Of a stretch of 64,000 nt of DNA, positions 1 through 64,000 are shown piece by piece. The position numbers and the translations under genes were made by a program. The notes below the pieces were generated by a model. That model saw only the letters and a list, made by a program, of their open reading frames with translations, did not search any database and was not told the origin of the DNA. The first letter of the stretch is position 1, and the number at the start of each line of letters is the position of its first letter. Source of the DNA: a virus (taxonomy: Duplodnaviria > Heunggongvirae > Uroviricota > Caudoviricetes); IMG/VR virus record IMGVR_UViG_3300042484_003148, positions 67,284-131,283 of that record. One strand, 5' to 3'.

Positions 1-772
1 AATGTGTATTACATTTTTTACAACCTATTTTTTCATTTAAAAAACTACTTTTTAAAATCATGAAAGGACCATGTTCTTTGCAAATGATTTTAATTTTATC
101 TTTTTTAGTACCATGTACAGTTTCATCGTAAATATATTTATCACCATGAACTTCCATTGCTCTTTTAATAAATTCTTCACCAGTAATTGATAGTTTTTCT
201 CTGGAACAACGTTCACAATCACATAATAGGTGACTTGATGGTGTTGTTTTAAATAACCCGTGTTTATCACATCTTAATTCTATGTGACTTTTCATGTTAA
301 TAAAATTTATATTGTCATAATTAAATTTTTCACCATGAACTTCTTTAGCTTTTTGAATAAATTCTTCTTTAGTTATTGTATGATTTGAACATTTTTTACA
401 ACCTGTTGAGTTTATATGGTTGGTAGGTCTTTGTTCAAAATATTCACCACATGAATTACATTTTATTTTAATTTTAGTATCAGCGTTTATATATTCGCTT
501 TCACTGTAATCGTATTTATCACCATGTTTTTCTTTAAAAACTTCCTTAAAATTGTCTTTATTAACACTATATTTTGGTCCACAACTTGGACATGTTAAAT
601 TTTTACGTATCTTAGATGCTTTATTTAAAGTAAATGGTCCGTGAACTTTACATGTTATAGTAACAGGGTCGTTATTACTGATATATTTGGTGAGTTCGTA
701 AGTATAATTTTCACCATGTATTTTCTTGCATTGTTCAATATACTGTTCGTTGGTTAAGTTTTTAGCGTTCAT
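1..772 (-). CDS. Zn-ribbon-repeat (DUF723-like) putative homing endonuclease, 3' end outside window
   Basis: Manually translated from ATG 772 (absent from the ORF track because it runs off the edge). At least 4 repeats of HGDKYDY..C..HG.F...GCxxC (e.g. KHGDKYDYSESEYINADTKIKIKC). Same family as 31212..32498. Confidence 0.75.
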   Translation of the reverse strand, partial: MNAKNLTNEQYIEQCKKIHGENYTYELTKYISNNDPVTITCKVHGPFTLNKASKIRKNLTCPSCGPKYSVNKDNFKEVFKEKHGDKYDYSESEYINADTKIKIKCNSCGEYFEQRPTNHINSTGCKKCSNHTITKEEFIQKAKEVHGEKFNYDNINFINMKSHIELRCDKHGLFKTTPSSHLLCDCERCSREKLSITGEEFIKRAMEVHGDKYIYDETVHGTKKDKIKIICKEHGPFMILKSSFLNEKIGCKKCNTH

Positions 773-783
773 AAATAAAAGAT

Positions 784-806
784 GAGGAGGTATTGTTAAC
801 CTCCTC
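784..806 (-). terminator. hairpin GAGGAGG-N9-CCTCCTC followed by a U-rich tract
   Basis: Perfect 7-bp inverted repeat between the helicase stop and the ATG at 772. Confidence 0.5.
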
Positions 807-831
807 TGAAAGTAAATAGTTTGTTTTGTAA

Positions 832-2319
832 TTAATTCAAGTTAATACCTTGAAGTGGATGTGCTGATAACGCTTGTGACATTATTTCATCTTCATTATA
901 TTTTTGTTCAAATTTCTCTTCTTCTTTAACTATTTTTTCATTAAAGATAGAGTTTGGGTCATCTGATTGTATTTCTAACGTATCTTTATCAAAAGTAACA
1001 TTTTCCCACATCATACCATTACCTGAAATTCTTGATTTACAAATCATGAAATTATTTAGATTATTCTTTTTCATTTCAGGTGTTGCAGCACAACCTAAAA
1101 CCACTGCCGCTTTTTTACCTAACATAGCTGAACCGTATATATCAGCTAAGGTTAATACAGGCGCAATGTTAGCATTTTTACCTGCTTGGCAAGCTGTGAA
1201 AATAGCTATTTGATAATATTCAGCCATATTGTCCATAGCTCTTACAACTAAAGATTGCGAAGTAAATTCGGAATTTGTAGGTATTTCCCAGTCAAGGCAA
1301 TCGTAATAGTCTAAGTGTAAGGCAGTTACCTTTTTTCCAGTCTTGATTTCGGTATCTTCTATTAACTTTTTTATTTGACTTAACTTACTACCATCAGGCA
1401 TTCTGGTTATTGTTAAAGTTCCGGTGTTTGGATTTTCTTTAACTATTTTTAGTCTTTTTTGAGCCAATTCTTTGTTAGCAACCAATTGTGATATAGGAAT
1501 ACCAACCAAGTGTGAAAAAATTTTGCGTCTTACATCATCACGTTTACCTTCTAACAAAACAAATAAAATATTTTCACCAGCTTTGTATTGATTAGCCGCT
1601 ATTACCGACATTAGACTCGTTTTTCCTTGTCCCTGACCACTGAGGCAGACAAAAATTTCACCAAATGAAATTCCGCCATTTGTACCAAACGCATTATCAA
1701 TAAAATTAATACCTGTTTTAACTGCTCTTCTACTAGTTTCTGAAAACACTTCGTCTTCATTATCGAATATATCAATAGCGTCTTGTTTAACCTTACCAAT
1801 GTTTGATACTTTTTTAATTCTATCAATAACATCATCTAACAAGTAATCACCAACATTTCCATTATTTAATAAAGATTCTCCATGAACTAAAGCTTTTAGT
1901 AATTCTTTTTGTTTGATGAAGTTTAATGATTGGTCTTTGATTAATTGTGTATCATTATTGATTGTGCCATTTTTTCTATCAATAGTAATCTTTCTAATTT
2001 GTTGTAATCTTGCAACAATCTCAGCTCTATCTACATCGTTCTGTACCTCAGTATTAACAATGCTGAAAATATTTTCAATATTTGGAGGTAATTGGTATTT
2101 ATCATAATAATTCTTGATTTGAATCATTATCATCCTTAAACTTTTATCCTCAAAATAATTACTATCAATAGAATGTATTATTTCATCAAAAAACGTATTA
2201 TTAGTTTTTAGATTAATATTATTAGGTGTTAAAATCTCATTTAATAACTTAACTTGATATAATTGACCAAGTTTACTAAATGTGGGTAAATTGTCTTCAG
2301 CGTCATTCAACTGACTCAT
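832..2319 (-). CDS. replicative helicase, DnaB/T4 gp41-like (SF4)
   Basis: Walker A GQGQGKT, LFVLLEG, LDYYD Walker B, TACQ motif, ADIYGS, KSR arginine finger; gp41-like N-terminal region. Confidence 0.9.
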   Translation of the reverse strand: MSQLNDAEDNLPTFSKLGQLYQVKLLNEILTPNNINLKTNNTFFDEIIHSIDSNYFEDKSLRMIMIQIKNYYDKYQLPPNIENIFSIVNTEVQNDVDRAEIVARLQQIRKITIDRKNGTINNDTQLIKDQSLNFIKQKELLKALVHGESLLNNGNVGDYLLDDVIDRIKKVSNIGKVKQDAIDIFDNEDEVFSETSRRAVKTGINFIDNAFGTNGGISFGEIFVCLSGQGQGKTSLMSVIAANQYKAGENILFVLLEGKRDDVRRKIFSHLVGIPISQLVANKELAQKRLKIVKENPNTGTLTITRMPDGSKLSQIKKLIEDTEIKTGKKVTALHLDYYDCLDWEIPTNSEFTSQSLVVRAMDNMAEYYQIAIFTACQAGKNANIAPVLTLADIYGSAMLGKKAAVVLGCAATPEMKKNNLNNFMICKSRISGNGMMWENVTFDKDTLEIQSDDPNSIFNEKIVKEEEKFEQKYNEDEIMSQALSAHPLQGINLN

Positions 2320-2480
2320 TTGTTTTTAATTTAAAGGGTTCAACATATTTGGAATTTTAAGCGCGTTTAACGCAGGTTGATTCAAACCTAATACTTTATA
2401 TCAACTAACTAATATTGTGTCTCTACGGTACATAAAAACACACTTTAAAGATACAATACTAATTAATATAACGGCTATTA

Positions 2481-2855
2481 CTACCAGTCAATTTCTATAC
2501 AATATTCACCTGCTTTTATCAAACCTTTACTATAGAGGTCATTAATAACCATATCAACGTGAGGATAGAAATTTCTTTGATAGTCAATATCATTACCTTC
2601 GATATAGTCAATTTCTAACCAATTTTTGAAACTAACACCACCAAAACCATCAAACGGGTCTTTTTCATTTGGGTCAAACTCACCAGATACGTCTTCATGG
2701 TCATAAGGATTAGTTACAGGAACAGTTATATGTTCAGTACCTCTATCTTTGCAACCATCTTGTTGTTGGAATGAATACGGTTTACTATAAGTTTTCTCTA
2801 CAAGATTATCCCAATCTTGGAGTTTAACCATTTGTATTGTTGTTGTCTTTAACAT
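2481..2855 (-). CDS. hypothetical phage protein
   Basis: 124-aa ORF, ATG start, no recognisable motif. Confidence 0.6.
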   Translation of the reverse strand: MLKTTTIQMVKLQDWDNLVEKTYSKPYSFQQQDGCKDRGTEHITVPVTNPYDHEDVSGEFDPNEKDPFDGFGGVSFKNWLEIDYIEGNDIDYQRNFYPHVDMVINDLYSKGLIKAGEYCIEIDW

Positions 2856-2897
2856 TTTTTATCAGATTTATTAAAAACCTAAACTACAATATTTCTA

Positions 2898-3071
2898 TTA
2901 TAGTTTAGGTTTGAATGTTATTTGTACACCTTTAACACCAATAAATTTATATTCAACTAACCAATTTTGTTGGTTGCAAATTTCTTCTAACCAATCAGTA
3001 AATTTCTTTAAAGGAAATTTATGCATCATGTTATAAGTTTTATTGGGTTTTATTGAAAGTGTGTTGTCCAT
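2898..3071 (-). CDS. small hypothetical protein (57 aa)
   Basis: Manually read MDNTLSIKPNK...QITFKPKL*; below the ORF-track cutoff. Confidence 0.45.
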   Translation of the reverse strand: MDNTLSIKPNKTYNMMHKFPLKKFTDWLEEICNQQNWLVEYKFIGVKGVQITFKPKL

Positions 3072-3247
3072 ATTAATTTATTGATTCTAGTCAATTTTTG
3101 AAACAAACACTACAATAACCAACTTAATGATTATTGTAGTGTTTAATAAAGCATTTACTCTTTAGTTACTGTTACTATAATTAAAATAAGTAGTAGTAAA
3201 TTAGTTGCAATTAATTGGATATCCATAATTTTAGCACTTAACTATAT

Positions 3248-3805
3248 TTACTCAACAACTAAGAAACTACTGAATGGGTGTCTTTCGTAGTTTTTGTGTA
3301 GGATTTCAAAATCACGTTTTTTAAGTTGTGATTGAATATCTGTAACAATGTCGCTGAATGTGTCGGTTAAGTTATAACTAAATCTAACATTTGGGTTATA
3401 ATTTTCAACCATGAAATTTCTTTCAATTACGATGTCTTTAGTTGGGTTACCTTTTTCATCAGTACCTTCGTTATAAAGAACGTATTTGAATTTTTCTTGG
3501 TCGTTAATGTAGAAACCTTCATCACTTTTACCGCCTGTTGAAAGTCTAACTGTTTTGTTTTCAGAATCAGGTAATTTTGCAAACTCGGCAGCTTTAATGT
3601 AGTTAATTAACTCATTAGTTTTTTTGTTTGAGCCAGCAATCCTTAAATCTTTATCAGGAGTTGAAAGAGTTTGTTTAAACTGACGAATGTAAGTTTTAGC
3701 TACATCTTGTAAGTTTATGTTGTTAATAAAGTGTTTAGGAAAGATTCTTTCTGTAATAACTTTATTGTTAAGTAATAATGCAAATTTAAAGTGAGAATTG
3801 CTCAT
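3248..3805 (-). CDS. hypothetical phage protein
   Basis: 185-aa ORF. Confidence 0.6.
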   Translation of the reverse strand: MSNSHFKFALLLNNKVITERIFPKHFINNINLQDVAKTYIRQFKQTLSTPDKDLRIAGSNKKTNELINYIKAAEFAKLPDSENKTVRLSTGGKSDEGFYINDQEKFKYVLYNEGTDEKGNPTKDIVIERNFMVENYNPNVRFSYNLTDTFSDIVTDIQSQLKKRDFEILHKNYERHPFSSFLVVE

Positions 3806-3934
3806 TCGGTAGAGATTTATTCGGAATTAGTTTGTTTCTTTGCTTTAGACGTTATTATTTTATTTCTAAAGTAAGAAGAGTAAACAAACAACACAATTTA
3901 TTATTTTAATGTGTTGTTTGTTTTTGTGGTTTTG

Positions 3935-4210
3935 TTATTTTAGGTTTTTAATATCTATCGTTGTTTCAATGAACAAATCAGATAAACCTAATTTTTTTAG
4001 TTCATTTTTTAGTAATCTAGTTTTTGCTCTTTCTAAAGTATTTTCTGTTAGTAAAGAGAACATAAATACAGTAGTAAAAATACTGTTTAATTCTTTTTGA
4101 CCTGGTTGATTTGTTGCAAAGAAGAATAAAACTAGTATTAAAAGACCAAATACTGAACATTGCAATATTACATTAGCGTAATAAACAATTTTTGTTACTT
4201 TGTTTGACAT
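3935..4210 (-). CDS. small membrane protein
   Basis: Two hydrophobic segments. Confidence 0.5.
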   Translation of the reverse strand: MSNKVTKIVYYANVILQCSVFGLLILVLFFFATNQPGQKELNSIFTTVFMFSLLTENTLERAKTRLLKNELKKLGLSDLFIETTIDIKNLK

Positions 4211-4216
4211 TACAGA

Positions 4217-4672
4217 TTAAGCTTTAAAAGGTTTCTTGCCTGCTTTACCTTTCTCTTTTTGGTCTTTAGCTTCGTCAGCTTTTTGTTGAATTAATGTTCT
4301 AACCAATTCTTTAGCTCTACTAAGTTTTTTGTCATACTTAGATTGAAGACCTGAGAATGTTGTGTAATCTGGTGTTGCTTTTGAAACAATTTCTTTGTCT
4401 TGGTCGAATCCAACGTAAGCTAAAGCTTCTTCAATGATATCTCTTGCTTCATCATCTAATTTGTCAAAAAGGTCTTCGTTGACAAAAATTAAGAATTCGA
4501 TTTCATTTAGGTATTCAATTACACCATTTGCTTTTGCAGGTGAATAAATATCCTTTTGTTTTTCGTTGTTAAGTAACTTTATTTTAATAAAGTCTGGGAG
4601 TGAGGTTTGTTTGTTTCTGATTTCGTTAAATCTTTCTTGTAATTCATCAGATACTTCTGTAAACTTAGCCAT
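4217..4672 (-). CDS. phage metallopeptidase-like fold protein, HExxH apparently degenerate
   Basis: FLIFVNEDLFDKLDDEARDIIEEALAY resembles the putative phage metallopeptidase family but lacks the His ligands. Confidence 0.3.
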   Translation of the reverse strand: MAKFTEVSDELQERFNEIRNKQTSLPDFIKIKLLNNEKQKDIYSPAKANGVIEYLNEIEFLIFVNEDLFDKLDDEARDIIEEALAYVGFDQDKEIVSKATPDYTTFSGLQSKYDKKLSRAKELVRTLIQQKADEAKDQKEKGKAGKKPFKA

Positions 4673-4837
4673 TTAGTTTATTGGTTAAGAGGTTAAACAT
4701 TTATTTAAATTGATAATGCAAACTTAGTAATAAAAAATGATAAAACCAAACAATTATTTAACATATTTTCTTGTTAAAGTGTGTTTTTCTTTTAACTGTT
4801 TGGTTTTTAGTTGTAAAATTTTAAAAATATTTTGTTT

Positions 4838-5383
4838 TTATTTACTATCACTAATAATATCATCAACATCTTGTAAATTTGATGTTTTGTTTATTTTTAT
4901 TACCTTATCTAGTACACTATATTCTTGTCTTTCTACATTTATGTAATTATTTATTCTTGGTTTTTCATTTATATTTATTAGTAGGTCATCTTTTTTATAT
5001 AAAAAGTTATCATTATAATTATTTGTTGTGGAACCTGTGTAAATATAAGTTGTTGTGTTTGTTATTAGATTTGTTGTATAAATAATATCATTTAAATTAT
5101 AAACAACTTGTGTATATTCTAAAGTAGTTGGGTTTCTTGTTAAATTGATAACACCATTTACACCTATTTGGTATGGATTTGTCTGGTCATACGTTCTAAT
5201 TTCATCTAACATAGATTCGGTTGAACCTGTAATGAATATATTATTTTTATTTGTTGTGTTTGGATTATTATTTTCTATTTCATCATTTACTCCGGATAAT
5301 TTAAATGATTCAGTTAGTAATATATCAATATTGTATTCGGTTGAACCTGAGTTATATAGTATTTTTTTGGTTATTGTTTGCAT
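4838..5383 (-). CDS. probable virion structural protein
   Basis: T/N/Y-rich with a TGST motif like the other structural ORFs; likely ATG is 5383. Confidence 0.4.
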   Translation of the reverse strand: MQTITKKILYNSGSTEYNIDILLTESFKLSGVNDEIENNNPNTTNKNNIFITGSTESMLDEIRTYDQTNPYQIGVNGVINLTRNPTTLEYTQVVYNLNDIIYTTNLITNTTTYIYTGSTTNNYNDNFLYKKDDLLININEKPRINNYINVERQEYSVLDKVIKINKTSNLQDVDDIISDSK

Positions 5384-5449
5384 AATTGTACTATTTATAA
5401 TAAATATTAGAAAATAACTAATATTTTGATTATTTAAACAAATATTAAT

Positions 5450-5839
5450 ATGGCAAGACCTATAAAAAAACAAAATAATTTTACTACTGGGTATGATTCA
5501 GTTTTAGGTGAGTTGGGTAATTTAGCGAAAGAACTTAATGATTTTAAAATGAAAGCATTAAGGGATTATAATGAAGTAAGAGCTTTGGCTGGTAAGGATG
5601 ATTTAGCTGATAAAATTCAGATTGAAAATATACGTGCTAACTGTATGAAAAGCTTCCAGGAATTCTTTAAATTAAGGGTTGATGTTCTTAAAATTCATGC
5701 AGCTGTTGCGATGAAAGCTAATGCAAAAAGTAAAGAAGTTGAAGATGCTGCTAGTTTAGGTACTGGTGAAAAGGAGTCGATGATGGATTTGATGGAAAAA
5801 CTTAAGAAAGATATATCAGATTCTAGATTGAAAAATTAA
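5450..5839 (+). CDS. helical hypothetical protein
   Basis: 129 aa; ACTATTTATA motif at 5390. Confidence 0.6.
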   Translation: MARPIKKQNNFTTGYDSVLGELGNLAKELNDFKMKALRDYNEVRALAGKDDLADKIQIENIRANCMKSFQEFFKLRVDVLKIHAAVAMKANAKSKEVEDAASLGTGEKESMMDLMEKLKKDISDSRLKN

Positions 5840-5882
5840 ACAATAAAACCTCTCTTAATTAATTTTAGGAGAGGTTTTCATT

Positions 5883-6480
5883 TTAACAAGGTAATTCATT
5901 TATTTTTATTATCCAACCACTTGGAATGTTTATCATAGCTAATACATTTTTAAAATATTCATCTTTTGGTGGTACGGTTATGTTGTCTTTCTCAGGTGAT
6001 AACATTTTTAACAAAATAAGTTCATTGTAACACGCTTCAATATATTTGTTGTAAATGTTTAAAACCATGTTACTCGTTTTAGGTATTAAATTTTGTATTT
6101 CATAACTAGCGTTTATTCTAACTTTTTCAGCTAACTGAATGTATCTTGATTCTTCTTCAGTAAATGTTGTTAAGATAATAGTATTTCCTAAGACAGATTT
6201 GTTATGTTGTCTAATTTTATCAATAACGTCAACGTTTTCAAATCCGAAATAAGGGTCGTCTATGATTAAATCATTTATTCTGTAACCTATTAAATTACTA
6301 TTGAATGATTTAATTTTTCTATCTATCAAATGACTATGTTTTTTATTAAAAGATTTTGATTCAAAAATTTTTGGTTTTATGTTTTAAACTTGGTATAAAG
6401 TTTGCAACATTTTTATTTAAAAGCTCAATGGCTCTGGTGGTTTTTCCAGAACCTCTTGGTGAAGAATAGACGTAAATCAT
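5883..6480 (-). pseudogene. P-loop NTPase split by a +1 frameshift (programmed, mutation or assembly error)
   Basis: 6480..6361 encodes MIYVYSSPRGSGKTT (Walker A) and ends TTT-TGA; the +1 frame continues to DLIIDD (Walker B) and the stop at 5883. Confidence 0.6.
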
Positions 6481-6509
6481 GTTAAAAATTTTTATAAAAT
6501 TAGTTTAGT

Positions 6510-6959
6510 TTATTCCATTTCAAAAATATATTCTTCATTTTCATTCCATGTAAAATTTATTTTATTTTTATAATCATGTATACATATTGAGGTTTCATTA
6601 GGAAAAATTGTTAATACACCTGAAAAACCGATTAGATTAAAATTTAGTAAATCTGTTCTATTGTTCATTATTTCTACAGTTTTTTCACATATTTTGGTAA
6701 TTTTAACATATTGTCCGTTTTTAAATTTTTTATTTTTTAAATCAGATAACATATTTTCTTTTATTTTAGAAACATTTTCAGTTCTTATAATATAATCTCG
6801 ATTGTTATATGTTTGATTTTTTAATTTATTTAAAAATACTGTACTATCTATTTTATTATCAATTTGTATTTCAGATATTATTTTTATGATTTCATCTAAA
6901 TGGTAAGCCATAATTAATTTATTTTTCACTAGTATAATAAAATTAATTAACATTTCCAA
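6510..6959 (-). CDS. hypothetical protein
   Basis: 149-aa ORF; true start may be the internal MAYHL. Confidence 0.5.
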   Translation of the reverse strand: MEMLINFIILVKNKLIMAYHLDEIIKIISEIQIDNKIDSTVFLNKLKNQTYNNRDYIIRTENVSKIKENMLSDLKNKKFKNGQYVKITKICEKTVEIMNNRTDLLNFNLIGFSGVLTIFPNETSICIHDYKNKINFTWNENEEYIFEME

Positions 6960-7004
6960 ATTATTTCATTTATTTTTACATTATTTATAAAAAAGTATTA
7001 TAAT

Positions 7005-7901
7005 ATGGACATATCCGACCACATGTTAAGAGGTTCTGGGAAACCAAACAAAAGAGACGGTTTAAAAACCAAGACAATACATATTGCTGAGGTTATTGAT
7101 AATAATGACCCAACGGATAGTTATAGGGTTAAATGTAAAATACCTGGGTTAGATGATACCGTTTCATCTAGTGATAATCGTTTGTGGTGTAATTTTTTTG
7201 GTTATAAAGGTTCTAGTGTAATTCCTAAGATAGGTGAATCTGTTTATGTTATTCTTGGTGATGTTTCATATCCTTTGGAATTTAGATTTTGGTCAGGACC
7301 TGTTATTGGTGATTTACAGAATATGGAATTTGATTCTTATGTTAGTTCTTTGAATAATCAAACAGGTGCTGTACTTGAAAGTAACAAACCTCTTTCAACT
7401 GTACCTAATTCAGATAAAACATTTCCTGTTACAAATAATGATGATTTAAATGATTCTAAATTATTAGGAAGGTATGGTTCTGATTTATTATTACCTAGGA
7501 ATAAATTTAGATTAAGAGCAAATAAAAATAATTCTGATTTAAGTATTAATAATATTAACCCTGTCATAGTTGAAGGGGGTATCAATAAAGATTCTGATAC
7601 TTCTTATCACGCTATTATGAGCGATATGTTGGTTTTATTATCAAGAGCTGAAGGTTCTGCTAAATTAACAGGTAATAATCATGAAATAACTGAAGATGAT
7701 ATTCAAAATATAAAACAAAACGGTTTTACAACACTTAGAGCTGAACCAACTGTTGAGTTATTAAAATTAATGATTAGGTTTATGTTTGAACATATGCATC
7801 CTTACGGAGGAAAGGAACCTTTGTTGAATTTAGATTTACCTAAAAGTATTGCAAACTTTGATTTTGAAACAATTAAAAATAAAGGTATTAAGATTAATTA
7901 A
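7005..7901 (+). CDS. baseplate central spike (gp5/gpV/VgrG-like OB fold with C-terminal HxH)
   Basis: AEVIDNNDP..RVKCKIP...IPKIGESVYV OB-fold signature; C-terminal HMHPY metal-binding tip motif. Confidence 0.85.
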   Translation: MDISDHMLRGSGKPNKRDGLKTKTIHIAEVIDNNDPTDSYRVKCKIPGLDDTVSSSDNRLWCNFFGYKGSSVIPKIGESVYVILGDVSYPLEFRFWSGPVIGDLQNMEFDSYVSSLNNQTGAVLESNKPLSTVPNSDKTFPVTNNDDLNDSKLLGRYGSDLLLPRNKFRLRANKNNSDLSINNINPVIVEGGINKDSDTSYHAIMSDMLVLLSRAEGSAKLTGNNHEITEDDIQNIKQNGFTTLRAEPTVELLKLMIRFMFEHMHPYGGKEPLLNLDLPKSIANFDFETIKNKGIKIN

Positions 7902-7991
7902 TTTAAAAACACACTCAGTGATTATTCTATTTGGTAGATAAATTATAATTGTTTGCAACCAACTATAAACTAATTTGAGTGTGTTTGTTTT

Positions 7992-9422
7992 TTAACCGAA
8001 TTTATTACATTTTTTACAATAACATGTTTGGTCAAACGGGTCTGCTGTCATTACCCATTGATGTTCACATTCAGTTTTTGTATTATCTATAAACTCATCA
8101 ACTGTTGGTCCAACTTTATCATATTCTTGTGACTTATTCCAATCTTCAAGAATTTGCTCTTTCGATGTTGTTCTGAAATATTCTTTCAGTTCTTCTAGAA
8201 AGTTTTGGTTGTTATTTTCCATTTTGTTCTTTAAATTTTTTAATTGATAAAACCAATGCTGATAAAGGTGTTAAACTTGTATTGTAACATTCTTTATTAA
8301 TATAACCATAATACTGAAAATCCTCACCTCGAATAATTTGAATATCATGGTTTAGTTGAAATTGTAATATTTCATCTAAATCAAACAATTCTTTGGTTAA
8401 TTTATTTTCTTCTTGAAAGTAATTAAATTCCATTATTACCAACATTTAACTTTTCAACTTTAATAATATACTCTTCAAGCAAACTTGTATTCTTTGAAAT
8501 ATAGAACCTTTCAACACCTGTTGAATCTTTGTTTTTAAATGCTTCTACAGTCTTTTCTTCACCATTATACAAAGTAGTTACTAAATATTGGTTATCTGGG
8601 TTATATCTAGCATTAAATAATAAACAATCTTCGTTATTTTCCTCTAGACCTTTTTCCATTCGATAATTTCTACTTATCCAACCAAATAAATTAATTCTTT
8701 GTTCAGGTGTTAATTGATTATAATAGCTATCAATAACTTTCTGAAAGAACATAGCTCTGGCGATAGGTACAGGAGGTATGCATGTTTCAACTAAGAAACT
8801 AAACTCAAAGAAATCTATAATGAACCCTTCTGGTTTTGTTGTTTTGTTTTTTTTCATTACTTTAAATCTTATCTACTTTCCAACCGAATTGTGCAACAAA
8901 GTTTGAAGCTAGTCTTAATCTATTTTCTTTATTATTTCTAAGATATGATTTTCCAAACAAATGAAATGTTTTTTTCTTTGTTTTAAAATAATCACCTAAC
9001 CAGTTAATAAATTCTGATTCTTGTTCCTTGGTCCAAGTATGTGACCAATACCAATTATCAGCTTTAACAAACTCTCTAATATTATCAGTTGGTGCTGATA
9101 CACTTTTAAACATTTCTGGTAAAATATCTTCGTATAGATATTTATCAATTAATTCTTGTCTGTTTAACATATTTTATAAACTTTTAATAAATGATTCGGT
9201 TTCTCTAACTAAACTAACAAAGTCTGATGATTCTATCTTTTGATAACCAGTTGAATTTCCGTTTTTGAAACGTATACTTGCTGTATATTCTATCTCATTT
9301 TCTGTAAAAAGTTTTCTACCTATAGTAAATTCAATCTTATCAACTTTATCTGATTTAAACGGATTACTATAACTAGAAATAAATTTCTTTTCTTCTTCTG
9401 AATTATTAAATATATTTAACAT
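7992..9422 (-). other. operon of five small hypothetical genes (9174-9422, 8862-9170, 8423-8857, 8212-8445, 7992-8222)
   Basis: Tightly packed or overlapping ORFs downstream of a Bacteroidota-type promoter at 9515-9546. Confidence 0.6.
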
Positions 9423-9604
9423 TATATTGTTTTATTTAAGTTATTATTTAAAATCTTAAACGTTTTTAAGTATAAAAGGTTGCAATATTTAACACTTTTA
9501 CATTAAAGACAATACAAATCTAGTTGTTTTAAACTAATAAAACAAATTTTTACTAAACAATTTTTACATAAATTGTCAAAATGAGAACCTACTATTTAAG
9601 GGAA

Positions 9605-10816
9605 CTAAACAGTTTCCAATAAAGAAGAAAACAAATTAAAACTGTTGCAGGTAATGTTGTTAGAAAACTTAATCATTGATGAGTTATTCTTGGTTGAATA
9701 GAATACTTTACCATACTTAGAAACAAGTTTATTAGTTTGTAAATCATCCAACATGTAACCATCATCATTAAAAGAGTATTCTTGAATTTTATCTTTTTCA
9801 ATAAGATTTAATTCTTTTAATCTTTTAATAATTTTAGAACCTTTAGATTTAGATTTAAAACCAACACATTTAGCAACACCTTCTCTACTTAAAGTAAAGA
9901 AAGGGTTTCTATTTGATTTAATAAATTCTTTTGAATCTTCAATTTTGTCTTTATTCACAAAGCCTGATAATAAATTATACACGGTTCGTTTGTCTTCATG
10001 TATATAAAAATCAAGATTCTTTTCAATGTCTTTACGAGCAATTGAATATCTTTTTTTATTATACGAAGTTATTCCCTTATATTTTTCGGTAATCTTATTA
10101 TCTAGTACCTTCTGAATTAATTTATCAACATACTTTTCTCTTTGCTGTTCAATACTATTATTGATACAGTAAGCGTATAATATGTTTTTAAACTTATCCT
10201 TTTCATGTTTTACATTTTTATCAAAAATTACATTATTATCCCAATATTTTATATTATGAAAATCTCTTACAAGATTTTGTTTATTATATTTATTTACAAT
10301 TAAATTTGGATTAACTAAAAAATTATTATCAAATATTAATTTATCTTGCATCGTACCAACATTAATAATGTTTTCATCAACAAGACCATCAAAATAATAT
10401 TCGTTATCTAAAACAACGTTGTCAGTGATAATTAAATTATCTTTTCTGATTCTTAATGTTTCAAACATAACCTTATCAGTATCTTTTCCGTTTTTATTAT
10501 TATAACCGAAAGAATCAATAAGATTATATTTTGAATTTAAAAATAAATTACCATTCTCTATCCTAACTAAACCTTTTTCTTTAAGAAGTTGAATCCTTCT
10601 TCTTATTGTAGCTTCTGAATAACCTGTCTTTCCACATAAAAACGCATATTTCTTCCTGTACCCTTTTATGGCACCACAATTTGTTAATGATTTAAGCTGA
10701 AGAAAGAATTCTACTATTGTAAACTGTTCTTTTTCAGACATTAAACCTAACAAAACTTTTGGAAACGATATGTAAGTCTTTTGTTTTTTGATAATTTCTT
10801 GGTAATTTATGTTCAA
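9605..10816 (-). CDS. tandem winged-helix DNA-binding protein (Rep-initiator-like)
   Basis: Two wHTH-like segments, GKTGYSEATIRRRIQLLKEKGLV and LSREGVAKCVGFKSKSKGSKIIKRLKELNLI; TTG start. Confidence 0.5.
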   Translation of the reverse strand: MNINYQEIIKKQKTYISFPKVLLGLMSEKEQFTIVEFFLQLKSLTNCGAIKGYRKKYAFLCGKTGYSEATIRRRIQLLKEKGLVRIENGNLFLNSKYNLIDSFGYNNKNGKDTDKVMFETLRIRKDNLIITDNVVLDNEYYFDGLVDENIINVGTMQDKLIFDNNFLVNPNLIVNKYNKQNLVRDFHNIKYWDNNVIFDKNVKHEKDKFKNILYAYCINNSIEQQREKYVDKLIQKVLDNKITEKYKGITSYNKKRYSIARKDIEKNLDFYIHEDKRTVYNLLSGFVNKDKIEDSKEFIKSNRNPFFTLSREGVAKCVGFKSKSKGSKIIKRLKELNLIEKDKIQEYSFNDDGYMLDDLQTNKLVSKYGKVFYSTKNNSSMIKFSNNITCNSFNLFSSLLETV

Positions 10817-10858
10817 ACTTAATAAAATTTATTGAATTATGCAAATAAAAGAAGAAAA

Positions 10859-11122
10859 TTAATCTTGTATCATTTCAAAAAAATTAATATCTAATTTATA
10901 TAAAAAATAATTATCACTACTACTTACTTCTAAATTATAATAATTTATTTTAGTATTATGTGAACCTTGATGTATTAAAAAATTATTTGGTAAATCTATT
11001 TTAACATCTAATTTAAAACTCACAGGCATGTATAAATATTTACCGTTACTGTAATACAGACATAAATCACTCAATTCAAAAACTTCATGTTTATCTAGTT
11101 GTTCATCTAAAATATAATTCAT
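10859..11122 (-). CDS. hypothetical protein
   Basis: 87-aa ORF. Confidence 0.45.
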   Translation of the reverse strand: MNYILDEQLDKHEVFELSDLCLYYSNGKYLYMPVSFKLDVKIDLPNNFLIHQGSHNTKINYYNLEVSSSDNYFLYKLDINFFEMIQD

Positions 11123-11234
11123 ATTCTATTTCTTTTAAATATATAGTTTATTATAAACTTTTATAATAACAAGCTTCCAAAATACCAATTAATTTAATTT
11201 TTAGGTTAATCTATTTATTAAAAATACAATTCAA

Positions 11235-14200
11235 GTGGTAAAGAAAGTTAAAGTTTTTGGTTCAGGTTCAGAAGTTGCTAACAGCAATATTTCTATATTC
11301 AATAGTTATCAAACTAATCCAAGTACGATAACAAACATAGGTTCCTTTTTAATTAATACAAATAATAGTTCAAGAGTTATTAATAATACAAAAAAATTAA
11401 CTAATTTCTCTTCTAACATAACTATTGATTCGTTAAAATTAAACCAAGACCAAATAACTTCTATTATTAACAAAACAACACATTATAGTTTCAATATTGA
11501 TAAGACAAATCTTTTAAGTTATGCTAAATATGGTAGTTTATTTGAAAGATTTAAAGCTGCGGTCAATAATATCATAACAACATTTCCTGGTTCTTTATAT
11601 GTTAATGGTTTAATTGATGATTTTACATCATACAATACTGTTAATAATTATGTTTATGATTCAACAACAAACATAGGGTCATTTAATGTTAATATGTTAT
11701 CTGTTAAGAATAAATTTAATTTAAACATAAACAATTCTTCTTTAAATAATGACCCAAGTAATCATGAATTAAAAAACTTACCTGTTTCATATTCTGACTA
11801 TGTTTTATTTGTTAATAATACAGAATATGATGTATTAGGTTTTACTGGTTTAACATCAACAAATAACACTACTTTATATTTTAAAGTTAAAGGTAACCCA
11901 TTTACAGGTTCTACATCAAGTTTATCGTATCACATTAAACCTAATCAAAACAAATATACGTTATTCTATAGTAACTTAGATTTCTTTGAACAGTATTTAC
12001 TTAATAAAGATATTACACCAATATACACAGTAAATTTTAGAATACCTATATTAGATGAAGATAATGATACAATAATTTATAACAATAAAACACTTACTTG
12101 GACCACAACTGATGGATACAATATAGATATTGATAATATTTCTTTTGAAAATTACTATAGTGATTTTATTGAAATTTGCAATATTTTTGATTTAGTTAAA
12201 TCTGATTTAATTAATAGAATGTTAATGACTCAATCTGTTATTATAACTGATAACAGCGAAAGTAATAAATCTGTTCAAATTAGTAGAATATTAGGTAGAG
12301 AGATTGATGAAATTAAAAGATATGTTGATGGTTTGCAATTTGTAAACACATTAAGTTATGATAAAATTGACAATACAAGTGATGTTTTAATAAAATCAAT
12401 GGCAAATACATTAGGATTCCAACATTTTAATTTTGTTGAATTAGACAATGTATTTGAATCAATGTTTACACCCTCAGTTGCTAATGTTACAGGTTCAACA
12501 AATAACGGAAAGACACCTTCTGAGTTAGATATTGAATTATGGCGAAATATTTTAATCAATACAAATTATTTATTTAAATCAAAAGGTACAAGAAAAGGTA
12601 TTGAAGGTATATTTTCTATTTTAGGTTTACCTGATGCTTTTATTGAAATAAATGAACATGTTTATACAGTTGATGGTGTTATCGACCCTAACAATGTTGA
12701 TTTAACAGTTATTTACCCGTTAAATGAAACATTAACTACATTACCATACGATAATAATGGTTACCCTGTTGCTGGTAATGAAATTGATAGTTATTGGTTC
12801 CAAATGAACGGTAATGAAGATAGAGGACAAGCTTACTTAGATGTTTATAGAAAATTAGGTTTTAATATTACAAAACAAATTGATAATAAAAAATCTTGGG
12901 TTTATAGTACAGGGCAAACCAGACATACTGATTCGTTTTCACCTACAGCTGTTGATTATTTAATTAATGAAAGTAAATTAGTACTTAATACTAAAGAAAT
13001 TTCTGTTTATTTAGACCCTATTCAAGCTATCGAAAATGATGTGTATAATTATAATAAAACATATAATTTTCCAATAAGTTCAACAGGTAGAACATATCCT
13101 TATCCTAATAGAAGTAATACATCTTTTAGTGTAACAGGTTTAACCTTTAACCAATATGTGTCTGAAAGTTATATTAATTTTATTAACGTACAAAATAGAA
13201 AAACAATAACATCAGCGAATGGTATCAACTATCCTTCATTATACAAATTATATGAAGATTATTTATTAGTTACAAATTCAAATAAATATACACTTGAAAA
13301 AATATACACATTTATTGATAAATTTCAAAATTTATATCAAAAATTAATAACCCAATTATTAAGTGCTACTGTAATTGTTGGTGAAGATGGTATTAAAATA
13401 AAAAATTTAATTTACACTGAACAAAAGTTTGATTACAAAAATGGTATAGATGTTGGTAGTGAATTTAAAAATGAACAACCTAAAGATTTAAATGCTGATT
13501 TAAATTCAGTTACAACTATTTCAGGTTTTTATACTAAACCTATAACAAACAATACTTATTTATTTCAATCTTATGGTAATGGTTCATATAACGGTTCAAA
13601 CAGTAGTAACGGTGTGATAAATTCAAACACTAATAATCTATCAGGTTTTATAAAACCACATCAACATTTTAGTTCATTTATTGTTGATTTAGATATACCT
13701 ACTTTAGATATAAGTGGTGCGACTAAAATAGGTTCAATAGGTACAAATAATAGTGTGTATTATTACGATAACTCAACCGGACATACATTACAATATACAG
13801 TTACTGATAATCTCCCAGTTTTACAAAATAGTGGAAATACTTTTAATTATGAAATATATAGTTTAGATAAAACTATAACAGGTTTTACTAATTTAGAAAT
13901 TGTAGTAAATACCGACTATAAATCTTTTACTGGTTCTAGTGTATTTACAGACACTCTAGAGAAGACTTTATTATCAGGTGATACTGAGTATATAATTAAA
14001 CCTTACTTTGAATATAGAACGAATTTATTAACTGGTGAAACAATAAACTTTAGTAGTGTGTTAGATTCATACAACTTAGATAGTATTTTAAAATACCCTT
14101 TACAAAAAGCTTATTATAATTACTACTTTGATAATAGTAAATATTATTCTTATACAGGTCAAACATATTCAACCAAATCAAATGGTGTTTATGATTTACC

Positions 14201-15173
14201 TTATTATAATTATAATAATGATAGTGATTGGTATTTTTTATCAGTTAAAAATCCAGATAAACCTGTTATATTAACAACTAGTACATCAGATACAACTCAA
14301 CAACCTTTAGGTAATTTATATACTGAAAATATAGTACCAGACAACACAGACACATTTGTTTTATCTTATCAACCAGCAGGTGATATCAAAGTTTCTGTTA
14401 ATGGTAGTACTTTACAAAAAAATACCGAATATAGTGGTGTAACATCATTACCAGCGGCTTTAGCTAATATTACATTTAAATTATTAGTTCCATTTAACAG
14501 TAGTACTGATTTATTAACTGTTACTTATGTTATTAATAGTGCTAAAAATAGTTTAATAACTGAAAATGAATTTGTTAATTATATGATTCCAACAGGCACA
14601 ACTAGAGGTTTAGATGGTAGAGTATTTTATGATACAACAAATAATTATTATAGTTACATAATGGATATAAACAGTTTTGATGGTACTAGTAATAATTTAT
14701 TAGTAACATATAATGGTAATACACTAACACCTAATCAAGATTATAGTTTATCTAACATTGTAAAAAACAAAATAAAACTTCATAATATATTAGTTGAAAG
14801 TGGTGATACTATAACAGTTAGTTATCCAACTCAAAACCAATCTATTATTTCAATGTCAAGTACATCTCAAGTAATAAATTGGGATACTAACAATGTAATT
14901 CCAATAAATGAAACAGGATATTTTAATCTAGAGTTATCAACTGATACTGTATTTAATACTATTACATGTGTTTCAAATAATATTAATTATGTAGTAGGGC
15001 AAAATGTATTTAGCGAAACAATTGACTTAACAATAGCACCTTACAATGTTTTAACATATAATACAACCTATTATGGAAGAATCAAAAGTACTAGGTTATA
15101 TTCAACAGTAAACGGTGACATTATACCTGTAACAATTTATAGTGATAAATTTACAATAAAAACAACTTCTTAA
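11235..15173 (+). CDS. large baseplate wedge/structural protein (P2 gpI / T4 gp7-like core)
   Basis: MANTLGF...ELWRNILINTNYLFKSKGTRKGIEGIF matches the gpI-like KGT motif; beta-rich C-terminal half; CTATTTATT motif at 11211. Confidence 0.7.
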   Translation: MVKKVKVFGSGSEVANSNISIFNSYQTNPSTITNIGSFLINTNNSSRVINNTKKLTNFSSNITIDSLKLNQDQITSIINKTTHYSFNIDKTNLLSYAKYGSLFERFKAAVNNIITTFPGSLYVNGLIDDFTSYNTVNNYVYDSTTNIGSFNVNMLSVKNKFNLNINNSSLNNDPSNHELKNLPVSYSDYVLFVNNTEYDVLGFTGLTSTNNTTLYFKVKGNPFTGSTSSLSYHIKPNQNKYTLFYSNLDFFEQYLLNKDITPIYTVNFRIPILDEDNDTIIYNNKTLTWTTTDGYNIDIDNISFENYYSDFIEICNIFDLVKSDLINRMLMTQSVIITDNSESNKSVQISRILGREIDEIKRYVDGLQFVNTLSYDKIDNTSDVLIKSMANTLGFQHFNFVELDNVFESMFTPSVANVTGSTNNGKTPSELDIELWRNILINTNYLFKSKGTRKGIEGIFSILGLPDAFIEINEHVYTVDGVIDPNNVDLTVIYPLNETLTTLPYDNNGYPVAGNEIDSYWFQMNGNEDRGQAYLDVYRKLGFNITKQIDNKKSWVYSTGQTRHTDSFSPTAVDYLINESKLVLNTKEISVYLDPIQAIENDVYNYNKTYNFPISSTGRTYPYPNRSNTSFSVTGLTFNQYVSESYINFINVQNRKTITSANGINYPSLYKLYEDYLLVTNSNKYTLEKIYTFIDKFQNLYQKLITQLLSATVIVGEDGIKIKNLIYTEQKFDYKNGIDVGSEFKNEQPKDLNADLNSVTTISGFYTKPITNNTYLFQSYGNGSYNGSNSSNGVINSNTNNLSGFIKPHQHFSSFIVDLDIPTLDISGATKIGSIGTNNSVYYYDNSTGHTLQYTVTDNLPVLQNSGNTFNYEIYSLDKTITGFTNLEIVVNTDYKSFTGSSVFTDTLEKTLLSGDTEYIIKPYFEYRTNLLTGETINFSSVLDSYNLDSILKYPLQKAYYNYYFDNSKYYSYTGQTYSTKSNGVYDLPYYNYNNDSDWYFLSVKNPDKPVILTTSTSDTTQQPLGNLYTENIVPDNTDTFVLSYQPAGDIKVSVNGSTLQKNTEYSGVTSLPAALANITFKLLVPFNSSTDLLTVTYVINSAKNSLITENEFVNYMIPTGTTRGLDGRVFYDTTNNYYSYIMDINSFDGTSNNLLVTYNGNTLTPNQDYSLSNIVKNKIKLHNILVESGDTITVSYPTQNQSIISMSSTSQVINWDTNNVIPINETGYFNLELSTDTVFNTITCVSNNINYVVGQNVFSETIDLTIAPYNVLTYNTTYYGRIKSTRLYSTVNGDIIPVTIYSDKFTIKTTS

Positions 15174-15242
15174 AAAATAAAAATAGATAAATATTTGGAT
15201 TAAAAAAAATTAATTATTAAGTTTGTTTAAAATATAAAACAA

Positions 15243-15368
15243 ATGATGTTATTAGGATTTATTTGTGGGATTCCACTAGCAATGTTAGCGTTTAAAATAG
15301 GTGAAAGTGATGGTAATGTAGTTTATCAAATTATAGAAGATGCTGCTAAAAGAAATGCTAAAAATTAA
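15243..15368 (+). CDS. small membrane peptide (41 aa)
   Basis: MMLLGFICGIPLAMLAFKIG...; own promoter at 15194-15225 and hairpin at 15375. Confidence 0.5.
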   Translation: MMLLGFICGIPLAMLAFKIGESDGNVVYQIIEDAAKRNAKN

Positions 15369-15481
15369 CAAACTAAACCTTACTTATTAATTTAAGTAAG
15401 GTTTTTTATTTTTTAAAATATATTTGTTATTTATTGTTTAAATACGTACTTTTGTATCTCACAATTTAAACAAAGTAATTA

Positions 15482-17746
15482 ATGTTAAAATCATTAAAAA
15501 TTACAGATAATTTCTTCTTAAATGAAAGAATTATCAAACAAAAAGACGAAACTGTAGTAGTTTCAAAACCTGTACCTGTAAACTTCATTGTTAATATTGA
15601 TGTTTCAGGTTCAATGAGTTGGGAATTAAATGAGATTCGCAAACAGCTTAAAAACAAATTACCTAACCTTATTAAAGAAGGTGATACAGTATCAATTATT
15701 TGGTTCTCAGGTAATAGAGATGCAGGTATTTTGAAAGAAGAAGTTGAAATTAAGTCTTTAACTAATTTAAAAGACCTAAATGATGCGATTGATAGATTCT
15801 TAAAACCTGTAGGTTTAACAGCATTCGCTAAACCTTTAGAATTAACTAAAGAAGTAATTAGTAGAATTAAGAAAAATAGACCTAACAGTATATTTTCTTT
15901 ATTATTCTTGACAGATGGTTATAATAATGATTGTTCTTGGTCAGACGTTACCAAACATTTATCAACTTTAACAACTGATTTAAGTTCATCTACATTTATT
16001 GAATACGGCTTGTATGCTGATTCAAAAAGATTAACTGAAATGGCTGAAGCTTTGGGTGGTGAAAAAATTTCAGCATCTAATTTTGAAGATTATGATGTTA
16101 TTTTTGCTGATAAAATTAGTAAAAACTTAACTTCAACTAAAAAAGTAACAATTGATATTGTAGATAATAAACATAATTTTGTTTTCTCTGTTTCAGATGA
16201 TAATGAAGTTTTAGTATATGGTGTTAATAATGGTCAAATCTTAATTAATGATAACATTGAGAAAATTTATTATTTCAGTGAACTAGCTTTATCTGATAAT
16301 GAACTAACTTTTACTTCAGAAACTAACAAAGACTTAGCTAAAGTACTTTATTCAGCTATCTATGTTTTATCTGATAGAACATTAAATAATGATGTAGAAT
16401 TAATCTATTCAGTACTTGGTGATAAATATACATTTGATTTGTTTAATAATTCTTTTGGTAAACAGAAGTTAAATCAATACAAACAATATATTAAAGACTG
16501 TGTTTCTGATGAAACAAAACGATTTGTTAAAGGTAGAATTGAAGATTTAGTTTTAGATGAAAATACATACTGTTTCTTAGATTTAATTAATGACTTATCT
16601 GCCGAAGGTAATTTATTTTATCCAAATCATGAGGATTTCAATTATAAACGTATCGGTGCGAAAAAAGTTTCATCAGCGAATAAAATATCTAAAGAATTAG
16701 CAGAAAAGATAGCTCAGTGTGATGATTTAAACCAACTCCAACTGTTAGTTCAAGAAGAATTAGATTCTATTCCAGGTGAACTTAAATTCATCAACAGTGA
16801 ACCAAACAAAGGTTATAAATTATCTGATTTGGTCTACAATGAAAGCAGATGTAACTTATCTGTTAGGGTTAAATTCGAGGGTTATGTAGATTTACCAACT
16901 AACCAATTTGGCATCCAAAGAATTAATACATTCATTTATAGAACATTTACTTTAGTAAAAGATGGCATTTTAAACATAACTAAATTACCTGTAACATTAA
17001 CTACTGAAACAGTAAGTAAAGTCGGTTTATTTGTTAATTTAAAAAATGTAACTGAAGATATTATTACTATTGATTTCAGTTCACTACCGATTATTAACCG
17101 TAGTATGGTTAAATCAATCTCAGCAACTGATTTAGCAAAACAAGAATGGTCTCTATTAAAACTTCAAGCTAATAAAAAGGTTTATGACCATTTTGATAAA
17201 ACATTATTTCCTAAAGTTTCAAAAGGATTTATTGACACTTACGGTAAAGAAGCTGAAGAATATTTAAAATCAATAGGTATCACAGATTTTAACGGCTTTG
17301 CACCTAAAACAACTAATGCTGAAAGTACAGATTTTTACATGTCAGTGTTATTAGAAACTAAAGTTGCAGGATACTCTAGTTTACCTAAAGTTACTGATGT
17401 GATTTCTAAGATTGAAAAAGGTGCAACTTTAAAACCAACAGAATTATTAATGGCTGACGCTGTAAACGATTATAATAACCAGATAACATCTGAATTATAT
17501 TTATCTCAAGACGTAGAAGTTCAAAAATCAATTCTTGAAAAATGGTTAAAGAAAGTTAAAACTGATTTTATAACTGAAAAAAGAAGAGTTATAAACGAAA
17601 TAGCTAAAATCAAGTTTGGTTTAATCTTATCTAAAGGTTGGTTCAAAGAATTCAGTTCATTTGATGAAAATACTTTAGAACTTGAACTAGATGATAAAAA
17701 AGTTAAATTTACCTTCGATTTAAAAGAAGAACAAGTAAATATCTAA
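15482..17746 (+). CDS. von Willebrand factor A (VWA) domain protein
   Basis: MIDAS motif DVSGSM, GLTAF and LFLTDG in the N-terminal ~200 aa. Confidence 0.85.
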   Translation: MLKSLKITDNFFLNERIIKQKDETVVVSKPVPVNFIVNIDVSGSMSWELNEIRKQLKNKLPNLIKEGDTVSIIWFSGNRDAGILKEEVEIKSLTNLKDLNDAIDRFLKPVGLTAFAKPLELTKEVISRIKKNRPNSIFSLLFLTDGYNNDCSWSDVTKHLSTLTTDLSSSTFIEYGLYADSKRLTEMAEALGGEKISASNFEDYDVIFADKISKNLTSTKKVTIDIVDNKHNFVFSVSDDNEVLVYGVNNGQILINDNIEKIYYFSELALSDNELTFTSETNKDLAKVLYSAIYVLSDRTLNNDVELIYSVLGDKYTFDLFNNSFGKQKLNQYKQYIKDCVSDETKRFVKGRIEDLVLDENTYCFLDLINDLSAEGNLFYPNHEDFNYKRIGAKKVSSANKISKELAEKIAQCDDLNQLQLLVQEELDSIPGELKFINSEPNKGYKLSDLVYNESRCNLSVRVKFEGYVDLPTNQFGIQRINTFIYRTFTLVKDGILNITKLPVTLTTETVSKVGLFVNLKNVTEDIITIDFSSLPIINRSMVKSISATDLAKQEWSLLKLQANKKVYDHFDKTLFPKVSKGFIDTYGKEAEEYLKSIGITDFNGFAPKTTNAESTDFYMSVLLETKVAGYSSLPKVTDVISKIEKGATLKPTELLMADAVNDYNNQITSELYLSQDVEVQKSILEKWLKKVKTDFITEKRRVINEIAKIKFGLILSKGWFKEFSSFDENTLELELDDKKVKFTFDLKEEQVNI

Positions 17747-17803
17747 ATTAAAATAAACCTCTCTTATTAAATTAGGAGAGGTTTTAATATAAATGATGTT
17801 ATT

Positions 17804-17980
17804 ATGAAATTAGACTTTATATTTAGAAATGAAAAAATTTGTTCAGATTTTTTTCGTTCAGTTCTTTTTAAACTAAACTATCCAAAAGTGACTTATACTT
17901 GTATTTATAGTTATTACAAATCTGATGAAATAACTGAAAATAATATGAAAAATAATCAAATTTATATATTTTCAAGATGA
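17804..17980 (+). CDS. micro-protein family member 1 (58 aa)
   Basis: MKLDFIFRNEKICSDF...NQIYIFSR*; ATGA-coupled to the next ORF. Confidence 0.55.
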   Translation: MKLDFIFRNEKICSDFFRSVLFKLNYPKVTYTCIYSYYKSDEITENNMKNNQIYIFSR

Positions 17981-18132
17981 AATTACAAATAGCTAATTCT
18001 GAACTAAAAATCGAAAGATTTCAACTAACCAAACAAGAATCTAGACAAACTTATTCTTACTTACATTTTAGTAAAGATATCAATCAAATGACTTTATTAA
18101 TTAATAATCACTTACATATATTTACAAGATGA
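17977..18132 (+). CDS. micro-protein family member 2 (51 aa)
   Basis: MKLQIANSELKI...NHLHIFTR*; ATGA overlaps on both sides. Confidence 0.55.
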   Translation: MKLQIANSELKIERFQLTKQESRQTYSYLHFSKDINQMTLLINNHLHIFTR

Positions 18133-18284
18133 GATTAAGAATACATCTCAGCGAACAACCTATTTGTTCAGACATTTATAAATCAGAAATTTCTGGGAAT
18201 TTTTGCATATTAACTAAACATAAAATTAGTGGTAGTGAAATCATCAACTTTATTATCATTGGAAATTTACACACATTCAACTGA
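18129..18284 (+). CDS. micro-protein family member 3 (51 aa)
   Basis: MRLRIHLSEQPICSDI...GNLHTFN*. Confidence 0.55.
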   Translation: MRLRIHLSEQPICSDIYKSEISGNFCILTKHKISGSEIINFIIIGNLHTFN

Positions 18285-18286
18285 TT

Positions 18287-19846
18287 CTAAAAACCACCTA
18301 ATCCTTGTAAGATAGCTAGATAACTTCTAGCTTTTTCTTTTATCATCGAAATAATAATTGGAGTTAACTTCTTTTTAATTATTTTAGTTAAGTAGTTATA
18401 TATCAATTCAGTAACTTTCTTTTTCAAAGTTTTAATAATACAAAGTAAAACAAAACTATTTTGTTTCATTATATCTTGAAAGTTTGTAGGTTGTGTTGAA
18501 ACTGATACACCTTTTATATACGAATCAAGTATATTATTAATCATTAAATATTGTGGTGATGTAATTGCATTTTTTATAATAATAAAACTTAAAGCTTTAA
18601 TAATATCGTTATTTAGTTTATTATCTACCCCTTGTTTATTACCTGTACTTGACTGTAAAGATTGGTCCTTCTTTAAGAACTTTTCCATTTTAGATTTTGT
18701 TGCATCAACAGTATATTTAACATTCAAATCATTTGAAACAATATTACCATTAACTCTACTATTCAAAGACAATAAAGGGTCCTGAGAATTTAAAATATCA
18801 GAAACATCTTTATCAGTTAAAAACACATTAAGTTCAGTACAATCAAAATCAAAAGAAGTACCATAAGTTTTTTTATCAATTGAATTTTGCAAATTAGACA
18901 TATCCTGAGTAGACAATGTAAAAACTGTATCATTAACATCATCTGAATTAATAATATTAGTTAATTGCTTATTAAATGTTTCTTTAGCTAATATTTTATT
19001 ACTACTCTCATTCCCTATATTATACAAAGAACCAAACAATAAGTTTATTATCTCAGAATAAATAATATTACCATCTATAAAATCAGTACCATCAATTATT
19101 TTATTAACTAATTCAAATTTAGTAATTGTATTAGATGTTGATTTTAAACTTATCTTACCGGTAGCATCAAAAGTGTAACTATACAAACTATCTGAATATG
19201 TGTTTTTATCCAAAACATTAGATAAACCATTATAAATTTGACCACCTATTTTTAAATTATAATTATGTACAATATTAGTTGAACCTCTAACTTTCAAATT
19301 ACCAAAAGGGTCAATCTGCTGCATCGTCATTGATATATCTTGTGGTTTGTTCGTTAAATTAATAGCACCAAGTGATTGTTGTGTATTTACTGATATGTTA
19401 GTATTAACACCTAAATTACCTGTTGAGTTATTTAAATTAGATACCTGACTATTAACACTACTGGTAACATTTGACGTTGCAATACTAACTGCACTAGATA
19501 AATTAGACTGACTTGAACTTATTTGAGAACCTACTTGACTAGAAACATCACCAATAGCACCCAAAACCGAAGCCTGTGATTTTAACAGTTGTTTAATTAA
19601 ATTATTAAATTCAAGTGTTGATGTAGTAATTATTTTTTTAACCAATAATTGAACTTCATTTACAGATGTCAATGTGGTTAATAATTGTATTAAAAAGGGT
19701 ATTATATCTTTTGTATTTGTATCATTTGGTAAATTAAACCTATTTAACAAATCATCTAATTTATTTATTGTTGATAAACTATCACTCAATGAGTTGATAG
19801 ATGTAACTGAATCAAAAATAGCTTTTTTATCACTTGTGATAGACAT
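18287..19846 (-). CDS. probable virion structural protein with S/N-rich insertion
   Basis: 519 aa; CTATTTATT motif at 19861-19869. Confidence 0.45.
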   Translation of the reverse strand: MSITSDKKAIFDSVTSINSLSDSLSTINKLDDLLNRFNLPNDTNTKDIIPFLIQLLTTLTSVNEVQLLVKKIITTSTLEFNNLIKQLLKSQASVLGAIGDVSSQVGSQISSSQSNLSSAVSIATSNVTSSVNSQVSNLNNSTGNLGVNTNISVNTQQSLGAINLTNKPQDISMTMQQIDPFGNLKVRGSTNIVHNYNLKIGGQIYNGLSNVLDKNTYSDSLYSYTFDATGKISLKSTSNTITKFELVNKIIDGTDFIDGNIIYSEIINLLFGSLYNIGNESSNKILAKETFNKQLTNIINSDDVNDTVFTLSTQDMSNLQNSIDKKTYGTSFDFDCTELNVFLTDKDVSDILNSQDPLLSLNSRVNGNIVSNDLNVKYTVDATKSKMEKFLKKDQSLQSSTGNKQGVDNKLNNDIIKALSFIIIKNAITSPQYLMINNILDSYIKGVSVSTQPTNFQDIMKQNSFVLLCIIKTLKKKVTELIYNYLTKIIKKKLTPIIISMIKEKARSYLAILQGLGGF

Positions 19847-19955
19847 AATACTGTGTTTTTAATAAATAGGGTTATAAATATTTTAAAAATAAATAAAATA
19901 ATGTTTGGTTTTAATAAATTAATTTGTATATTGCAACTACTAAACAGAAATTTTT

Positions 19956-20234
19956 ATGTTCATTGATTTTAAACAACTAGCTACTAAATGTGGTGAATAT
20001 TGCGAACTAGACCCAACTGGAAATGTTGCTGAAACACTAAATGAATGTGTTCAATATCTTTTATTAAGTTCTGAATCCGAATTTAACGATGAAACATTAG
20101 ATGATGATGAATTACCTTTAAATACAGTTTTTATTAAAAATACACTTATCAGAGAAAAAGTATTGGTTTTTGGTAATAACACACCTGTTTCACCTGTTAA
20201 TAAAAAAGCTCCAACCGCTAAGAAGAAAGCTTAA
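19956..20234 (+). CDS. hypothetical protein
   Basis: 92 aa, basic C-terminus, host-type promoter upstream. Confidence 0.55.
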   Translation: MFIDFKQLATKCGEYCELDPTGNVAETLNECVQYLLLSSESEFNDETLDDDELPLNTVFIKNTLIREKVLVFGNNTPVSPVNKKAPTAKKKA

Positions 20235-20266
20235 AAACTAATTTTTTTAATTTAGATTTAACCATA

Positions 20267-21067
20267 ATGGCTAAACGCAAACCAACACCTTCTTATATTA
20301 GAGAAGAACAGGATAATTTAATAACAACATCTAAAGATAAAAGGTTTAAAGAACCGACAGCTAGAGATATTATATCAATTGACGATATACTCAAAACCCC
20401 AATTACACTTTCTACGGAACAAGAACAACTTATTAGATTAGTTGATAAATCCATAGTGACTGTTTCGGAGGGTGGTCCTGGTTCGGGAAAATCCTTTACT
20501 GCGATATATATAGCACTATTAAAATTAGCCAAAGGTGAAGTTGAAAGAATAATTTTATCTAAACCATTAGTACAAAGTGCATCGGATGAAATTGGTTTCC
20601 TAAAAGGAACACTAGACGAAAAAGTAAAACCTTTTTTGGAGTCATATTTTGATATTTTTGAAACTTTTCTAACCAAACAACAAATTGAATCTTTAATAAA
20701 ATCAGGATTTATTAAATTTGAACAAATTTCGTTTTTACGTGGAAGAACATTTAAGAACGCAATGATAATTTTAGACGAGGGACAATCAGCCCGAATTGAC
20801 GGTTTATTTTTAATTTCATCGAGGGTAGGTTTAGGTTCAAAATTATTAATTTTGGGTGATAGATTCCAAGCAGATATCAAACCTTCTGAGCAGAAATTTA
20901 CAGATTTTATTTCTATTCTTGAAAAGATTCCAGAAGCTAGTGTTTTTAAATTTTCAGATTCACATAACTATAGAAACCCTTTCCTTATAGAGTTAACTAG
21001 ATTATATAATGAGTACATGGAAAAACAATTAGAGCCAAAAACAAAAAAACTACTTTTGAAATCATGA
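20267..21067 (+). CDS. phoH: PhoH-family ATPase
   Basis: GGPGSGKS, IILSKP, IGFLKGTLDEK, FLRGRTF, ILDEGQ, LGDRFQAD. Confidence 0.92.
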   Translation: MAKRKPTPSYIREEQDNLITTSKDKRFKEPTARDIISIDDILKTPITLSTEQEQLIRLVDKSIVTVSEGGPGSGKSFTAIYIALLKLAKGEVERIILSKPLVQSASDEIGFLKGTLDEKVKPFLESYFDIFETFLTKQQIESLIKSGFIKFEQISFLRGRTFKNAMIILDEGQSARIDGLFLISSRVGLGSKLLILGDRFQADIKPSEQKFTDFISILEKIPEASVFKFSDSHNYRNPFLIELTRLYNEYMEKQLEPKTKKLLLKS

Positions 21068-21396
21068 TTTTAATTAACCCAGCATACATAAGTTCTATTG
21101 AAATTACCCAACCTTTTTTACTTAGTGAATTAGAATTTATTAATGGTGTGTACCATAAAGTATACGAAAATGAAATTGGACAAATAATTAAAAAACCGTT
21201 ATATCATTTAGACATTGATAATATAATAAAAGGCACTATTACTGAAGATGAAAAAGTTTACGGCAAACCTAAAGTGATTATTTATTATAATAATGATAAA
21301 TATATAACTGTTGATGGTTTTAAAACAAAAAATGAGTTTGATAATTATTTGGAAAAACTAAAACAACATACCACTAATTTTTTATCAGTTATTTAA
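21064..21396 (+). CDS. hypothetical protein
   Basis: 110 aa, ATGA-coupled to phoH. Confidence 0.55.
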   Translation: MILINPAYISSIEITQPFLLSELEFINGVYHKVYENEIGQIIKKPLYHLDIDNIIKGTITEDEKVYGKPKVIIYYNNDKYITVDGFKTKNEFDNYLEKLKQHTTNFLSVI

Positions 21397-21469
21397 AAAA
21401 TAATCAACAAATTATTTGGTTATATAAAAACTTTTTATTAGATTGCAACATAGTAATTCAGAGAAACAA

Positions 21470-22033
21470 ATGGCAAAGGTAGTAACAATTTTTATAGATG
21501 ATATTTTAAGGAATTTTTCTGGTGCGTTCAAAGAATGTTACAATGAGCAATACCCAAAAAATACTTTTTCAACTTTTGATATTTTTAATCTTAATAATTT
21601 TTTTCAGTCAAGTGAAGTTTTTAATGATTTTTTTAGCTTAAATTTTTTTACAATCCTTAGCGCATCCGAGACTAAATATCAAGGGTGCGTTAATGATTAT
21701 TCTAACACAAAACATCTACTTAACTCAGAAGGATATAAAATTAGATTAGTATCAACAGTTAGTGACACTAGACATATTTTTGCAAACTACTTCTTCTTAT
21801 CTAAAAACTTTATTTCAGGTGATGAAGTTGTAATGTTGCAACCAGAAGAAGATATTAGAACAGCTTACAACCAAAATTATATAGTTACAACAAATTATAA
21901 TTTAATAGGTGACAATGTTATTTTGCTTGAAACTGAATATAACATAGAACATGCACATAAATTTAAACATGTTATTAAAAAAGTTTCAGATATACCTAAA
22001 ATAGTTTTTAAAGATAGTGAAAATAATGAATAA
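21470..22033 (+). CDS. HAD-superfamily 5'(3')-deoxyribonucleotidase-like protein, degenerate motif I
   Basis: VTIFIDDILRNF resembles NT5C motif I with the first Asp replaced; ATG at 21470. Confidence 0.5.
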   Translation: MAKVVTIFIDDILRNFSGAFKECYNEQYPKNTFSTFDIFNLNNFFQSSEVFNDFFSLNFFTILSASETKYQGCVNDYSNTKHLLNSEGYKIRLVSTVSDTRHIFANYFFLSKNFISGDEVVMLQPEEDIRTAYNQNYIVTTNYNLIGDNVILLETEYNIEHAHKFKHVIKKVSDIPKIVFKDSENNE

Positions 22034-22367
22034 CATAGATAATTTTATAAATATTCTTGAACAAACAAAAAAAGATTGTTTAAGTATTAGTAATGAATTA
22101 ATCAAAGCTGATTATTTAATTCAACTAGACAATATTGAAGTATGTGATGAAAATATTAATTCATATAACACATACTTTAAAGACAAAGTTAGTTATTTTG
22201 GTACACAATTTAATGGAAAAACAATTCCTTATTTTTGTTATATCAATAACACCGAATTTACACAGATTTTAACTATTGAAGATATTAATAAACTAGAACC
22301 TAATATTGAAATAGAAAAAGTTTATATTGAAGAATTAGAGTTTGCTTTTAATAAATTAACATTGTAA
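22026..22367 (+). CDS. hypothetical protein
   Basis: ~113 aa, overlaps both neighbours. Confidence 0.5.
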   Translation: MNNIDNFINILEQTKKDCLSISNELIKADYLIQLDNIEVCDENINSYNTYFKDKVSYFGTQFNGKTIPYFCYINNTEFTQILTIEDINKLEPNIEIEKVYIEELEFAFNKLTL

Positions 22368-22489
22368 TGAAACTTAAAATAACATATTACGATAGACAAT
22401 ATTCTTTAATATTAACTTGTACAGTAGATACCAGCAATAAACTTGAACTAAAGTACAACAAAAACAGACTTTTTATCTTTAATAGATAA
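22367..22489 (+). CDS. micro-protein family member 4 (40 aa)
   Basis: MKLKITYYDR...NRLFIFNR*; TAATG coupling; same N- and C-terminal signature as the three ORFs at 17804-18284. Confidence 0.45.
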   Translation: MKLKITYYDRQYSLILTCTVDTSNKLELKYNKNRLFIFNR

Positions 22490-22523
22490 AACTTTAAACT
22501 AAAAACAATAATCAATTTTTAAT

Positions 22524-23582
22524 ATGACTGATAAAATCGAAAAAGTTTCGACATCACTTTCAAATCTTAAATCAAAAGACTTCACATTTTATTTTTTCAT
22601 TGTTGAAGAACAAAATGTTAACGCAGGTGTACTTGAAGTTTACAATCAAGCTAATGTTTTAAGAAAACTAGGTTACAATGTAACAATGATTACTGATGAC
22701 GAATACAAAACACCTTTATTTTTAGATGATGAATTACAAACTATTCAAACAAAAAAATCTAGTGAAAATATCACAGTAAAACCAGAAGATTTTTTAATTA
22801 TCCCTGAGATTTTCACAAACGTTTTAGACCAAACTAGAAAGTATAACTGTAATAAAATTTTATTATTCCAATCATATAGTAATGCATTAAGAGGGTTACT
22901 ACCAGGTTTCTCTTGGTTACAAGAATACGGTATTACACAAATTATCACTACGAATGATAACCTAACTAATTTTGTTAATAAATTTATGGGTCCTGGGTAT
23001 GATATTCAAAAATACACTATTGGAATACCTGATTATTTCAAAAAACCAACACTACCAAAAGATTTAACTATTTCTTACTTATCAAGAAATCCACAAGAAA
23101 TGGAAATGGTTATTAAATTATTTTATCTTCAAAATCCCGAATATAAATTTATTACTTTTGAAGATTTAAGAATTAATTCAAAAAGAAAAGATTTTGCTGA
23201 AAAACTAAACAAATCTATCGGAACAATTTTCATTGATAGAATTAGTAGTTTTGGTACATTACCTCTAGAAGCAATGAAATCACATAACTTTGTTTGTGGT
23301 TTAATACCTGAAATGGTACCTGAATATATTGATGAAAAAAATGGTTTATGGTCATATAACATATTTGATTTACCTGAATTATTAGCTTCATTAATTAGTA
23401 GTTTTATTCAAGATAAAATTCCACAAGAATTCTACGATAAAATGGATGAAACTGTAGCTAAATATACACCAGAAATTAGTGAAAATAGTATCAAAAATGT
23501 TTATGAATATTTTATTAATAAAAGAATAAATAATTTTGAAGACGCACTAAAAGAACTTAACGAAAGTGAAACACAGAACTAA
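22524..23582 (+). CDS. GT-B fold glycosyltransferase (GT4-like)
   Basis: GVLEVYNQANVLRKLGYNV N-terminal motif and SSFGTLPLEAM donor-binding motif. Confidence 0.8.
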   Translation: MTDKIEKVSTSLSNLKSKDFTFYFFIVEEQNVNAGVLEVYNQANVLRKLGYNVTMITDDEYKTPLFLDDELQTIQTKKSSENITVKPEDFLIIPEIFTNVLDQTRKYNCNKILLFQSYSNALRGLLPGFSWLQEYGITQIITTNDNLTNFVNKFMGPGYDIQKYTIGIPDYFKKPTLPKDLTISYLSRNPQEMEMVIKLFYLQNPEYKFITFEDLRINSKRKDFAEKLNKSIGTIFIDRISSFGTLPLEAMKSHNFVCGLIPEMVPEYIDEKNGLWSYNIFDLPELLASLISSFIQDKIPQEFYDKMDETVAKYTPEISENSIKNVYEYFINKRINNFEDALKELNESETQN

Positions 23583-23605
23583 TTTTAAATTAATTAAAAC
23601 AAAAT

Positions 23606-24415
23606 ATGTCAAATAACATAAACGTAGTAATACCAATCCATGAATTTAATCAAGAAATTGATAGACCATATTTAGAAAAAGCTCTAAACTCTGTAACTAA
23701 TTCAGAAACCAAACCTGAAAAACTTACACTGGTTTTAACTAAAGAATTAGAATACTACAATATTGATGATTTAATTAAAGAACACAATATTAATATTCTT
23801 AATAACAACTCAGGTAAGACCGACTTTCCAAGTCAAATCAATTTCTTTGCCAAACAAAATGCAACTGAGTATTTTTTAATCTTAGAATTAGATGATGAAT
23901 TATCTGAAAAAGCTATCACACACTTTGAAACTTACTCAAACGCTTACGGTCAAAAAGTACAAAATTTTATACCTATTATAGCTGATGCAACAATTGATGA
24001 CCAATTAATTGCTTACAGAAATATTGAAGTGTTTAGTAAATCAGTATTCCAAGATGACAATATAGGTATGTTAAACAATAGAATCCTTCAAGAATACCAC
24101 TTATTCAATACAAGTGGTGGGTTATTTAACACTAGTGCATTTAACGAAATAGGTGGTTTCAAATCTTCGTTAAACATTGCTTTTATTTATGAATATTTCT
24201 TAAGAGCAACATCTAATGACCAACAATTTATGGTTATTCCTAAAGTTTCATTAATTCACAGAAACAATAGAGAAGGTTCTTTCTTAAAATCACTTAATGA
24301 TAGACATATCAGTAAAGAAGAGGTTGGTTTTTATTACGAAAAAGCCAAGGTGGAATATTTTTTCACGAAAGAACGTGATTTAGTGTATTCTGGATTAGTT
24401 GAAGAAGTTAAATAA
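23606..24415 (+). CDS. GT-A fold glycosyltransferase (GT2-like)
   Basis: NVVIPIH, LEKALNSV, YFLILELDDEL (DxD-like), FNEIGGF. Confidence 0.8.
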   Translation: MSNNINVVIPIHEFNQEIDRPYLEKALNSVTNSETKPEKLTLVLTKELEYYNIDDLIKEHNINILNNNSGKTDFPSQINFFAKQNATEYFLILELDDELSEKAITHFETYSNAYGQKVQNFIPIIADATIDDQLIAYRNIEVFSKSVFQDDNIGMLNNRILQEYHLFNTSGGLFNTSAFNEIGGFKSSLNIAFIYEYFLRATSNDQQFMVIPKVSLIHRNNREGSFLKSLNDRHISKEEVGFYYEKAKVEYFFTKERDLVYSGLVEEVK

Positions 24416-24527
24416 TTAAACAAAGTTCATAAGTATATATTTTTTCTTAAAAACTAAATAATCTTTTGTAAAAATTAGGTTATTTAGTTTTTTTGTTTTA
24501 TAATTGTAAATAATAATAAAAATTATA

Positions 24528-25006
24528 ATGAAACCTAACTTAACAAATTCTGAACTATTAAACATTACCGAAAATAAAAGATTAGATATTCTTTTTACTG
24601 AAAGAATTTACACAGATTATTATCCTATAATTACTGAAAATAACAAACAAAAGAAATTTGGTAAAATCTGTGATGTTAATCTAAACTTCAATATCCAAGA
24701 TAACCAAACCGAAACTATACAAAATGTTCTTATTGAAAAATACGGACTAATTGATAAATTTTATTTCATTAAATAACCATGCAAACACTACTACAACATA
24801 ACCTAATTATAGGTTTATTAATCTTATCATCTGTACTATCAAGTTTCATTGATATAATTTTAGGGTTTTCTGTCAGAAGATTAATCGTGAAATATAAATT
24901 AAAAACATTTATTGAAATATTTTCTACAGCTTTTGCTACTACTAGAAATATCATCTTAATAGGTTTTGTTATTTTATTATTAATTGGAAAAATAAATATT
25001 ATTTAA
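24528..25006 (+). other. two small hypothetical genes (24528-24776; membrane protein 24779-25006)
   Basis: ORF track; the second has two hydrophobic helices. Confidence 0.5.
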
Positions 25007-25113
25007 AAATAATTAAGTTTTTATTTGGTTTATTCATTTTTATTTCTTATTTTACAGACAGTTCAAAATAAGGACTTTTTAACCTAAAATATATTTTTCA
25101 CTTTTAATTTTTA

Positions 25114-26004
25114 ATGGAAAACCAAAATACAAACATTGATGTTCAGGATACTATCAATAACATTGCACTACCACCTAAAGTAGACAAAGGTGCGTTATCT
25201 AGACGTGGCAGAAAAAAACAATTAAATCACTATTGGACTGAAGACACTGAAAAGGCTGTAATAGCTTATATCGAAACTACTGAAAGAGGTTTAAGAAATG
25301 AAATATACACAAAATATTTACACGAGACAATTAATAAATTAATTGATGGGTTGATTCAAAAATATGCATCAGGAAATAAACGACACATAGGACATTGCGG
25401 TTTAGAAGAATTAAGAGCCAGAATGTATCTACAAGTATTTAATTCAATTGAAGGTTTCGATAAAAATTTAGTAGGTAAAAACGGTACACCTGTTAGAGCT
25501 TATTCATATTTAGGTACAATAGCAAATAACTTTTTAAAAAACCACTCAAAAACAAGTTATAAATTAGAATCAAAAAATGACAACATTGATTCATATAATA
25601 CATCTTACCTAGATGAACAAATTAAAGAGGAACATTACAAAACCAGAGACCCTGACGAAGTAGATGCTATTGATTTAATTATCGAACATACCATAGATGC
25701 TTTAAAAAAAGAAGTTAAATCAAATATTACATTAAAAGAAATTGACATAAAAATAGCGAATGCAATTATTGTTATTCTTGAAAATTTTGAATACTACTTT
25801 ACAGAACCAACTGAAAATTCAGAACCACTAGAATATACTAAACGTGGTAAGATTAAAAAACCTAAATTTACTAACTCTTATACAAAAAATAAAGTTTTCT
25901 TTATCCTTAAAGATATTACTGGACTAGAAACAAAAGATGTTAAAATGAGTTTAACTAAATTTAAATCATTATACCAAGAAACTAAAAGAAATTTATTTGT
26001 TTAA
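25114..26004 (+). CDS. phage sigma factor, T4 gp55-like
   Basis: YWTEDTEKAVIAY...NKLIDGLI...FNSIEGFD...AYSYLGTIANN resembles sigma region 2 of gp55-like late sigmas. Confidence 0.75.
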   Translation: MENQNTNIDVQDTINNIALPPKVDKGALSRRGRKKQLNHYWTEDTEKAVIAYIETTERGLRNEIYTKYLHETINKLIDGLIQKYASGNKRHIGHCGLEELRARMYLQVFNSIEGFDKNLVGKNGTPVRAYSYLGTIANNFLKNHSKTSYKLESKNDNIDSYNTSYLDEQIKEEHYKTRDPDEVDAIDLIIEHTIDALKKEVKSNITLKEIDIKIANAIIVILENFEYYFTEPTENSEPLEYTKRGKIKKPKFTNSYTKNKVFFILKDITGLETKDVKMSLTKFKSLYQETKRNLFV

Positions 26005-26006
26005 TT

Positions 26007-26605
26007 ATGCAAATTATAGACAATACTACCAATTACCATCAAGTTGGTGACTGTATAATGACAGGTACAACTACAATAACCGCATCTGCTTGTAATGTCG
26101 GTTATTGGAATGATAATTTTAATATAAACGATAATACAATCAAATTTATATATAACGGAAATAAAACATATACATCTACGACTTTTAAAACTTATTTTAA
26201 CGAACAATTAGTTAAAACTGAAATAAACGACGATTCTGTTGTTTTTATTTATAAAGCTGATGATGCTACTATTCTAACTAATACAGGTAGTTGTAAAATT
26301 TGCTTTAAAGATATTTACAAAGTAATAGATAATAAACTTGTAAAACAAGAAAGAATATTTGGTAAATTAGAACCTGCTAAAACTATTGAAGAAACTTATT
26401 TATTTGATTAATCATGGAAAAATTTTGGAAAGTAACTTATTTAGATTATAGTGGTAATTTACAATGTTATATTGCTAAGGGATTTGATTTATTCAACCTT
26501 CAAAACAATTTAAATTGTTTACCTAATTTCAACAACAACGGTTTGCTTAAAGTTGAAAGATTTATAGAAATGGAACCTCAAAATAAAAGTGAGTTTTTAA
26601 TTTAA
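26007..26605 (+). other. two hypothetical genes (26007-26411, 26414-26605)
   Basis: ORF track; 2-nt spacing. Confidence 0.55.
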
Positions 26606-26673
26606 AAAAATAAATTTGTTACTTTACTTGCAAATTCAAAAAGTAATTAGTAGGTTTGTTTTATAATTAACAT

Positions 26674-26760
26674 AGAGAGTTGGGTGAGAGGTTTAAACCA
26701 GGGCATTGCTAACGCTCCGACCCCTAAAAAGGTCCACAGGTTCAAATCCTGTACTCTCTG
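26674..26760 (+). tRNA. tRNA-Ser(GCT), class II, CCA not encoded
   Basis: Acceptor AGAGAGT/ACTCTCT plus G73; D arm GGT..ACC; anticodon loop TTGCTAA; long variable arm GACC/GGTC; T arm ACAGG-TTCAAAT-CCTGT. Confidence 0.92.
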
Positions 26761-26848
26761 CTTGGCACAGTACAACTAACTGTAAAGATTCTTATAAACT
26801 GGTAAGTTTAAGAGCAGCTAAACCAATTAAAATATAAAGAGTAATAAC

Positions 26849-27088
26849 ATGAATGAAAACAGTATAATTATATTAAAAATAATATTTTGTGTTTGGTGTG
26901 GTTTAGGTTTCATATCTTTCACATACTGGTTAGAAAAAGGTTGGAGAAATAGAGACAATATAACATTCAACTATTCACTTTATTTATTTTTGTTAGTACT
27001 TAATATAATGTTTGGAGCTTTCTCATTCTTTATGACAACTTTTGAAATATCTGCTGAACCATCAATTAAAAAAGACAATGATAACTGA
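26849..27088 (+). CDS. small membrane protein
   Basis: Two hydrophobic helices. Confidence 0.55.
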   Translation: MNENSIIILKIIFCVWCGLGFISFTYWLEKGWRNRDNITFNYSLYLFLLVLNIMFGAFSFFMTTFEISAEPSIKKDNDN

Positions 27089-27263
27089 AACAGAAGAATT
27101 AGAATTCTTACAAAAGAAAATGTTTGACGCTATAACTTATCAAGGATATTTTGGTAAAACAGGTAGTGAATAACAAATTAAAAGACAAGCTGATAATTGT
27201 GCGAAATTATCTATACAATTTACTAACAAAAAGATTCAAAATTTAAAAGATTTAACTATTTAA
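27078..27263 (+). pseudogene. small ORF with internal TAA
   Basis: MITETEEL...KTGSE*QIKRQAD...DLTI*; TAA at 27171-27173. Confidence 0.35.
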
Positions 27264-27346
27264 AAGAAAGACTTATTATGAAAAACACTGATTTTGTTGC
27301 TTGGAATAAAGATATTATTGCTATCTAAAAAATAATTAAATAAAAG

Positions 27347-27377
27347 TTTGTTTATTAAAATATTAATAGTACATTTG
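27347..27377 (+). promoter_or_regulatory. Bacteroidota-type primary sigma promoter (representative)
   Basis: TTTG-N19-TACATTTG. Equivalent sites at 15194, 15423, 19904, 21415, 26627, 28579, 46054, 50549, 52015, 53472 and 62113 (+), and 4719-4750 and 9515-9546 (-). Confidence 0.8.
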
Positions 27378-27389
27378 TAAAACAAAAAA

Positions 27390-27481
27390 GCTCATGTCGT
27401 ATAACGGTAATACGAACTACCTATAGGTTTCCCTGAGTGGTCGTAGGTTGGTTTATACTAGTTCGATTCTAGTCAAGAGTT
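27390..27481 (+). ncRNA. tRNA-like RNA with expanded anticodon loop
   Basis: Acceptor GCTCATG/CAAGAGT (one A-A mismatch), D arm GTAT-AACGGTA-ATAC, T arm ACTAG-TTCGATT-CTAGT; anticodon stem AACTAC/GTAGGTT closes 22 nt; dedicated promoter at 27347-27377. Confidence 0.7.
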
Positions 27482-27557
27482 CTAAATGTTACCTAGTAAC
27501 ATAAAAGATAATCATCGTTAAAACTAAAATAAATGTTAATTTAAAACAATTGTAATC

Positions 27558-28454
27558 ATGGGATTTGCAACTAACAACACGGGTTCATCGAAACCAACAA
27601 CGTATCTTAAAATTAAAACGTTAAGAAAAGTACAAACAGACAAAGATTCACCGATTATCGGTAAATGCTTCACAAACTCTACTACAGGTGAAGACATGGT
27701 ATCTGCAAAAGGATATCCAGCACCATTCTACGGTTATTTAACCAACATCCAACCAAACTTAAGTAATGTTATTAAAGGTAAAGGTGGTCAAGCAGACAAA
27801 CCAGTACCAATGATTAACTTTTGGTTCAAAGATGATTCAGATGAAAATTTCTGTTTATCATTAAACTGGACATCTGATGGTGGTAAAATTAACTTAATTG
27901 TTAATAACTTATTAAACAGTTTAGCTGGTATTGAAAATTTTGGTTTACTTAAGTTAAGTATCTTTAGCACCACAAATACTAAAGACGATAAAACTTATAC
28001 CAATTTCAACATTTCTGTTAAAAACGCAGAAAACTGGGTGGCTGGTTCAAACAATTATGATGTGTTCAAAAAGAACGAAGATGGTAGTGACCCAACTAAA
28101 GCTTCTTGGAAATATGATTTCAAAGATATTCCTGCTGTAGAAATCGAAGAAGAGATTAAAGGTAAACTTAGAAAAGTTGACAACTCTGAAGAACATCAAC
28201 AATTCTTCCTTGATATCGTTGAAGCTGTTGTACCTAAAATCAAAGCTACTAAATATGATGTGATTTCAGGCATTTCTACTGCTTCAAATACTCAAAATGG
28301 TAGTCAAGGTCAATCTCAACAATCAAACGCTTCTAGCACACCTAAAAACGCTCCAAAAACATCAGCTAAGTCTGACGAAGAATGGGAGAAAGAAAATGGT
28401 CTTAAAGGTATCGACCTTAACGCTAAAGTTTCTGAAGACGACCTTCCCTTCTAG
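27558..28454 (+). CDS. putative single-stranded DNA-binding protein
   Basis: Q/S-rich disordered linker and acidic tail ending EDDLPF; adjacent to recA. Confidence 0.65.
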   Translation: MGFATNNTGSSKPTTYLKIKTLRKVQTDKDSPIIGKCFTNSTTGEDMVSAKGYPAPFYGYLTNIQPNLSNVIKGKGGQADKPVPMINFWFKDDSDENFCLSLNWTSDGGKINLIVNNLLNSLAGIENFGLLKLSIFSTTNTKDDKTYTNFNISVKNAENWVAGSNNYDVFKKNEDGSDPTKASWKYDFKDIPAVEIEEEIKGKLRKVDNSEEHQQFFLDIVEAVVPKIKATKYDVISGISTASNTQNGSQGQSQQSNASSTPKNAPKTSAKSDEEWEKENGLKGIDLNAKVSEDDLPF

Positions 28455-28466
28455 AATAAAATAAAC

Positions 28467-28514
28467 ATAAGTATATAACCTTGTTGTAACGATGATGCAA
28501 GGTTGTATGCTTAT
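28467..28514 (+). terminator. long G-U-containing hairpin plus U-tract after ssb
   Basis: ATAAGTATATAACCTTGT...GCAAGGTTGTATGCTTAT followed by a T run. Confidence 0.7.
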
Positions 28515-28721
28515 TTTTTTTGTTTTTGTGTAGATAATAATTTTATTCTAATTGTAAAAAATAAATTATTAAGTTTGTTTTGTTTTTATCAAAACTTTTA
28601 CTACATTGCAATATCAAAAAAATAATTCTTTGTTTTTAATGAATAACAACTTTTATAGATTATAGTTTTATAACAAAGAATATAGATTTTAAACTCAAAA
28701 TATTTTAATATTAATTTTCAG

Positions 28722-29861
28722 ATGGCTAAGACCAAATCAGAAACAGCACCAGAAGTTGTTGTCAACACAGAAGAAACTACAGTACCTGCTAGAGGTAAAA
28801 AAATCGAAAAAAAGTCATTTAGTTTAAGTGATTTTAAAGCTAAAAATAATTTAAATGATGAAGTTAAAGATAAACCTTTAGATTTTATTAGAGTATCGCA
28901 AGCATTTGAAGAATCAACTGGTCTAGGTATCGCTGTTGGTTATTTTTCAATTGTTGCTGGGCATTCGAGCGTTGGTAAAAGCACACTAGTAATGGAAGCT
29001 ATTGTTGGTGCACAAAAAAAGGGTATATTACCTGTAATTATAGACCTTGAAAATAACTTTTCATTTGAAAGAGCGAAATTAATGGGTATGGAATTTGATG
29101 AAATAGTTGATGAAAGTACAGGTGAAATTGTAGGTTATGATGGTTTTTTCCTTTATATTAATTCACAATATATTTTAGATAACTACGATAAAAAAAGAAA
29201 CCCTAAATTAAAGGAACCAACAATTGAAGGTTTAGCTGCTTGTATGAATCATTTATTAGATGAACAAGAAGATGGTAACTTGGATTACTCTTTATTTTTT
29301 GCATTAGATTCAATAGGTGTATTAGCTGATGAAAAAAGTGCATTAGGTTCTAGGAATAATCAATTTGCTGCTGGAGCTTATTCAACACATTTTCAATCAT
29401 TATTAAACTATAGAATACCTGCGTCTAGAAAACTCAATAGAAAACACACTAATACAGTTTTAGCTGTTAACAAGATTTGGTTGGATAACTTAAATGGAGG
29501 AGGAATTAAAATGAAAGGTGGTGACTCGTTATTCTATGCTTGCCGTGCAATTTTTTTACTAGGAAATCAAATTACACATGGTACTAAAAAACTTTATGCA
29601 GAGTGCACTTATCAAGGTCAAAAATATAGTTATCAATATGGAATTGAAGTTAAAGTCAAATGTATAAAGAACCACATTACCGGTGTGTCCGTCGAAAATC
29701 GTATCATATCATCAGTACACGGTTTCATATCAGTTAACGATGTTGACAAATATAAAAAAGATAATAAAATATTCTTATTATCAAAACTAGGTATACCTGA
29801 AAATGCTGATGTTGATTTAAAAACAACAGAGATTGAATCAGATAATGTAGAACTAGAATAA
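28722..29861 (+). CDS. recA: RecA/UvsX-like recombinase
   Basis: Walker A GHSSVGKST, IIDLEN, ALDSIG Walker B, KMKGGDSLFY, KCIKNH. Confidence 0.9.
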   Translation: MAKTKSETAPEVVVNTEETTVPARGKKIEKKSFSLSDFKAKNNLNDEVKDKPLDFIRVSQAFEESTGLGIAVGYFSIVAGHSSVGKSTLVMEAIVGAQKKGILPVIIDLENNFSFERAKLMGMEFDEIVDESTGEIVGYDGFFLYINSQYILDNYDKKRNPKLKEPTIEGLAACMNHLLDEQEDGNLDYSLFFALDSIGVLADEKSALGSRNNQFAAGAYSTHFQSLLNYRIPASRKLNRKHTNTVLAVNKIWLDNLNGGGIKMKGGDSLFYACRAIFLLGNQITHGTKKLYAECTYQGQKYSYQYGIEVKVKCIKNHITGVSVENRIISSVHGFISVNDVDKYKKDNKIFLLSKLGIPENADVDLKTTEIESDNVELE

Positions 29862-29955
29862 ACACTAAAACCCAATAGAAATATTGGGTTTTTTTATAAT
29901 AAAAATAATAGACAAGATACATAAAATAAAAATTTAACTATTTAAAATAAAACTT

Positions 29956-31176
29956 ATGAATTATAAAATATACGCTTTAACTACACCTACTCAATCTATT
30001 AGATACATTGGTTACACTAAACACACTTTAAATAGAAGATTTAATGGACATAAACAAGAATCTAAAAGAAAAAACCCTGACGGGTCTTATTATAATACAA
30101 AACATAAAGATAAATGGTTTAGAAAAAACTACGATGAAATTTCAATAATATTAATTGAAGAAAATATCACAAGTTATGAAAAAGCTTTAGAACGTGAAAA
30201 ATATTGGATTAAATATTATAGAGATAATGGCTATAACTTAGTCAATAGTACAGATGGTGGTGACGGCACAGTTGGTTATAAATTAACCGAAGAACACAAA
30301 CAACATTTAAGTAATATTAATAAAGGTAAAACTTTAACAGAAGAACATAAACAAAAAATTTCAAATTCTCATAAAAAATTAAATAAAAAAATGCCAGAAG
30401 AACACAAAGAATTATTATCTAAAATAACTAACACACCTGAAGCTAGAAATAAAATTAAAATATCTAGGTATAGAATTTTCCTAGAAAGAAACGGTGTAAA
30501 TTTTGAAAATAATGATAATGATATTATTGAAAAATATAACAAATTAAAATCTGACATCGAAAATACAAAACTTCAAAAACAAAATGAAATAAATGAACTA
30601 AAGAGTAAAATTAAACAAATTAAAGACGAAGAAAATATTAAAAAACAAATTCTAAAAGATAATTTAAATAACAAAAGAAAACAAGAGAAAATAGAAAGAG
30701 AAGCGAATAAAATAAAGTCTTATGAAGAGTTAGTTAGTCAAGGTTTAATGTATAAATTTATAGATAAAAATGGTAAAATAATATACAAACATATAGTTTC
30801 AGAAGAATCAAAACAAAAAATGTCAGAATCACACAAAGGTAAAATTATTTCAGAAGAAACTAAATTAAAAATGTCTGAATCAATAAAAGAATATTATGTG
30901 AATAATCCTAAAAAACCTTTGACTGAAGAACAGAAACAAAACTTAAGGGAAAAGAATTTAGGTAAAAAACAAAGTAAAGAAACAATCGAAAAACGTGCTA
31001 TCAAAAATAGAGGTGAAAATAGTGGTAGTGCTAAAGTAACTGAAAAAGATGTTATTGAAATGCGTAGATTGATTGAAACAAATGAATTAACTAGAAAACA
31101 GGTTACTGAAAAATACAACTTAGATTATACTACAGTATGTAAAATATACCAACGAAAACTTTGGAGTCACATTTAA
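29956..31176 (+). CDS. GIY-YIG homing endonuclease with NUMOD3 repeats
   Basis: KIYAL...RYIGYT...RRFNGH...EKYWI; repeated (H)TEEHKQKIS NUMOD3 motifs; C-terminal HTH. Confidence 0.85.
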   Translation: MNYKIYALTTPTQSIRYIGYTKHTLNRRFNGHKQESKRKNPDGSYYNTKHKDKWFRKNYDEISIILIEENITSYEKALEREKYWIKYYRDNGYNLVNSTDGGDGTVGYKLTEEHKQHLSNINKGKTLTEEHKQKISNSHKKLNKKMPEEHKELLSKITNTPEARNKIKISRYRIFLERNGVNFENNDNDIIEKYNKLKSDIENTKLQKQNEINELKSKIKQIKDEENIKKQILKDNLNNKRKQEKIEREANKIKSYEELVSQGLMYKFIDKNGKIIYKHIVSEESKQKMSESHKGKIISEETKLKMSESIKEYYVNNPKKPLTEEQKQNLREKNLGKKQSKETIEKRAIKNRGENSGSAKVTEKDVIEMRRLIETNELTRKQVTEKYNLDYTTVCKIYQRKLWSHI

Positions 31177-31211
31177 ATAAACTAACAACACAAAGTATTA
31201 AACAAAACAAT

Positions 31212-32498
31212 ATGAACCCAACTGAAACTTTTATATCAAAAGCAAGGAAAAAACACGGTGATAAATATGATTATTCAGAAGTTAACTTTATAAAAAACAC
31301 TATCCCTGTAACAATAATATGTAGAACACATGGACCTTTTCAACAAACACCAGCAACACACTTAAAAGGTTCTGGTTGTCAGAAATGTTCTAAAACAGCT
31401 AAATTAACAACTGAAGAATTTATTGAAAAAGCAAAAGATATACATGGTGATAGATATGATTATTCTGAAACAATATATATTTCAAATATTTTACCTGTAA
31501 AAATTAAATGTCATAAACATGGGTATTTTGAGCAAAGACCCAATTCACATTTATCATCAAAAGATGGTTCAAAAGGTAATTGTCCACTTTGCGCTAAAAA
31601 AATATTAACAAAAGATGAATTTATTCAAAAAGCAAGAGAAGTTCATAGTGATAAATATATTTATGATGATGTTGTATATGTTAATGAAAGTAAAAATATC
31701 ACAATTAAATGTAAAATACATGGTCCATTTGAACAAACACCAAAATCACATTTAAAGGGTAATGGATGTTCAAGTTGTTCTGGTTTAAAACAATTAACAA
31801 CTGAAGAATTTATAGAAAGAGCTAAAAAAGTTCATGGTGATAGATATAATTATTCGGAAAGTGAATATATTAATTCCAACACTAAAATAAAAATTATATG
31901 CAAAGAACATGGTCCATTTTACCAGACACACACTATACATTGCAGTGGTAATGGATGTAGTAAATGTTCAGGTATGCATAATAAAACAACTGAAGAGTTT
32001 GTAAAAGAACTTGAAAAAATATATGGTGATAAATATGATTACAAAGATGTTAAATATATTAACAATAGGGTAAAAGTTTTATTACACTGTCCTACACATG
32101 GAGAGTTTTTAAAAACACCTAAAGAATTACTTAAAAACACCGGTTGTCCAAAATGTAGATGTTCCAAAGGTGAACACAAAGTTGATAGTGTATTAAGTGA
32201 AGCAGGTTTTGAATTTGAAACAGAAAAAACTTTTGAAGGGTGTTTTTATAAAACTAAATTACGATTTGATTTTTATTTACCTTACCAAAATTTATGTATT
32301 GAATTTGATGGTAAACAACACTATGAACCTGTTAAAATATTTGGTGGTAAGGATGCTTTTGAAGAGTTACAAAAACGTGATAAAATTAAAGAACAGTATT
32401 GTAAAGATAATGGAATTGATTTAATACGTATTCGTTATGATGAAGATATAATTCAGAAAATCGAAGAATTTTTCACACCCACAGGACCTGTATATTAA
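31212..32498 (+). CDS. Zn-ribbon-repeat protein with C-terminal DUF559/Vsr-like PD-(D/E)XK endonuclease
   Basis: Five ~63-aa HGDKYDY..C..HG.F....GCxxC repeats, then RFDFYLP..NLCIEFDGKQHY...LIRIRY; ATG at 31212. Confidence 0.85.
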   Translation: MNPTETFISKARKKHGDKYDYSEVNFIKNTIPVTIICRTHGPFQQTPATHLKGSGCQKCSKTAKLTTEEFIEKAKDIHGDRYDYSETIYISNILPVKIKCHKHGYFEQRPNSHLSSKDGSKGNCPLCAKKILTKDEFIQKAREVHSDKYIYDDVVYVNESKNITIKCKIHGPFEQTPKSHLKGNGCSSCSGLKQLTTEEFIERAKKVHGDRYNYSESEYINSNTKIKIICKEHGPFYQTHTIHCSGNGCSKCSGMHNKTTEEFVKELEKIYGDKYDYKDVKYINNRVKVLLHCPTHGEFLKTPKELLKNTGCPKCRCSKGEHKVDSVLSEAGFEFETEKTFEGCFYKTKLRFDFYLPYQNLCIEFDGKQHYEPVKIFGGKDAFEELQKRDKIKEQYCKDNGIDLIRIRYDEDIIQKIEEFFTPTGPVY

Positions 32499-32543
32499 AT
32501 TCCTAAACTAACCCAGTTATCTTCTTTAATTAGAAGATAACTT

Positions 32544-33041
32544 TCAACCCACATTTCCTTCTTCAACCAACTTTCCACCAACATACCTTTTTCTATCGTG
32601 GTAAAGAACAATATCTTCAACCACTGTTTCCCCTTCGGCTCCTTCTGATTCTTCGTTAGCACCTTCTCTATTACTTCTAGAACTAGTATTATCCAAAGCG
32701 ACATCAATACCTTCAAACGGACTAGCTTGAAGTATATCTTCAACAACATCTACTTCTATTTCATGCAACATACCAATTAGGTCAAAACTTCCTTTATTAT
32801 CAGCATCATTAGAAAAAGGTATTGCTGATAACTTACTTTTGGAACCTACTTGTGTATCATGTAATTCTTTAATCATTTCTTTCATGTGCTGAATTTCAAC
32901 TTTAAGCATTTGAAGTTCAGTTTGCATGTTTAATACATAAATAACACCAGCTAGGACAACACCACCAATAAAGATAAAATTCTTTAATTCTGATTGAGTA
33001 ATAAAACCTTTATTTTCATTATTGTTATTAGAAGCTGCCAT
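32544..33041 (-). CDS. single-pass membrane protein with coiled coil (possible lysis accessory)
   Basis: FIFIGGVVLAGVIYVL transmembrane segment followed by heptad repeats. Confidence 0.4.
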   Translation of the reverse strand: MAASNNNNENKGFITQSELKNFIFIGGVVLAGVIYVLNMQTELQMLKVEIQHMKEMIKELHDTQVGSKSKLSAIPFSNDADNKGSFDLIGMLHEIEVDVVEDILQASPFEGIDVALDNTSSRSNREGANEESEGAEGETVVEDIVLYHDRKRYVGGKLVEEGNVG

Positions 33042-33229
33042 GCTATGTATTTTTATTTCTTTTAAATATAGAAATATATGATTTTTATTAGCTAATTAAC
33101 AAAAAATAGTAAAATTTATTTTATATAAAACAAAAAAATAACCCAACATAAATAAATGTGTTGGGTTATTTTAATAAACAACATTACGTTACATTGTTAA
33201 ACAAGAGGCTTTACGTAATCTAAACTATA

Positions 33230-33805
33230 TTAAGCGTAATAACCAAATAATTTAAGTTGGATTAAATATTCAGTTGCGTTATCAACATCAAGTTTTCCGT
33301 CAAGTTCAGCTTTTTCAACTACTTCATTTTTAAGTGGAATATAAGAAATTTCAATCTCTTTACTCATTAAATCATTATTTTCTGTAACATACTCCTCAAA
33401 TCTCGATGGTTCAACTGGATATGGAATAAATAATGGTTTAACATTGAAAATTTCAAAAGATTTTTTATCATCTTCAGTATAATTTTCTTCAATTTCTTTT
33501 ACAGCTTCTTCAGAAAACTCAATTTCTTTTTCATCTTTAAAGAAAGGTCTAATTGTCTGACCATTATCAACTGATATATAAAGAAATTGTTTATAGGTTG
33601 TATTACCTTGTTGGTCTGTACCATTTTCAATAGAAAAGGAATCAACTAATAGTTTATTTTCTTTACCAAGTTTATCGGTTTCTAATTGAAGTGTTACTAA
33701 GTTATTTGCAACAAAAGATGGAAATAATTTAGCATCTTTAATTTTTTCAAAAAGTGATTTAGCTTCGTAAATCTGTTTGGTTTTTAACTTTAAAGTTGTT
33801 GACAT
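33230..33805 (-). CDS. hypothetical late protein (possible tail-fibre chaperone)
   Basis: Acidic 191 aa, in the tail-fibre region, ACTATTTATA motif at 33831-33840. Confidence 0.4.
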   Translation of the reverse strand: MSTTLKLKTKQIYEAKSLFEKIKDAKLFPSFVANNLVTLQLETDKLGKENKLLVDSFSIENGTDQQGNTTYKQFLYISVDNGQTIRPFFKDEKEIEFSEEAVKEIEENYTEDDKKSFEIFNVKPLFIPYPVEPSRFEEYVTENNDLMSKEIEISYIPLKNEVVEKAELDGKLDVDNATEYLIQLKLFGYYA

Positions 33806-33985
33806 ATTATAAAAATTAGGTTTATTTTATTATAAATAGTTTTATCTTTTAAAACTTAAGATTTATAAATATATAAAATTACTTTGTAAAAAACAAATAA
33901 ATACTCATTTATTTTTGATAGTAACATAAAAATTGCACAATAACATAATCAAAGTTATTGTGCAAAAATCATGTTAGTATAATAT

Positions 33986-34507
33986 TTAATCAACCAAAGG
34001 TAAATCTATTTTAATTATTTCATAGTTATTTTCAATATAATCACCAGCTCTAAATGAATTTTCAGCATCACCAAAACAAGTAAGCATTAATTCAAAACAA
34101 AACCATTTGTCTGGATTATTGATATTCGACAATGATTTACTTAATCTTGACTCAGCACCAAATAATTTATTTGACAACAAAAATAATGCGTAACTATACC
34201 AAACTGATAGTTGATATTTTTTACCTTTTTGTGATATTAAGAAATTATAATCACCTGATGTTTTTGGTATAAATGACCAAACTTCTCTTTTAGGTTCTTT
34301 CTCTTTCCAAGTTTTATAATCAGTCTCAATCACGCCATGTCCAACAGCCTCAATAACTACTTTTTTACCATCAGGATATTCTACAAGAATAGCTCCGTGA
34401 TTAAAGTAAGTTCCCAACACTTCTCTTTGTAAAGCTGAAGCGTAAAACAAAGGTCTTTTCCATTCAAATGGATTATGTATAAGTAACGGAGTTAGTTTTA
34501 TTTCCAT
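33986..34507 (-). CDS. permuted papain-like NlpC/P60 (YiiX/YebB-like) hydrolase
   Basis: FNHGAI (His), IEAV, GKKY and WFCFEL (Cys) in permuted order. Confidence 0.7.
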   Translation of the reverse strand: MEIKLTPLLIHNPFEWKRPLFYASALQREVLGTYFNHGAILVEYPDGKKVVIEAVGHGVIETDYKTWKEKEPKREVWSFIPKTSGDYNFLISQKGKKYQLSVWYSYALFLLSNKLFGAESRLSKSLSNINNPDKWFCFELMLTCFGDAENSFRAGDYIENNYEIIKIDLPLVD

Positions 34508-34690
34508 TTTATCTAATTTTAGATAATCGTAATGTTAGTTTTTTATTTAAATAGTTTGTAAGTTAAATAACTTAATCAAAATATTCAATATACGTTTTAT
34601 AATTATTTTATTACTATTAATAAGTTAAATTATACGTTTCATTTTTATAACAATCAATTACATAAAGTAACTTATTAAAATTTATTATAA

Positions 34691-35209
34691 CTAAGAAACT
34701 CTTTTATTTAATTTACCTTTAATATCTGTTGTTAACATAGATTCAATACTCAAACCTATTGCTGAATATCTTATAGCATTAAAATAACTAACATATTCAG
34801 ATTTCAATGTATAAACCTTAGTTTGTGCATCATAATTATAAGCTGTTAAATCAGTCAAATCGGTAACAACACCTGTTAAAGTACTAACAACAACCGAATC
34901 ATCAGTTATTAATTTATCTAAATTTTTAAATATTGAATTATCAATATTATTTGGTTGAACTTTATTCCATAAATTATTTATCATTGATAATTCATAGTGT
35001 GTTGTTGTAGTTTTTAGTGTTTTATTTAAGAAGGAAATATCTAACTCTTCTACAACAACCAAATATTGCGCACCATTATTTAGTATAGCTAAAACACATG
35101 GTACATTATATGTTGAACCTGTAGTTGAACCTGTGTATATACCTCCATTTGGGTCATTATCGTTAATTAACCTACCTGATAATATTGTTTTTATTGAATT
35201 CATATTCAT
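34691..35209 (-). CDS. tail-associated hypothetical protein
   Basis: Directly downstream of the tail fibre gene. Confidence 0.45.
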   Translation of the reverse strand: MNMNSIKTILSGRLINDNDPNGGIYTGSTTGSTYNVPCVLAILNNGAQYLVVVEELDISFLNKTLKTTTTHYELSMINNLWNKVQPNNIDNSIFKNLDKLITDDSVVVSTLTGVVTDLTDLTAYNYDAQTKVYTLKSEYVSYFNAIRYSAIGLSIESMLTTDIKGKLNKRVS

Positions 35210-35228
35210 GTTTTTATTTTTAAAAGTT

Positions 35229-38200
35229 TTATTTAATTATTCTAATATAATACCTAGCACCAGCAGGTACGCTTATAAAACTAGTTACTCTACTCCAGAC
35301 CCTAATGGTATTTGCTGCTGAAACCCAAGCTAATAATTGATAACCAGAACCAGCTGTCAACAAAGCACCATAAACTGAATCATCAACAACAACTTGAACA
35401 TTATCACCCAAAGCGGCACCTGTTAATGTTATGGTTTGTGTATAATTTTGATTACCATTCCAAGACGCACCAGCTTCTGTAATTACAGCATTTGTAGATA
35501 AATTTGTTATAGAAGAAGGAGTTGACCAAACAGGAACACCACCACTTACAGTTAATACTTGACCAGTTGTACCTATTGCTCTTTTAGATAAAGTATTCCC
35601 GGTAGAAGCGAATAAAATATCACCTGTTGAATAACTTGTTTGATTAGTACCACCATTTATTTCACTTAATTGTGTACCCAAATTTAAAGCACCAGCAACA
35701 CCCAAACCACCACTAACCACTAAAGCACCTGTTGTTGAATTAGTAGAAGATGTTGTTAATGGTATTCTAACACTACTATTACTAACAGTTGTTCCTGTTG
35801 TGTTTAAGAATTCAAACGTATCATAATATGTTAATGCAAATCGTCTTGCTGAAATACCACCAATTCTTAGTTGCCACGTATTTGCTACTATATTAGAAAT
35901 AGTATCATTAACATACCTAAAAGATAATGAATCTAAATTATTATTAGATAACGACAAATAAGATGTTTGACCTGTAGTTACAGATGTAGTTAAAGAAATA
36001 TTTGAAGTTGAATTTAAAGTACCTGATAAAGTACCACCTGTTAAATTAAGATAATTATTTAAATCATTTGATGTTAAATATGTATTTGTATCAATAAAAA
36101 CTGTACCAGTACCTCCTGAAACTCTAACAAAACCATTACTTGTAAATCTTGATAAGTTAATTGTACTTGAATTCAAACTTAAATTTCCAATTGAACCAGC
36201 AATAGCAGAACCTAAGTTAATATTTGTTACACTTCCACTAACACCTGCTGTACCTATATTTATTGCCTTAACTGCTGCATTTGCAGTAGGTACAGCACCA
36301 AAGGAATAAATAACACTTCCTGTATTAGTACCACCTATAGATAAAGTTGAAGCACCACCAAAAGCATTTATTACCGCTGAACCTGTATTAAATACTGCCA
36401 TAGTAGCTGACCCTATAACAGATGTTGCAAAAGTTGGTGATGTATTAAAGACAACAGTACCTGTACCTGTTTCATTTGTTAATGATGAGGCTAATTGTGC
36501 TGATGTTATACTATTAGCTAATGTACTATATAAAGTACCTGAAGTAGGTAATGTTACATTCGTATTAGCTGTAACAGTTAAAGTTGTAGTAAACGCTCCT
36601 GAAGTAGTAAAGGCACCACCTAATGTAAAATCCTTATCATTAAAAGACCATTGACCAGTTGAAGATAATTGACCATACGTATTACCTGTTAATGAACCAC
36701 CTGCTACAAATTTTATACCTCTATTTGCTGTTATCGAACCTAAAACTAAGTTACCACCATTAACAAATAAATAACCGTCATTAGCTAAAGTTGAATTAAA
36801 CGATGCTTCGTTGTAGCCACTATTATTGATACCTAAATTAATATAATTACTAGTATCATTACCGTTATTAGCTGTTGCAACAAAATCAGAAGATGCCGTA
36901 GAACCAGTACTAAGATTTTGTATACTTGATTGTACATAACCATTACTATTACCACCTATACTTAAATAATTCAAAGAATTTAAAAAGGTACCACCATTTA
37001 AAGATAAAGTTGTTCCAGTAATATTATTAAACAACCCATCACCTTGACCTGTAATATAACTTACAGTACCACCTGTAGTATTCAATAATTCTAAAACTCT
37101 ATCACTATCTAAACCTGAACCAACCTGCAAAGTAAAAGCACCTCTAGTTGAATCGGTAATGATTTCAGGTGACACACTGTTATTATAAGCACCTTGAAGT
37201 GTCGTTGTTGAAATTGAACCGCCATCAGTTCCGCTATCAAATCTAGCCGCTTTTATAATTCTTGCACGATTTGATGTTAAATCAGTACAATTTTTTTGAA
37301 CAACAATATAACCTATTAAAATTGATAACCCCTGCAAAGATGGTGACAAGACAAACTCATCAGTTGATAAATTATCAATAGCGTTAGCTAAAGATGGATA
37401 ATGTTGTTGTCCATACTGTATTCTAATATTCCCACTAGGGAATAAAAATACTCTTTGAATAGTCGTTGTACCACCAGCACCAGGTACAGTTGTTACAACA
37501 CCGTTTACATCATAAGATGTTGGGTCAACCAACGTTACATTAGATGCTGTACCACCCGTTTGTGTTCTATACGCAAAAGATGCAGGTGTTGATGATGCAG
37601 GTATTGATACAACATTAGGTGCAACAGGTATTGTTGAATAATTATATGCTCTAGTAAACATAGTACCAGCACTTTTAATGAATGTTAAATTCGCACCATT
37701 AGTACTAATAACATTACCTGTTATGTTAAACTGCCCTAAAGCATCATAAAAATCATATAGATTATTCCCTAAATCTCCAACAATATCAGGTATTGTATTT
37801 GCAAAACTTATTGACGTTCTATTTGCATGATTTAATCTACCTAAAAATATATTTTGTCTTCTTTGTAGTTGTGTTGGAAATGTTGATGATTGTAATACTG
37901 TACCACCACTAGTAATTAAAATATAACTAACATCAGATGATGAGATATAAGTAGGTGTAACACCAACAAAATCATTCCAAGATACATTTATTATTGCAGG
38001 CATAGCCATATTAGTATAATCCACTATATGTCCAGTTCCACCTGAAATGTTAAACAAACTTGAATTACCATTATTAATAGTCAAATAACCACCGCTAATT
38101 AACCCTGTAAAACTATTCAAAGCCATTTTATTACCCAAATAACTATTATTAAATGTTGGGTTAGTTAATAAAATATCTGTACTAACAGTTAAACCACTAA

Positions 38201-38714
38201 CAGTTAAATTTTTTGTTGAATTATTAAAATAAAAAGAATTATCAGAAGTTAAACCAGATATTGAATTAAAAAACGGTACATTATTAATACCACCTGTTCC
38301 AAATATAGGATTATCAGTGTATTTAACATATTTAGTAAAACCACTATAATTAGATAGTTTTAAAGGTGTAACAAAAACATTATCTACTGTACCAGCATCA
38401 GTTTCTGGTTGTGTAGCTTGATATGGAACTGATGACATTAAGGTCCAAACTGAACCATTACTATAATAAACACCTTTTGCATAAAATGTACCACCTAAAG
38501 AACCTGGCAACCAAGATGTACCTTGGTCATTTAAAACCAAATAACAATTTCCTGTATTACCACTAGCTGCTGGTAACAAAGAATATGTATCGACTTTATC
38601 TACAATAATAATCCCTGTAGTAGAACCTGTGCCAGAACCACCACCTGAATTATCGTTGTTAACTAAATCTAATTGTTTTGTTATTGGATTATATATAAAT
38701 TTGTATTTAGCCAC
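35229..38714 (-). CDS. tail fibre protein
   Basis: 1161 aa, G/S/T/N-rich beta-type fibre motifs; GTG start; late motif at 38733. Confidence 0.75.
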   Translation of the reverse strand: MAKYKFIYNPITKQLDLVNNDNSGGGSGTGSTTGIIIVDKVDTYSLLPAASGNTGNCYLVLNDQGTSWLPGSLGGTFYAKGVYYSNGSVWTLMSSVPYQATQPETDAGTVDNVFVTPLKLSNYSGFTKYVKYTDNPIFGTGGINNVPFFNSISGLTSDNSFYFNNSTKNLTVSGLTVSTDILLTNPTFNNSYLGNKMALNSFTGLISGGYLTINNGNSSLFNISGGTGHIVDYTNMAMPAIINVSWNDFVGVTPTYISSSDVSYILITSGGTVLQSSTFPTQLQRRQNIFLGRLNHANRTSISFANTIPDIVGDLGNNLYDFYDALGQFNITGNVISTNGANLTFIKSAGTMFTRAYNYSTIPVAPNVVSIPASSTPASFAYRTQTGGTASNVTLVDPTSYDVNGVVTTVPGAGGTTTIQRVFLFPSGNIRIQYGQQHYPSLANAIDNLSTDEFVLSPSLQGLSILIGYIVVQKNCTDLTSNRARIIKAARFDSGTDGGSISTTTLQGAYNNSVSPEIITDSTRGAFTLQVGSGLDSDRVLELLNTTGGTVSYITGQGDGLFNNITGTTLSLNGGTFLNSLNYLSIGGNSNGYVQSSIQNLSTGSTASSDFVATANNGNDTSNYINLGINNSGYNEASFNSTLANDGYLFVNGGNLVLGSITANRGIKFVAGGSLTGNTYGQLSSTGQWSFNDKDFTLGGAFTTSGAFTTTLTVTANTNVTLPTSGTLYSTLANSITSAQLASSLTNETGTGTVVFNTSPTFATSVIGSATMAVFNTGSAVINAFGGASTLSIGGTNTGSVIYSFGAVPTANAAVKAINIGTAGVSGSVTNINLGSAIAGSIGNLSLNSSTINLSRFTSNGFVRVSGGTGTVFIDTNTYLTSNDLNNYLNLTGGTLSGTLNSTSNISLTTSVTTGQTSYLSLSNNNLDSLSFRYVNDTISNIVANTWQLRIGGISARRFALTYYDTFEFLNTTGTTVSNSSVRIPLTTSSTNSTTGALVVSGGLGVAGALNLGTQLSEINGGTNQTSYSTGDILFASTGNTLSKRAIGTTGQVLTVSGGVPVWSTPSSITNLSTNAVITEAGASWNGNQNYTQTITLTGAALGDNVQVVVDDSVYGALLTAGSGYQLLAWVSAANTIRVWSRVTSFISVPAGARYYIRIIK

Positions 38715-38814
38715 TGTTTGTTTTGTTTTTAATAAATAGTTTATATATAAAACAAAAAAGTTCTGTACTAAATTAATAGAACAGAACTTTTTAATTTATA
38801 AGAAAATATTTTAA

Positions 38815-39081
38815 TTATCTACCATATTGATAACTTAATCTATCATCCCAAACATATTCTTCTTTATAACTTGGTACACCCTTATTATCAACTACAGAAC
38901 CTATTGTTGTTATTGTACCACCATTCCCATCTGAACTATCAACCTGTCTTAAAATTTTCCAAAATGGTTGATTAGTGGGTGTACCTAATGGTGCATAACC
39001 ATAATATGTTACAGTACCACCACTTAAAGCATGTATTAATGGTGCTGGATTATTTTCCGCAACTATCGGATATTGTGTCAT
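38815..39081 (-). CDS. small tail-associated protein
   Basis: YYGYAPLGTPTNQPFWKILR; lies between the two fibre genes. Confidence 0.5.
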   Translation of the reverse strand: MTQYPIVAENNPAPLIHALSGGTVTYYGYAPLGTPTNQPFWKILRQVDSSDGNGGTITTIGSVVDNKGVPSYKEEYVWDDRLSYQYGR

Positions 39082-39115
39082 TTATTATTAATTAATGTTT
39101 TAATTAGTTTTTTAA

Positions 39116-39622
39116 TTATCTAGTAGTCATATCTGCAAACATAGAATCTTTAAATTTTACTGATTGTTGAAAGAATGAAAACGCAGGTACTAAATTAGCT
39201 TTAACTTTTTTCTCATACTTTTTTGGTTCAAAAGAAACAGGTAATTCTGAATTAGTTGTATCAAGTATTTCTTTAGTTAAATCATCTTCATAAATATCTG
39301 ATTCATTTTTAGCTAAAAGACCGTTTGTTGTGTTTAAATAAACTGAATCAGAAAGCACCATCTCTAGTCCATTATAACGATTTGAAACTTGATTACCTGT
39401 AACTCTAGTCCAACCACCTCTAGGTGTTTTAATAAACTCAACAACCTTAGATTTCATCCTATTTTCAAACACTTCAGACATTACCCAAACATCCAACTCT
39501 TCTGTACCATCATCATTAATTCTATGACAACCAACTGATTTAAGAGGGTCATAAGTTACAATATTTGCTGTATTATTAGTCCAATCTATTTCAACTGAAA
39601 CTTTATTTTTTACTGTTGCCAT
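39116..39622 (-). CDS. tail-associated hypothetical protein
   Basis: Likely ATG 39622 (MATVKNK). Confidence 0.5.
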   Translation of the reverse strand: MATVKNKVSVEIDWTNNTANIVTYDPLKSVGCHRINDDGTEELDVWVMSEVFENRMKSKVVEFIKTPRGGWTRVTGNQVSNRYNGLEMVLSDSVYLNTTNGLLAKNESDIYEDDLTKEILDTTNSELPVSFEPKKYEKKVKANLVPAFSFFQQSVKFKDSMFADMTTR

Positions 39623-39653
39623 TTTTTTGTTATTATTTTTAATTAAATAGTTT

Positions 39654-42600
39654 TTAATATAAATCATTCCAAGTTGAACCATTCCAACCTTGATGTTTAT
39701 TAGTTGTAGTGTTATATATAATCATACCTGCATCACCTGACACCCAAGAAATAGCATCCCTTTCAGTAGTTGTCAATCTGTTAGGTAAAAAACCTTTACT
39801 AGTTGATTGTAATTCTAACTGTGCTCTTGCGTTAATTGTCGCAGTACCTAAAGCAAAACCTCCACTCCCAGCCCAATATTTTACTGTTGCATCTGCGGAA
39901 TATCTTTCGTTTTCAATACCTAAATTTCTTACTCTACCCCAAGAATCAAAAGTTAATCTCTGATATGTAGCTGTAAATAAAAGACTTTGAGCAGTACCAG
40001 TTATTTGCGCTCTTCCAGAATTTAAAACTAAATCAAAAGCTGCTGTATCTATAGATGGTTGTAGTATATTAATATTACTTACACTCCCATCAGTAGTTAC
40101 TGTTATTATTGCTGAGATATGATAATAAGGTGAATTTACTACATTATATATATCAACTTTTATTTTTTGGTCTGCATTAGATGTGGCATACTTAGCTATA
40201 CTTGTTGATATACTAGAGTTACCTCCGTTTGCAGGTGACGCTATTCTTCTACCATCCCACAACGCTAAAAACCCACCATCACCTCTATTGACCCAAAACT
40301 GTCCATCGTATGGTCTAAGTAATTGATTACCATCACCGTTTGCAAACATTAAGAAACCTCTATTGGTATCCGCTGTTACAAATCTACCTATCTGAACAGG
40401 TTGAACAGGATTGGTATTGCTAACTGTTACTGATGAACTAGCTAAATCTAAATAACTACCTAACGTCAACGGTGAACCATTTGAACGTTTATAACTTTGT
40501 AATACCCAATCAGCTCCTTCTTTTCTATACACAGCTGTATCTCCTGCTTGTGTCACTATTGACCCAAATGAACCGTTATCAATTCTGTTTGGTGCAACAC
40601 CTCCGCCAGAAGTAATAGTCAATGAACCTGAAAATCTTAACACCCTTACCGCACCATTTTGTACAGTAATACCTCCTGCGCCTCTTAATTCTGTTATGGT
40701 TGTTGTACCGTTAACTATGTTGTAAACTTGAGGTAAATTAAGAACACTAGTGCTACTAACTGTTGCTAAAGAATCATTTACAGGTAAGCTTGTATTTATA
40801 TCTGTAGTATTTTCTTCAATGTTAGTATTTACCAAACCACTTCCACTCCACTTAGTTAAACGGTTAGTACTCAATCCACTACCTGTTAACAAATTAACAA
40901 CACCACCATTTTGAACACCTTTGAAACTATTAGCTATAGTATCATACCAAACAAGACCATTTCTTGTTGTACCTAAATCACCTGCAATTAAGTTTAATCC
41001 CAGACCTTTAGATGTTGATTGAAGGTCTAGTTGGGTTAACGCATTAATTGTATTAGTTCCCAATGCTAACCCACCAGCACCTGCCCAATATTTTACTGTA
41101 CCATCGGGAGAATATCTTTCGTTTTTTTGAGGTATTATATAACTTGCACCAAAACCACCTGTTGTTTCTTTTACACAAATAAACTCAACCGTACCTCCTC
41201 CACTTCCACCAAATGCAAGTCTAGTATCTGTTATACTAACATTAAATATACTTGTATTTTGTGAATCTTTAGTAATATCCAAAGCAACAACAGCACCACT
41301 ACTATTTACAGTAAAATAACCTTCAACTACAAAAAACTGAGAAGAAGCAGCGGTCATTGCCTTGAACCTAACTTGACAAGAATGTATATTAGTATTATAT
41401 CTTAGTGTTGTATTACCTCCACCTTTACCACCATTTGCAGTCGCTCCAATTACAGCACCATCCCAATCTCTCATGAAAAAATTAGATGTTATTGATTGTT
41501 GCCACATCATACCATCCTCAAATTTCAAAAAACCAGCACCACCCCCTGCTTGAAAAACGCTTAAACCAAAACGATACCCGTTTATACTTAAATTTCTAAT
41601 CTCCCCTGTGTATAAGTTAGTCGGTAGTGTTGAAGTAGAGTTTGAAATACTACTTAGTCCCATACCAATAGCAGGTGACGAAGTAGCTAAAACAGAGAAT
41701 AAAGTATTTTGGTTTGTCAATATTTCATACCAACCTGGACCTTGACCATTTGTATAATGACTATAAATATATAACCTACCAAAATTTACCCCATTGTCTA
41801 TATATTTCAAATACCCAGACCATGCCGAGTTAGTTCCTGATGGCGCTCCAGATTGATTAAATGTAGGATAAGGTCTAGTAGCACCAACACCAGATGTATC
41901 ACCTACCGTTCCTGTAAGCTCAGTTATATAAGAGTTTTCGTAACTTGTGCCGTTCCATCTTGAAACAGTATTAGTTGTCAACCCTGTAGGTGTGTTAAAC
42001 TTACCATTCCATGTGCTAGCACTTGCAATGTAAGCATCCATAATAGGTGTTCCTGACCAAGAACCTGTTATTATAGAACCTACAGTATTAATTGTTGTTT
42101 GACCACTATAATTCGATGCTATATCAATAGTATAACCTGTTGTTATAGTTATTCTATTTGTGGTACCCGAATAAGCGATTAAATCACCTTCCATAAGGAA
42201 ATTTTTCCAAGAACCACCTCTATACCCCTCAAATTGTGTATTTAAGGTGTTATATGCAATAGAACCATTACTTGAAACTCTATCAGCGGTTGAAATATTA
42301 GGTATTAATAACCCTTTAGTTGAAATATTAGTATAACTACCTGAATTTGCATTCGTTAATGTAATAACAGGAGCATCCAAAACAAACGACCCAGCTGTAT
42401 TTAACGTAGAAGTACCTGTTGATTGTTGCAAATGAAAATAATTATTACCAGCATACATTTCAACCCTAGTTTGACCCGAAATATTAACTTGTGTATTGCT
42501 TAACTCAACCTTACTTCTAATAGCACCGGATATTCCATAATACAAACCGATACCTGTAGTACTGCTAACATTAAGATATAACTGAGGTACTGATTCAAAA

Positions 42601-43784
42601 ATACCAAATTTTACATCATTAGCTGTATTAGTTAACAAATCACCAGTTATTTTTCCTGAAGGTGTAGTACCTGTAATAGGGATATAACCATTTAAAGCGT
42701 TCCAAACACCATAACTAGTAATACCGTGTTCATAGTTACCATTACTAGGAGTGTCTGTCAATGAACTAGATACTATTTCCCATGCATCAAACTTACCTTT
42801 TCTCAAAAGTAACCATTCACCGTTTTGTAATATAAAAGAATTAACACTTACACTATAAGTTGAAGGATTAGCTAAATTTTTAATATAAACTAGTCCACCA
42901 TAAATATTACTTGATGGCAATGTTACAAAACAATTATCAGCAACTAAATCGGTGTCAACATAAACTGAATCACCATAACTAGCTGTATAATATGGTGTCC
43001 CTGACAATGTAACTATATTAGGACAAATTTTTGTCATCGTATCAACGGTCCATGACCTATCAGCAGTTAAATCATAAGATTCACCGTTTATTGTTAAAGT
43101 TCTAGCTTCAGTAACAGGAGTATAACCTAAAGACTGGGCAACAGAACCATTAAACCATAAATCAACATTATTATCATACATTAATATTGAATTATTTGGT
43201 ATTGGCTGAAACATATATACATCAGTCAAACCTGACAAATAAGTTACAACATTAATACTATTACCACTAATACCTAAAACTCTACCTTTATTATCAACTG
43301 TGATACTTGGAATAATGGTACTAGACCCATACGTTCCACCACTTACACCTGTATTAGATAAAGATAATTCTATATTAGCACCTAAAATACCACTAGGATT
43401 AAACAGAGTAAAATCAGATGAACCACTTAAACTAACAGTTGTTACATCAGTACCGTAATTAACCATAATACCATCAGTGGTAAGATTATTTATTGATTGC
43501 AAACGTGGACCAACTGTTGTACTACTACCTGTAAAAGATATAATTAAATTTTCACCATCATAACCAGTAGCTATACCTGTATTACCTATAACCTTACCAG
43601 ATTTATAACTTTGTGTAAAACCATCAAATAATAAAGTTGAACCTAAAAATGGACTCCTAGGGTCAATCTCAAAACCACCTATTCTTAAAGTTTCACCTAT
43701 ATTTACAGAACCTTGCCAATCAGCTGTCTGACCAGTAGGTATTCGTGATTGTTGTGATAAATCTAATTTAGTTTGAAAACTCAT
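39654..43784 (-). CDS. long tail fibre / receptor-binding protein with duplicated C-terminal modules
   Basis: 1376 aa; two NERYS.D.TVKYWAG.GG.ALGT..INA..QL.LQSTSKG units; ends STSKGFLPNRLTTTERDAI...IYNTTTNK..GWNG. Confidence 0.8.
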   Translation of the reverse strand: MSFQTKLDLSQQSRIPTGQTADWQGSVNIGETLRIGGFEIDPRSPFLGSTLLFDGFTQSYKSGKVIGNTGIATGYDGENLIISFTGSSTTVGPRLQSINNLTTDGIMVNYGTDVTTVSLSGSSDFTLFNPSGILGANIELSLSNTGVSGGTYGSSTIIPSITVDNKGRVLGISGNSINVVTYLSGLTDVYMFQPIPNNSILMYDNNVDLWFNGSVAQSLGYTPVTEARTLTINGESYDLTADRSWTVDTMTKICPNIVTLSGTPYYTASYGDSVYVDTDLVADNCFVTLPSSNIYGGLVYIKNLANPSTYSVSVNSFILQNGEWLLLRKGKFDAWEIVSSSLTDTPSNGNYEHGITSYGVWNALNGYIPITGTTPSGKITGDLLTNTANDVKFGIFESVPQLYLNVSSTTGIGLYYGISGAIRSKVELSNTQVNISGQTRVEMYAGNNYFHLQQSTGTSTLNTAGSFVLDAPVITLTNANSGSYTNISTKGLLIPNISTADRVSSNGSIAYNTLNTQFEGYRGGSWKNFLMEGDLIAYSGTTNRITITTGYTIDIASNYSGQTTINTVGSIITGSWSGTPIMDAYIASASTWNGKFNTPTGLTTNTVSRWNGTSYENSYITELTGTVGDTSGVGATRPYPTFNQSGAPSGTNSAWSGYLKYIDNGVNFGRLYIYSHYTNGQGPGWYEILTNQNTLFSVLATSSPAIGMGLSSISNSTSTLPTNLYTGEIRNLSINGYRFGLSVFQAGGGAGFLKFEDGMMWQQSITSNFFMRDWDGAVIGATANGGKGGGNTTLRYNTNIHSCQVRFKAMTAASSQFFVVEGYFTVNSSGAVVALDITKDSQNTSIFNVSITDTRLAFGGSGGGTVEFICVKETTGGFGASYIIPQKNERYSPDGTVKYWAGAGGLALGTNTINALTQLDLQSTSKGLGLNLIAGDLGTTRNGLVWYDTIANSFKGVQNGGVVNLLTGSGLSTNRLTKWSGSGLVNTNIEENTTDINTSLPVNDSLATVSSTSVLNLPQVYNIVNGTTTITELRGAGGITVQNGAVRVLRFSGSLTITSGGGVAPNRIDNGSFGSIVTQAGDTAVYRKEGADWVLQSYKRSNGSPLTLGSYLDLASSSVTVSNTNPVQPVQIGRFVTADTNRGFLMFANGDGNQLLRPYDGQFWVNRGDGGFLALWDGRRIASPANGGNSSISTSIAKYATSNADQKIKVDIYNVVNSPYYHISAIITVTTDGSVSNINILQPSIDTAAFDLVLNSGRAQITGTAQSLLFTATYQRLTFDSWGRVRNLGIENERYSADATVKYWAGSGGFALGTATINARAQLELQSTSKGFLPNRLTTTERDAISWVSGDAGMIIYNTTTNKHQGWNGSTWNDLY

Positions 43785-43803
43785 TATATAAAATTTATTT
43801 TTT

Positions 43804-43849
43804 ATAAATAGTTTCAGATAAAAACTAATATTTATTAAAACTATTTATA
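43804..43849. promoter_or_regulatory. divergent pair of candidate late promoters ACTATTTAT (representative)
   Basis: Sense-strand (A)CTATTTA lies 15-60 nt upstream of about 17 structural or nuclease starts. Confidence 0.65.
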
Positions 43850-43861
43850 TATAAAAATATT

Positions 43862-45250
43862 ATGGATTTAATAAGAACCTACCTAGATAAAGAATCAACT
43901 TTAATATACAACAACAAAACAAACAACTCAAAAAATACTGTTTGGGAATTGGTACGTGGTTACAATCAAACAACTGGACAACCGTTTTATTCAAGACATA
44001 TCTTCTCAATTGATTTATCTGATTTAAGAACTAAGGTTAATACTTATGGTTTTAATTCAACACAACTAAATAAACATATTGTTAATTTTATTTCTACTAT
44101 TAGATACAGAGAAGACCTAATTGGTGGTACAAATTTTGATGGTTTCGTAAGAGATTCTAATTATGAATTATCTATATATCCTATAACTGAAAACTTTACA
44201 GATGGTGTTGGTTTTGACTACAATTATGTTGATAGTGGCTCAGAAGCTCAAAATATTAATGTACCTAACTGGTTTTATAAAGATAAAGTTAATACTTGGA
44301 ATGAAAATGGTACATTTACAGGAACAACAATACCTACCGGTTTAACAAACAACACACAATTATTTGAACAAGGTAACGAAAATATAAAATTTGATATTAC
44401 AAGTTATATTAATAATATATTATTTACAACAACAGGTAATACAGCAAGTTTTGGTATATGTTATTCACCAGCTTACGAACAAATATTAACAGGTGATACT
44501 AATTATATTACTAGTTTCTTTAGCCAACATTGTCAATCATTCTTTGAACCTTATTTAGAAACTAATATTAATTCTTATTTTGAAGATAATAGAAATTTAT
44601 TTTACTTAGATAAAAATAACACATTATGTTTATATACTAAACAACCAATAACTTCTGTTAATAGTGTTGAAATTTATGATAATAACGATGTGTTAATAAA
44701 TACATTGACTGGTAATAGTATTACACAAGTTAACCCTACAACTTATTCAATTAATTTAAATATACCTTCATCAGGTTATACAGATTTAATTATGTTTACT
44801 GATGTTTGGAACATTACATATAACGGCACCATTAAAGATATTACTAATCAATTTACTTTAGAAAGCGAAGACATCACTTTAGCAAACGATGATTATGATA
44901 ATAGTAGATTTAACTTTAATTTTATTGGTATTAAACAAGAGGAAATAATAAAACAAAATTCCGGTGTTAGAAAAATACAGGTACAAACAAAAAGGTTATA
45001 TGGTAATGAAGTTGTTAGTGAATATAATATCAGTAATTTAAAATATCGTTTATACACCATTCAAGGTGTAAATGAAATTGAGATAATTCCCTATACTTTA
45101 ATTTCAAAATCGATTAATGGTTTATTCTTTGAAATAGACATTGATTCATTGATACCACAGGTTTATTTTATTGATGTAATTGTTGAACGAAATGGATTAA
45201 CTTACGGAAACAACAAACACCTTAAGTTTTATGTAAAAAATATGTTATAA
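43862..45250 (+). CDS. probable virion structural protein
   Basis: 462 aa, beta-rich; late motif at 43840. Confidence 0.5.
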   Translation: MDLIRTYLDKESTLIYNNKTNNSKNTVWELVRGYNQTTGQPFYSRHIFSIDLSDLRTKVNTYGFNSTQLNKHIVNFISTIRYREDLIGGTNFDGFVRDSNYELSIYPITENFTDGVGFDYNYVDSGSEAQNINVPNWFYKDKVNTWNENGTFTGTTIPTGLTNNTQLFEQGNENIKFDITSYINNILFTTTGNTASFGICYSPAYEQILTGDTNYITSFFSQHCQSFFEPYLETNINSYFEDNRNLFYLDKNNTLCLYTKQPITSVNSVEIYDNNDVLINTLTGNSITQVNPTTYSINLNIPSSGYTDLIMFTDVWNITYNGTIKDITNQFTLESEDITLANDDYDNSRFNFNFIGIKQEEIIKQNSGVRKIQVQTKRLYGNEVVSEYNISNLKYRLYTIQGVNEIEIIPYTLISKSINGLFFEIDIDSLIPQVYFIDVIVERNGLTYGNNKHLKFYVKNML

Positions 45251-45319
45251 ATAAATATTTCATATCGGAATTTGGAATAAAACCTCTACTTATTTGATTA
45301 GGTAGAGGTTTTCGTTTTG

Positions 45320-45950
45320 TTATCTAACACTTTTCTTATATATACTCTTAACTATTTCACCTGTATCTTCATCCTGATAATCTTCAATTTCATAACCAGG
45401 TTGAACCTCACCCATTGGTGATAACTTCTGTTTCATTTCACTGATTTGTTTTTGTAATTTTTGTAATTCTGTATTTTCACTATGCATAATATCCAAAGTC
45501 TTACCAGCACTATTAACAATGTCTTCAAATAAATTATAAGGTGTATTTAATTTTATTATTTTAACTGGTGTATTACCTTCACCTTCTGAACTTACTTCTA
45601 CAATATTAGCATTATTATCTAATATTAAATAAAAATATCTAGCATCCCAACCCCTTAAATCCTCTTTAGGTATATTTAAGTTTAATGTTTTAACTAAAAA
45701 TTCAGGTACACCTAACATTAACCAATCTTTTGATGCCTCAACAAGAGTTTCTTTAATATAACTTTCATTTTTACGTAAAAAATTTTTAATGTAATTGTTA
45801 CTTGATTCTTTTATTAACTTATTATTCGGATTTAACCTTTGTGAACCCATCTCTTCCTTAATAATTTTTTTAATAACACTTCTAAGTGATTCTACTAGGT
45901 GTTTATTTACACCCCCCCCCATTATTTGAGGTATTTTTTGAATTTGTCAT
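45320..45950 (-). CDS. hypothetical late protein with 5' G9 tract
   Basis: ATG 45950 is out of frame with the body unless the G run is 8 or 11; the alternative ATG 45922 is in frame. Confidence 0.5.
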
Positions 45951-46106
45951 AATTTAATTAAGTTTTATTTTAAATAGTTATAAATTAATTATGTAATTAT
46001 AAGTAATTAAAGTAATTTTTTTTGTTTTTAACAAAATATTTTTTACATAATTATTTGGTAATTAATTTTTTATTATTACATTTGTGTAGGTTTTAAATTT
46101 AAACGC

Positions 46107-46583
46107 ATGATAAATACAAATGTTTTAAATAATGTATTAGAAATTATACAAAATGCTGTGTATTTTCAAGTTCAAAGAGTAGATTTACCTGAAGTTTTCG
46201 ACTTATTTCTTGAAGAGAACTTTGAATACATTGGTAATGATAATATTGACTTGTTTATGCAAGCTAAAGAAGTTTACTGGTTATATGCTTCTTTTAAGAA
46301 AGAAGATTTTCACAAACAAGTAAGTGAAAGTTTTGGTAACAAGTTCATTAAAAAGAATAATGTTATTCTAATAAAAGTTTTAGATGACAAAAACTCAAAA
46401 ATTCTTTTTTTACAATATGAAATTGATAGTGTTAGTAACACAAAACATAAACGTAAAACTCTTCAAGAATTAAATCTTGATTTAGAAGAGGCAGTTAAAA
46501 AAGAAAACTTTGAATTAGCTCAAAAAATTAAAAATAAAATTGAGTTAAAGGAAAAAGTAACCCAAACTAGATTCGACCAATAG
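46107..46583 (+). CDS. UVR (UvrB/UvrC) motif protein
   Basis: C-terminal LQELNLDLEEAVKKENFELAQKIKNKI. Confidence 0.7.
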   Translation: MINTNVLNNVLEIIQNAVYFQVQRVDLPEVFDLFLEENFEYIGNDNIDLFMQAKEVYWLYASFKKEDFHKQVSESFGNKFIKKNNVILIKVLDDKNSKILFLQYEIDSVSNTKHKRKTLQELNLDLEEAVKKENFELAQKIKNKIELKEKVTQTRFDQ

Positions 46584-46615
46584 AATCAACCCAGATTTAA
46601 TTAACTTAATAATAA

Positions 46616-48460
46616 ATGAGAGAAGTATTGAGAAGATACGATAGTGCATTAAATATTATAAAACATGCATTAGAAAATAATTGTTCACTTGATGTTGCAA
46701 CGATATATTTTGGTTATACTAAAGGTTATATTAAAGATTATATAACAAGAGGTGACATTAAAGGTAATTTAGCAAAAGGTAAAATTACACAAAACGAATA
46801 TGATACCATTATGTTATTGTTCGATAAATATAATAACAAAAAAGGTTTTAAAAATATTGACGTAATAAATATTACTTCAAAAGTTCAAGGTTTGATTTCT
46901 AAACTTGATGCTCACATTAGTTTAAATGAACAAAGTGATGATGAAAAATCTTTAGATACAATCTATAATGATATTTTAACAAAGACTAAAAAAGGTTTAA
47001 CCAATTTAGAAGTTAAAGATTTAACTGTTTTAACTGGTTTATATAATACTTATAAAAATAAATTTTCTACTGTAAAAGGTACAACACCTAGTAACAGTTA
47101 TAAAATAACAAAAGAAACTGATTTATCATTAGAAGAAAAATATGATAAAAGAAGTACTAATAATGTTGTTAGAGATGAAAATGGTAAAATAGTTAAATAT
47201 ACATTTAAAATTCTTGTTAGAGATGAACCTGACTTTATTGGTGAATTATCTAGAGAACAAATGGAAACCATTTATGCTAACTATCCTTATGTTAACCAAA
47301 GAACAGTTTCTAATTATTTTTCTTATTTAACCTTTCCTCAATTTAAAAAAATTGTTCGTTGTTTTAACATAACAAAAGACATGTTATTTCCACAACACAT
47401 TTTAGAGGAAAAAACAGATGAGGAAGCTGCTAAATTAGCATTAAAACACAAAGAACTTTCAGCTTACAAAAAATTCCAAGAGTTAAAGCCTGTTTTCCTT
47501 GAAAAAGAATTACATGATGTTAAACAAGAATTGTTTAAATTAAAAAAACAAAAAGAAGGTTTTGATATTTTTCTTAAAGAGTATATCAGTGAACATGTTG
47601 AACAATTAACACCTATTATCAAAAACAATAACAATGTGTTTAAATCAGAGTTAAATGACAAAGCTTTAGTTATTTATTTATCTGACATGCACATCGGTGC
47701 TGAAAATAAAGAAGTTCAATACTCTGGTGAATATAACAAAGATGTTTACCAAGAAAGACTTAACACCATTATTAATAATGTCAAAGAAGAATTATCTATT
47801 CACAAATTTGAAAAGATATTTATTGTCGGTTTAGGTGACCAAATTGATGGTTTTAATGCAGAAACAACACGAGGTGGACATGCATTACCACAAAACTTAA
47901 CCAATAAAGAACAATTTAATACTTATTTAAACAGTATGATTGGTTTTGTTGAAGAATTAACTAATATTTTTGATGGTAGTATTGAATTTATTCATGTTTT
48001 AGAAAGTAATCACGGTGGTGATTTTGAATATGGTGCAAATAAAGCTTTAGAACATATTTTACCTTTAAAATTTCCTTCACAAGCTAAAGCTAGAGTGTTA
48101 GGTAAAAATATTGACCATTTTAATTACGGTGTTCATACACTTATTTGTACACATGGCAAGGATAATCATACTATGAGTCGCAACATGCCAATGCATCTCA
48201 ATCCAAACACTATTACTAATATCAATGAATATATTGATTTTAACAAAATCAAATCTGACAATGTTTTATTTGTAAAAGGTGACCTCCATAACCACACAAG
48301 TGAAACCAACAAAAGATTTAAGTACATAAACGTACCTAGTATCTATGGTGGTTCCGGTTACACAGACGCTAATTTTGGTAGAACAAAACCAGCAACATTG
48401 TTTCATATTTTACATAAGAATAAACCTAAAGTTAATGAAATTTATATTGAGTTAGCTTAA
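46616..48460 (+). CDS. calcineurin-like metallophosphoesterase with long N-terminal extension
   Basis: SDMHIG, LGDQIDG, SNHG, THG and GDLH motifs. Confidence 0.85.
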   Translation: MREVLRRYDSALNIIKHALENNCSLDVATIYFGYTKGYIKDYITRGDIKGNLAKGKITQNEYDTIMLLFDKYNNKKGFKNIDVINITSKVQGLISKLDAHISLNEQSDDEKSLDTIYNDILTKTKKGLTNLEVKDLTVLTGLYNTYKNKFSTVKGTTPSNSYKITKETDLSLEEKYDKRSTNNVVRDENGKIVKYTFKILVRDEPDFIGELSREQMETIYANYPYVNQRTVSNYFSYLTFPQFKKIVRCFNITKDMLFPQHILEEKTDEEAAKLALKHKELSAYKKFQELKPVFLEKELHDVKQELFKLKKQKEGFDIFLKEYISEHVEQLTPIIKNNNNVFKSELNDKALVIYLSDMHIGAENKEVQYSGEYNKDVYQERLNTIINNVKEELSIHKFEKIFIVGLGDQIDGFNAETTRGGHALPQNLTNKEQFNTYLNSMIGFVEELTNIFDGSIEFIHVLESNHGGDFEYGANKALEHILPLKFPSQAKARVLGKNIDHFNYGVHTLICTHGKDNHTMSRNMPMHLNPNTITNINEYIDFNKIKSDNVLFVKGDLHNHTSETNKRFKYINVPSIYGGSGYTDANFGRTKPATLFHILHKNKPKVNEIYIELA

Positions 48461-48504
48461 AAAACAATAAACCTCCAGTTATTAAATCAACTGGAGGTTT
48501 TATT

Positions 48505-49620
48505 TTATCCTCTTATTAAAAATCCTGACACAGGCATGTATTTTATAACTTCTTGCAAACTATTAGCAATATCTGCCCTCACTTTCATCATGTTAACATA
48601 AGATAAACGTTCAAGATAAACCTTTAAATCGTCATATATTTTATCCTTTTCATTAGTGTATTGTTCAATTAACATTTTATAATCCATTGTTATTTCTTTT
48701 CCATCTCTACCTTTTACAACACCAGAATACTTCCCTCTACCTAGTGCCATAACATTTTTAGCTTCACATAATAATAATCTTCTAATCCTAGCTTTAGCAC
48801 TTTCATTCAATCTACTATATTCAGGCGTATCAACTAACACATCAAATGGTGAAACAATAACATCCTTATTAGCATCAACACAAGCATCAGCATCATCCAT
48901 CTCAGAAGTATCATAATACCAATAAAACACCAAACTACCATCTAAATGCTTACCATGTCTACCTGAAATTTCATCTCTCGAACCTGGAACTGGATATAAA
49001 TGTAAAACTCTAGTACCGTTTGGTCCAGCTGTAATTTTATATGTTAAATCTGACTGCCAAATTTGTTTTTGTGTTTTCAAAGTTTGTTGATACAATAAAG
49101 CATAATAACTTGGTAACACGGCATTCATGGGTGAACCCATAAAATTAAAACCTGAAGCTGTTGCTGCTAAACCGTCAACACTCAAACTATCATAAATTGG
49201 CGCACTACCCATACTTGGTGGTGTTGACCACAAAACATCAATTACTTCTCTACCTTTAGGTATTGTATAATATTGTGTATCACCAGTAATAACAACATAA
49301 TCTTTTTTTAATTCCCAAGTTCCAGTTGTTGAAATTCCTGTTTGACGACTATAACTAGCAGCAAAGGCTCTCTCAAAATCCAATGTTTTTGTTGTTAATG
49401 AATAAACTAAATCTGATTGATTTATTGACTTATTTTGTAAAGTACTAAAATTTTGCTCAACAACCCATTCATTTATTTTACCACAATACTCTTCAACAGA
49501 AACTTTCAACAAAACATCCAATTCTTCATCAGTTATTTCAACACCCCTACCAGCAGCACCGCACATAATACGTACTTCATGGAATAACTTATCTTTTTGT
49601 GATTTACTTATTGCTGACAT
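48505..49620 (-). CDS. neck protein, T4 gp13-like
   Basis: VEITDEELDVLLKVSVEEY N-terminus; ALGRGKYSG...MDYKMLIEQ C-terminus. Confidence 0.75.
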   Translation of the reverse strand: MSAISKSQKDKLFHEVRIMCGAAGRGVEITDEELDVLLKVSVEEYCGKINEWVVEQNFSTLQNKSINQSDLVYSLTTKTLDFERAFAASYSRQTGISTTGTWELKKDYVVITGDTQYYTIPKGREVIDVLWSTPPSMGSAPIYDSLSVDGLAATASGFNFMGSPMNAVLPSYYALLYQQTLKTQKQIWQSDLTYKITAGPNGTRVLHLYPVPGSRDEISGRHGKHLDGSLVFYWYYDTSEMDDADACVDANKDVIVSPFDVLVDTPEYSRLNESAKARIRRLLLCEAKNVMALGRGKYSGVVKGRDGKEITMDYKMLIEQYTNEKDKIYDDLKVYLERLSYVNMMKVRADIANSLQEVIKYMPVSGFLIRG

Positions 49621-49621
49621 A

Positions 49622-49975
49622 TTATATTAAATTTAAACTTTTAAAGTTTACTAAAATATTTTTAATTGTTGATAAGTTCTTATTAAAAATAAAATCATAA
49701 TTATTTAATACATCTGTTATTAAACTATGTAATTTAATAACTTTTCTATACTCATCAGTATTTCTATCTGTAGAATCTAAAATAAATTTCTTTAAAATAT
49801 CAGAAATTTTAACTAAAAAATTATATGTATCTTCTGAACTATCTAATATTTTATCAAAATTACCACTATGTGTAATATCTTTCAATTCCCACCCTAATTT
49901 ATTTTGAGTTAACATAGTCTTATCCAACTCCTCATTAATAAGTTTCTTTAATATAATATCTATTTTATTTTCCAT
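49622..49975 (-). CDS. hypothetical late protein
   Basis: IILKKLINEEL motif; late motif at 49992. Confidence 0.5.
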   Translation of the reverse strand: MENKIDIILKKLINEELDKTMLTQNKLGWELKDITHSGNFDKILDSSEDTYNFLVKISDILKKFILDSTDRNTDEYRKVIKLHSLITDVLNNYDFIFNKNLSTIKNILVNFKSLNLI

Positions 49976-50030
49976 CCTATTTGTTTTATTGTAAATAGTT
50001 TAAGTTACTATTTAAGAATAAATTGTTATC

Positions 50031-50546
50031 ATGCAAAAACCAAACAAAAAACCATCAACACCTTTTAAATATTATACTGAAAAAGATTTTAACTATGACT
50101 TGATGTTTTCAAGAGAATTTAGTGATAGTGACGCTATAGCTATAGTTAGATTATACAGAGTTGATGTTGTTAAATCAAATGTTCATAGAGTTTATGGTGA
50201 AGCCAAACCAAGTCAAAAACGTTTTTTAACCCCAATTGAAATGAATGTTACAATAACAATCGGTGATTTAGAACATAATGATATCGGTGGTTCTGGACCT
50301 AATAGACAAAACCCAAGTTCAGTTGAGTTAGGCATCTACAAAGAAGAAATGGAAGAAAAAAATGTAAATATAAACAAAGGTGATTTCTTTGCTTATTATG
50401 ATGGTGAAAGAGAAAGATTTTATGAAATTATAACAGTTAGCAATATCGCTTCAAATAATAGTACAATTGGTTATAAACCGTTTTTCATGACATTCACAGC
50501 GGTACATGTACTTAGGGACGCTATTGAAGAATATTTTAATAATTAA
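50031..50546 (+). CDS. neck/head-closure protein, T4 gp14-like
   Basis: LYRVD...VYGEA...F.TPIEM...GDFF.Y...FYEI. Confidence 0.6.
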   Translation: MQKPNKKPSTPFKYYTEKDFNYDLMFSREFSDSDAIAIVRLYRVDVVKSNVHRVYGEAKPSQKRFLTPIEMNVTITIGDLEHNDIGGSGPNRQNPSSVELGIYKEEMEEKNVNINKGDFFAYYDGERERFYEIITVSNIASNNSTIGYKPFFMTFTAVHVLRDAIEEYFNN

Positions 50547-50597
50547 AATTTGGTTTTGTGAAATTAAATTTGTAGGTTTGTTAAAATAAAAAAATAA

Positions 50598-50867
50598 ATG
50601 GATAAATATACTATCACTAACCTAAGTATGCAATTAGCCATAAATACTATTATAATAATATTATATTTAATATGTGTGATTGTTTGGTTTCATTTTAACA
50701 AAACAAAAGAATACTTGTATAAAGAATCATTATACGAATTTACATGTGAAAAACCTTTACCAATAACAGTTGTTATATTGTTTTTCACTGTAAATTGTGT
50801 TTATTCAATTTTTTGGTTAACAAAACTTTATGTTTATTTATTAAATAATATTTTTTATGTTGAATAA
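50598..50867 (+). CDS. small membrane protein
   Basis: Two hydrophobic helices; host-type promoter. Confidence 0.55.
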   Translation: MDKYTITNLSMQLAINTIIIILYLICVIVWFHFNKTKEYLYKESLYEFTCEKPLPITVVILFFTVNCVYSIFWLTKLYVYLLNNIFYVE

Positions 50868-51060
50868 ATTTATCTTAATATTTTACAAAAAAATATAAAA
50901 TAATTCTACTATGTTTATTCTTAGGATTAATTTTTATACCGTTATATTTTACAGTACAAGAGATATATAACGGTTATCAAGGGTTTTTTGTATGTTTTTT
51001 CAGTTATTTAATTGTATCTATATTACTACAATTAAAATATTCAGATAAATTTTGAAAACA

Positions 51061-51091
51061 AAAACCTCTCCTAATATTTAAGAGAGGTTTT
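51061..51091 (-). repeat. dispersed hairpin/terminator family AAAACCTCTCTTA-N5-8-TAGGAGAGGTTTT (representative; identical copy at 61793-61823)
   Basis: Members at 5845, 15375, 17755, 45279, 48469, 51061, 59866, 61793 and 63101. Confidence 0.8.
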
Positions 51092-51098
51092 TTCATTC

Positions 51099-51998
51099 TT
51101 AAGGTTGCATTTTAAAATTCCTCATTAAAGGACCTGCACTATTAATACCGTTCCAATCCGAATCCCTTGATTTAGTATTTAAATCAATAAATTTATTAGC
51201 AAAGTAATAACAAAAATGACCTTCAGTTGGTTTATTACCTGCAATTTTTAAAAACTCATTCATGTTAGTATTATTAATTTTCTTAAATTGAACAGGAAAT
51301 TGTACATTTGTTTCAAAACAAAAAGCTGATGCATAAACAAATAAAGGTCCTTCATCTTGATTTACATATAATTTAGGTTTAACAACCTTCAAGAATACAT
51401 CAAAAGCTGGGTCAAAGTAATATTTAATTACTACACCTAGATATATTTTTTTACTTCTATCAGTACTTAATAAATCATATATTTTTTGCAACAAAGGTTT
51501 ATCTATTCTAGCTTTTTTAGAATTTACATCAGTATAAAGATTACCTGGATATGGTGAACCGTTTTTAAATTTTTCTTTAACTTCCAAATAAATATCATTA
51601 TCTAGTAATTTTAAAAACTCCATTAATGGATTCCCTTCCGTTGGATTAGCTAATTGAATGATACCGACTGACAAACCACCATTATCGTAAGTATTTATAG
51701 AATTAAAATTACCTTCATGCTCTGCAACAATACCCAAAGCATATAAAAAATATGTAGTGTATTCGGAACACAAAATTTGTACATCATTTGGTTTCCATGA
51801 CGGGTTTTTAGCTAACGTATTTTTATATCCATATTTTGAATTTTCATTAAAAGCATCAATAACTATTTGATTAATTGGGTTATTTTTTGCCTTAGATAAA
51901 CTATCTTTGGAAAAATTTGTTGGTTTTGGACCTGTACCTGATATCTTATATCCTGGTGCTGTAAAATTATCTATTGTATTAACGGAAAAAATTGACAT
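51099..51998 (-). CDS. putative lysozyme-like peptidoglycan hydrolase
   Basis: AEHEGNFNSINTYDNGGLSVGIIQL resembles the E..GxxQ lysozyme-like core; ATG 51998. Confidence 0.55.
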   Translation of the reverse strand: MSIFSVNTIDNFTAPGYKISGTGPKPTNFSKDSLSKAKNNPINQIVIDAFNENSKYGYKNTLAKNPSWKPNDVQILCSEYTTYFLYALGIVAEHEGNFNSINTYDNGGLSVGIIQLANPTEGNPLMEFLKLLDNDIYLEVKEKFKNGSPYPGNLYTDVNSKKARIDKPLLQKIYDLLSTDRSKKIYLGVVIKYYFDPAFDVFLKVVKPKLYVNQDEGPLFVYASAFCFETNVQFPVQFKKINNTNMNEFLKIAGNKPTEGHFCYYFANKFIDLNTKSRDSDWNGINSAGPLMRNFKMQP

Positions 51999-52074
51999 AA
52001 TTTTGTAACCTTTATTTGTAAATAACGTTATAATCATTAAATTTGTAAAAATGTTAACTTAAATTGTAAATTAA

Positions 52075-53460
52075 ATGAAAAAATTACTAACAACGCTATT
52101 AATATTATCTTATTTAACTGTTTCTGCGCAGATTAAAAAAGTTTATTACAATACTCACTCGGACACTACTATATTTAATGGTAAAATATATAGGGAAGAT
52201 GTTTTTAATCCAAACAAAACTGTAACTATTAATAACATAAATTATAACTACAGTTTTTTACATTTATATAAAGATACCAAAGGTGCATTAAGAAGTTATG
52301 GTGATTTTGAAGCTAATCGTTGCGAATCAACTGACACAACTTTGTTTTATTATATTAGCAAAAACAGTTTATACAAAGTAAATGACAAGAAAATACAGAA
52401 GTTAAAATTCAATGATGACAACCCACAATTAATTGATGAAATTTGCTTTCTAAGAAAGAATTTTGGTATAGCAAGGTCAAACTACCGACTATATGTTTAC
52501 GATGGTTCTGATACGCTTAAATTCAAATCTAAACTACTAAACTACGCTTTGCCATATAAAGGTGAAGAAAATAAATTTGTTTATTATGATAGTATTTTAG
52601 GTTTATTTAATGAAAACTTAACACAAGTTATTAATAGAGAAAAATATACAGAAACAGGTTATTATGTACCAAGAGAATCTGTACAAGATTTTCTTAACTA
52701 TATAAAATGTAACAACATTAATAATTCGTGTTTAGATACTAAATATGTAAGATATGATTACCCAACATTTAACCAAGAATATACATTTTATTACGACAAA
52801 CGTGAGTTATACCACTATACTAGCAATTTACTAGAACAATATTTAGATAATCGTTCAGATGAATATTTAAAAGAAATAAGTAAAACACCAGATAGTTTAG
52901 TTATTGATAATATTATTATGACTGATTTGTTATTAAAAGTTGCTTTACAATCAAAAATAAATTTAGATGTTAAATTATTAACGTATTCAATGTTTTTATT
53001 AAATGATAGTTTAATGATAACAGGTTATAGCCATAATAATGAATATCAATTAGGTTTGTATAACTTAAAAAATAATTCATTCATTAAATTCACACCACCT
53101 ACTTGCAAGTTTATTACCAAATATTATGATGAGGATGGTTTTAGAAATATTAAAACCGAAACAGTTCCATTAACACCACATTTAATTTCATATCATTACA
53201 ATGAGAATGAAAATAGTGTTTTATGCAGCGGTAATGATGGTTATATATTTAATATTGACTTAAACACATTTAAAATAAATAACATAACTGATTATGTTAT
53301 TAAAGAAAATATTCACACATCTAAAAATGATAAATTTAAAGAAGTTGAAATGGTCTACTTAAAGGAAATAAAAGATGGAGTTTATACTGAGATACCTTGG
53401 TTAAACTATATTAAGAAAAACTTCTTAGTTCAAAAATTTTACAATAATGATAATAGATAA
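52075..53460 (+). CDS. secreted protein with Sec signal peptide
   Basis: MKKLLTTLLILSYLTVSA-Q signal peptide with Gln at +1. Confidence 0.7.
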   Translation: MKKLLTTLLILSYLTVSAQIKKVYYNTHSDTTIFNGKIYREDVFNPNKTVTINNINYNYSFLHLYKDTKGALRSYGDFEANRCESTDTTLFYYISKNSLYKVNDKKIQKLKFNDDNPQLIDEICFLRKNFGIARSNYRLYVYDGSDTLKFKSKLLNYALPYKGEENKFVYYDSILGLFNENLTQVINREKYTETGYYVPRESVQDFLNYIKCNNINNSCLDTKYVRYDYPTFNQEYTFYYDKRELYHYTSNLLEQYLDNRSDEYLKEISKTPDSLVIDNIIMTDLLLKVALQSKINLDVKLLTYSMFLLNDSLMITGYSHNNEYQLGLYNLKNNSFIKFTPPTCKFITKYYDEDGFRNIKTETVPLTPHLISYHYNENENSVLCSGNDGYIFNIDLNTFKINNITDYVIKENIHTSKNDKFKEVEMVYLKEIKDGVYTEIPWLNYIKKNFLVQKFYNNDNR

Positions 53461-53536
53461 CTAACAGAATATTTGCTAAAGTGGGTTTTTATCCTTACCT
53501 TTGTTTTCAATCTAAAATTCTACTAAAACCAAAATT

Positions 53537-53866
53537 ATGAACCTTATTCAATCTTTAATAACCCACCTTCGCAAATATTATATGTTGTGTGTTAGTTTAA
53601 TAAGACCGCAACAACACGACACAGACTTGCAAGAGAATGAAAAAAATGGTAAGTTTGAGAAAAATAATAAGACTATGACAGATGTTGAAGTAAATAATAA
53701 AAGGTATCTTTCATCAAGTAAGATATCTGAAACCGAAATTAACTCTATTAAAAATAGAGCGCAAGAATCATACCAAGCACACCATAACAAGGTAAATCAA
53801 TTTACCAAAATGACACCTGACGAAAGATTAAAAATGGTTTTAAATAATCGCAATGTTTCAAAATGA
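53537..53866 (+). CDS. hypothetical protein
   Basis: 109 aa; promoter at 53472-53503. Confidence 0.5.
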   Translation: MNLIQSLITHLRKYYMLCVSLIRPQQHDTDLQENEKNGKFEKNNKTMTDVEVNNKRYLSSSKISETEINSIKNRAQESYQAHHNKVNQFTKMTPDERLKMVLNNRNVSK

Positions 53867-54260
53867 ATATATTATAGAATACAATATTAATAACTACGGT
53901 ATTGGTGTAATCACTTATGATATCAGTTACATTAATCCATTATGGAAAATAATAATTTTTAAATTTAACTATTTAACGTACTATAATAATTCTATGTTAT
54001 TAGAGAGTTACTTTACTTTAGAAGATGTAAACAAAAATGACAATTTTAGTATGTACAGCAAAAACGATAAAATTATATTATGGAAAATTATTTTTAGTAT
54101 TAAAAACTATTATTTTAACAAACACAAACCAGATATTGTTGAACACTTTATTGATGGTAATTTTTCAAAAAGATTAAAATTATATAAATGTTATTTAAAT
54201 CCGACACATTATTATTACCAAGACGAACAACATTTAAATATATTTTATTTAAAACTTTAA
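53853..54260 (+). CDS. hypothetical protein immediately upstream of the attC-like site
   Basis: 135 aa; stop is 10 nt before the ACACAAC box. Confidence 0.5.
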   Translation: MFQNEYIIEYNINNYGIGVITYDISYINPLWKIIIFKFNYLTYYNNSMLLESYFTLEDVNKNDNFSMYSKNDKIILWKIIFSIKNYYFNKHKPDIVEHFIDGNFSKRLKLYKCYLNPTHYYYQDEQHLNIFYLKL

Positions 54261-54270
54261 CAAAACCAAC

Positions 54271-54400
54271 ACACAACATGGGTTTGGTAAAAGCAGGGCT
54301 GACGTGAATAACCAAGTTTCAACTTCTATCAAACTTAAGTTGTTAAACCCAACAGATGTAATTCTAAACCCTGCCTTCACCAAGCCCTTTGACGTTAGTT
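54271..54400 (+). other. integron attC-like recombination site (solitary)
   Basis: 130-nt imperfect inverted repeat bounded by ACACAAC (RYYYAAC-like) and GTTAGTT (GTTRRRY-like); stems GGGTTTGGT/ACCAAGCCC and GCAGGG/CCCTGC; GC-rich against the background. Confidence 0.65.
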
Positions 54401-54424
54401 ATCATTATACAAACATATAATAAC

Positions 54425-54649
54425 ATGAATTTCTTAGACGATTATAAAAAACTAGAGAATGAGTTATTAGCTTCAGAGCAAGAAAATAACCGAAAAAAGA
54501 ACTATTTATTAAGAGAACTTAAAGCAACACCTATAGAAGAAATTATTGGGATACCTCAAGATTTAGTCAATAATATTGAAAACCCAGATAAACTAGAAAC
54601 TAAAGAACCGACTAAGCTATTTGGTTGGTTAAAGAAAATATTTAGATGA
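54425..54649 (+). CDS. small coiled-coil phage protein
   Basis: ATG 54425; ends LFGWLKKIFR; ATGA-coupled to the exonuclease. Confidence 0.6.
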   Translation: MNFLDDYKKLENELLASEQENNRKKNYLLRELKATPIEEIIGIPQDLVNNIENPDKLETKEPTKLFGWLKKIFR

Positions 54650-55602
54650 ACATTTCAACACAAGACAGAACTATTGATTTAACAAGAATTGGTGGTATAA
54701 AATTTGAAGAACATAATCATAGATACACAAATAAAGAAGGTGTAAGATATAATGGTGTTACTACTTTATTAAAAAATTATGAACATCATTTTGATACAGA
54801 AATTGGTGCTATCAATTCAGCTATAAAATATGTAATTATTGAAGAATTCGGAGAAGAAAAATTCAATACTTTAAAACACCAATGTAAAAATGAACAATTA
54901 AATAAATTAAAAGGTTTAATTAGCAAAGAAGATGAAAAACATGTTTTCGGACATAATTTTTTACATGAAAAATTACATTCAATTACCAATAAATATCCTT
55001 TATTAAAGGATAAAGTTGAAGAAAACAGAGTTAGGTTTTTAAAAGAATGGAAAGAAGCTAGTGATGAAGCAATAAAAATAGGCTCAGGTGAACACGACCT
55101 TAGAGAACAAAATATTAAAAAATATGGTTATTGGTTTGAAGGTGTACATTACAAATATATTGAAGGTAAAAACATATTAAACGTAACAACTGATGACGTA
55201 ATTATTATACCGGAGTGTTTAGTTTGGAATCATAATGTAAAACTTGGTGGTCTTGCTGATATATTTCTTTTTAACAAAGGTTATATATTCGTACACGATT
55301 TTAAAACGAACCAATCAATTGACATGGAATCGTTCTTAGGAAAAAAGATGAAAGGTTGTTGTTCTAGATTAATGGATTCATCGTATTATCACTATTCATT
55401 ACAATTAAGAATATACCAAAAAATGGCTCTTGACTTAAGAAAAGAATTCAAACAAGGTGAAAATTACATAATACACACAACATCAGAAAAATATAACAGA
55501 ACCGAAGATAGTTATATTAAATGTTTTGAGGTTGAGAATGAAGTGGAGAATATTTTTAAAGATTTATATGAACGTGATTTTAGTAAAAATAATACATTTT
55601 AA
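54646..55602 (+). CDS. PD-(D/E)XK exonuclease (Cas4/RecB-like phage exonuclease), intact
   Basis: FEEHNHRY, GVTTLL, GGLADIF, HDFKTN, HYSLQLRIY. Confidence 0.85.
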   Translation: MNISTQDRTIDLTRIGGIKFEEHNHRYTNKEGVRYNGVTTLLKNYEHHFDTEIGAINSAIKYVIIEEFGEEKFNTLKHQCKNEQLNKLKGLISKEDEKHVFGHNFLHEKLHSITNKYPLLKDKVEENRVRFLKEWKEASDEAIKIGSGEHDLREQNIKKYGYWFEGVHYKYIEGKNILNVTTDDVIIIPECLVWNHNVKLGGLADIFLFNKGYIFVHDFKTNQSIDMESFLGKKMKGCCSRLMDSSYYHYSLQLRIYQKMALDLRKEFKQGENYIIHTTSEKYNRTEDSYIKCFEVENEVENIFKDLYERDFSKNNTF

Positions 55603-55644
55603 TTGTAAACTTTAACTATTTATAATAAATAACTAAATCTTTTA

Positions 55645-57372
55645 ATGCTTTCTCTTAATTTACCTATTATACATAACAGTGATACTAATTTTGTCGAAGA
55701 CAAAATGAATCAACACGCTTATGCTTTTAGGTATATGTTTAGAACATTAGATGAATCCGGTAATCGTCAATACGATGATAATATTAAAAATAAATTTAAA
55801 TTAAATGATACTGAATATAGTTCACTTGAAACGGTAGTAAAAACTTTCTTTAAACAGTGTGAAACAAACAATAAAAAGACACAAAAACGTATTAATAATA
55901 AGTTAGATGAAATTGAAGAACTTAAAACCAAACAACAAGACCCTAAAAAGTTTCTAACTAAAAAAGAAAAACGTTCACTTCATAAATTACAAGAACAAGT
56001 TGTTTATTTAAAAGGTGTTCTTAAAAACAAACCTGTTTTTGGTGGTAGAAAGAACCTACAACATTTAACACATTTACATAATCAGTACAATACTTTAGTT
56101 AATAATCTATCTGTTACAACTGATGAAACTGAAATAATATTACTTGAAAATGAATTAGTCGAACAGTTTGATAAAATTGAAAAACAAAAGAACAAATATG
56201 TTACACAGAGATTAAGGTCTTTTTATTTGTTGGGCGAAGCCAATCAAAAAGGTAACAGGTTCTTTGACTTTATAAAACTAAATGAAGGTTTGTTGGTTTA
56301 CAAACCCAAACAAGGTACTAAAGTCAACTTAACTGTTAAGGTTTGCAAGAATGAACTTAAACTTGTTAACAAGTTGATTGAGTTATCTCAAACTAAAAAC
56401 ATTAGTTTGTCTGTTTATTTATCAAACAAAAGTGTTTCAATTGCTTACGATGATGATATTGTTAACGGTTGGACACTTGATGAAACTGAAAAGAAACAAA
56501 AGATTAAAGAAATAAAAGAAACGTATGTTGATAAAGAGTTACAAACAACACTTATAAAAGCTGTTTACAGTGAACACCATAGAAAAGTTGAGCAATTAAA
56601 ACTAGAAGGTAAAATTGAAGGACGTTGCGTAGCAATTGATATGAATCCATCTTATATTGGAGTTGCTATCTTAGAACGTGATTATGAGAATGAAGATACA
56701 GAAACAGGTAAACATGCTGTAAAAGTAATACATAAGTTCTGTTATTCTTTAAAGTATTTTATACAAAAGCTTCCTAAGGAAGCAACAGAAGAGGAAAGAG
56801 AATACTTACGTAACAAACAGAAACATGAGATTAAAGAATTAAATCATCATTTGTTTAATGTAGCTAATCATTATAAATGTTCAAGTTTTGTAATGGAAGA
56901 CTTAAATTTTAATGAGTCAAAAGAAACATTAAAGAAAGGTAAAGAAGCAAACAGACAAACCAAAAATGTATGGTACAGAGGTCTGTTTACACAGATGATA
57001 ATGAAGTTAACTTCAAAATATGGTATCAAACTTATAGAAGTTGAACCAAGTTATTCTTCATTTATTGGAAATATAATGTACAAGAACTTTGACCCTATCA
57101 ATTCAGCTATTGAGATAGGAAGAAGAGGATTGTATAAGTTTATAAAAAATTGTGCAGGTTTACCACAGATTACCGAAGGTATCTTGAACACCGTGGCTGA
57201 AATTCTTTTAAAGAATGGAGAGGATGTTTCAAAGATGAACAAAATGAGTAAAGTGACGTGGAAAAACTTGTTTAACCTCTTGAAAAAATACAGATGGAGA
57301 GGTTCATCGGACTTGGTAACAAGTCGATGCAGGATGAGTACTAAAAAGAGTAGAGTTAAGATATTAAGCTGA
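55645..57372 (+). mobile_element. tnpB: TnpB-like (IS200/IS605/IS607 OrfB) RuvC nuclease without transposase
   Basis: RuvC-I AIDMNP, RuvC-II VMEDL, VEPSYSSFIGN..FD..NSAIEIGRRG; PVFGGRK and GEANQKGNRFF; no Zn finger; no tnpA in the window. Confidence 0.8.
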
Positions 57373-57410
57373 AGAGTTTAATAAAATTCTATTGTTTTTA
57401 TTACTATATC
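57274..57410 (+). ncRNA. candidate omegaRNA scaffold overlapping the tnpB 3' end
   Basis: Stems AACCTCT/AGAGGTT (57274-57304) and CATCG-G-ACTTG-GTAA-CAAGTCGATG (57305-57329); position typical of omegaRNAs. Confidence 0.45.
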
Positions 57411-57906
57411 TATCTGATGACAATCAAATTTTTATAGGTGATAACATGATTAAAGCTGGACATGAATTTATTGAATTAATGCACAGTCGCGGTGCCGTAC
57501 TTTTAGATACGGAAATGGTTTTGGGTTGTCCACATTTAGGTTATACAGGACAACCAGATAAGGTTTGGTTATTTAATAAAAACGGTGAATTGGGTATCAT
57601 TATCAGCGATTACAAAAGTAATAAACCAAAAAACTTTGAATCACATTGGTACACTATTCCTATGTTAAAACCTTTTGAACAATACGATGACACAGCATTA
57701 AGTCATTACTATTTACAATTACCTTTTTATGTAAGATTGTTATTACAAATGTTAAAAGGTCAAAGTATGAAAATATATCTTTCTTCGGTGGTATCGTCCT
57801 TTTACTTAAAGAAGATGCAACATACAAGGAATATAGAATTCCAAAAGATATTATAACCAAAGTATTTAGTTTAGATATTAAAAATATTCTACAAAACAAC
57901 ATTTAA
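57392..57906 (+). pseudogene. 3' half of a second PD-(D/E)XK exonuclease, with a frameshift
   Basis: GAVLLDTEMVLG, GQPDK, SDYKSN, HYYLQLPFY; no N-terminal half; a 1-nt deletion near 57760 hides the tail SKYENISFFGGIVLLLKEDATYKEYRIPK... Confidence 0.75.
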
Positions 57907-57958
57907 GTTTTAAACTATTTATAAAAAACTTAATAAAGAATTTTAACTTTAAATTATA

Positions 57959-58138
57959 ATGAATAATGACAAATTAAAAGCGTTTTTAAACAATGGTTCA
58001 AAAAACGCACCAATTATTTCACCTGATAATAAATTTGATAACGAGGAAATTATCGAATCAAGACAAGGTTTAATTGAAAGAGTTGACAGAACTCTAAAAA
58101 CTAAAGACGGACGTATTCTTTTAATGGAACAAAGATAA
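57959..58138 (+). CDS. small late protein (59 aa)
   Basis: MNNDKLKAFL...GLIERVDRTLKTKDGRILLMEQR*; late motif at 57914. Confidence 0.55.
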   Translation: MNNDKLKAFLNNGSKNAPIISPDNKFDNEEIIESRQGLIERVDRTLKTKDGRILLMEQR

Positions 58139-58142
58139 TAAA

Positions 58143-59027
58143 ATGGCTAAGATTAGAGAAATATTAATCGAAAACAAAATAACTGAAACTAATTATAGAG
58201 TACAGGTAGGTAAAAAATTTCTTGCATTAAATTCAAAAGAAGAATTAGATAATGTAATGAATGAATCTTTAAATACTGAAAATACTCTAACAGTTAAAAG
58301 TTATAACGTTGATGGTTTTGTTAAAGAAACAAAATACATTAATGAAAATAAGTCATGGGTTGAATTTAAACCAACATTAAATGAAAGTTATGTTGAAAAA
58401 TTCAAAAGATTAGTTGAATATGAAATAAAACCACATGTTTCTTCTTCAACAATTATTGACGAGGATGATGAAGATGTTGTTGAAATACCAGATTCAAAAC
58501 CTGCTATTGAACCATTTGAGGACACTGAAGCTATTAATCAAATCCAAAATACTGAAGCACCTGTTGATATAGTTACAGAATTAACACCTGAACAAAAAGC
58601 CAAAGAATTAGAAGATTTAGCAAAAGTTGATGATATTACACGTATCAAAGAAATTCAGGACCAACAAACACTCGAATTAAACAACATGCTACAAACTGTT
58701 GATTTAATCAAAACTGAAATGTTAAATTTAACCAACAGAACAGCCGACATTCCAGCAATGAAAGCTAATATTGATATTGTTAATAAAAAAGTTAGAGAAT
58801 TAACACCTTTAACAACTGAAGAACAATTAACAAAAAATGCTATCATGTCAGGTGGTATGAAAATTGAAGATGTTTGGAATAAATACATTTTAAACAATGA
58901 AGTTCAAAGAGCTGTATTTGATAGTGTTGACGAACAAAAACCTGAACTTGAAAAATATAGTGAAGATGTTCGTAACATTAAAAAATACAACGATAATGAT
59001 GTTAAAAAATCATTTGGTTTAAACTAA
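58143..59027 (+). CDS. acidic coiled-coil late protein (possible head scaffold/core)
   Basis: E/D-rich; in the late operon. Confidence 0.4.
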   Translation: MAKIREILIENKITETNYRVQVGKKFLALNSKEELDNVMNESLNTENTLTVKSYNVDGFVKETKYINENKSWVEFKPTLNESYVEKFKRLVEYEIKPHVSSSTIIDEDDEDVVEIPDSKPAIEPFEDTEAINQIQNTEAPVDIVTELTPEQKAKELEDLAKVDDITRIKEIQDQQTLELNNMLQTVDLIKTEMLNLTNRTADIPAMKANIDIVNKKVRELTPLTTEEQLTKNAIMSGGMKIEDVWNKYILNNEVQRAVFDSVDEQKPELEKYSEDVRNIKKYNDNDVKKSFGLN

Positions 59028-59052
59028 TAAAATAAAACTCTTTTAAATTAAA

Positions 59053-59841
59053 ATGGAAAATAAAAAACTTATTTTAGAACAAAAAATTACCAAACTAGCT
59101 GTTGAACAGTTAATGGAAAAATACAATGCTGGTCAAATTGATGAAGCTGGATTAGCATCAGCTATTGGTGGTTTAAAAAATTTGGCAGGTAAAGTTGCAA
59201 ATAAATTTGTTGACAAAGCTAAAGAAGTTAAACAAGGTTTATCGGATGTTGGAACTGAAATTAAAGATACAGCAAAATATATTGGTAATGATATTAAAAC
59301 ATCAGCGCAAAATGCCACTAAAGGTGTTGCTGACTCAGTAGGTAATATTAAACAAAATATAGGTAACAATATTGATAAAGCTAAAACAGCTTACAAACAA
59401 GGAGCCTTACCAGTTCAAAGAAAACAAACTGAACAAGCTTTTGAAACATTTGCTAAAGCACTTAATACTTATAACCAAGAAGCAAGAAAATATAGTGCTG
59501 AACCACTTTCTATTCAAGGTATGTTAAATATATACCGTAGAACTTATCCTAATTTGTTTAAAGAAAGCGAAGAACCTATTTGCAAGACTGAAGTTATAAA
59601 AGAATCAGAAGACAAAGAATCTAAAGACGAAAAATGGATTCAAAATGCTGACATTAAAAAAGGTAAACTTAAAAAAAGATTAGGTTTAGCTGATGATGAA
59701 AAACTTACAATTAGTAGAGTTAATTCAGAATTAAAACATCTTAAAGCTAAATATAAAGAAGGTGAAAAAATGAGTAAAGAAGATTTAACTTTTGAAAAAG
59801 AATTAAATTTAGCTAAAACTTTATTGAGTTCTAAAAAATAA
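59053..59841 (+). CDS. probable internal head protein with amphipathic repeats
   Basis: 11-mer-like amphipathic repeats; C-terminal KWIQNADIKKG motif. Confidence 0.4.
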   Translation: MENKKLILEQKITKLAVEQLMEKYNAGQIDEAGLASAIGGLKNLAGKVANKFVDKAKEVKQGLSDVGTEIKDTAKYIGNDIKTSAQNATKGVADSVGNIKQNIGNNIDKAKTAYKQGALPVQRKQTEQAFETFAKALNTYNQEARKYSAEPLSIQGMLNIYRRTYPNLFKESEEPICKTEVIKESEDKESKDEKWIQNADIKKGKLKKRLGLADDEKLTISRVNSELKHLKAKYKEGEKMSKEDLTFEKELNLAKTLLSSKK

Positions 59842-59963
59842 TATTCTAACATTTACAGTAAATAAAAAACCTCTTCCTATTAATTTAAGAAGAGGTTTTA
59901 TTTTTTGTTCACTTTATTTTTATGTTCACAAAAAGATGAACAATCTTATTTTAATGAACAGTA

Positions 59964-60410
59964 TTAAACAGGATTTTCATCATTACCACCTGTATTGTTG
60001 ACAATACTTGACCATCTACCTTTCCACTCAGCAAAGAATTCTAACACTTTAGAGAAAACAAAAACTAAATCAGTTGTTAAACCCAAAGCAGTTTGTCCAT
60101 TTGCCAAAGCTATACTTGGTGAAGGTTCATTTAAATTAAAAATACAAACGTATTCTAAATTATTCAATACAATAGAACATTTAAATACTACATTCAAACC
60201 ATCCATTGTGTGACTTTTTCCTGGATAAACTTTAACAATAGCCTTACCTTCAAGTTTATCTTCTAAAGCATCAACGTCTCCCTTAGCATCATCAGCAAAT
60301 CTAGCTGGTAATTCAGCTTCATGTAAATTATACCTTTGTTTATTTTCATTGATATAACGTCTAATTTTAGACATTGTGTTATGTATGTCATCTGATTCTG
60401 AGTACCTCAT
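59964..60410 (-). CDS. hypothetical protein
   Basis: 148-aa ORF. Confidence 0.5.
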   Translation of the reverse strand: MRYSESDDIHNTMSKIRRYINENKQRYNLHEAELPARFADDAKGDVDALEDKLEGKAIVKVYPGKSHTMDGLNVVFKCSIVLNNLEYVCIFNLNEPSPSIALANGQTALGLTTDLVFVFSKVLEFFAEWKGRWSSIVNNTGGNDENPV

Positions 60411-60414
60411 AATA

Positions 60415-61182
60415 TTAATCTATAGTTTGAACAAATCTAGTTCCGTATTTAATACCATCAAAACCTTTTTTAACCGCTTCTTGGTAAATTCTTTTTAAAA
60501 CATAATTCTCAAATGTTAATACAGCTCTAGCAGCTTCCATTTTAAAATTATCATAATCAGGGAACCATTTCTTAGCTAAATTTTCAACCGGATTATCACC
60601 ACACTCCTTATCATCAATCTCTAATAAGTTTTCAAACTCAAACTGATAAGCTTTATCATAAGAAGGTTTTTGTTTATCAATCAACAAATTACCTATTTTA
60701 CTATTAGGTGTAAATGGTTTATTAGAATATAATGTTAATGTTTTACCATTCTTAGTTTCTTCTTCAGAAGATTCTTGAATATCATCTTCTTGTTTTTCAG
60801 TAAAATTATTATCTAAATTATTTTCCCAATTATATTTATCCTGTATTTTATTTAAAATTCTAGACGCATCATGTTTATCAGCATAAATTTTAACACAAAC
60901 AACTTTAGCAACTTCAGGTGTTGTTTGAAATGCAAATAATCTATCATGTCCATCCAACACTTCATTATCTTTAGAGATAAATATAGGATTAACAGGTTTT
61001 AAATTTAAAATACTATCCTTAACACCTCTAACGTTTTCTACATTAACATTATCCGTTAAAGGTTTTAATTCATTAGGGTTAAAATTATCAATTTTATAAC
61101 CTACTTGACTATTATCTAAATTTTTATATATATAATCGTAGTCAGATGTTATTTGTGGTAACCAACTATTTTTAACTGCCAT
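60415..61182 (-). CDS. ParB/sulfiredoxin-like domain protein
   Basis: PIFISKDNEVLDGHDRL. Confidence 0.65.
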   Translation of the reverse strand: MAVKNSWLPQITSDYDYIYKNLDNSQVGYKIDNFNPNELKPLTDNVNVENVRGVKDSILNLKPVNPIFISKDNEVLDGHDRLFAFQTTPEVAKVVCVKIYADKHDASRILNKIQDKYNWENNLDNNFTEKQEDDIQESSEEETKNGKTLTLYSNKPFTPNSKIGNLLIDKQKPSYDKAYQFEFENLLEIDDKECGDNPVENLAKKWFPDYDNFKMEAARAVLTFENYVLKRIYQEAVKKGFDGIKYGTRFVQTID

Positions 61183-61189
61183 TTTATGT

Positions 61190-61750
61190 TTATTTTTTGT
61201 TTTTAAGTTCAATTAAAGCGTCCTTAATATAAGTTTTAATATTTTCCTTAATAATTTTATTAACTATCTTTTCAATTCTTTTTTCTGATAAACCCTCATG
61301 TATAATAAAATCATAAACTGTTTCTTTTATGTATTCTTTTATTTCAGAATCAGACATAGAAGAATTATTTGTTTTTTGCTCTTTTAACAGATTATTATAA
61401 ACAGGTTCCTCTATACTTTTAGATATCTCTTTTCTATATGTTTCATATTTAGGTGCAACATCATGTGCCTTAGCTTCAGCTTCAGCCAACGCACCTTTCT
61501 TACCACTCAATAATGCTGTTATAGCATCCATTGGAACAGGTGCAGCTACTTCATTAAATGTAGCAACTTTAACATTACCATCACCTATAACCTTCTCTAT
61601 ACTCTCTAACTGCAAAGCTACATCTTTTTCAGATTTAACTTTATTTTTAACATCAATAGCACCATCAACAGCCACCGCATTTTTAAATAAATTAGCAGCT
61701 TCAGGTGTTATTTGTCCATTCAAAAAAGCAGATAACGCTTGTTTATTCAT
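61190..61750 (-). CDS. hypothetical late protein
   Basis: 186 aa; late motif at 61773. Confidence 0.5.
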   Translation of the reverse strand: MNKQALSAFLNGQITPEAANLFKNAVAVDGAIDVKNKVKSEKDVALQLESIEKVIGDGNVKVATFNEVAAPVPMDAITALLSGKKGALAEAEAKAHDVAPKYETYRKEISKSIEEPVYNNLLKEQKTNNSSMSDSEIKEYIKETVYDFIIHEGLSEKRIEKIVNKIIKENIKTYIKDALIELKNKK

Positions 61751-61825
61751 GATAAAAAATATTTATTTAATTTAAATAGTAAATAAAAACAAAAAACCTC
61801 TCCTAATATTTAAGAGAGGTTTTTA

Positions 61826-62080
61826 TTAGTTTTCTGATTCAGTTTTCTTAACAGTTGTATGTCCAAAAAATTTGGCAACTAAAACCAAACCTAATAAAAC
61901 TTGTTTAACCCAAGCAGGTACTAAACCTTCCGGTAATGCATTTACATATTCCAAAGTCTCAACAGCACCAGCGGTTAAACCTAAAATAAACGGAATCTTG
62001 GTGGTAAACCATTTACCAAACTCAGAACTTTCAGCTTGAAACCTTTCAACTAAAGTCATTTCACTTATTTTCTTTTTCAT
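61826..62080 (-). CDS. holin-like membrane protein
   Basis: ERFQAESSEFGKW followed by two transmembrane segments and a charged tail; late motif at 62095. Confidence 0.55.
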   Translation of the reverse strand: MKKKISEMTLVERFQAESSEFGKWFTTKIPFILGLTAGAVETLEYVNALPEGLVPAWVKQVLLGLVLVAKFFGHTTVKKTESEN

Positions 62081-62169
62081 AAATATATTTTTAGTAAATA
62101 GATAAAAAATAATTTGTTTAAATGAAACTTTATTTGTAGATTTGTGCTTGTAAATAGAATGTATAAATT

Positions 62170-63120
62170 ATGTTAATAAATAATAAAGAAGAGTTTGAAG
62201 AATTTTATCCATATTCAAAAGACCAAATAACAAAATATCCATCTGAATATCCTTGTTTATGTTCATGGTCTCATGAAGGTGGTGGTTTAATGGGTGAATA
62301 CAAACAAGTATGGGTTATTTACTTTCCTAAAAATGTAACAGTAGAAGAAGCTTTTCTATTAGGTATAAAAAAACAATGGTTAGAATTATGAAAAATTCAG
62401 AACAAGTAGAACAATATGCTAATGAATTATTAATGAAAATGTATAGTAATGATAAAGCATTATTAGCAATAAAAGAAATATTGAAATTTTCCGATAATAA
62501 ACATAAAGAATCTCTATTAAAGGTTCAAGAGTTACTTATTAAATGGACTAAACAAAGGTAACTATGGAACATTACTATGTGTTTTACAAACATGAAGATG
62601 ATAATATGTTTGATAGAACTTGCGGAACAAAAGAATCTGCTGAAGAACGTATTAATATCTTAAAAAATAAATATAATTATAGTGATGCTGAATATTTCTT
62701 AAATGAAATTCCTAAAGATTATATTTATTTTTATTAATCAAAACTATTATTTATGAATAAACTAGATGATAAAACAAAGAAACTTATGATTGAGTTTGCT
62801 AGACACTGTATGATAGAACTCGTATCACAAACTCCGCCTGGTGGTACATTTTCTGAAATTTCTTCACAAAATCTCAGTAAAATTACAAAAATACTTAATG
62901 AAAAATTTAAATAATTATGTGGCGAATAAAATGCAGTAATGGTTTGTATGTAAATAAAACAACGTATGGTACTTGGATAAGTTATTCTAATAAAGGTAAA
63001 ATATTTACAAATGAAAAAATAGCACTAAAGAATCTATCTTTATGTCAAGAATTTGCGAATAAAGATGAAAAACATAACACGCTAACTTACACAATTGAAC
63101 AAACCTCTCCTAATAACTAA
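62170..63120 (+). other. operon of five small hypothetical genes (62170-62391, 62388-62561, 62564-62737, 62753-62914, 62917-63120)
   Basis: Tightly packed ORFs after the promoter at 62113-62144. Confidence 0.55.
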
Positions 63121-63136
63121 GAGAGGTTTTTATATT

Positions 63137-64000
63137 TTATCTAGATAACTGAGTTCTTTTCTTTAAGTTAAATACAATATCTGAATTAGGGTATTTAATT
63201 TCAAACATCCCATCCATTGGTGAGTATATTGCGTTATCAATCAATTCAATTTCCCTTGTGTCATTATTAACATAAGGTTGCTCAATTTCATTCAATGAAT
63301 ACTGTCCACCTACTTTGTTATAAACTTTATAATTAATAACATCAATTACACCAACAACAGCATTAAGTTGTTTTAATATAGAACCAATAAAAACATCATT
63401 ATTCATTTTGTTGTTATTAATATTAAAGAAATCACTAACAACTTTTTGACAAGCTAATACTATTTGGTTACTTGGAACATTATCTTCTATAAACAAATCA
63501 AAAGCAAAACCTATATTAATTATCTTACCGTTTCTAACTTCTACATAATCATTTACACTTCTAAATTGTGATAAATATTGCGCAATATTTTCTTCCAAAA
63601 CAGACGTTGATGTATTATCAAGTTTACCTGCACTATCTATACCTAAAATAGAAACAACAACTTTATTATTTTCTTTAAAAACAGCATTTCTAAATGGTAC
63701 ACCGAATTCGCTTGGCATCTTAAATAATTGAGCAGAATAATCTGACAAAGTAATACATCTATTTTGTGCTGAAAAATTATACGGGATTATATTTCTAACC
63801 TCTTCAGTACTTGGAGCATCAGCACCACCTAAAGCTGGAATAATATTTGTAACCTTTAATGTTCTTAACACTTTTTGATTAACCTCATCCAAAGGACCAT
63901 TTAAAGAACTAAACACAGCACCAACTGATGTTAAAACATTTGAACCTAAATTTGAACCAATACCACCACCTGTTCTATACTTAACCCAAATCTGACTATT
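63137..64000 (-). CDS. baseplate wedge protein, T4 gp6 / P2 gpJ-like (5' end outside window)
   Basis: VKYRTGGG...GSN, GGADAPSTEEVR, FSAQNRCITLSDY. Confidence 0.88.
   Translation of the reverse strand, partial: NSQIWVKYRTGGGIGSNLGSNVLTSVGAVFSSLNGPLDEVNQKVLRTLKVTNIIPALGGADAPSTEEVRNIIPYNFSAQNRCITLSDYSAQLFKMPSEFGVPFRNAVFKENNKVVVSILGIDSAGKLDNTSTSVLEENIAQYLSQFRSVNDYVEVRNGKIINIGFAFDLFIEDNVPSNQIVLACQKVVSDFFNINNNKMNNDVFIGSILKQLNAVVGVIDVINYKVYNKVGGQYSLNEIEQPYVNNDTREIELIDNAIYSPMDGMFEIKYPNSDIVFNLKKRTQLSR

Follow-up and report, generated by a model that had tools for sequence, protein, structure and literature searches.

A transposase-less TnpB element with a candidate guide against one of two alternative exonuclease genes in an uncultured jumbo phage

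The 195-kb IMG/VR record IMGVR_UViG_3300042484_003148 represents an uncultured jumbo phage whose tnpB gene lies between an intact exonuclease gene (exo-1) and the 3' half of another (exo-2). We consider it the best explanation, with a probability of about 0.5, that this is a stranded, transposase-less TnpB of the IS607 lineage, whose candidate omegaRNA would be aimed at exo-2 and which became joined to the resident exo-1 by recombination. The window analysed comprises 64,000 nucleotides (positions 67,284 to 131,283 of the record), in which the locus reads small gene, exo-1, tnpB, exo-2 3' half and 59-aa gene (Table 1). The reading frame of the small gene is already open from 54389 and its stop codon overlaps the exo-1 start in an ATGA; homologues of 51-66 aa overlap or immediately precede the exo-1 start in three relatives (L010, L037 and L012). 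A preliminary description of this DNA had reported the overlap and the intact exo-1, a tnpB with neither tnpA nor a recognisable left end, and after it the C-terminal half of a clearly different, frameshifted exonuclease, and each of these features was confirmed, at refined coordinates. The composite of exo-1, tnpB and exo-2 end was seen in one genome. Among GenBank phages there were no close DNA or protein relatives of the region, of exo-1 or of exo-2, and single-protein scans of IMG/VR with exo-1, a 294-aa neighbour and TnpB gave no match. Nearby lies a 950-bp module (53467-54416) with a promoter and a hairpin repeated at its ends.

Table 1 Features of the exonuclease-tnpB locus, in window coordinates.
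Feature	Position	Strand	Description
Small gene ('KKIFR' gene)	54425-54649	+	74 aa from the ATG at 54425; partner of exo-1
exo-1	54646-55602	+	Intact PD-(D/E)XK exonuclease, 318 aa
Left junction	55603-55614	.	12 nt from the exo-1 stop codon to the start of TnpB-unit homology
Late-promoter-like motif (ACTATTTATAATAAA) and leader	55615-55644	+	Within the element left end, 30 nt 5' of the tnpB ATG
tnpB	55645-57372	+	575 aa, TnpB/Cas12-like, zinc-ribbon-less, RuvC triad D332/E418/D483
Candidate omegaRNA scaffold	57180-57415	+	Last ~190 nt of tnpB and 43 nt past its stop, to the element right end
Guide-equivalent flank	57416-57435	+	First 20 nt past the right end; exo-2 codons D-D-N-Q-I-F-I
exo-2 remnant	57416-57906	+	Last 163 codons of a 285-286-aa exonuclease; stop codon 57904-57906
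Native late-promoter-like motif (57914-57924) and leader of 59-aa gene	57907-57958	+	Right junction with conserved backbone
59-aa gene	57959-58138	+	Downstream neighbour kept in all relatives

By both motif and fold, exo-1 is a PD-(D/E)XK exonuclease of the Cas4/RecB/MGME1 type. It matched PHROG 298 'exonuclease' (E 2.8e-13), the best PDB folds for its AlphaFold model (pLDDT 93.8) were MGME1, Cas4, the RecB nuclease domain and lambda Exo, and residues D205, D218-x-K220 and Q253...Y257 do not vary among the relatives of exo-1 and exo-2; its dN/dS is ~0.1. The exo-2 remnant belongs to the same family (PHROG 298, E 4e-7), aligns to residues ~124-286 of its full-length relatives and retains the GQPD, DYK and Y..Q..P.Y motifs. 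The two exonucleases are homologous over their full length at 25% identity. PDB sequence searches with exo-2 and TnpB profiles returned no match. Relative to an 81%-identical in-frame allele, the remnant lacks one T between 57759 and 57760; with this lesion read through, the frame is otherwise intact, and identity to the in-frame alleles (L038/L039) is 86% at the amino-acid and 81% at the nucleotide level. The exo-2 3' half shows a dN/dS of 0.115 at dS ~1, and exo-2 was under purifying selection until recently. Because dN/dS is so low at this distance (0.11) and a single lesion is present in 490 nt of 25%-GC DNA, the disruption of exo-2 was recent.

Comparison with related phages suggests that exo-1 and exo-2 are alternative forms of one exonuclease gene, occupying the same slot in closely related genomes. 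In TnpB-less relatives, exo-1 (85-88% amino-acid identity) holds the same position, a 61-62-nt spacer separating it from the 59-aa gene; L010 (whose spacer is 324 bp), L037 and the contig of P0001 carry the small upstream gene there as well, and exo-1 has diverged from them to the same degree as the flanking genes (dS ~0.8). Full-length exo-2 genes, for which the preliminary description had suggested looking in relatives, occur in other phages, and in-frame exo-2 3' ends fill the same slot of sister phages, immediately 5' of the same 59-aa gene, on three contigs whose first positions, equivalent to 57434, 57483 and 57557 of the window, lie 3' of the junction. Downstream of the slot, L037, with exo-1, shares 94-99% identity with L038-L040, which have the exo-2 end, and the stop codon is the exact point at which they part. 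Both genes terminate in AAC TAA just 5' of the common downstream sequence, and homology of the locus to the backbone resumes at 57893 against L010 and at 57906 against L037. A search with the exo-2 alignment gave no closer full-length allele, its matches being dominated by an L007-type clade with at most 64% identity to the remnant; a scan of genome contigs for exo-2 gave no match, and exact-protein look-ups with the 59-aa protein, exo-1 and the small upstream proteins of the sister lineage gave no new sequence 5' of an exo-2 end.

In none of the 7 exo-1 and 8 exo-2 contexts were the two genes found together, which counts against the view that they once stood side by side, that TnpB inserted into exo-2, that an adjacent deletion took the exo-2 5' half together with the outer left end, and that deletion of exo-2 gave rise to the relatives that have exo-1 alone. 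Deletions adjoining an insertion sequence are single-step events, and the AAC TAA ends offer a possible short repeat for deletion; joint vertical descent would also fit the observation that, from one phage lineage to the other, exo-1 (dS ~0.8) and the exo-2 3' half (dS ~1) differ about as much as their flanking genes do. The end of the deletion would nevertheless have fallen at a promoter-like motif by chance, and the clean switch at the stop codon between sister phages is what alternative alleles would produce. We regard a tandem ancestor as rather unlikely.

The mobile unit itself was delimited by three independent copies elsewhere, which set it at 55615-57415 (1.8 kb). These copies, 87-90% identical, lie at three unrelated loci of other phages and carry no exonuclease. 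Homology at the left end begins at 55615 against all three (L018, L019 and L021) and at 55608 against the paralogue c2. An outer left end of ~50 nt, common to L019 and L021, is missing from the locus copy, where a similarity test was not significant. A complete left end beginning GAACGTGA, which would encode the exo-1 tail, was considered and rejected, its 8-mer match to the L019 flank being not significant and absent from L021. On the right, the end lies at 57415/57416: the four copies part exactly after ...ATATCTATCT(G), and all share the terminus ...ATCTATCT(G), which is not the GG in which IS607 elements end and at which they insert (PMC13565253). The right end of the unit abuts exo-2 at codon ~124. 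For complete copies of the unit the search yielded no empty site, and an exact-protein look-up with a neighbour of L019 yielded none either.

These boundaries bear on the origin of the composite. The preliminary description had proposed that exo-1 and tnpB move together as a cassette, which copied itself into a resident exo-2 and brought in exo-1 as an uncuttable rescue. The order of the three parts fits such a cassette, the guide cannot match exo-1, and a composite, once formed, could propagate in this way. As an account of where exo-1 came from, the cassette is contradicted, because exo-1 and its partner gene are resident, at backbone-like divergence, in the three TnpB-less relatives; neither does a pre-formed exonuclease-TnpB unit agree with an element that begins 12 nt past exo-1 and travels alone elsewhere. 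The synteny comparison that had been suggested found the downstream 59-aa gene in all relatives and showed exo-1 and the small gene to be at home without tnpB. None of the findings named in advance as refuting the preliminary idea was encountered, namely tnpB-less relatives with both exonucleases intact, a guide from elsewhere than the exonuclease remnant, or the lack of a full-length exo-2 allele in every relative. We consider the cassette as first written very unlikely. Since exo-1 is resident and the TnpB unit is found alone elsewhere, a better account of the composite is that a phage of the exo-1 type recombined with one whose exo-2 had been disrupted by TnpB. Identities in the flanks show general mosaicism, with no clean parental switch at the locus.

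TnpB of the locus (copy c1) shares 30% identity with the annotated ISCaje4 TnpB from Campylobacter phage CP220. Against Pfam it gave no match above the cut-off, the TNB domain matching in part and below it, and it just exceeded the cut-off of TIGR01766 'TnpB-related' (32.8 bits against 32; residues 389-472). The protein is predicted to adopt the Cas12/TnpB fold, with WED, REC and RuvC parts: its model has a pLDDT of 93.4, and Foldseek placed Cas12k (E 5e-8) and Cas12f at the top, with a probability of 1.0 for all of the best matches. The residues D332, E418 and D483, a RuvC-like D-E-D triad, are invariant in 120 homologues. No zinc ribbon (CxxC...CxxC) is present in the whole family, which carries YSSFIGN and no cysteine pairs between RuvC-II and RuvC-III. 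The gene is under purifying selection (dN/dS 0.15-0.21 against the copies at other loci). The TnpB copies are younger than the host-phage split, their dS being 0.32-0.47 against ~0.8 for the latter. No tnpA adjoins tnpB at the locus. Directly 5' of tnpB homologues, a serine-recombinase TnpA was found in 4/23 IMG/VR loci (L044, L045, L055 and L060), and the 195-kb record holds two serine recombinases and no Y1 transposase. We interpret the element as an incomplete copy of the IS607 lineage.

The 3' end of tnpB up to the right end of the element is a candidate omegaRNA. It is predicted to fold with a minimum free energy of -59.2 kcal/mol (z -3.99 against shuffles), compensatory changes were found in 8/79 pairs of the predicted fold among five copies, and the synonymous rate is ~2.5-fold lower in the last ~95 tnpB codons than in the rest of the gene. 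Rfam gave no credible match in this region of the window or in L010. In the standard geometry of TnpB the guide is taken from the flank beyond the right end, and because that end abuts exo-2 coding sequence, the guide would be derived from exo-2 and would read it. The preliminary description had likewise pointed to an exo-2 guide; the precise abutment agrees with this, and the flank, which begins GATGACAATC..., starts ~6 nt to the right of the position guessed. Its 20-mer is unique in the 195-kb record with up to 2 mismatches allowed. Intact exo-2 relatives carry ...TTTG(A/T)TTGT just 5' of the equivalent site, where a TAM would be expected. The equivalent site in exo-1 is unrelated to the flank, in line with the earlier suggestion that exo-1 would be uncuttable.

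A late-promoter-like motif stands at the left junction of the element and again 5' of the 59-aa gene. Such motifs occur 5 times in the window against 0.46 expected, and 14 times in the 195-kb record, 22-85 nt (most 22-45) 5' of an ATG; 5/14 precede TnpB genes. As a separate observation, TnpB genes of four subfamilies have acquired this phage motif. The motif after exo-1 in L037 is the same as that after exo-2 in L038/L040. The stretch from the exo-1 stop codon to the motif, TTGTAAACTTTA, is unlike that in the relatives, which counts against a crossover at this point, so that its placement at the motif is inferred.

On the reading we prefer, the element would first have inserted into exo-2 of an exo-2-type phage. 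A single unequal crossover with an exo-1-type phage would then have taken place at or next to the short late-promoter-like motif, which is common to the element left end and the native promoter after exo-1. This would have joined intact exo-1 to the promoter, tnpB, the right end and the exo-2 3' half; the exo-2 5' half would have been lost in that single step, along with the outer left end. TnpB would be expressed alongside the late genes. The omegaRNA that it binds would carry, as its guide, the first ~16-20 nt of the exo-2 remnant and would direct cutting to intact exo-2 alleles in sister phages infecting the same cell. In repair from the present genome, homology would be supplied on one side by the exo-2 3' half and the genes that follow it, and on the other by the genes that precede the exonuclease; tnpB would thereby be copied in and exo-1 co-converted, as in intronless homing. 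Such RNA-guided homing against sister phages is plausible as a hypothesis. Since the left end is lost and the transposase absent, and with them the means to transpose, the locus copy could spread only by homing, and any spread would need guided cutting and recombination.

The same parts could instead be an inert scar, a TnpB unit and an exo-2 fragment left from insertion and rearrangement with no present function at the locus; TnpB would persist for no other reason than the youth and abundance of such elements in the phage, and its exo-2 guide would have no live target. The intact TnpB, which keeps its catalytic triad and is under purifying selection, argues against this, and so do the in-frame exo-2 ends under purifying selection in the same slot of sister phages, which mean that potential targets circulate; the single lesion in the AT-rich remnant likewise speaks for a recent event. 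On the other hand, that remnant is frameshifted and the left end truncated, among sequenced relatives the nearest ones (L010, L037 and the P0001 contig) all carry exo-1, which the guide cannot match, and at least six TnpB-like genes in the 195-kb record imply a high turnover. L010 moreover shows decay to a mini-remnant at this very site. We judge a scar possible, on the unlikely side.

The slot holds tnpB in the source phage and a different mini-element in L010, and it is empty in L037 and on the P0001 contig. There is thus presence and absence at one conserved slot among close relatives, as is the case for intronless-homing elements. The 324-bp spacer of L010 was considered as a decayed exo-2, and this was rejected, as it is a mini-element of another TnpB family. 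Another relative carries a TnpB 5' of exo-1, and a distant exo-2 contains an intein. The exonuclease locus has been hit repeatedly by different selfish elements: TnpB elements of two families, one further TnpB on the upstream side, and an intein.

How the locus relates to known systems can be set out for four of them. PeSL promoter/stem-loop cassettes reportedly shuffle ORFs in T4-type phages (as described by Arbiol et al. in 2010). Here too, short regulatory motifs common to many genes seem to serve as recombination points, and the left junction lies at one; the motif, however, is late-promoter-like, the phage is of the Bacteroidota type and a TnpB element makes up the cargo. Engineered cleave-and-rescue or home-and-rescue drives link a nuclease against one version of a gene to an uncuttable version of it. 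A nuclease aimed at one gene version and linked to an uncuttable one is the candidate arrangement of this locus as well, although it is natural and most likely arose by chance recombination, and both the need for an exonuclease and the drive are hypothetical. That TnpB/omegaRNA against exo-2, one allele of a recombination exonuclease, linked to uncuttable exo-1, works in nature as an RNA-guided 'cleave-and-rescue' drive when jumbo phages infect the same cell, converting exo-2-type phages into exo-1 plus tnpB phages and leaving the exo-1/exo-2 polymorphism partly as its footprint, seems to us improbable as matters stand.

The free-standing homing endonucleases SegF, SegG and MobE of the T4 type spread by intronless homing with co-conversion of neighbouring genes (PMC13565253). 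Like them, the present nuclease gene is flanked by conserved genes, is found in some close relatives and missing from others, and stands beside a DNA-metabolism gene with divergent alleles, so that repair would carry neighbouring markers, here exo-1. It differs from them in that a guide RNA, not a protein, would provide recognition, and in that the element interrupts the target gene itself instead of lying beside it. With the TnpB/omegaRNA systems of IS200/IS605 and IS607, which act as RNA-guided homing nucleases (Karvelis et al. 2021, PMC8612924; Meers et al., bioRxiv 10.1101/2023.03.14.532601; for a plasmid gene drive, bioRxiv 10.1101/2025.02.20.638934), it shares the RuvC D-E-D residues and the predicted Cas12/TnpB fold, a putative structured RNA region running from the gene 3' end to the right end with the would-be guide in the flank beyond and, as in IS607, relatives that adjoin a serine recombinase. 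Unlike those proteins, the locus TnpB has no zinc ribbon and has an enlarged helical N-terminal half; unlike those elements, the copy has no transposase, a truncated left end, a phage late-promoter-like motif and a right end other than GG. Its presumed targets are alleles in co-infecting phages, not a sister chromosome or plasmid copy. TnpB is known to cut the element-free site and to drive its own copying, biasing its inheritance, in chromosomes and multicopy plasmids (bioRxiv 10.1101/2023.03.14.532601; 10.1101/2025.02.20.638934), and phages that infect the same cell are named as a setting in which homing is expected (PMC13565253), though it is as yet undocumented there. The locus offers a concrete case on which this could be tested, with a right end precisely mapped within a gene that has two alternative alleles and with near relatives that show the occupied, empty and remnant states of the slot.

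The preliminary description recorded an intact exonuclease (exo-1), TnpB and the frameshifted C-terminal half of a second exonuclease (exo-2), and mapping of the locus confirmed this arrangement. The predicted structure of exo-1 (pLDDT 93.8) is similar to MGME1, Cas4, the RecB nuclease domain and lambda Exo. The two exonucleases are homologous over their entire length at an identity of only 25%, and the D...D-x-K and Q...Y motifs do not vary among exo-1 and exo-2 relatives.

Features of the exonuclease locus and related elements (bare positions refer to the window, C1 positions to the whole viral record)
Feature	Position	Length	Remark
950-bp module	53467-54416	950 bp	missing from L010 and L037
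Long GC-rich hairpin	54258-54417	160 nt	3' end of the 950-bp module
Small gene ('KKIFR')	54425-54649		stop overlaps exo-1 start (ATGA)
exo-1	54646-55602	318 aa	matches PHROG 298 'exonuclease'
tnpB	55645-57372	575 aa	
exo-2 remnant	57416-57906		encodes the C-terminal 163 residues of another exonuclease
59-aa gene	57959-58138	59 aa	
Late-promoter-like motif	5390, 33830(-), 43802(-), 55615, 57914		sites in the window
Zinc-ribbon TnpB of the same phage	C1:20615-21895	426 aa	
TnpB paralogue c2	G000:C1:41053-42768 (-)		70% amino-acid identity to the window TnpB
Complete IS607-type pair	C1:44700-46400		198-aa serine recombinase + TnpB; 2 kb from c2

The further proposal that exo-1 and TnpB move together as one cassette is contradicted by the resident exo-1 of three phage contigs with no tnpB after this gene (L010, L037 and one encoding the exo-1 protein P0001). 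L010, the closest long relative (75-85% nucleotide identity), has the same gene order, namely a 460-aa gene, the small gene, exo-1, a spacer, the 59-aa gene and a 292-aa gene, with neither tnpB nor exo-2 at this locus. In L037 and in the P0001 contig (JGI 3300059473, 2715 bp), exo-1 is followed directly, after 61-62 nt, by the 59-aa gene. Since exo-1 precedes the 59-aa gene in all three contigs without an intervening tnpB unit, gene order indicates that exo-1 is a resident gene of the phage. Exo-1 has relatives that are 85-88% identical (P0001 being the closest, 88%), and exo-1 divergence (dS ~0.8, dN/dS ~0.1) is comparable to that of the flanking genes.

The mobile unit was delimited using TnpB proteins 86-89% identical to that of the window, found in three unrelated neighbourhoods of other phage contigs (L018, L019/L020 and L021). 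DNA homology with these copies spans 55615 to 57415/6; the right end of every copy reads ...ATATCTATCT(G) and divergence starts right after it. At the left, L019 and L021 have 50 nt in common upstream of the motif ACTATTTATAATAAA; L018 (26 nt available) matches the inner part of this sequence and c2 matches it partly. The outer left-end 50 nt are absent from the window copy, where direct testing detected no residual similarity to them. Because these 50 nt are missing and the right end is as in the other copies, the window copy is intact on the right, truncated on the left and devoid of a transposase.

No Pfam model matched the 575-aa TnpB above cut-off; the protein passes TIGR01766 and shares 30% identity with the TnpB annotated in ISCaje4. 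Its predicted structure (pLDDT 93.4) has a fold like those of Cas12k and Cas12f, and D332, E418 and D483 are retained in 120 TnpB homologues. The family comprises ~700 representatives, mostly of 520-580 aa, and the zinc ribbon is absent across all of them. A serine recombinase ends right at the TnpB start in 4 of 23 IMG/VR homologue loci, and this family therefore belongs to the IS607 lineage. Comparison with copies at other loci gave a tnpB dN/dS of 0.15-0.21. The viral record (195 kb, estimated 61% complete, 25% GC) has at least six TnpB-like genes along with two serine recombinases and lacks a Y1 transposase; a TnpB identical to that of the window is carried by a 308-kb contig. A non-coding stretch of ~480 nt and a pair of paralogous ORFs of 48-49 aa are located downstream of c2.

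The exo-2 remnant aligns to residues ~124-286 of full-length relatives (285-286 aa), and its frameshift is a single missing T between 57759 and 57760, the frame being otherwise perfect on read-through. In L038, L039 (the same as L030) and L040, three short contigs that each come from a different sample, a 59-aa gene encoding the same protein as in L037 is immediately preceded by the 3' half of exo-2, in frame; these contigs start downstream of the junction, at window equivalents 57434, 57483 and 57557. Downstream of the exonuclease they are 94-99% identical to L037, and the exo-1 type (L037) and exo-2 type (L038-L040) diverge exactly at the stop codon (AAC TAA), with the same promoter region after it. 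Given a dN/dS of 0.115 (window vs L038) and 0.109 (L038 vs L040), the exo-2 3' half was a working coding sequence for nearly all the time separating the window and L038-type phages. TnpB copies at different loci are only dS 0.32-0.47 apart, so the TnpB insertion is younger than the phage split.

The last ~95 tnpB codons show a 2.5-fold lower synonymous rate (0.13-0.21 vs 0.37-0.54 in the rest), suggesting that the nucleotide sequence itself is under an additional constraint. The final 237 nt before the right end fold with a z of -3.99, with a few compensatory changes among the five copies compared; this structured 3' region has the layout expected of an omegaRNA and is a candidate for one. With the first base past the right end the exo-2 frame begins (D-D-N-Q-I-F-I-G-D-N-M, aligning to C-D-x-x-Q-I-x-K-G-D-x-M of intact genes), so the guide-equivalent flank starts at 57416. 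The predicted guide thus reads exo-2, as the preliminary description held, although its start lies ~6 nt to the right of the position guessed there. The flank occurs once in the record and the corresponding exo-1 site is unrelated.

The left junction is confined to the 12 nt that separate the exo-1 stop from the motif ACTATTTATAATAAA. The same motif, which is late-promoter-like (ACTATTTATA(ATAAA)), lies 16 nt after the exo-1 stop in relatives and also precedes the 59-aa gene. The locus could be the result of one unequal crossover, in which the native motif downstream of exo-1 in an exo-1-type phage would have recombined with the left-end motif of an element seated in exo-2 of an exo-2-type phage. 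The single product would be as observed, with exo-1 intact, the outer left end and the exo-2 5' half gone, and the native exo-2 3' end retained ahead of its promoter and the 59-aa gene. The main alternative is an ancestral exo-1/exo-2 tandem pair with a deletion beside the element; the two genes were found together in none of 7 exo-1 and 8 exo-2 contexts. As the motif precedes TnpB genes of four subfamilies (5 of its 14 sites in the record), separately derived TnpB elements seem to have convergently adopted late expression in the phage. The ends of the 950-bp module upstream recur in the phage at 87-93% identity (G000:C1:151248-152243 and C1:51129-51259); its 5' end is a Bacteroidota-type promoter with the first ~45 codons of an ORF and its middle is variable. 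The module looks like one of the shuffling cassettes with promoter and stem-loop known in T4-type phages rather than like an integron attC site.

Other insertions suggest that the exonuclease locus is a hot spot for selfish elements. The 324-bp spacer between exo-1 and the 59-aa gene of L010 (region L010:8940-9290) belongs to another TnpB family, of which it is a mini-element with an internal deletion: over positions 154-312 it has 90.6% identity to the final 120 nt of the gene for the 426-aa zinc-ribbon TnpB together with 38 nt past its stop, and positions 11-38 match the left end of that element. An imperfect ATAAACAA repeat, located right at the end of exo-1, flanks the mini-element. In the P0001 contig, a zinc-ribbon TnpB C-terminus ends 190 nt upstream of exo-1, at the usual small-gene site. 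In a more distant exo-2 (L036:191-2047), the D-x-K active-site motif is the exact insertion point of an intein that contains a LAGLIDADG endonuclease, and the first 77 codons of this exo-2 lie in a frame of their own.

TnpB takes its guide from the flank past the right end and cuts the site that lacks the element, into which repair then copies it (PMC8612924; bioRxiv 10.1101/2023.03.14.532601). By analogy with this established behaviour, the window copy would be directed against intact exo-2 alleles, and repair templated on this genome would take exo-1 along. The targeting of exo-2 originally suggested gains support from the guide geometry and from the exo-2 alleles present in this slot; the nearest sequenced relatives have exo-1, not exo-2. 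A TnpB gene drive has been demonstrated in multicopy plasmids (bioRxiv 10.1101/2025.02.20.638934), and a 2026 review (PMC13565253) lists homing from one co-infecting phage to another as a distinct mode that is to be expected. The locus is a variant of a known TnpB element type in an informative, testable setting.
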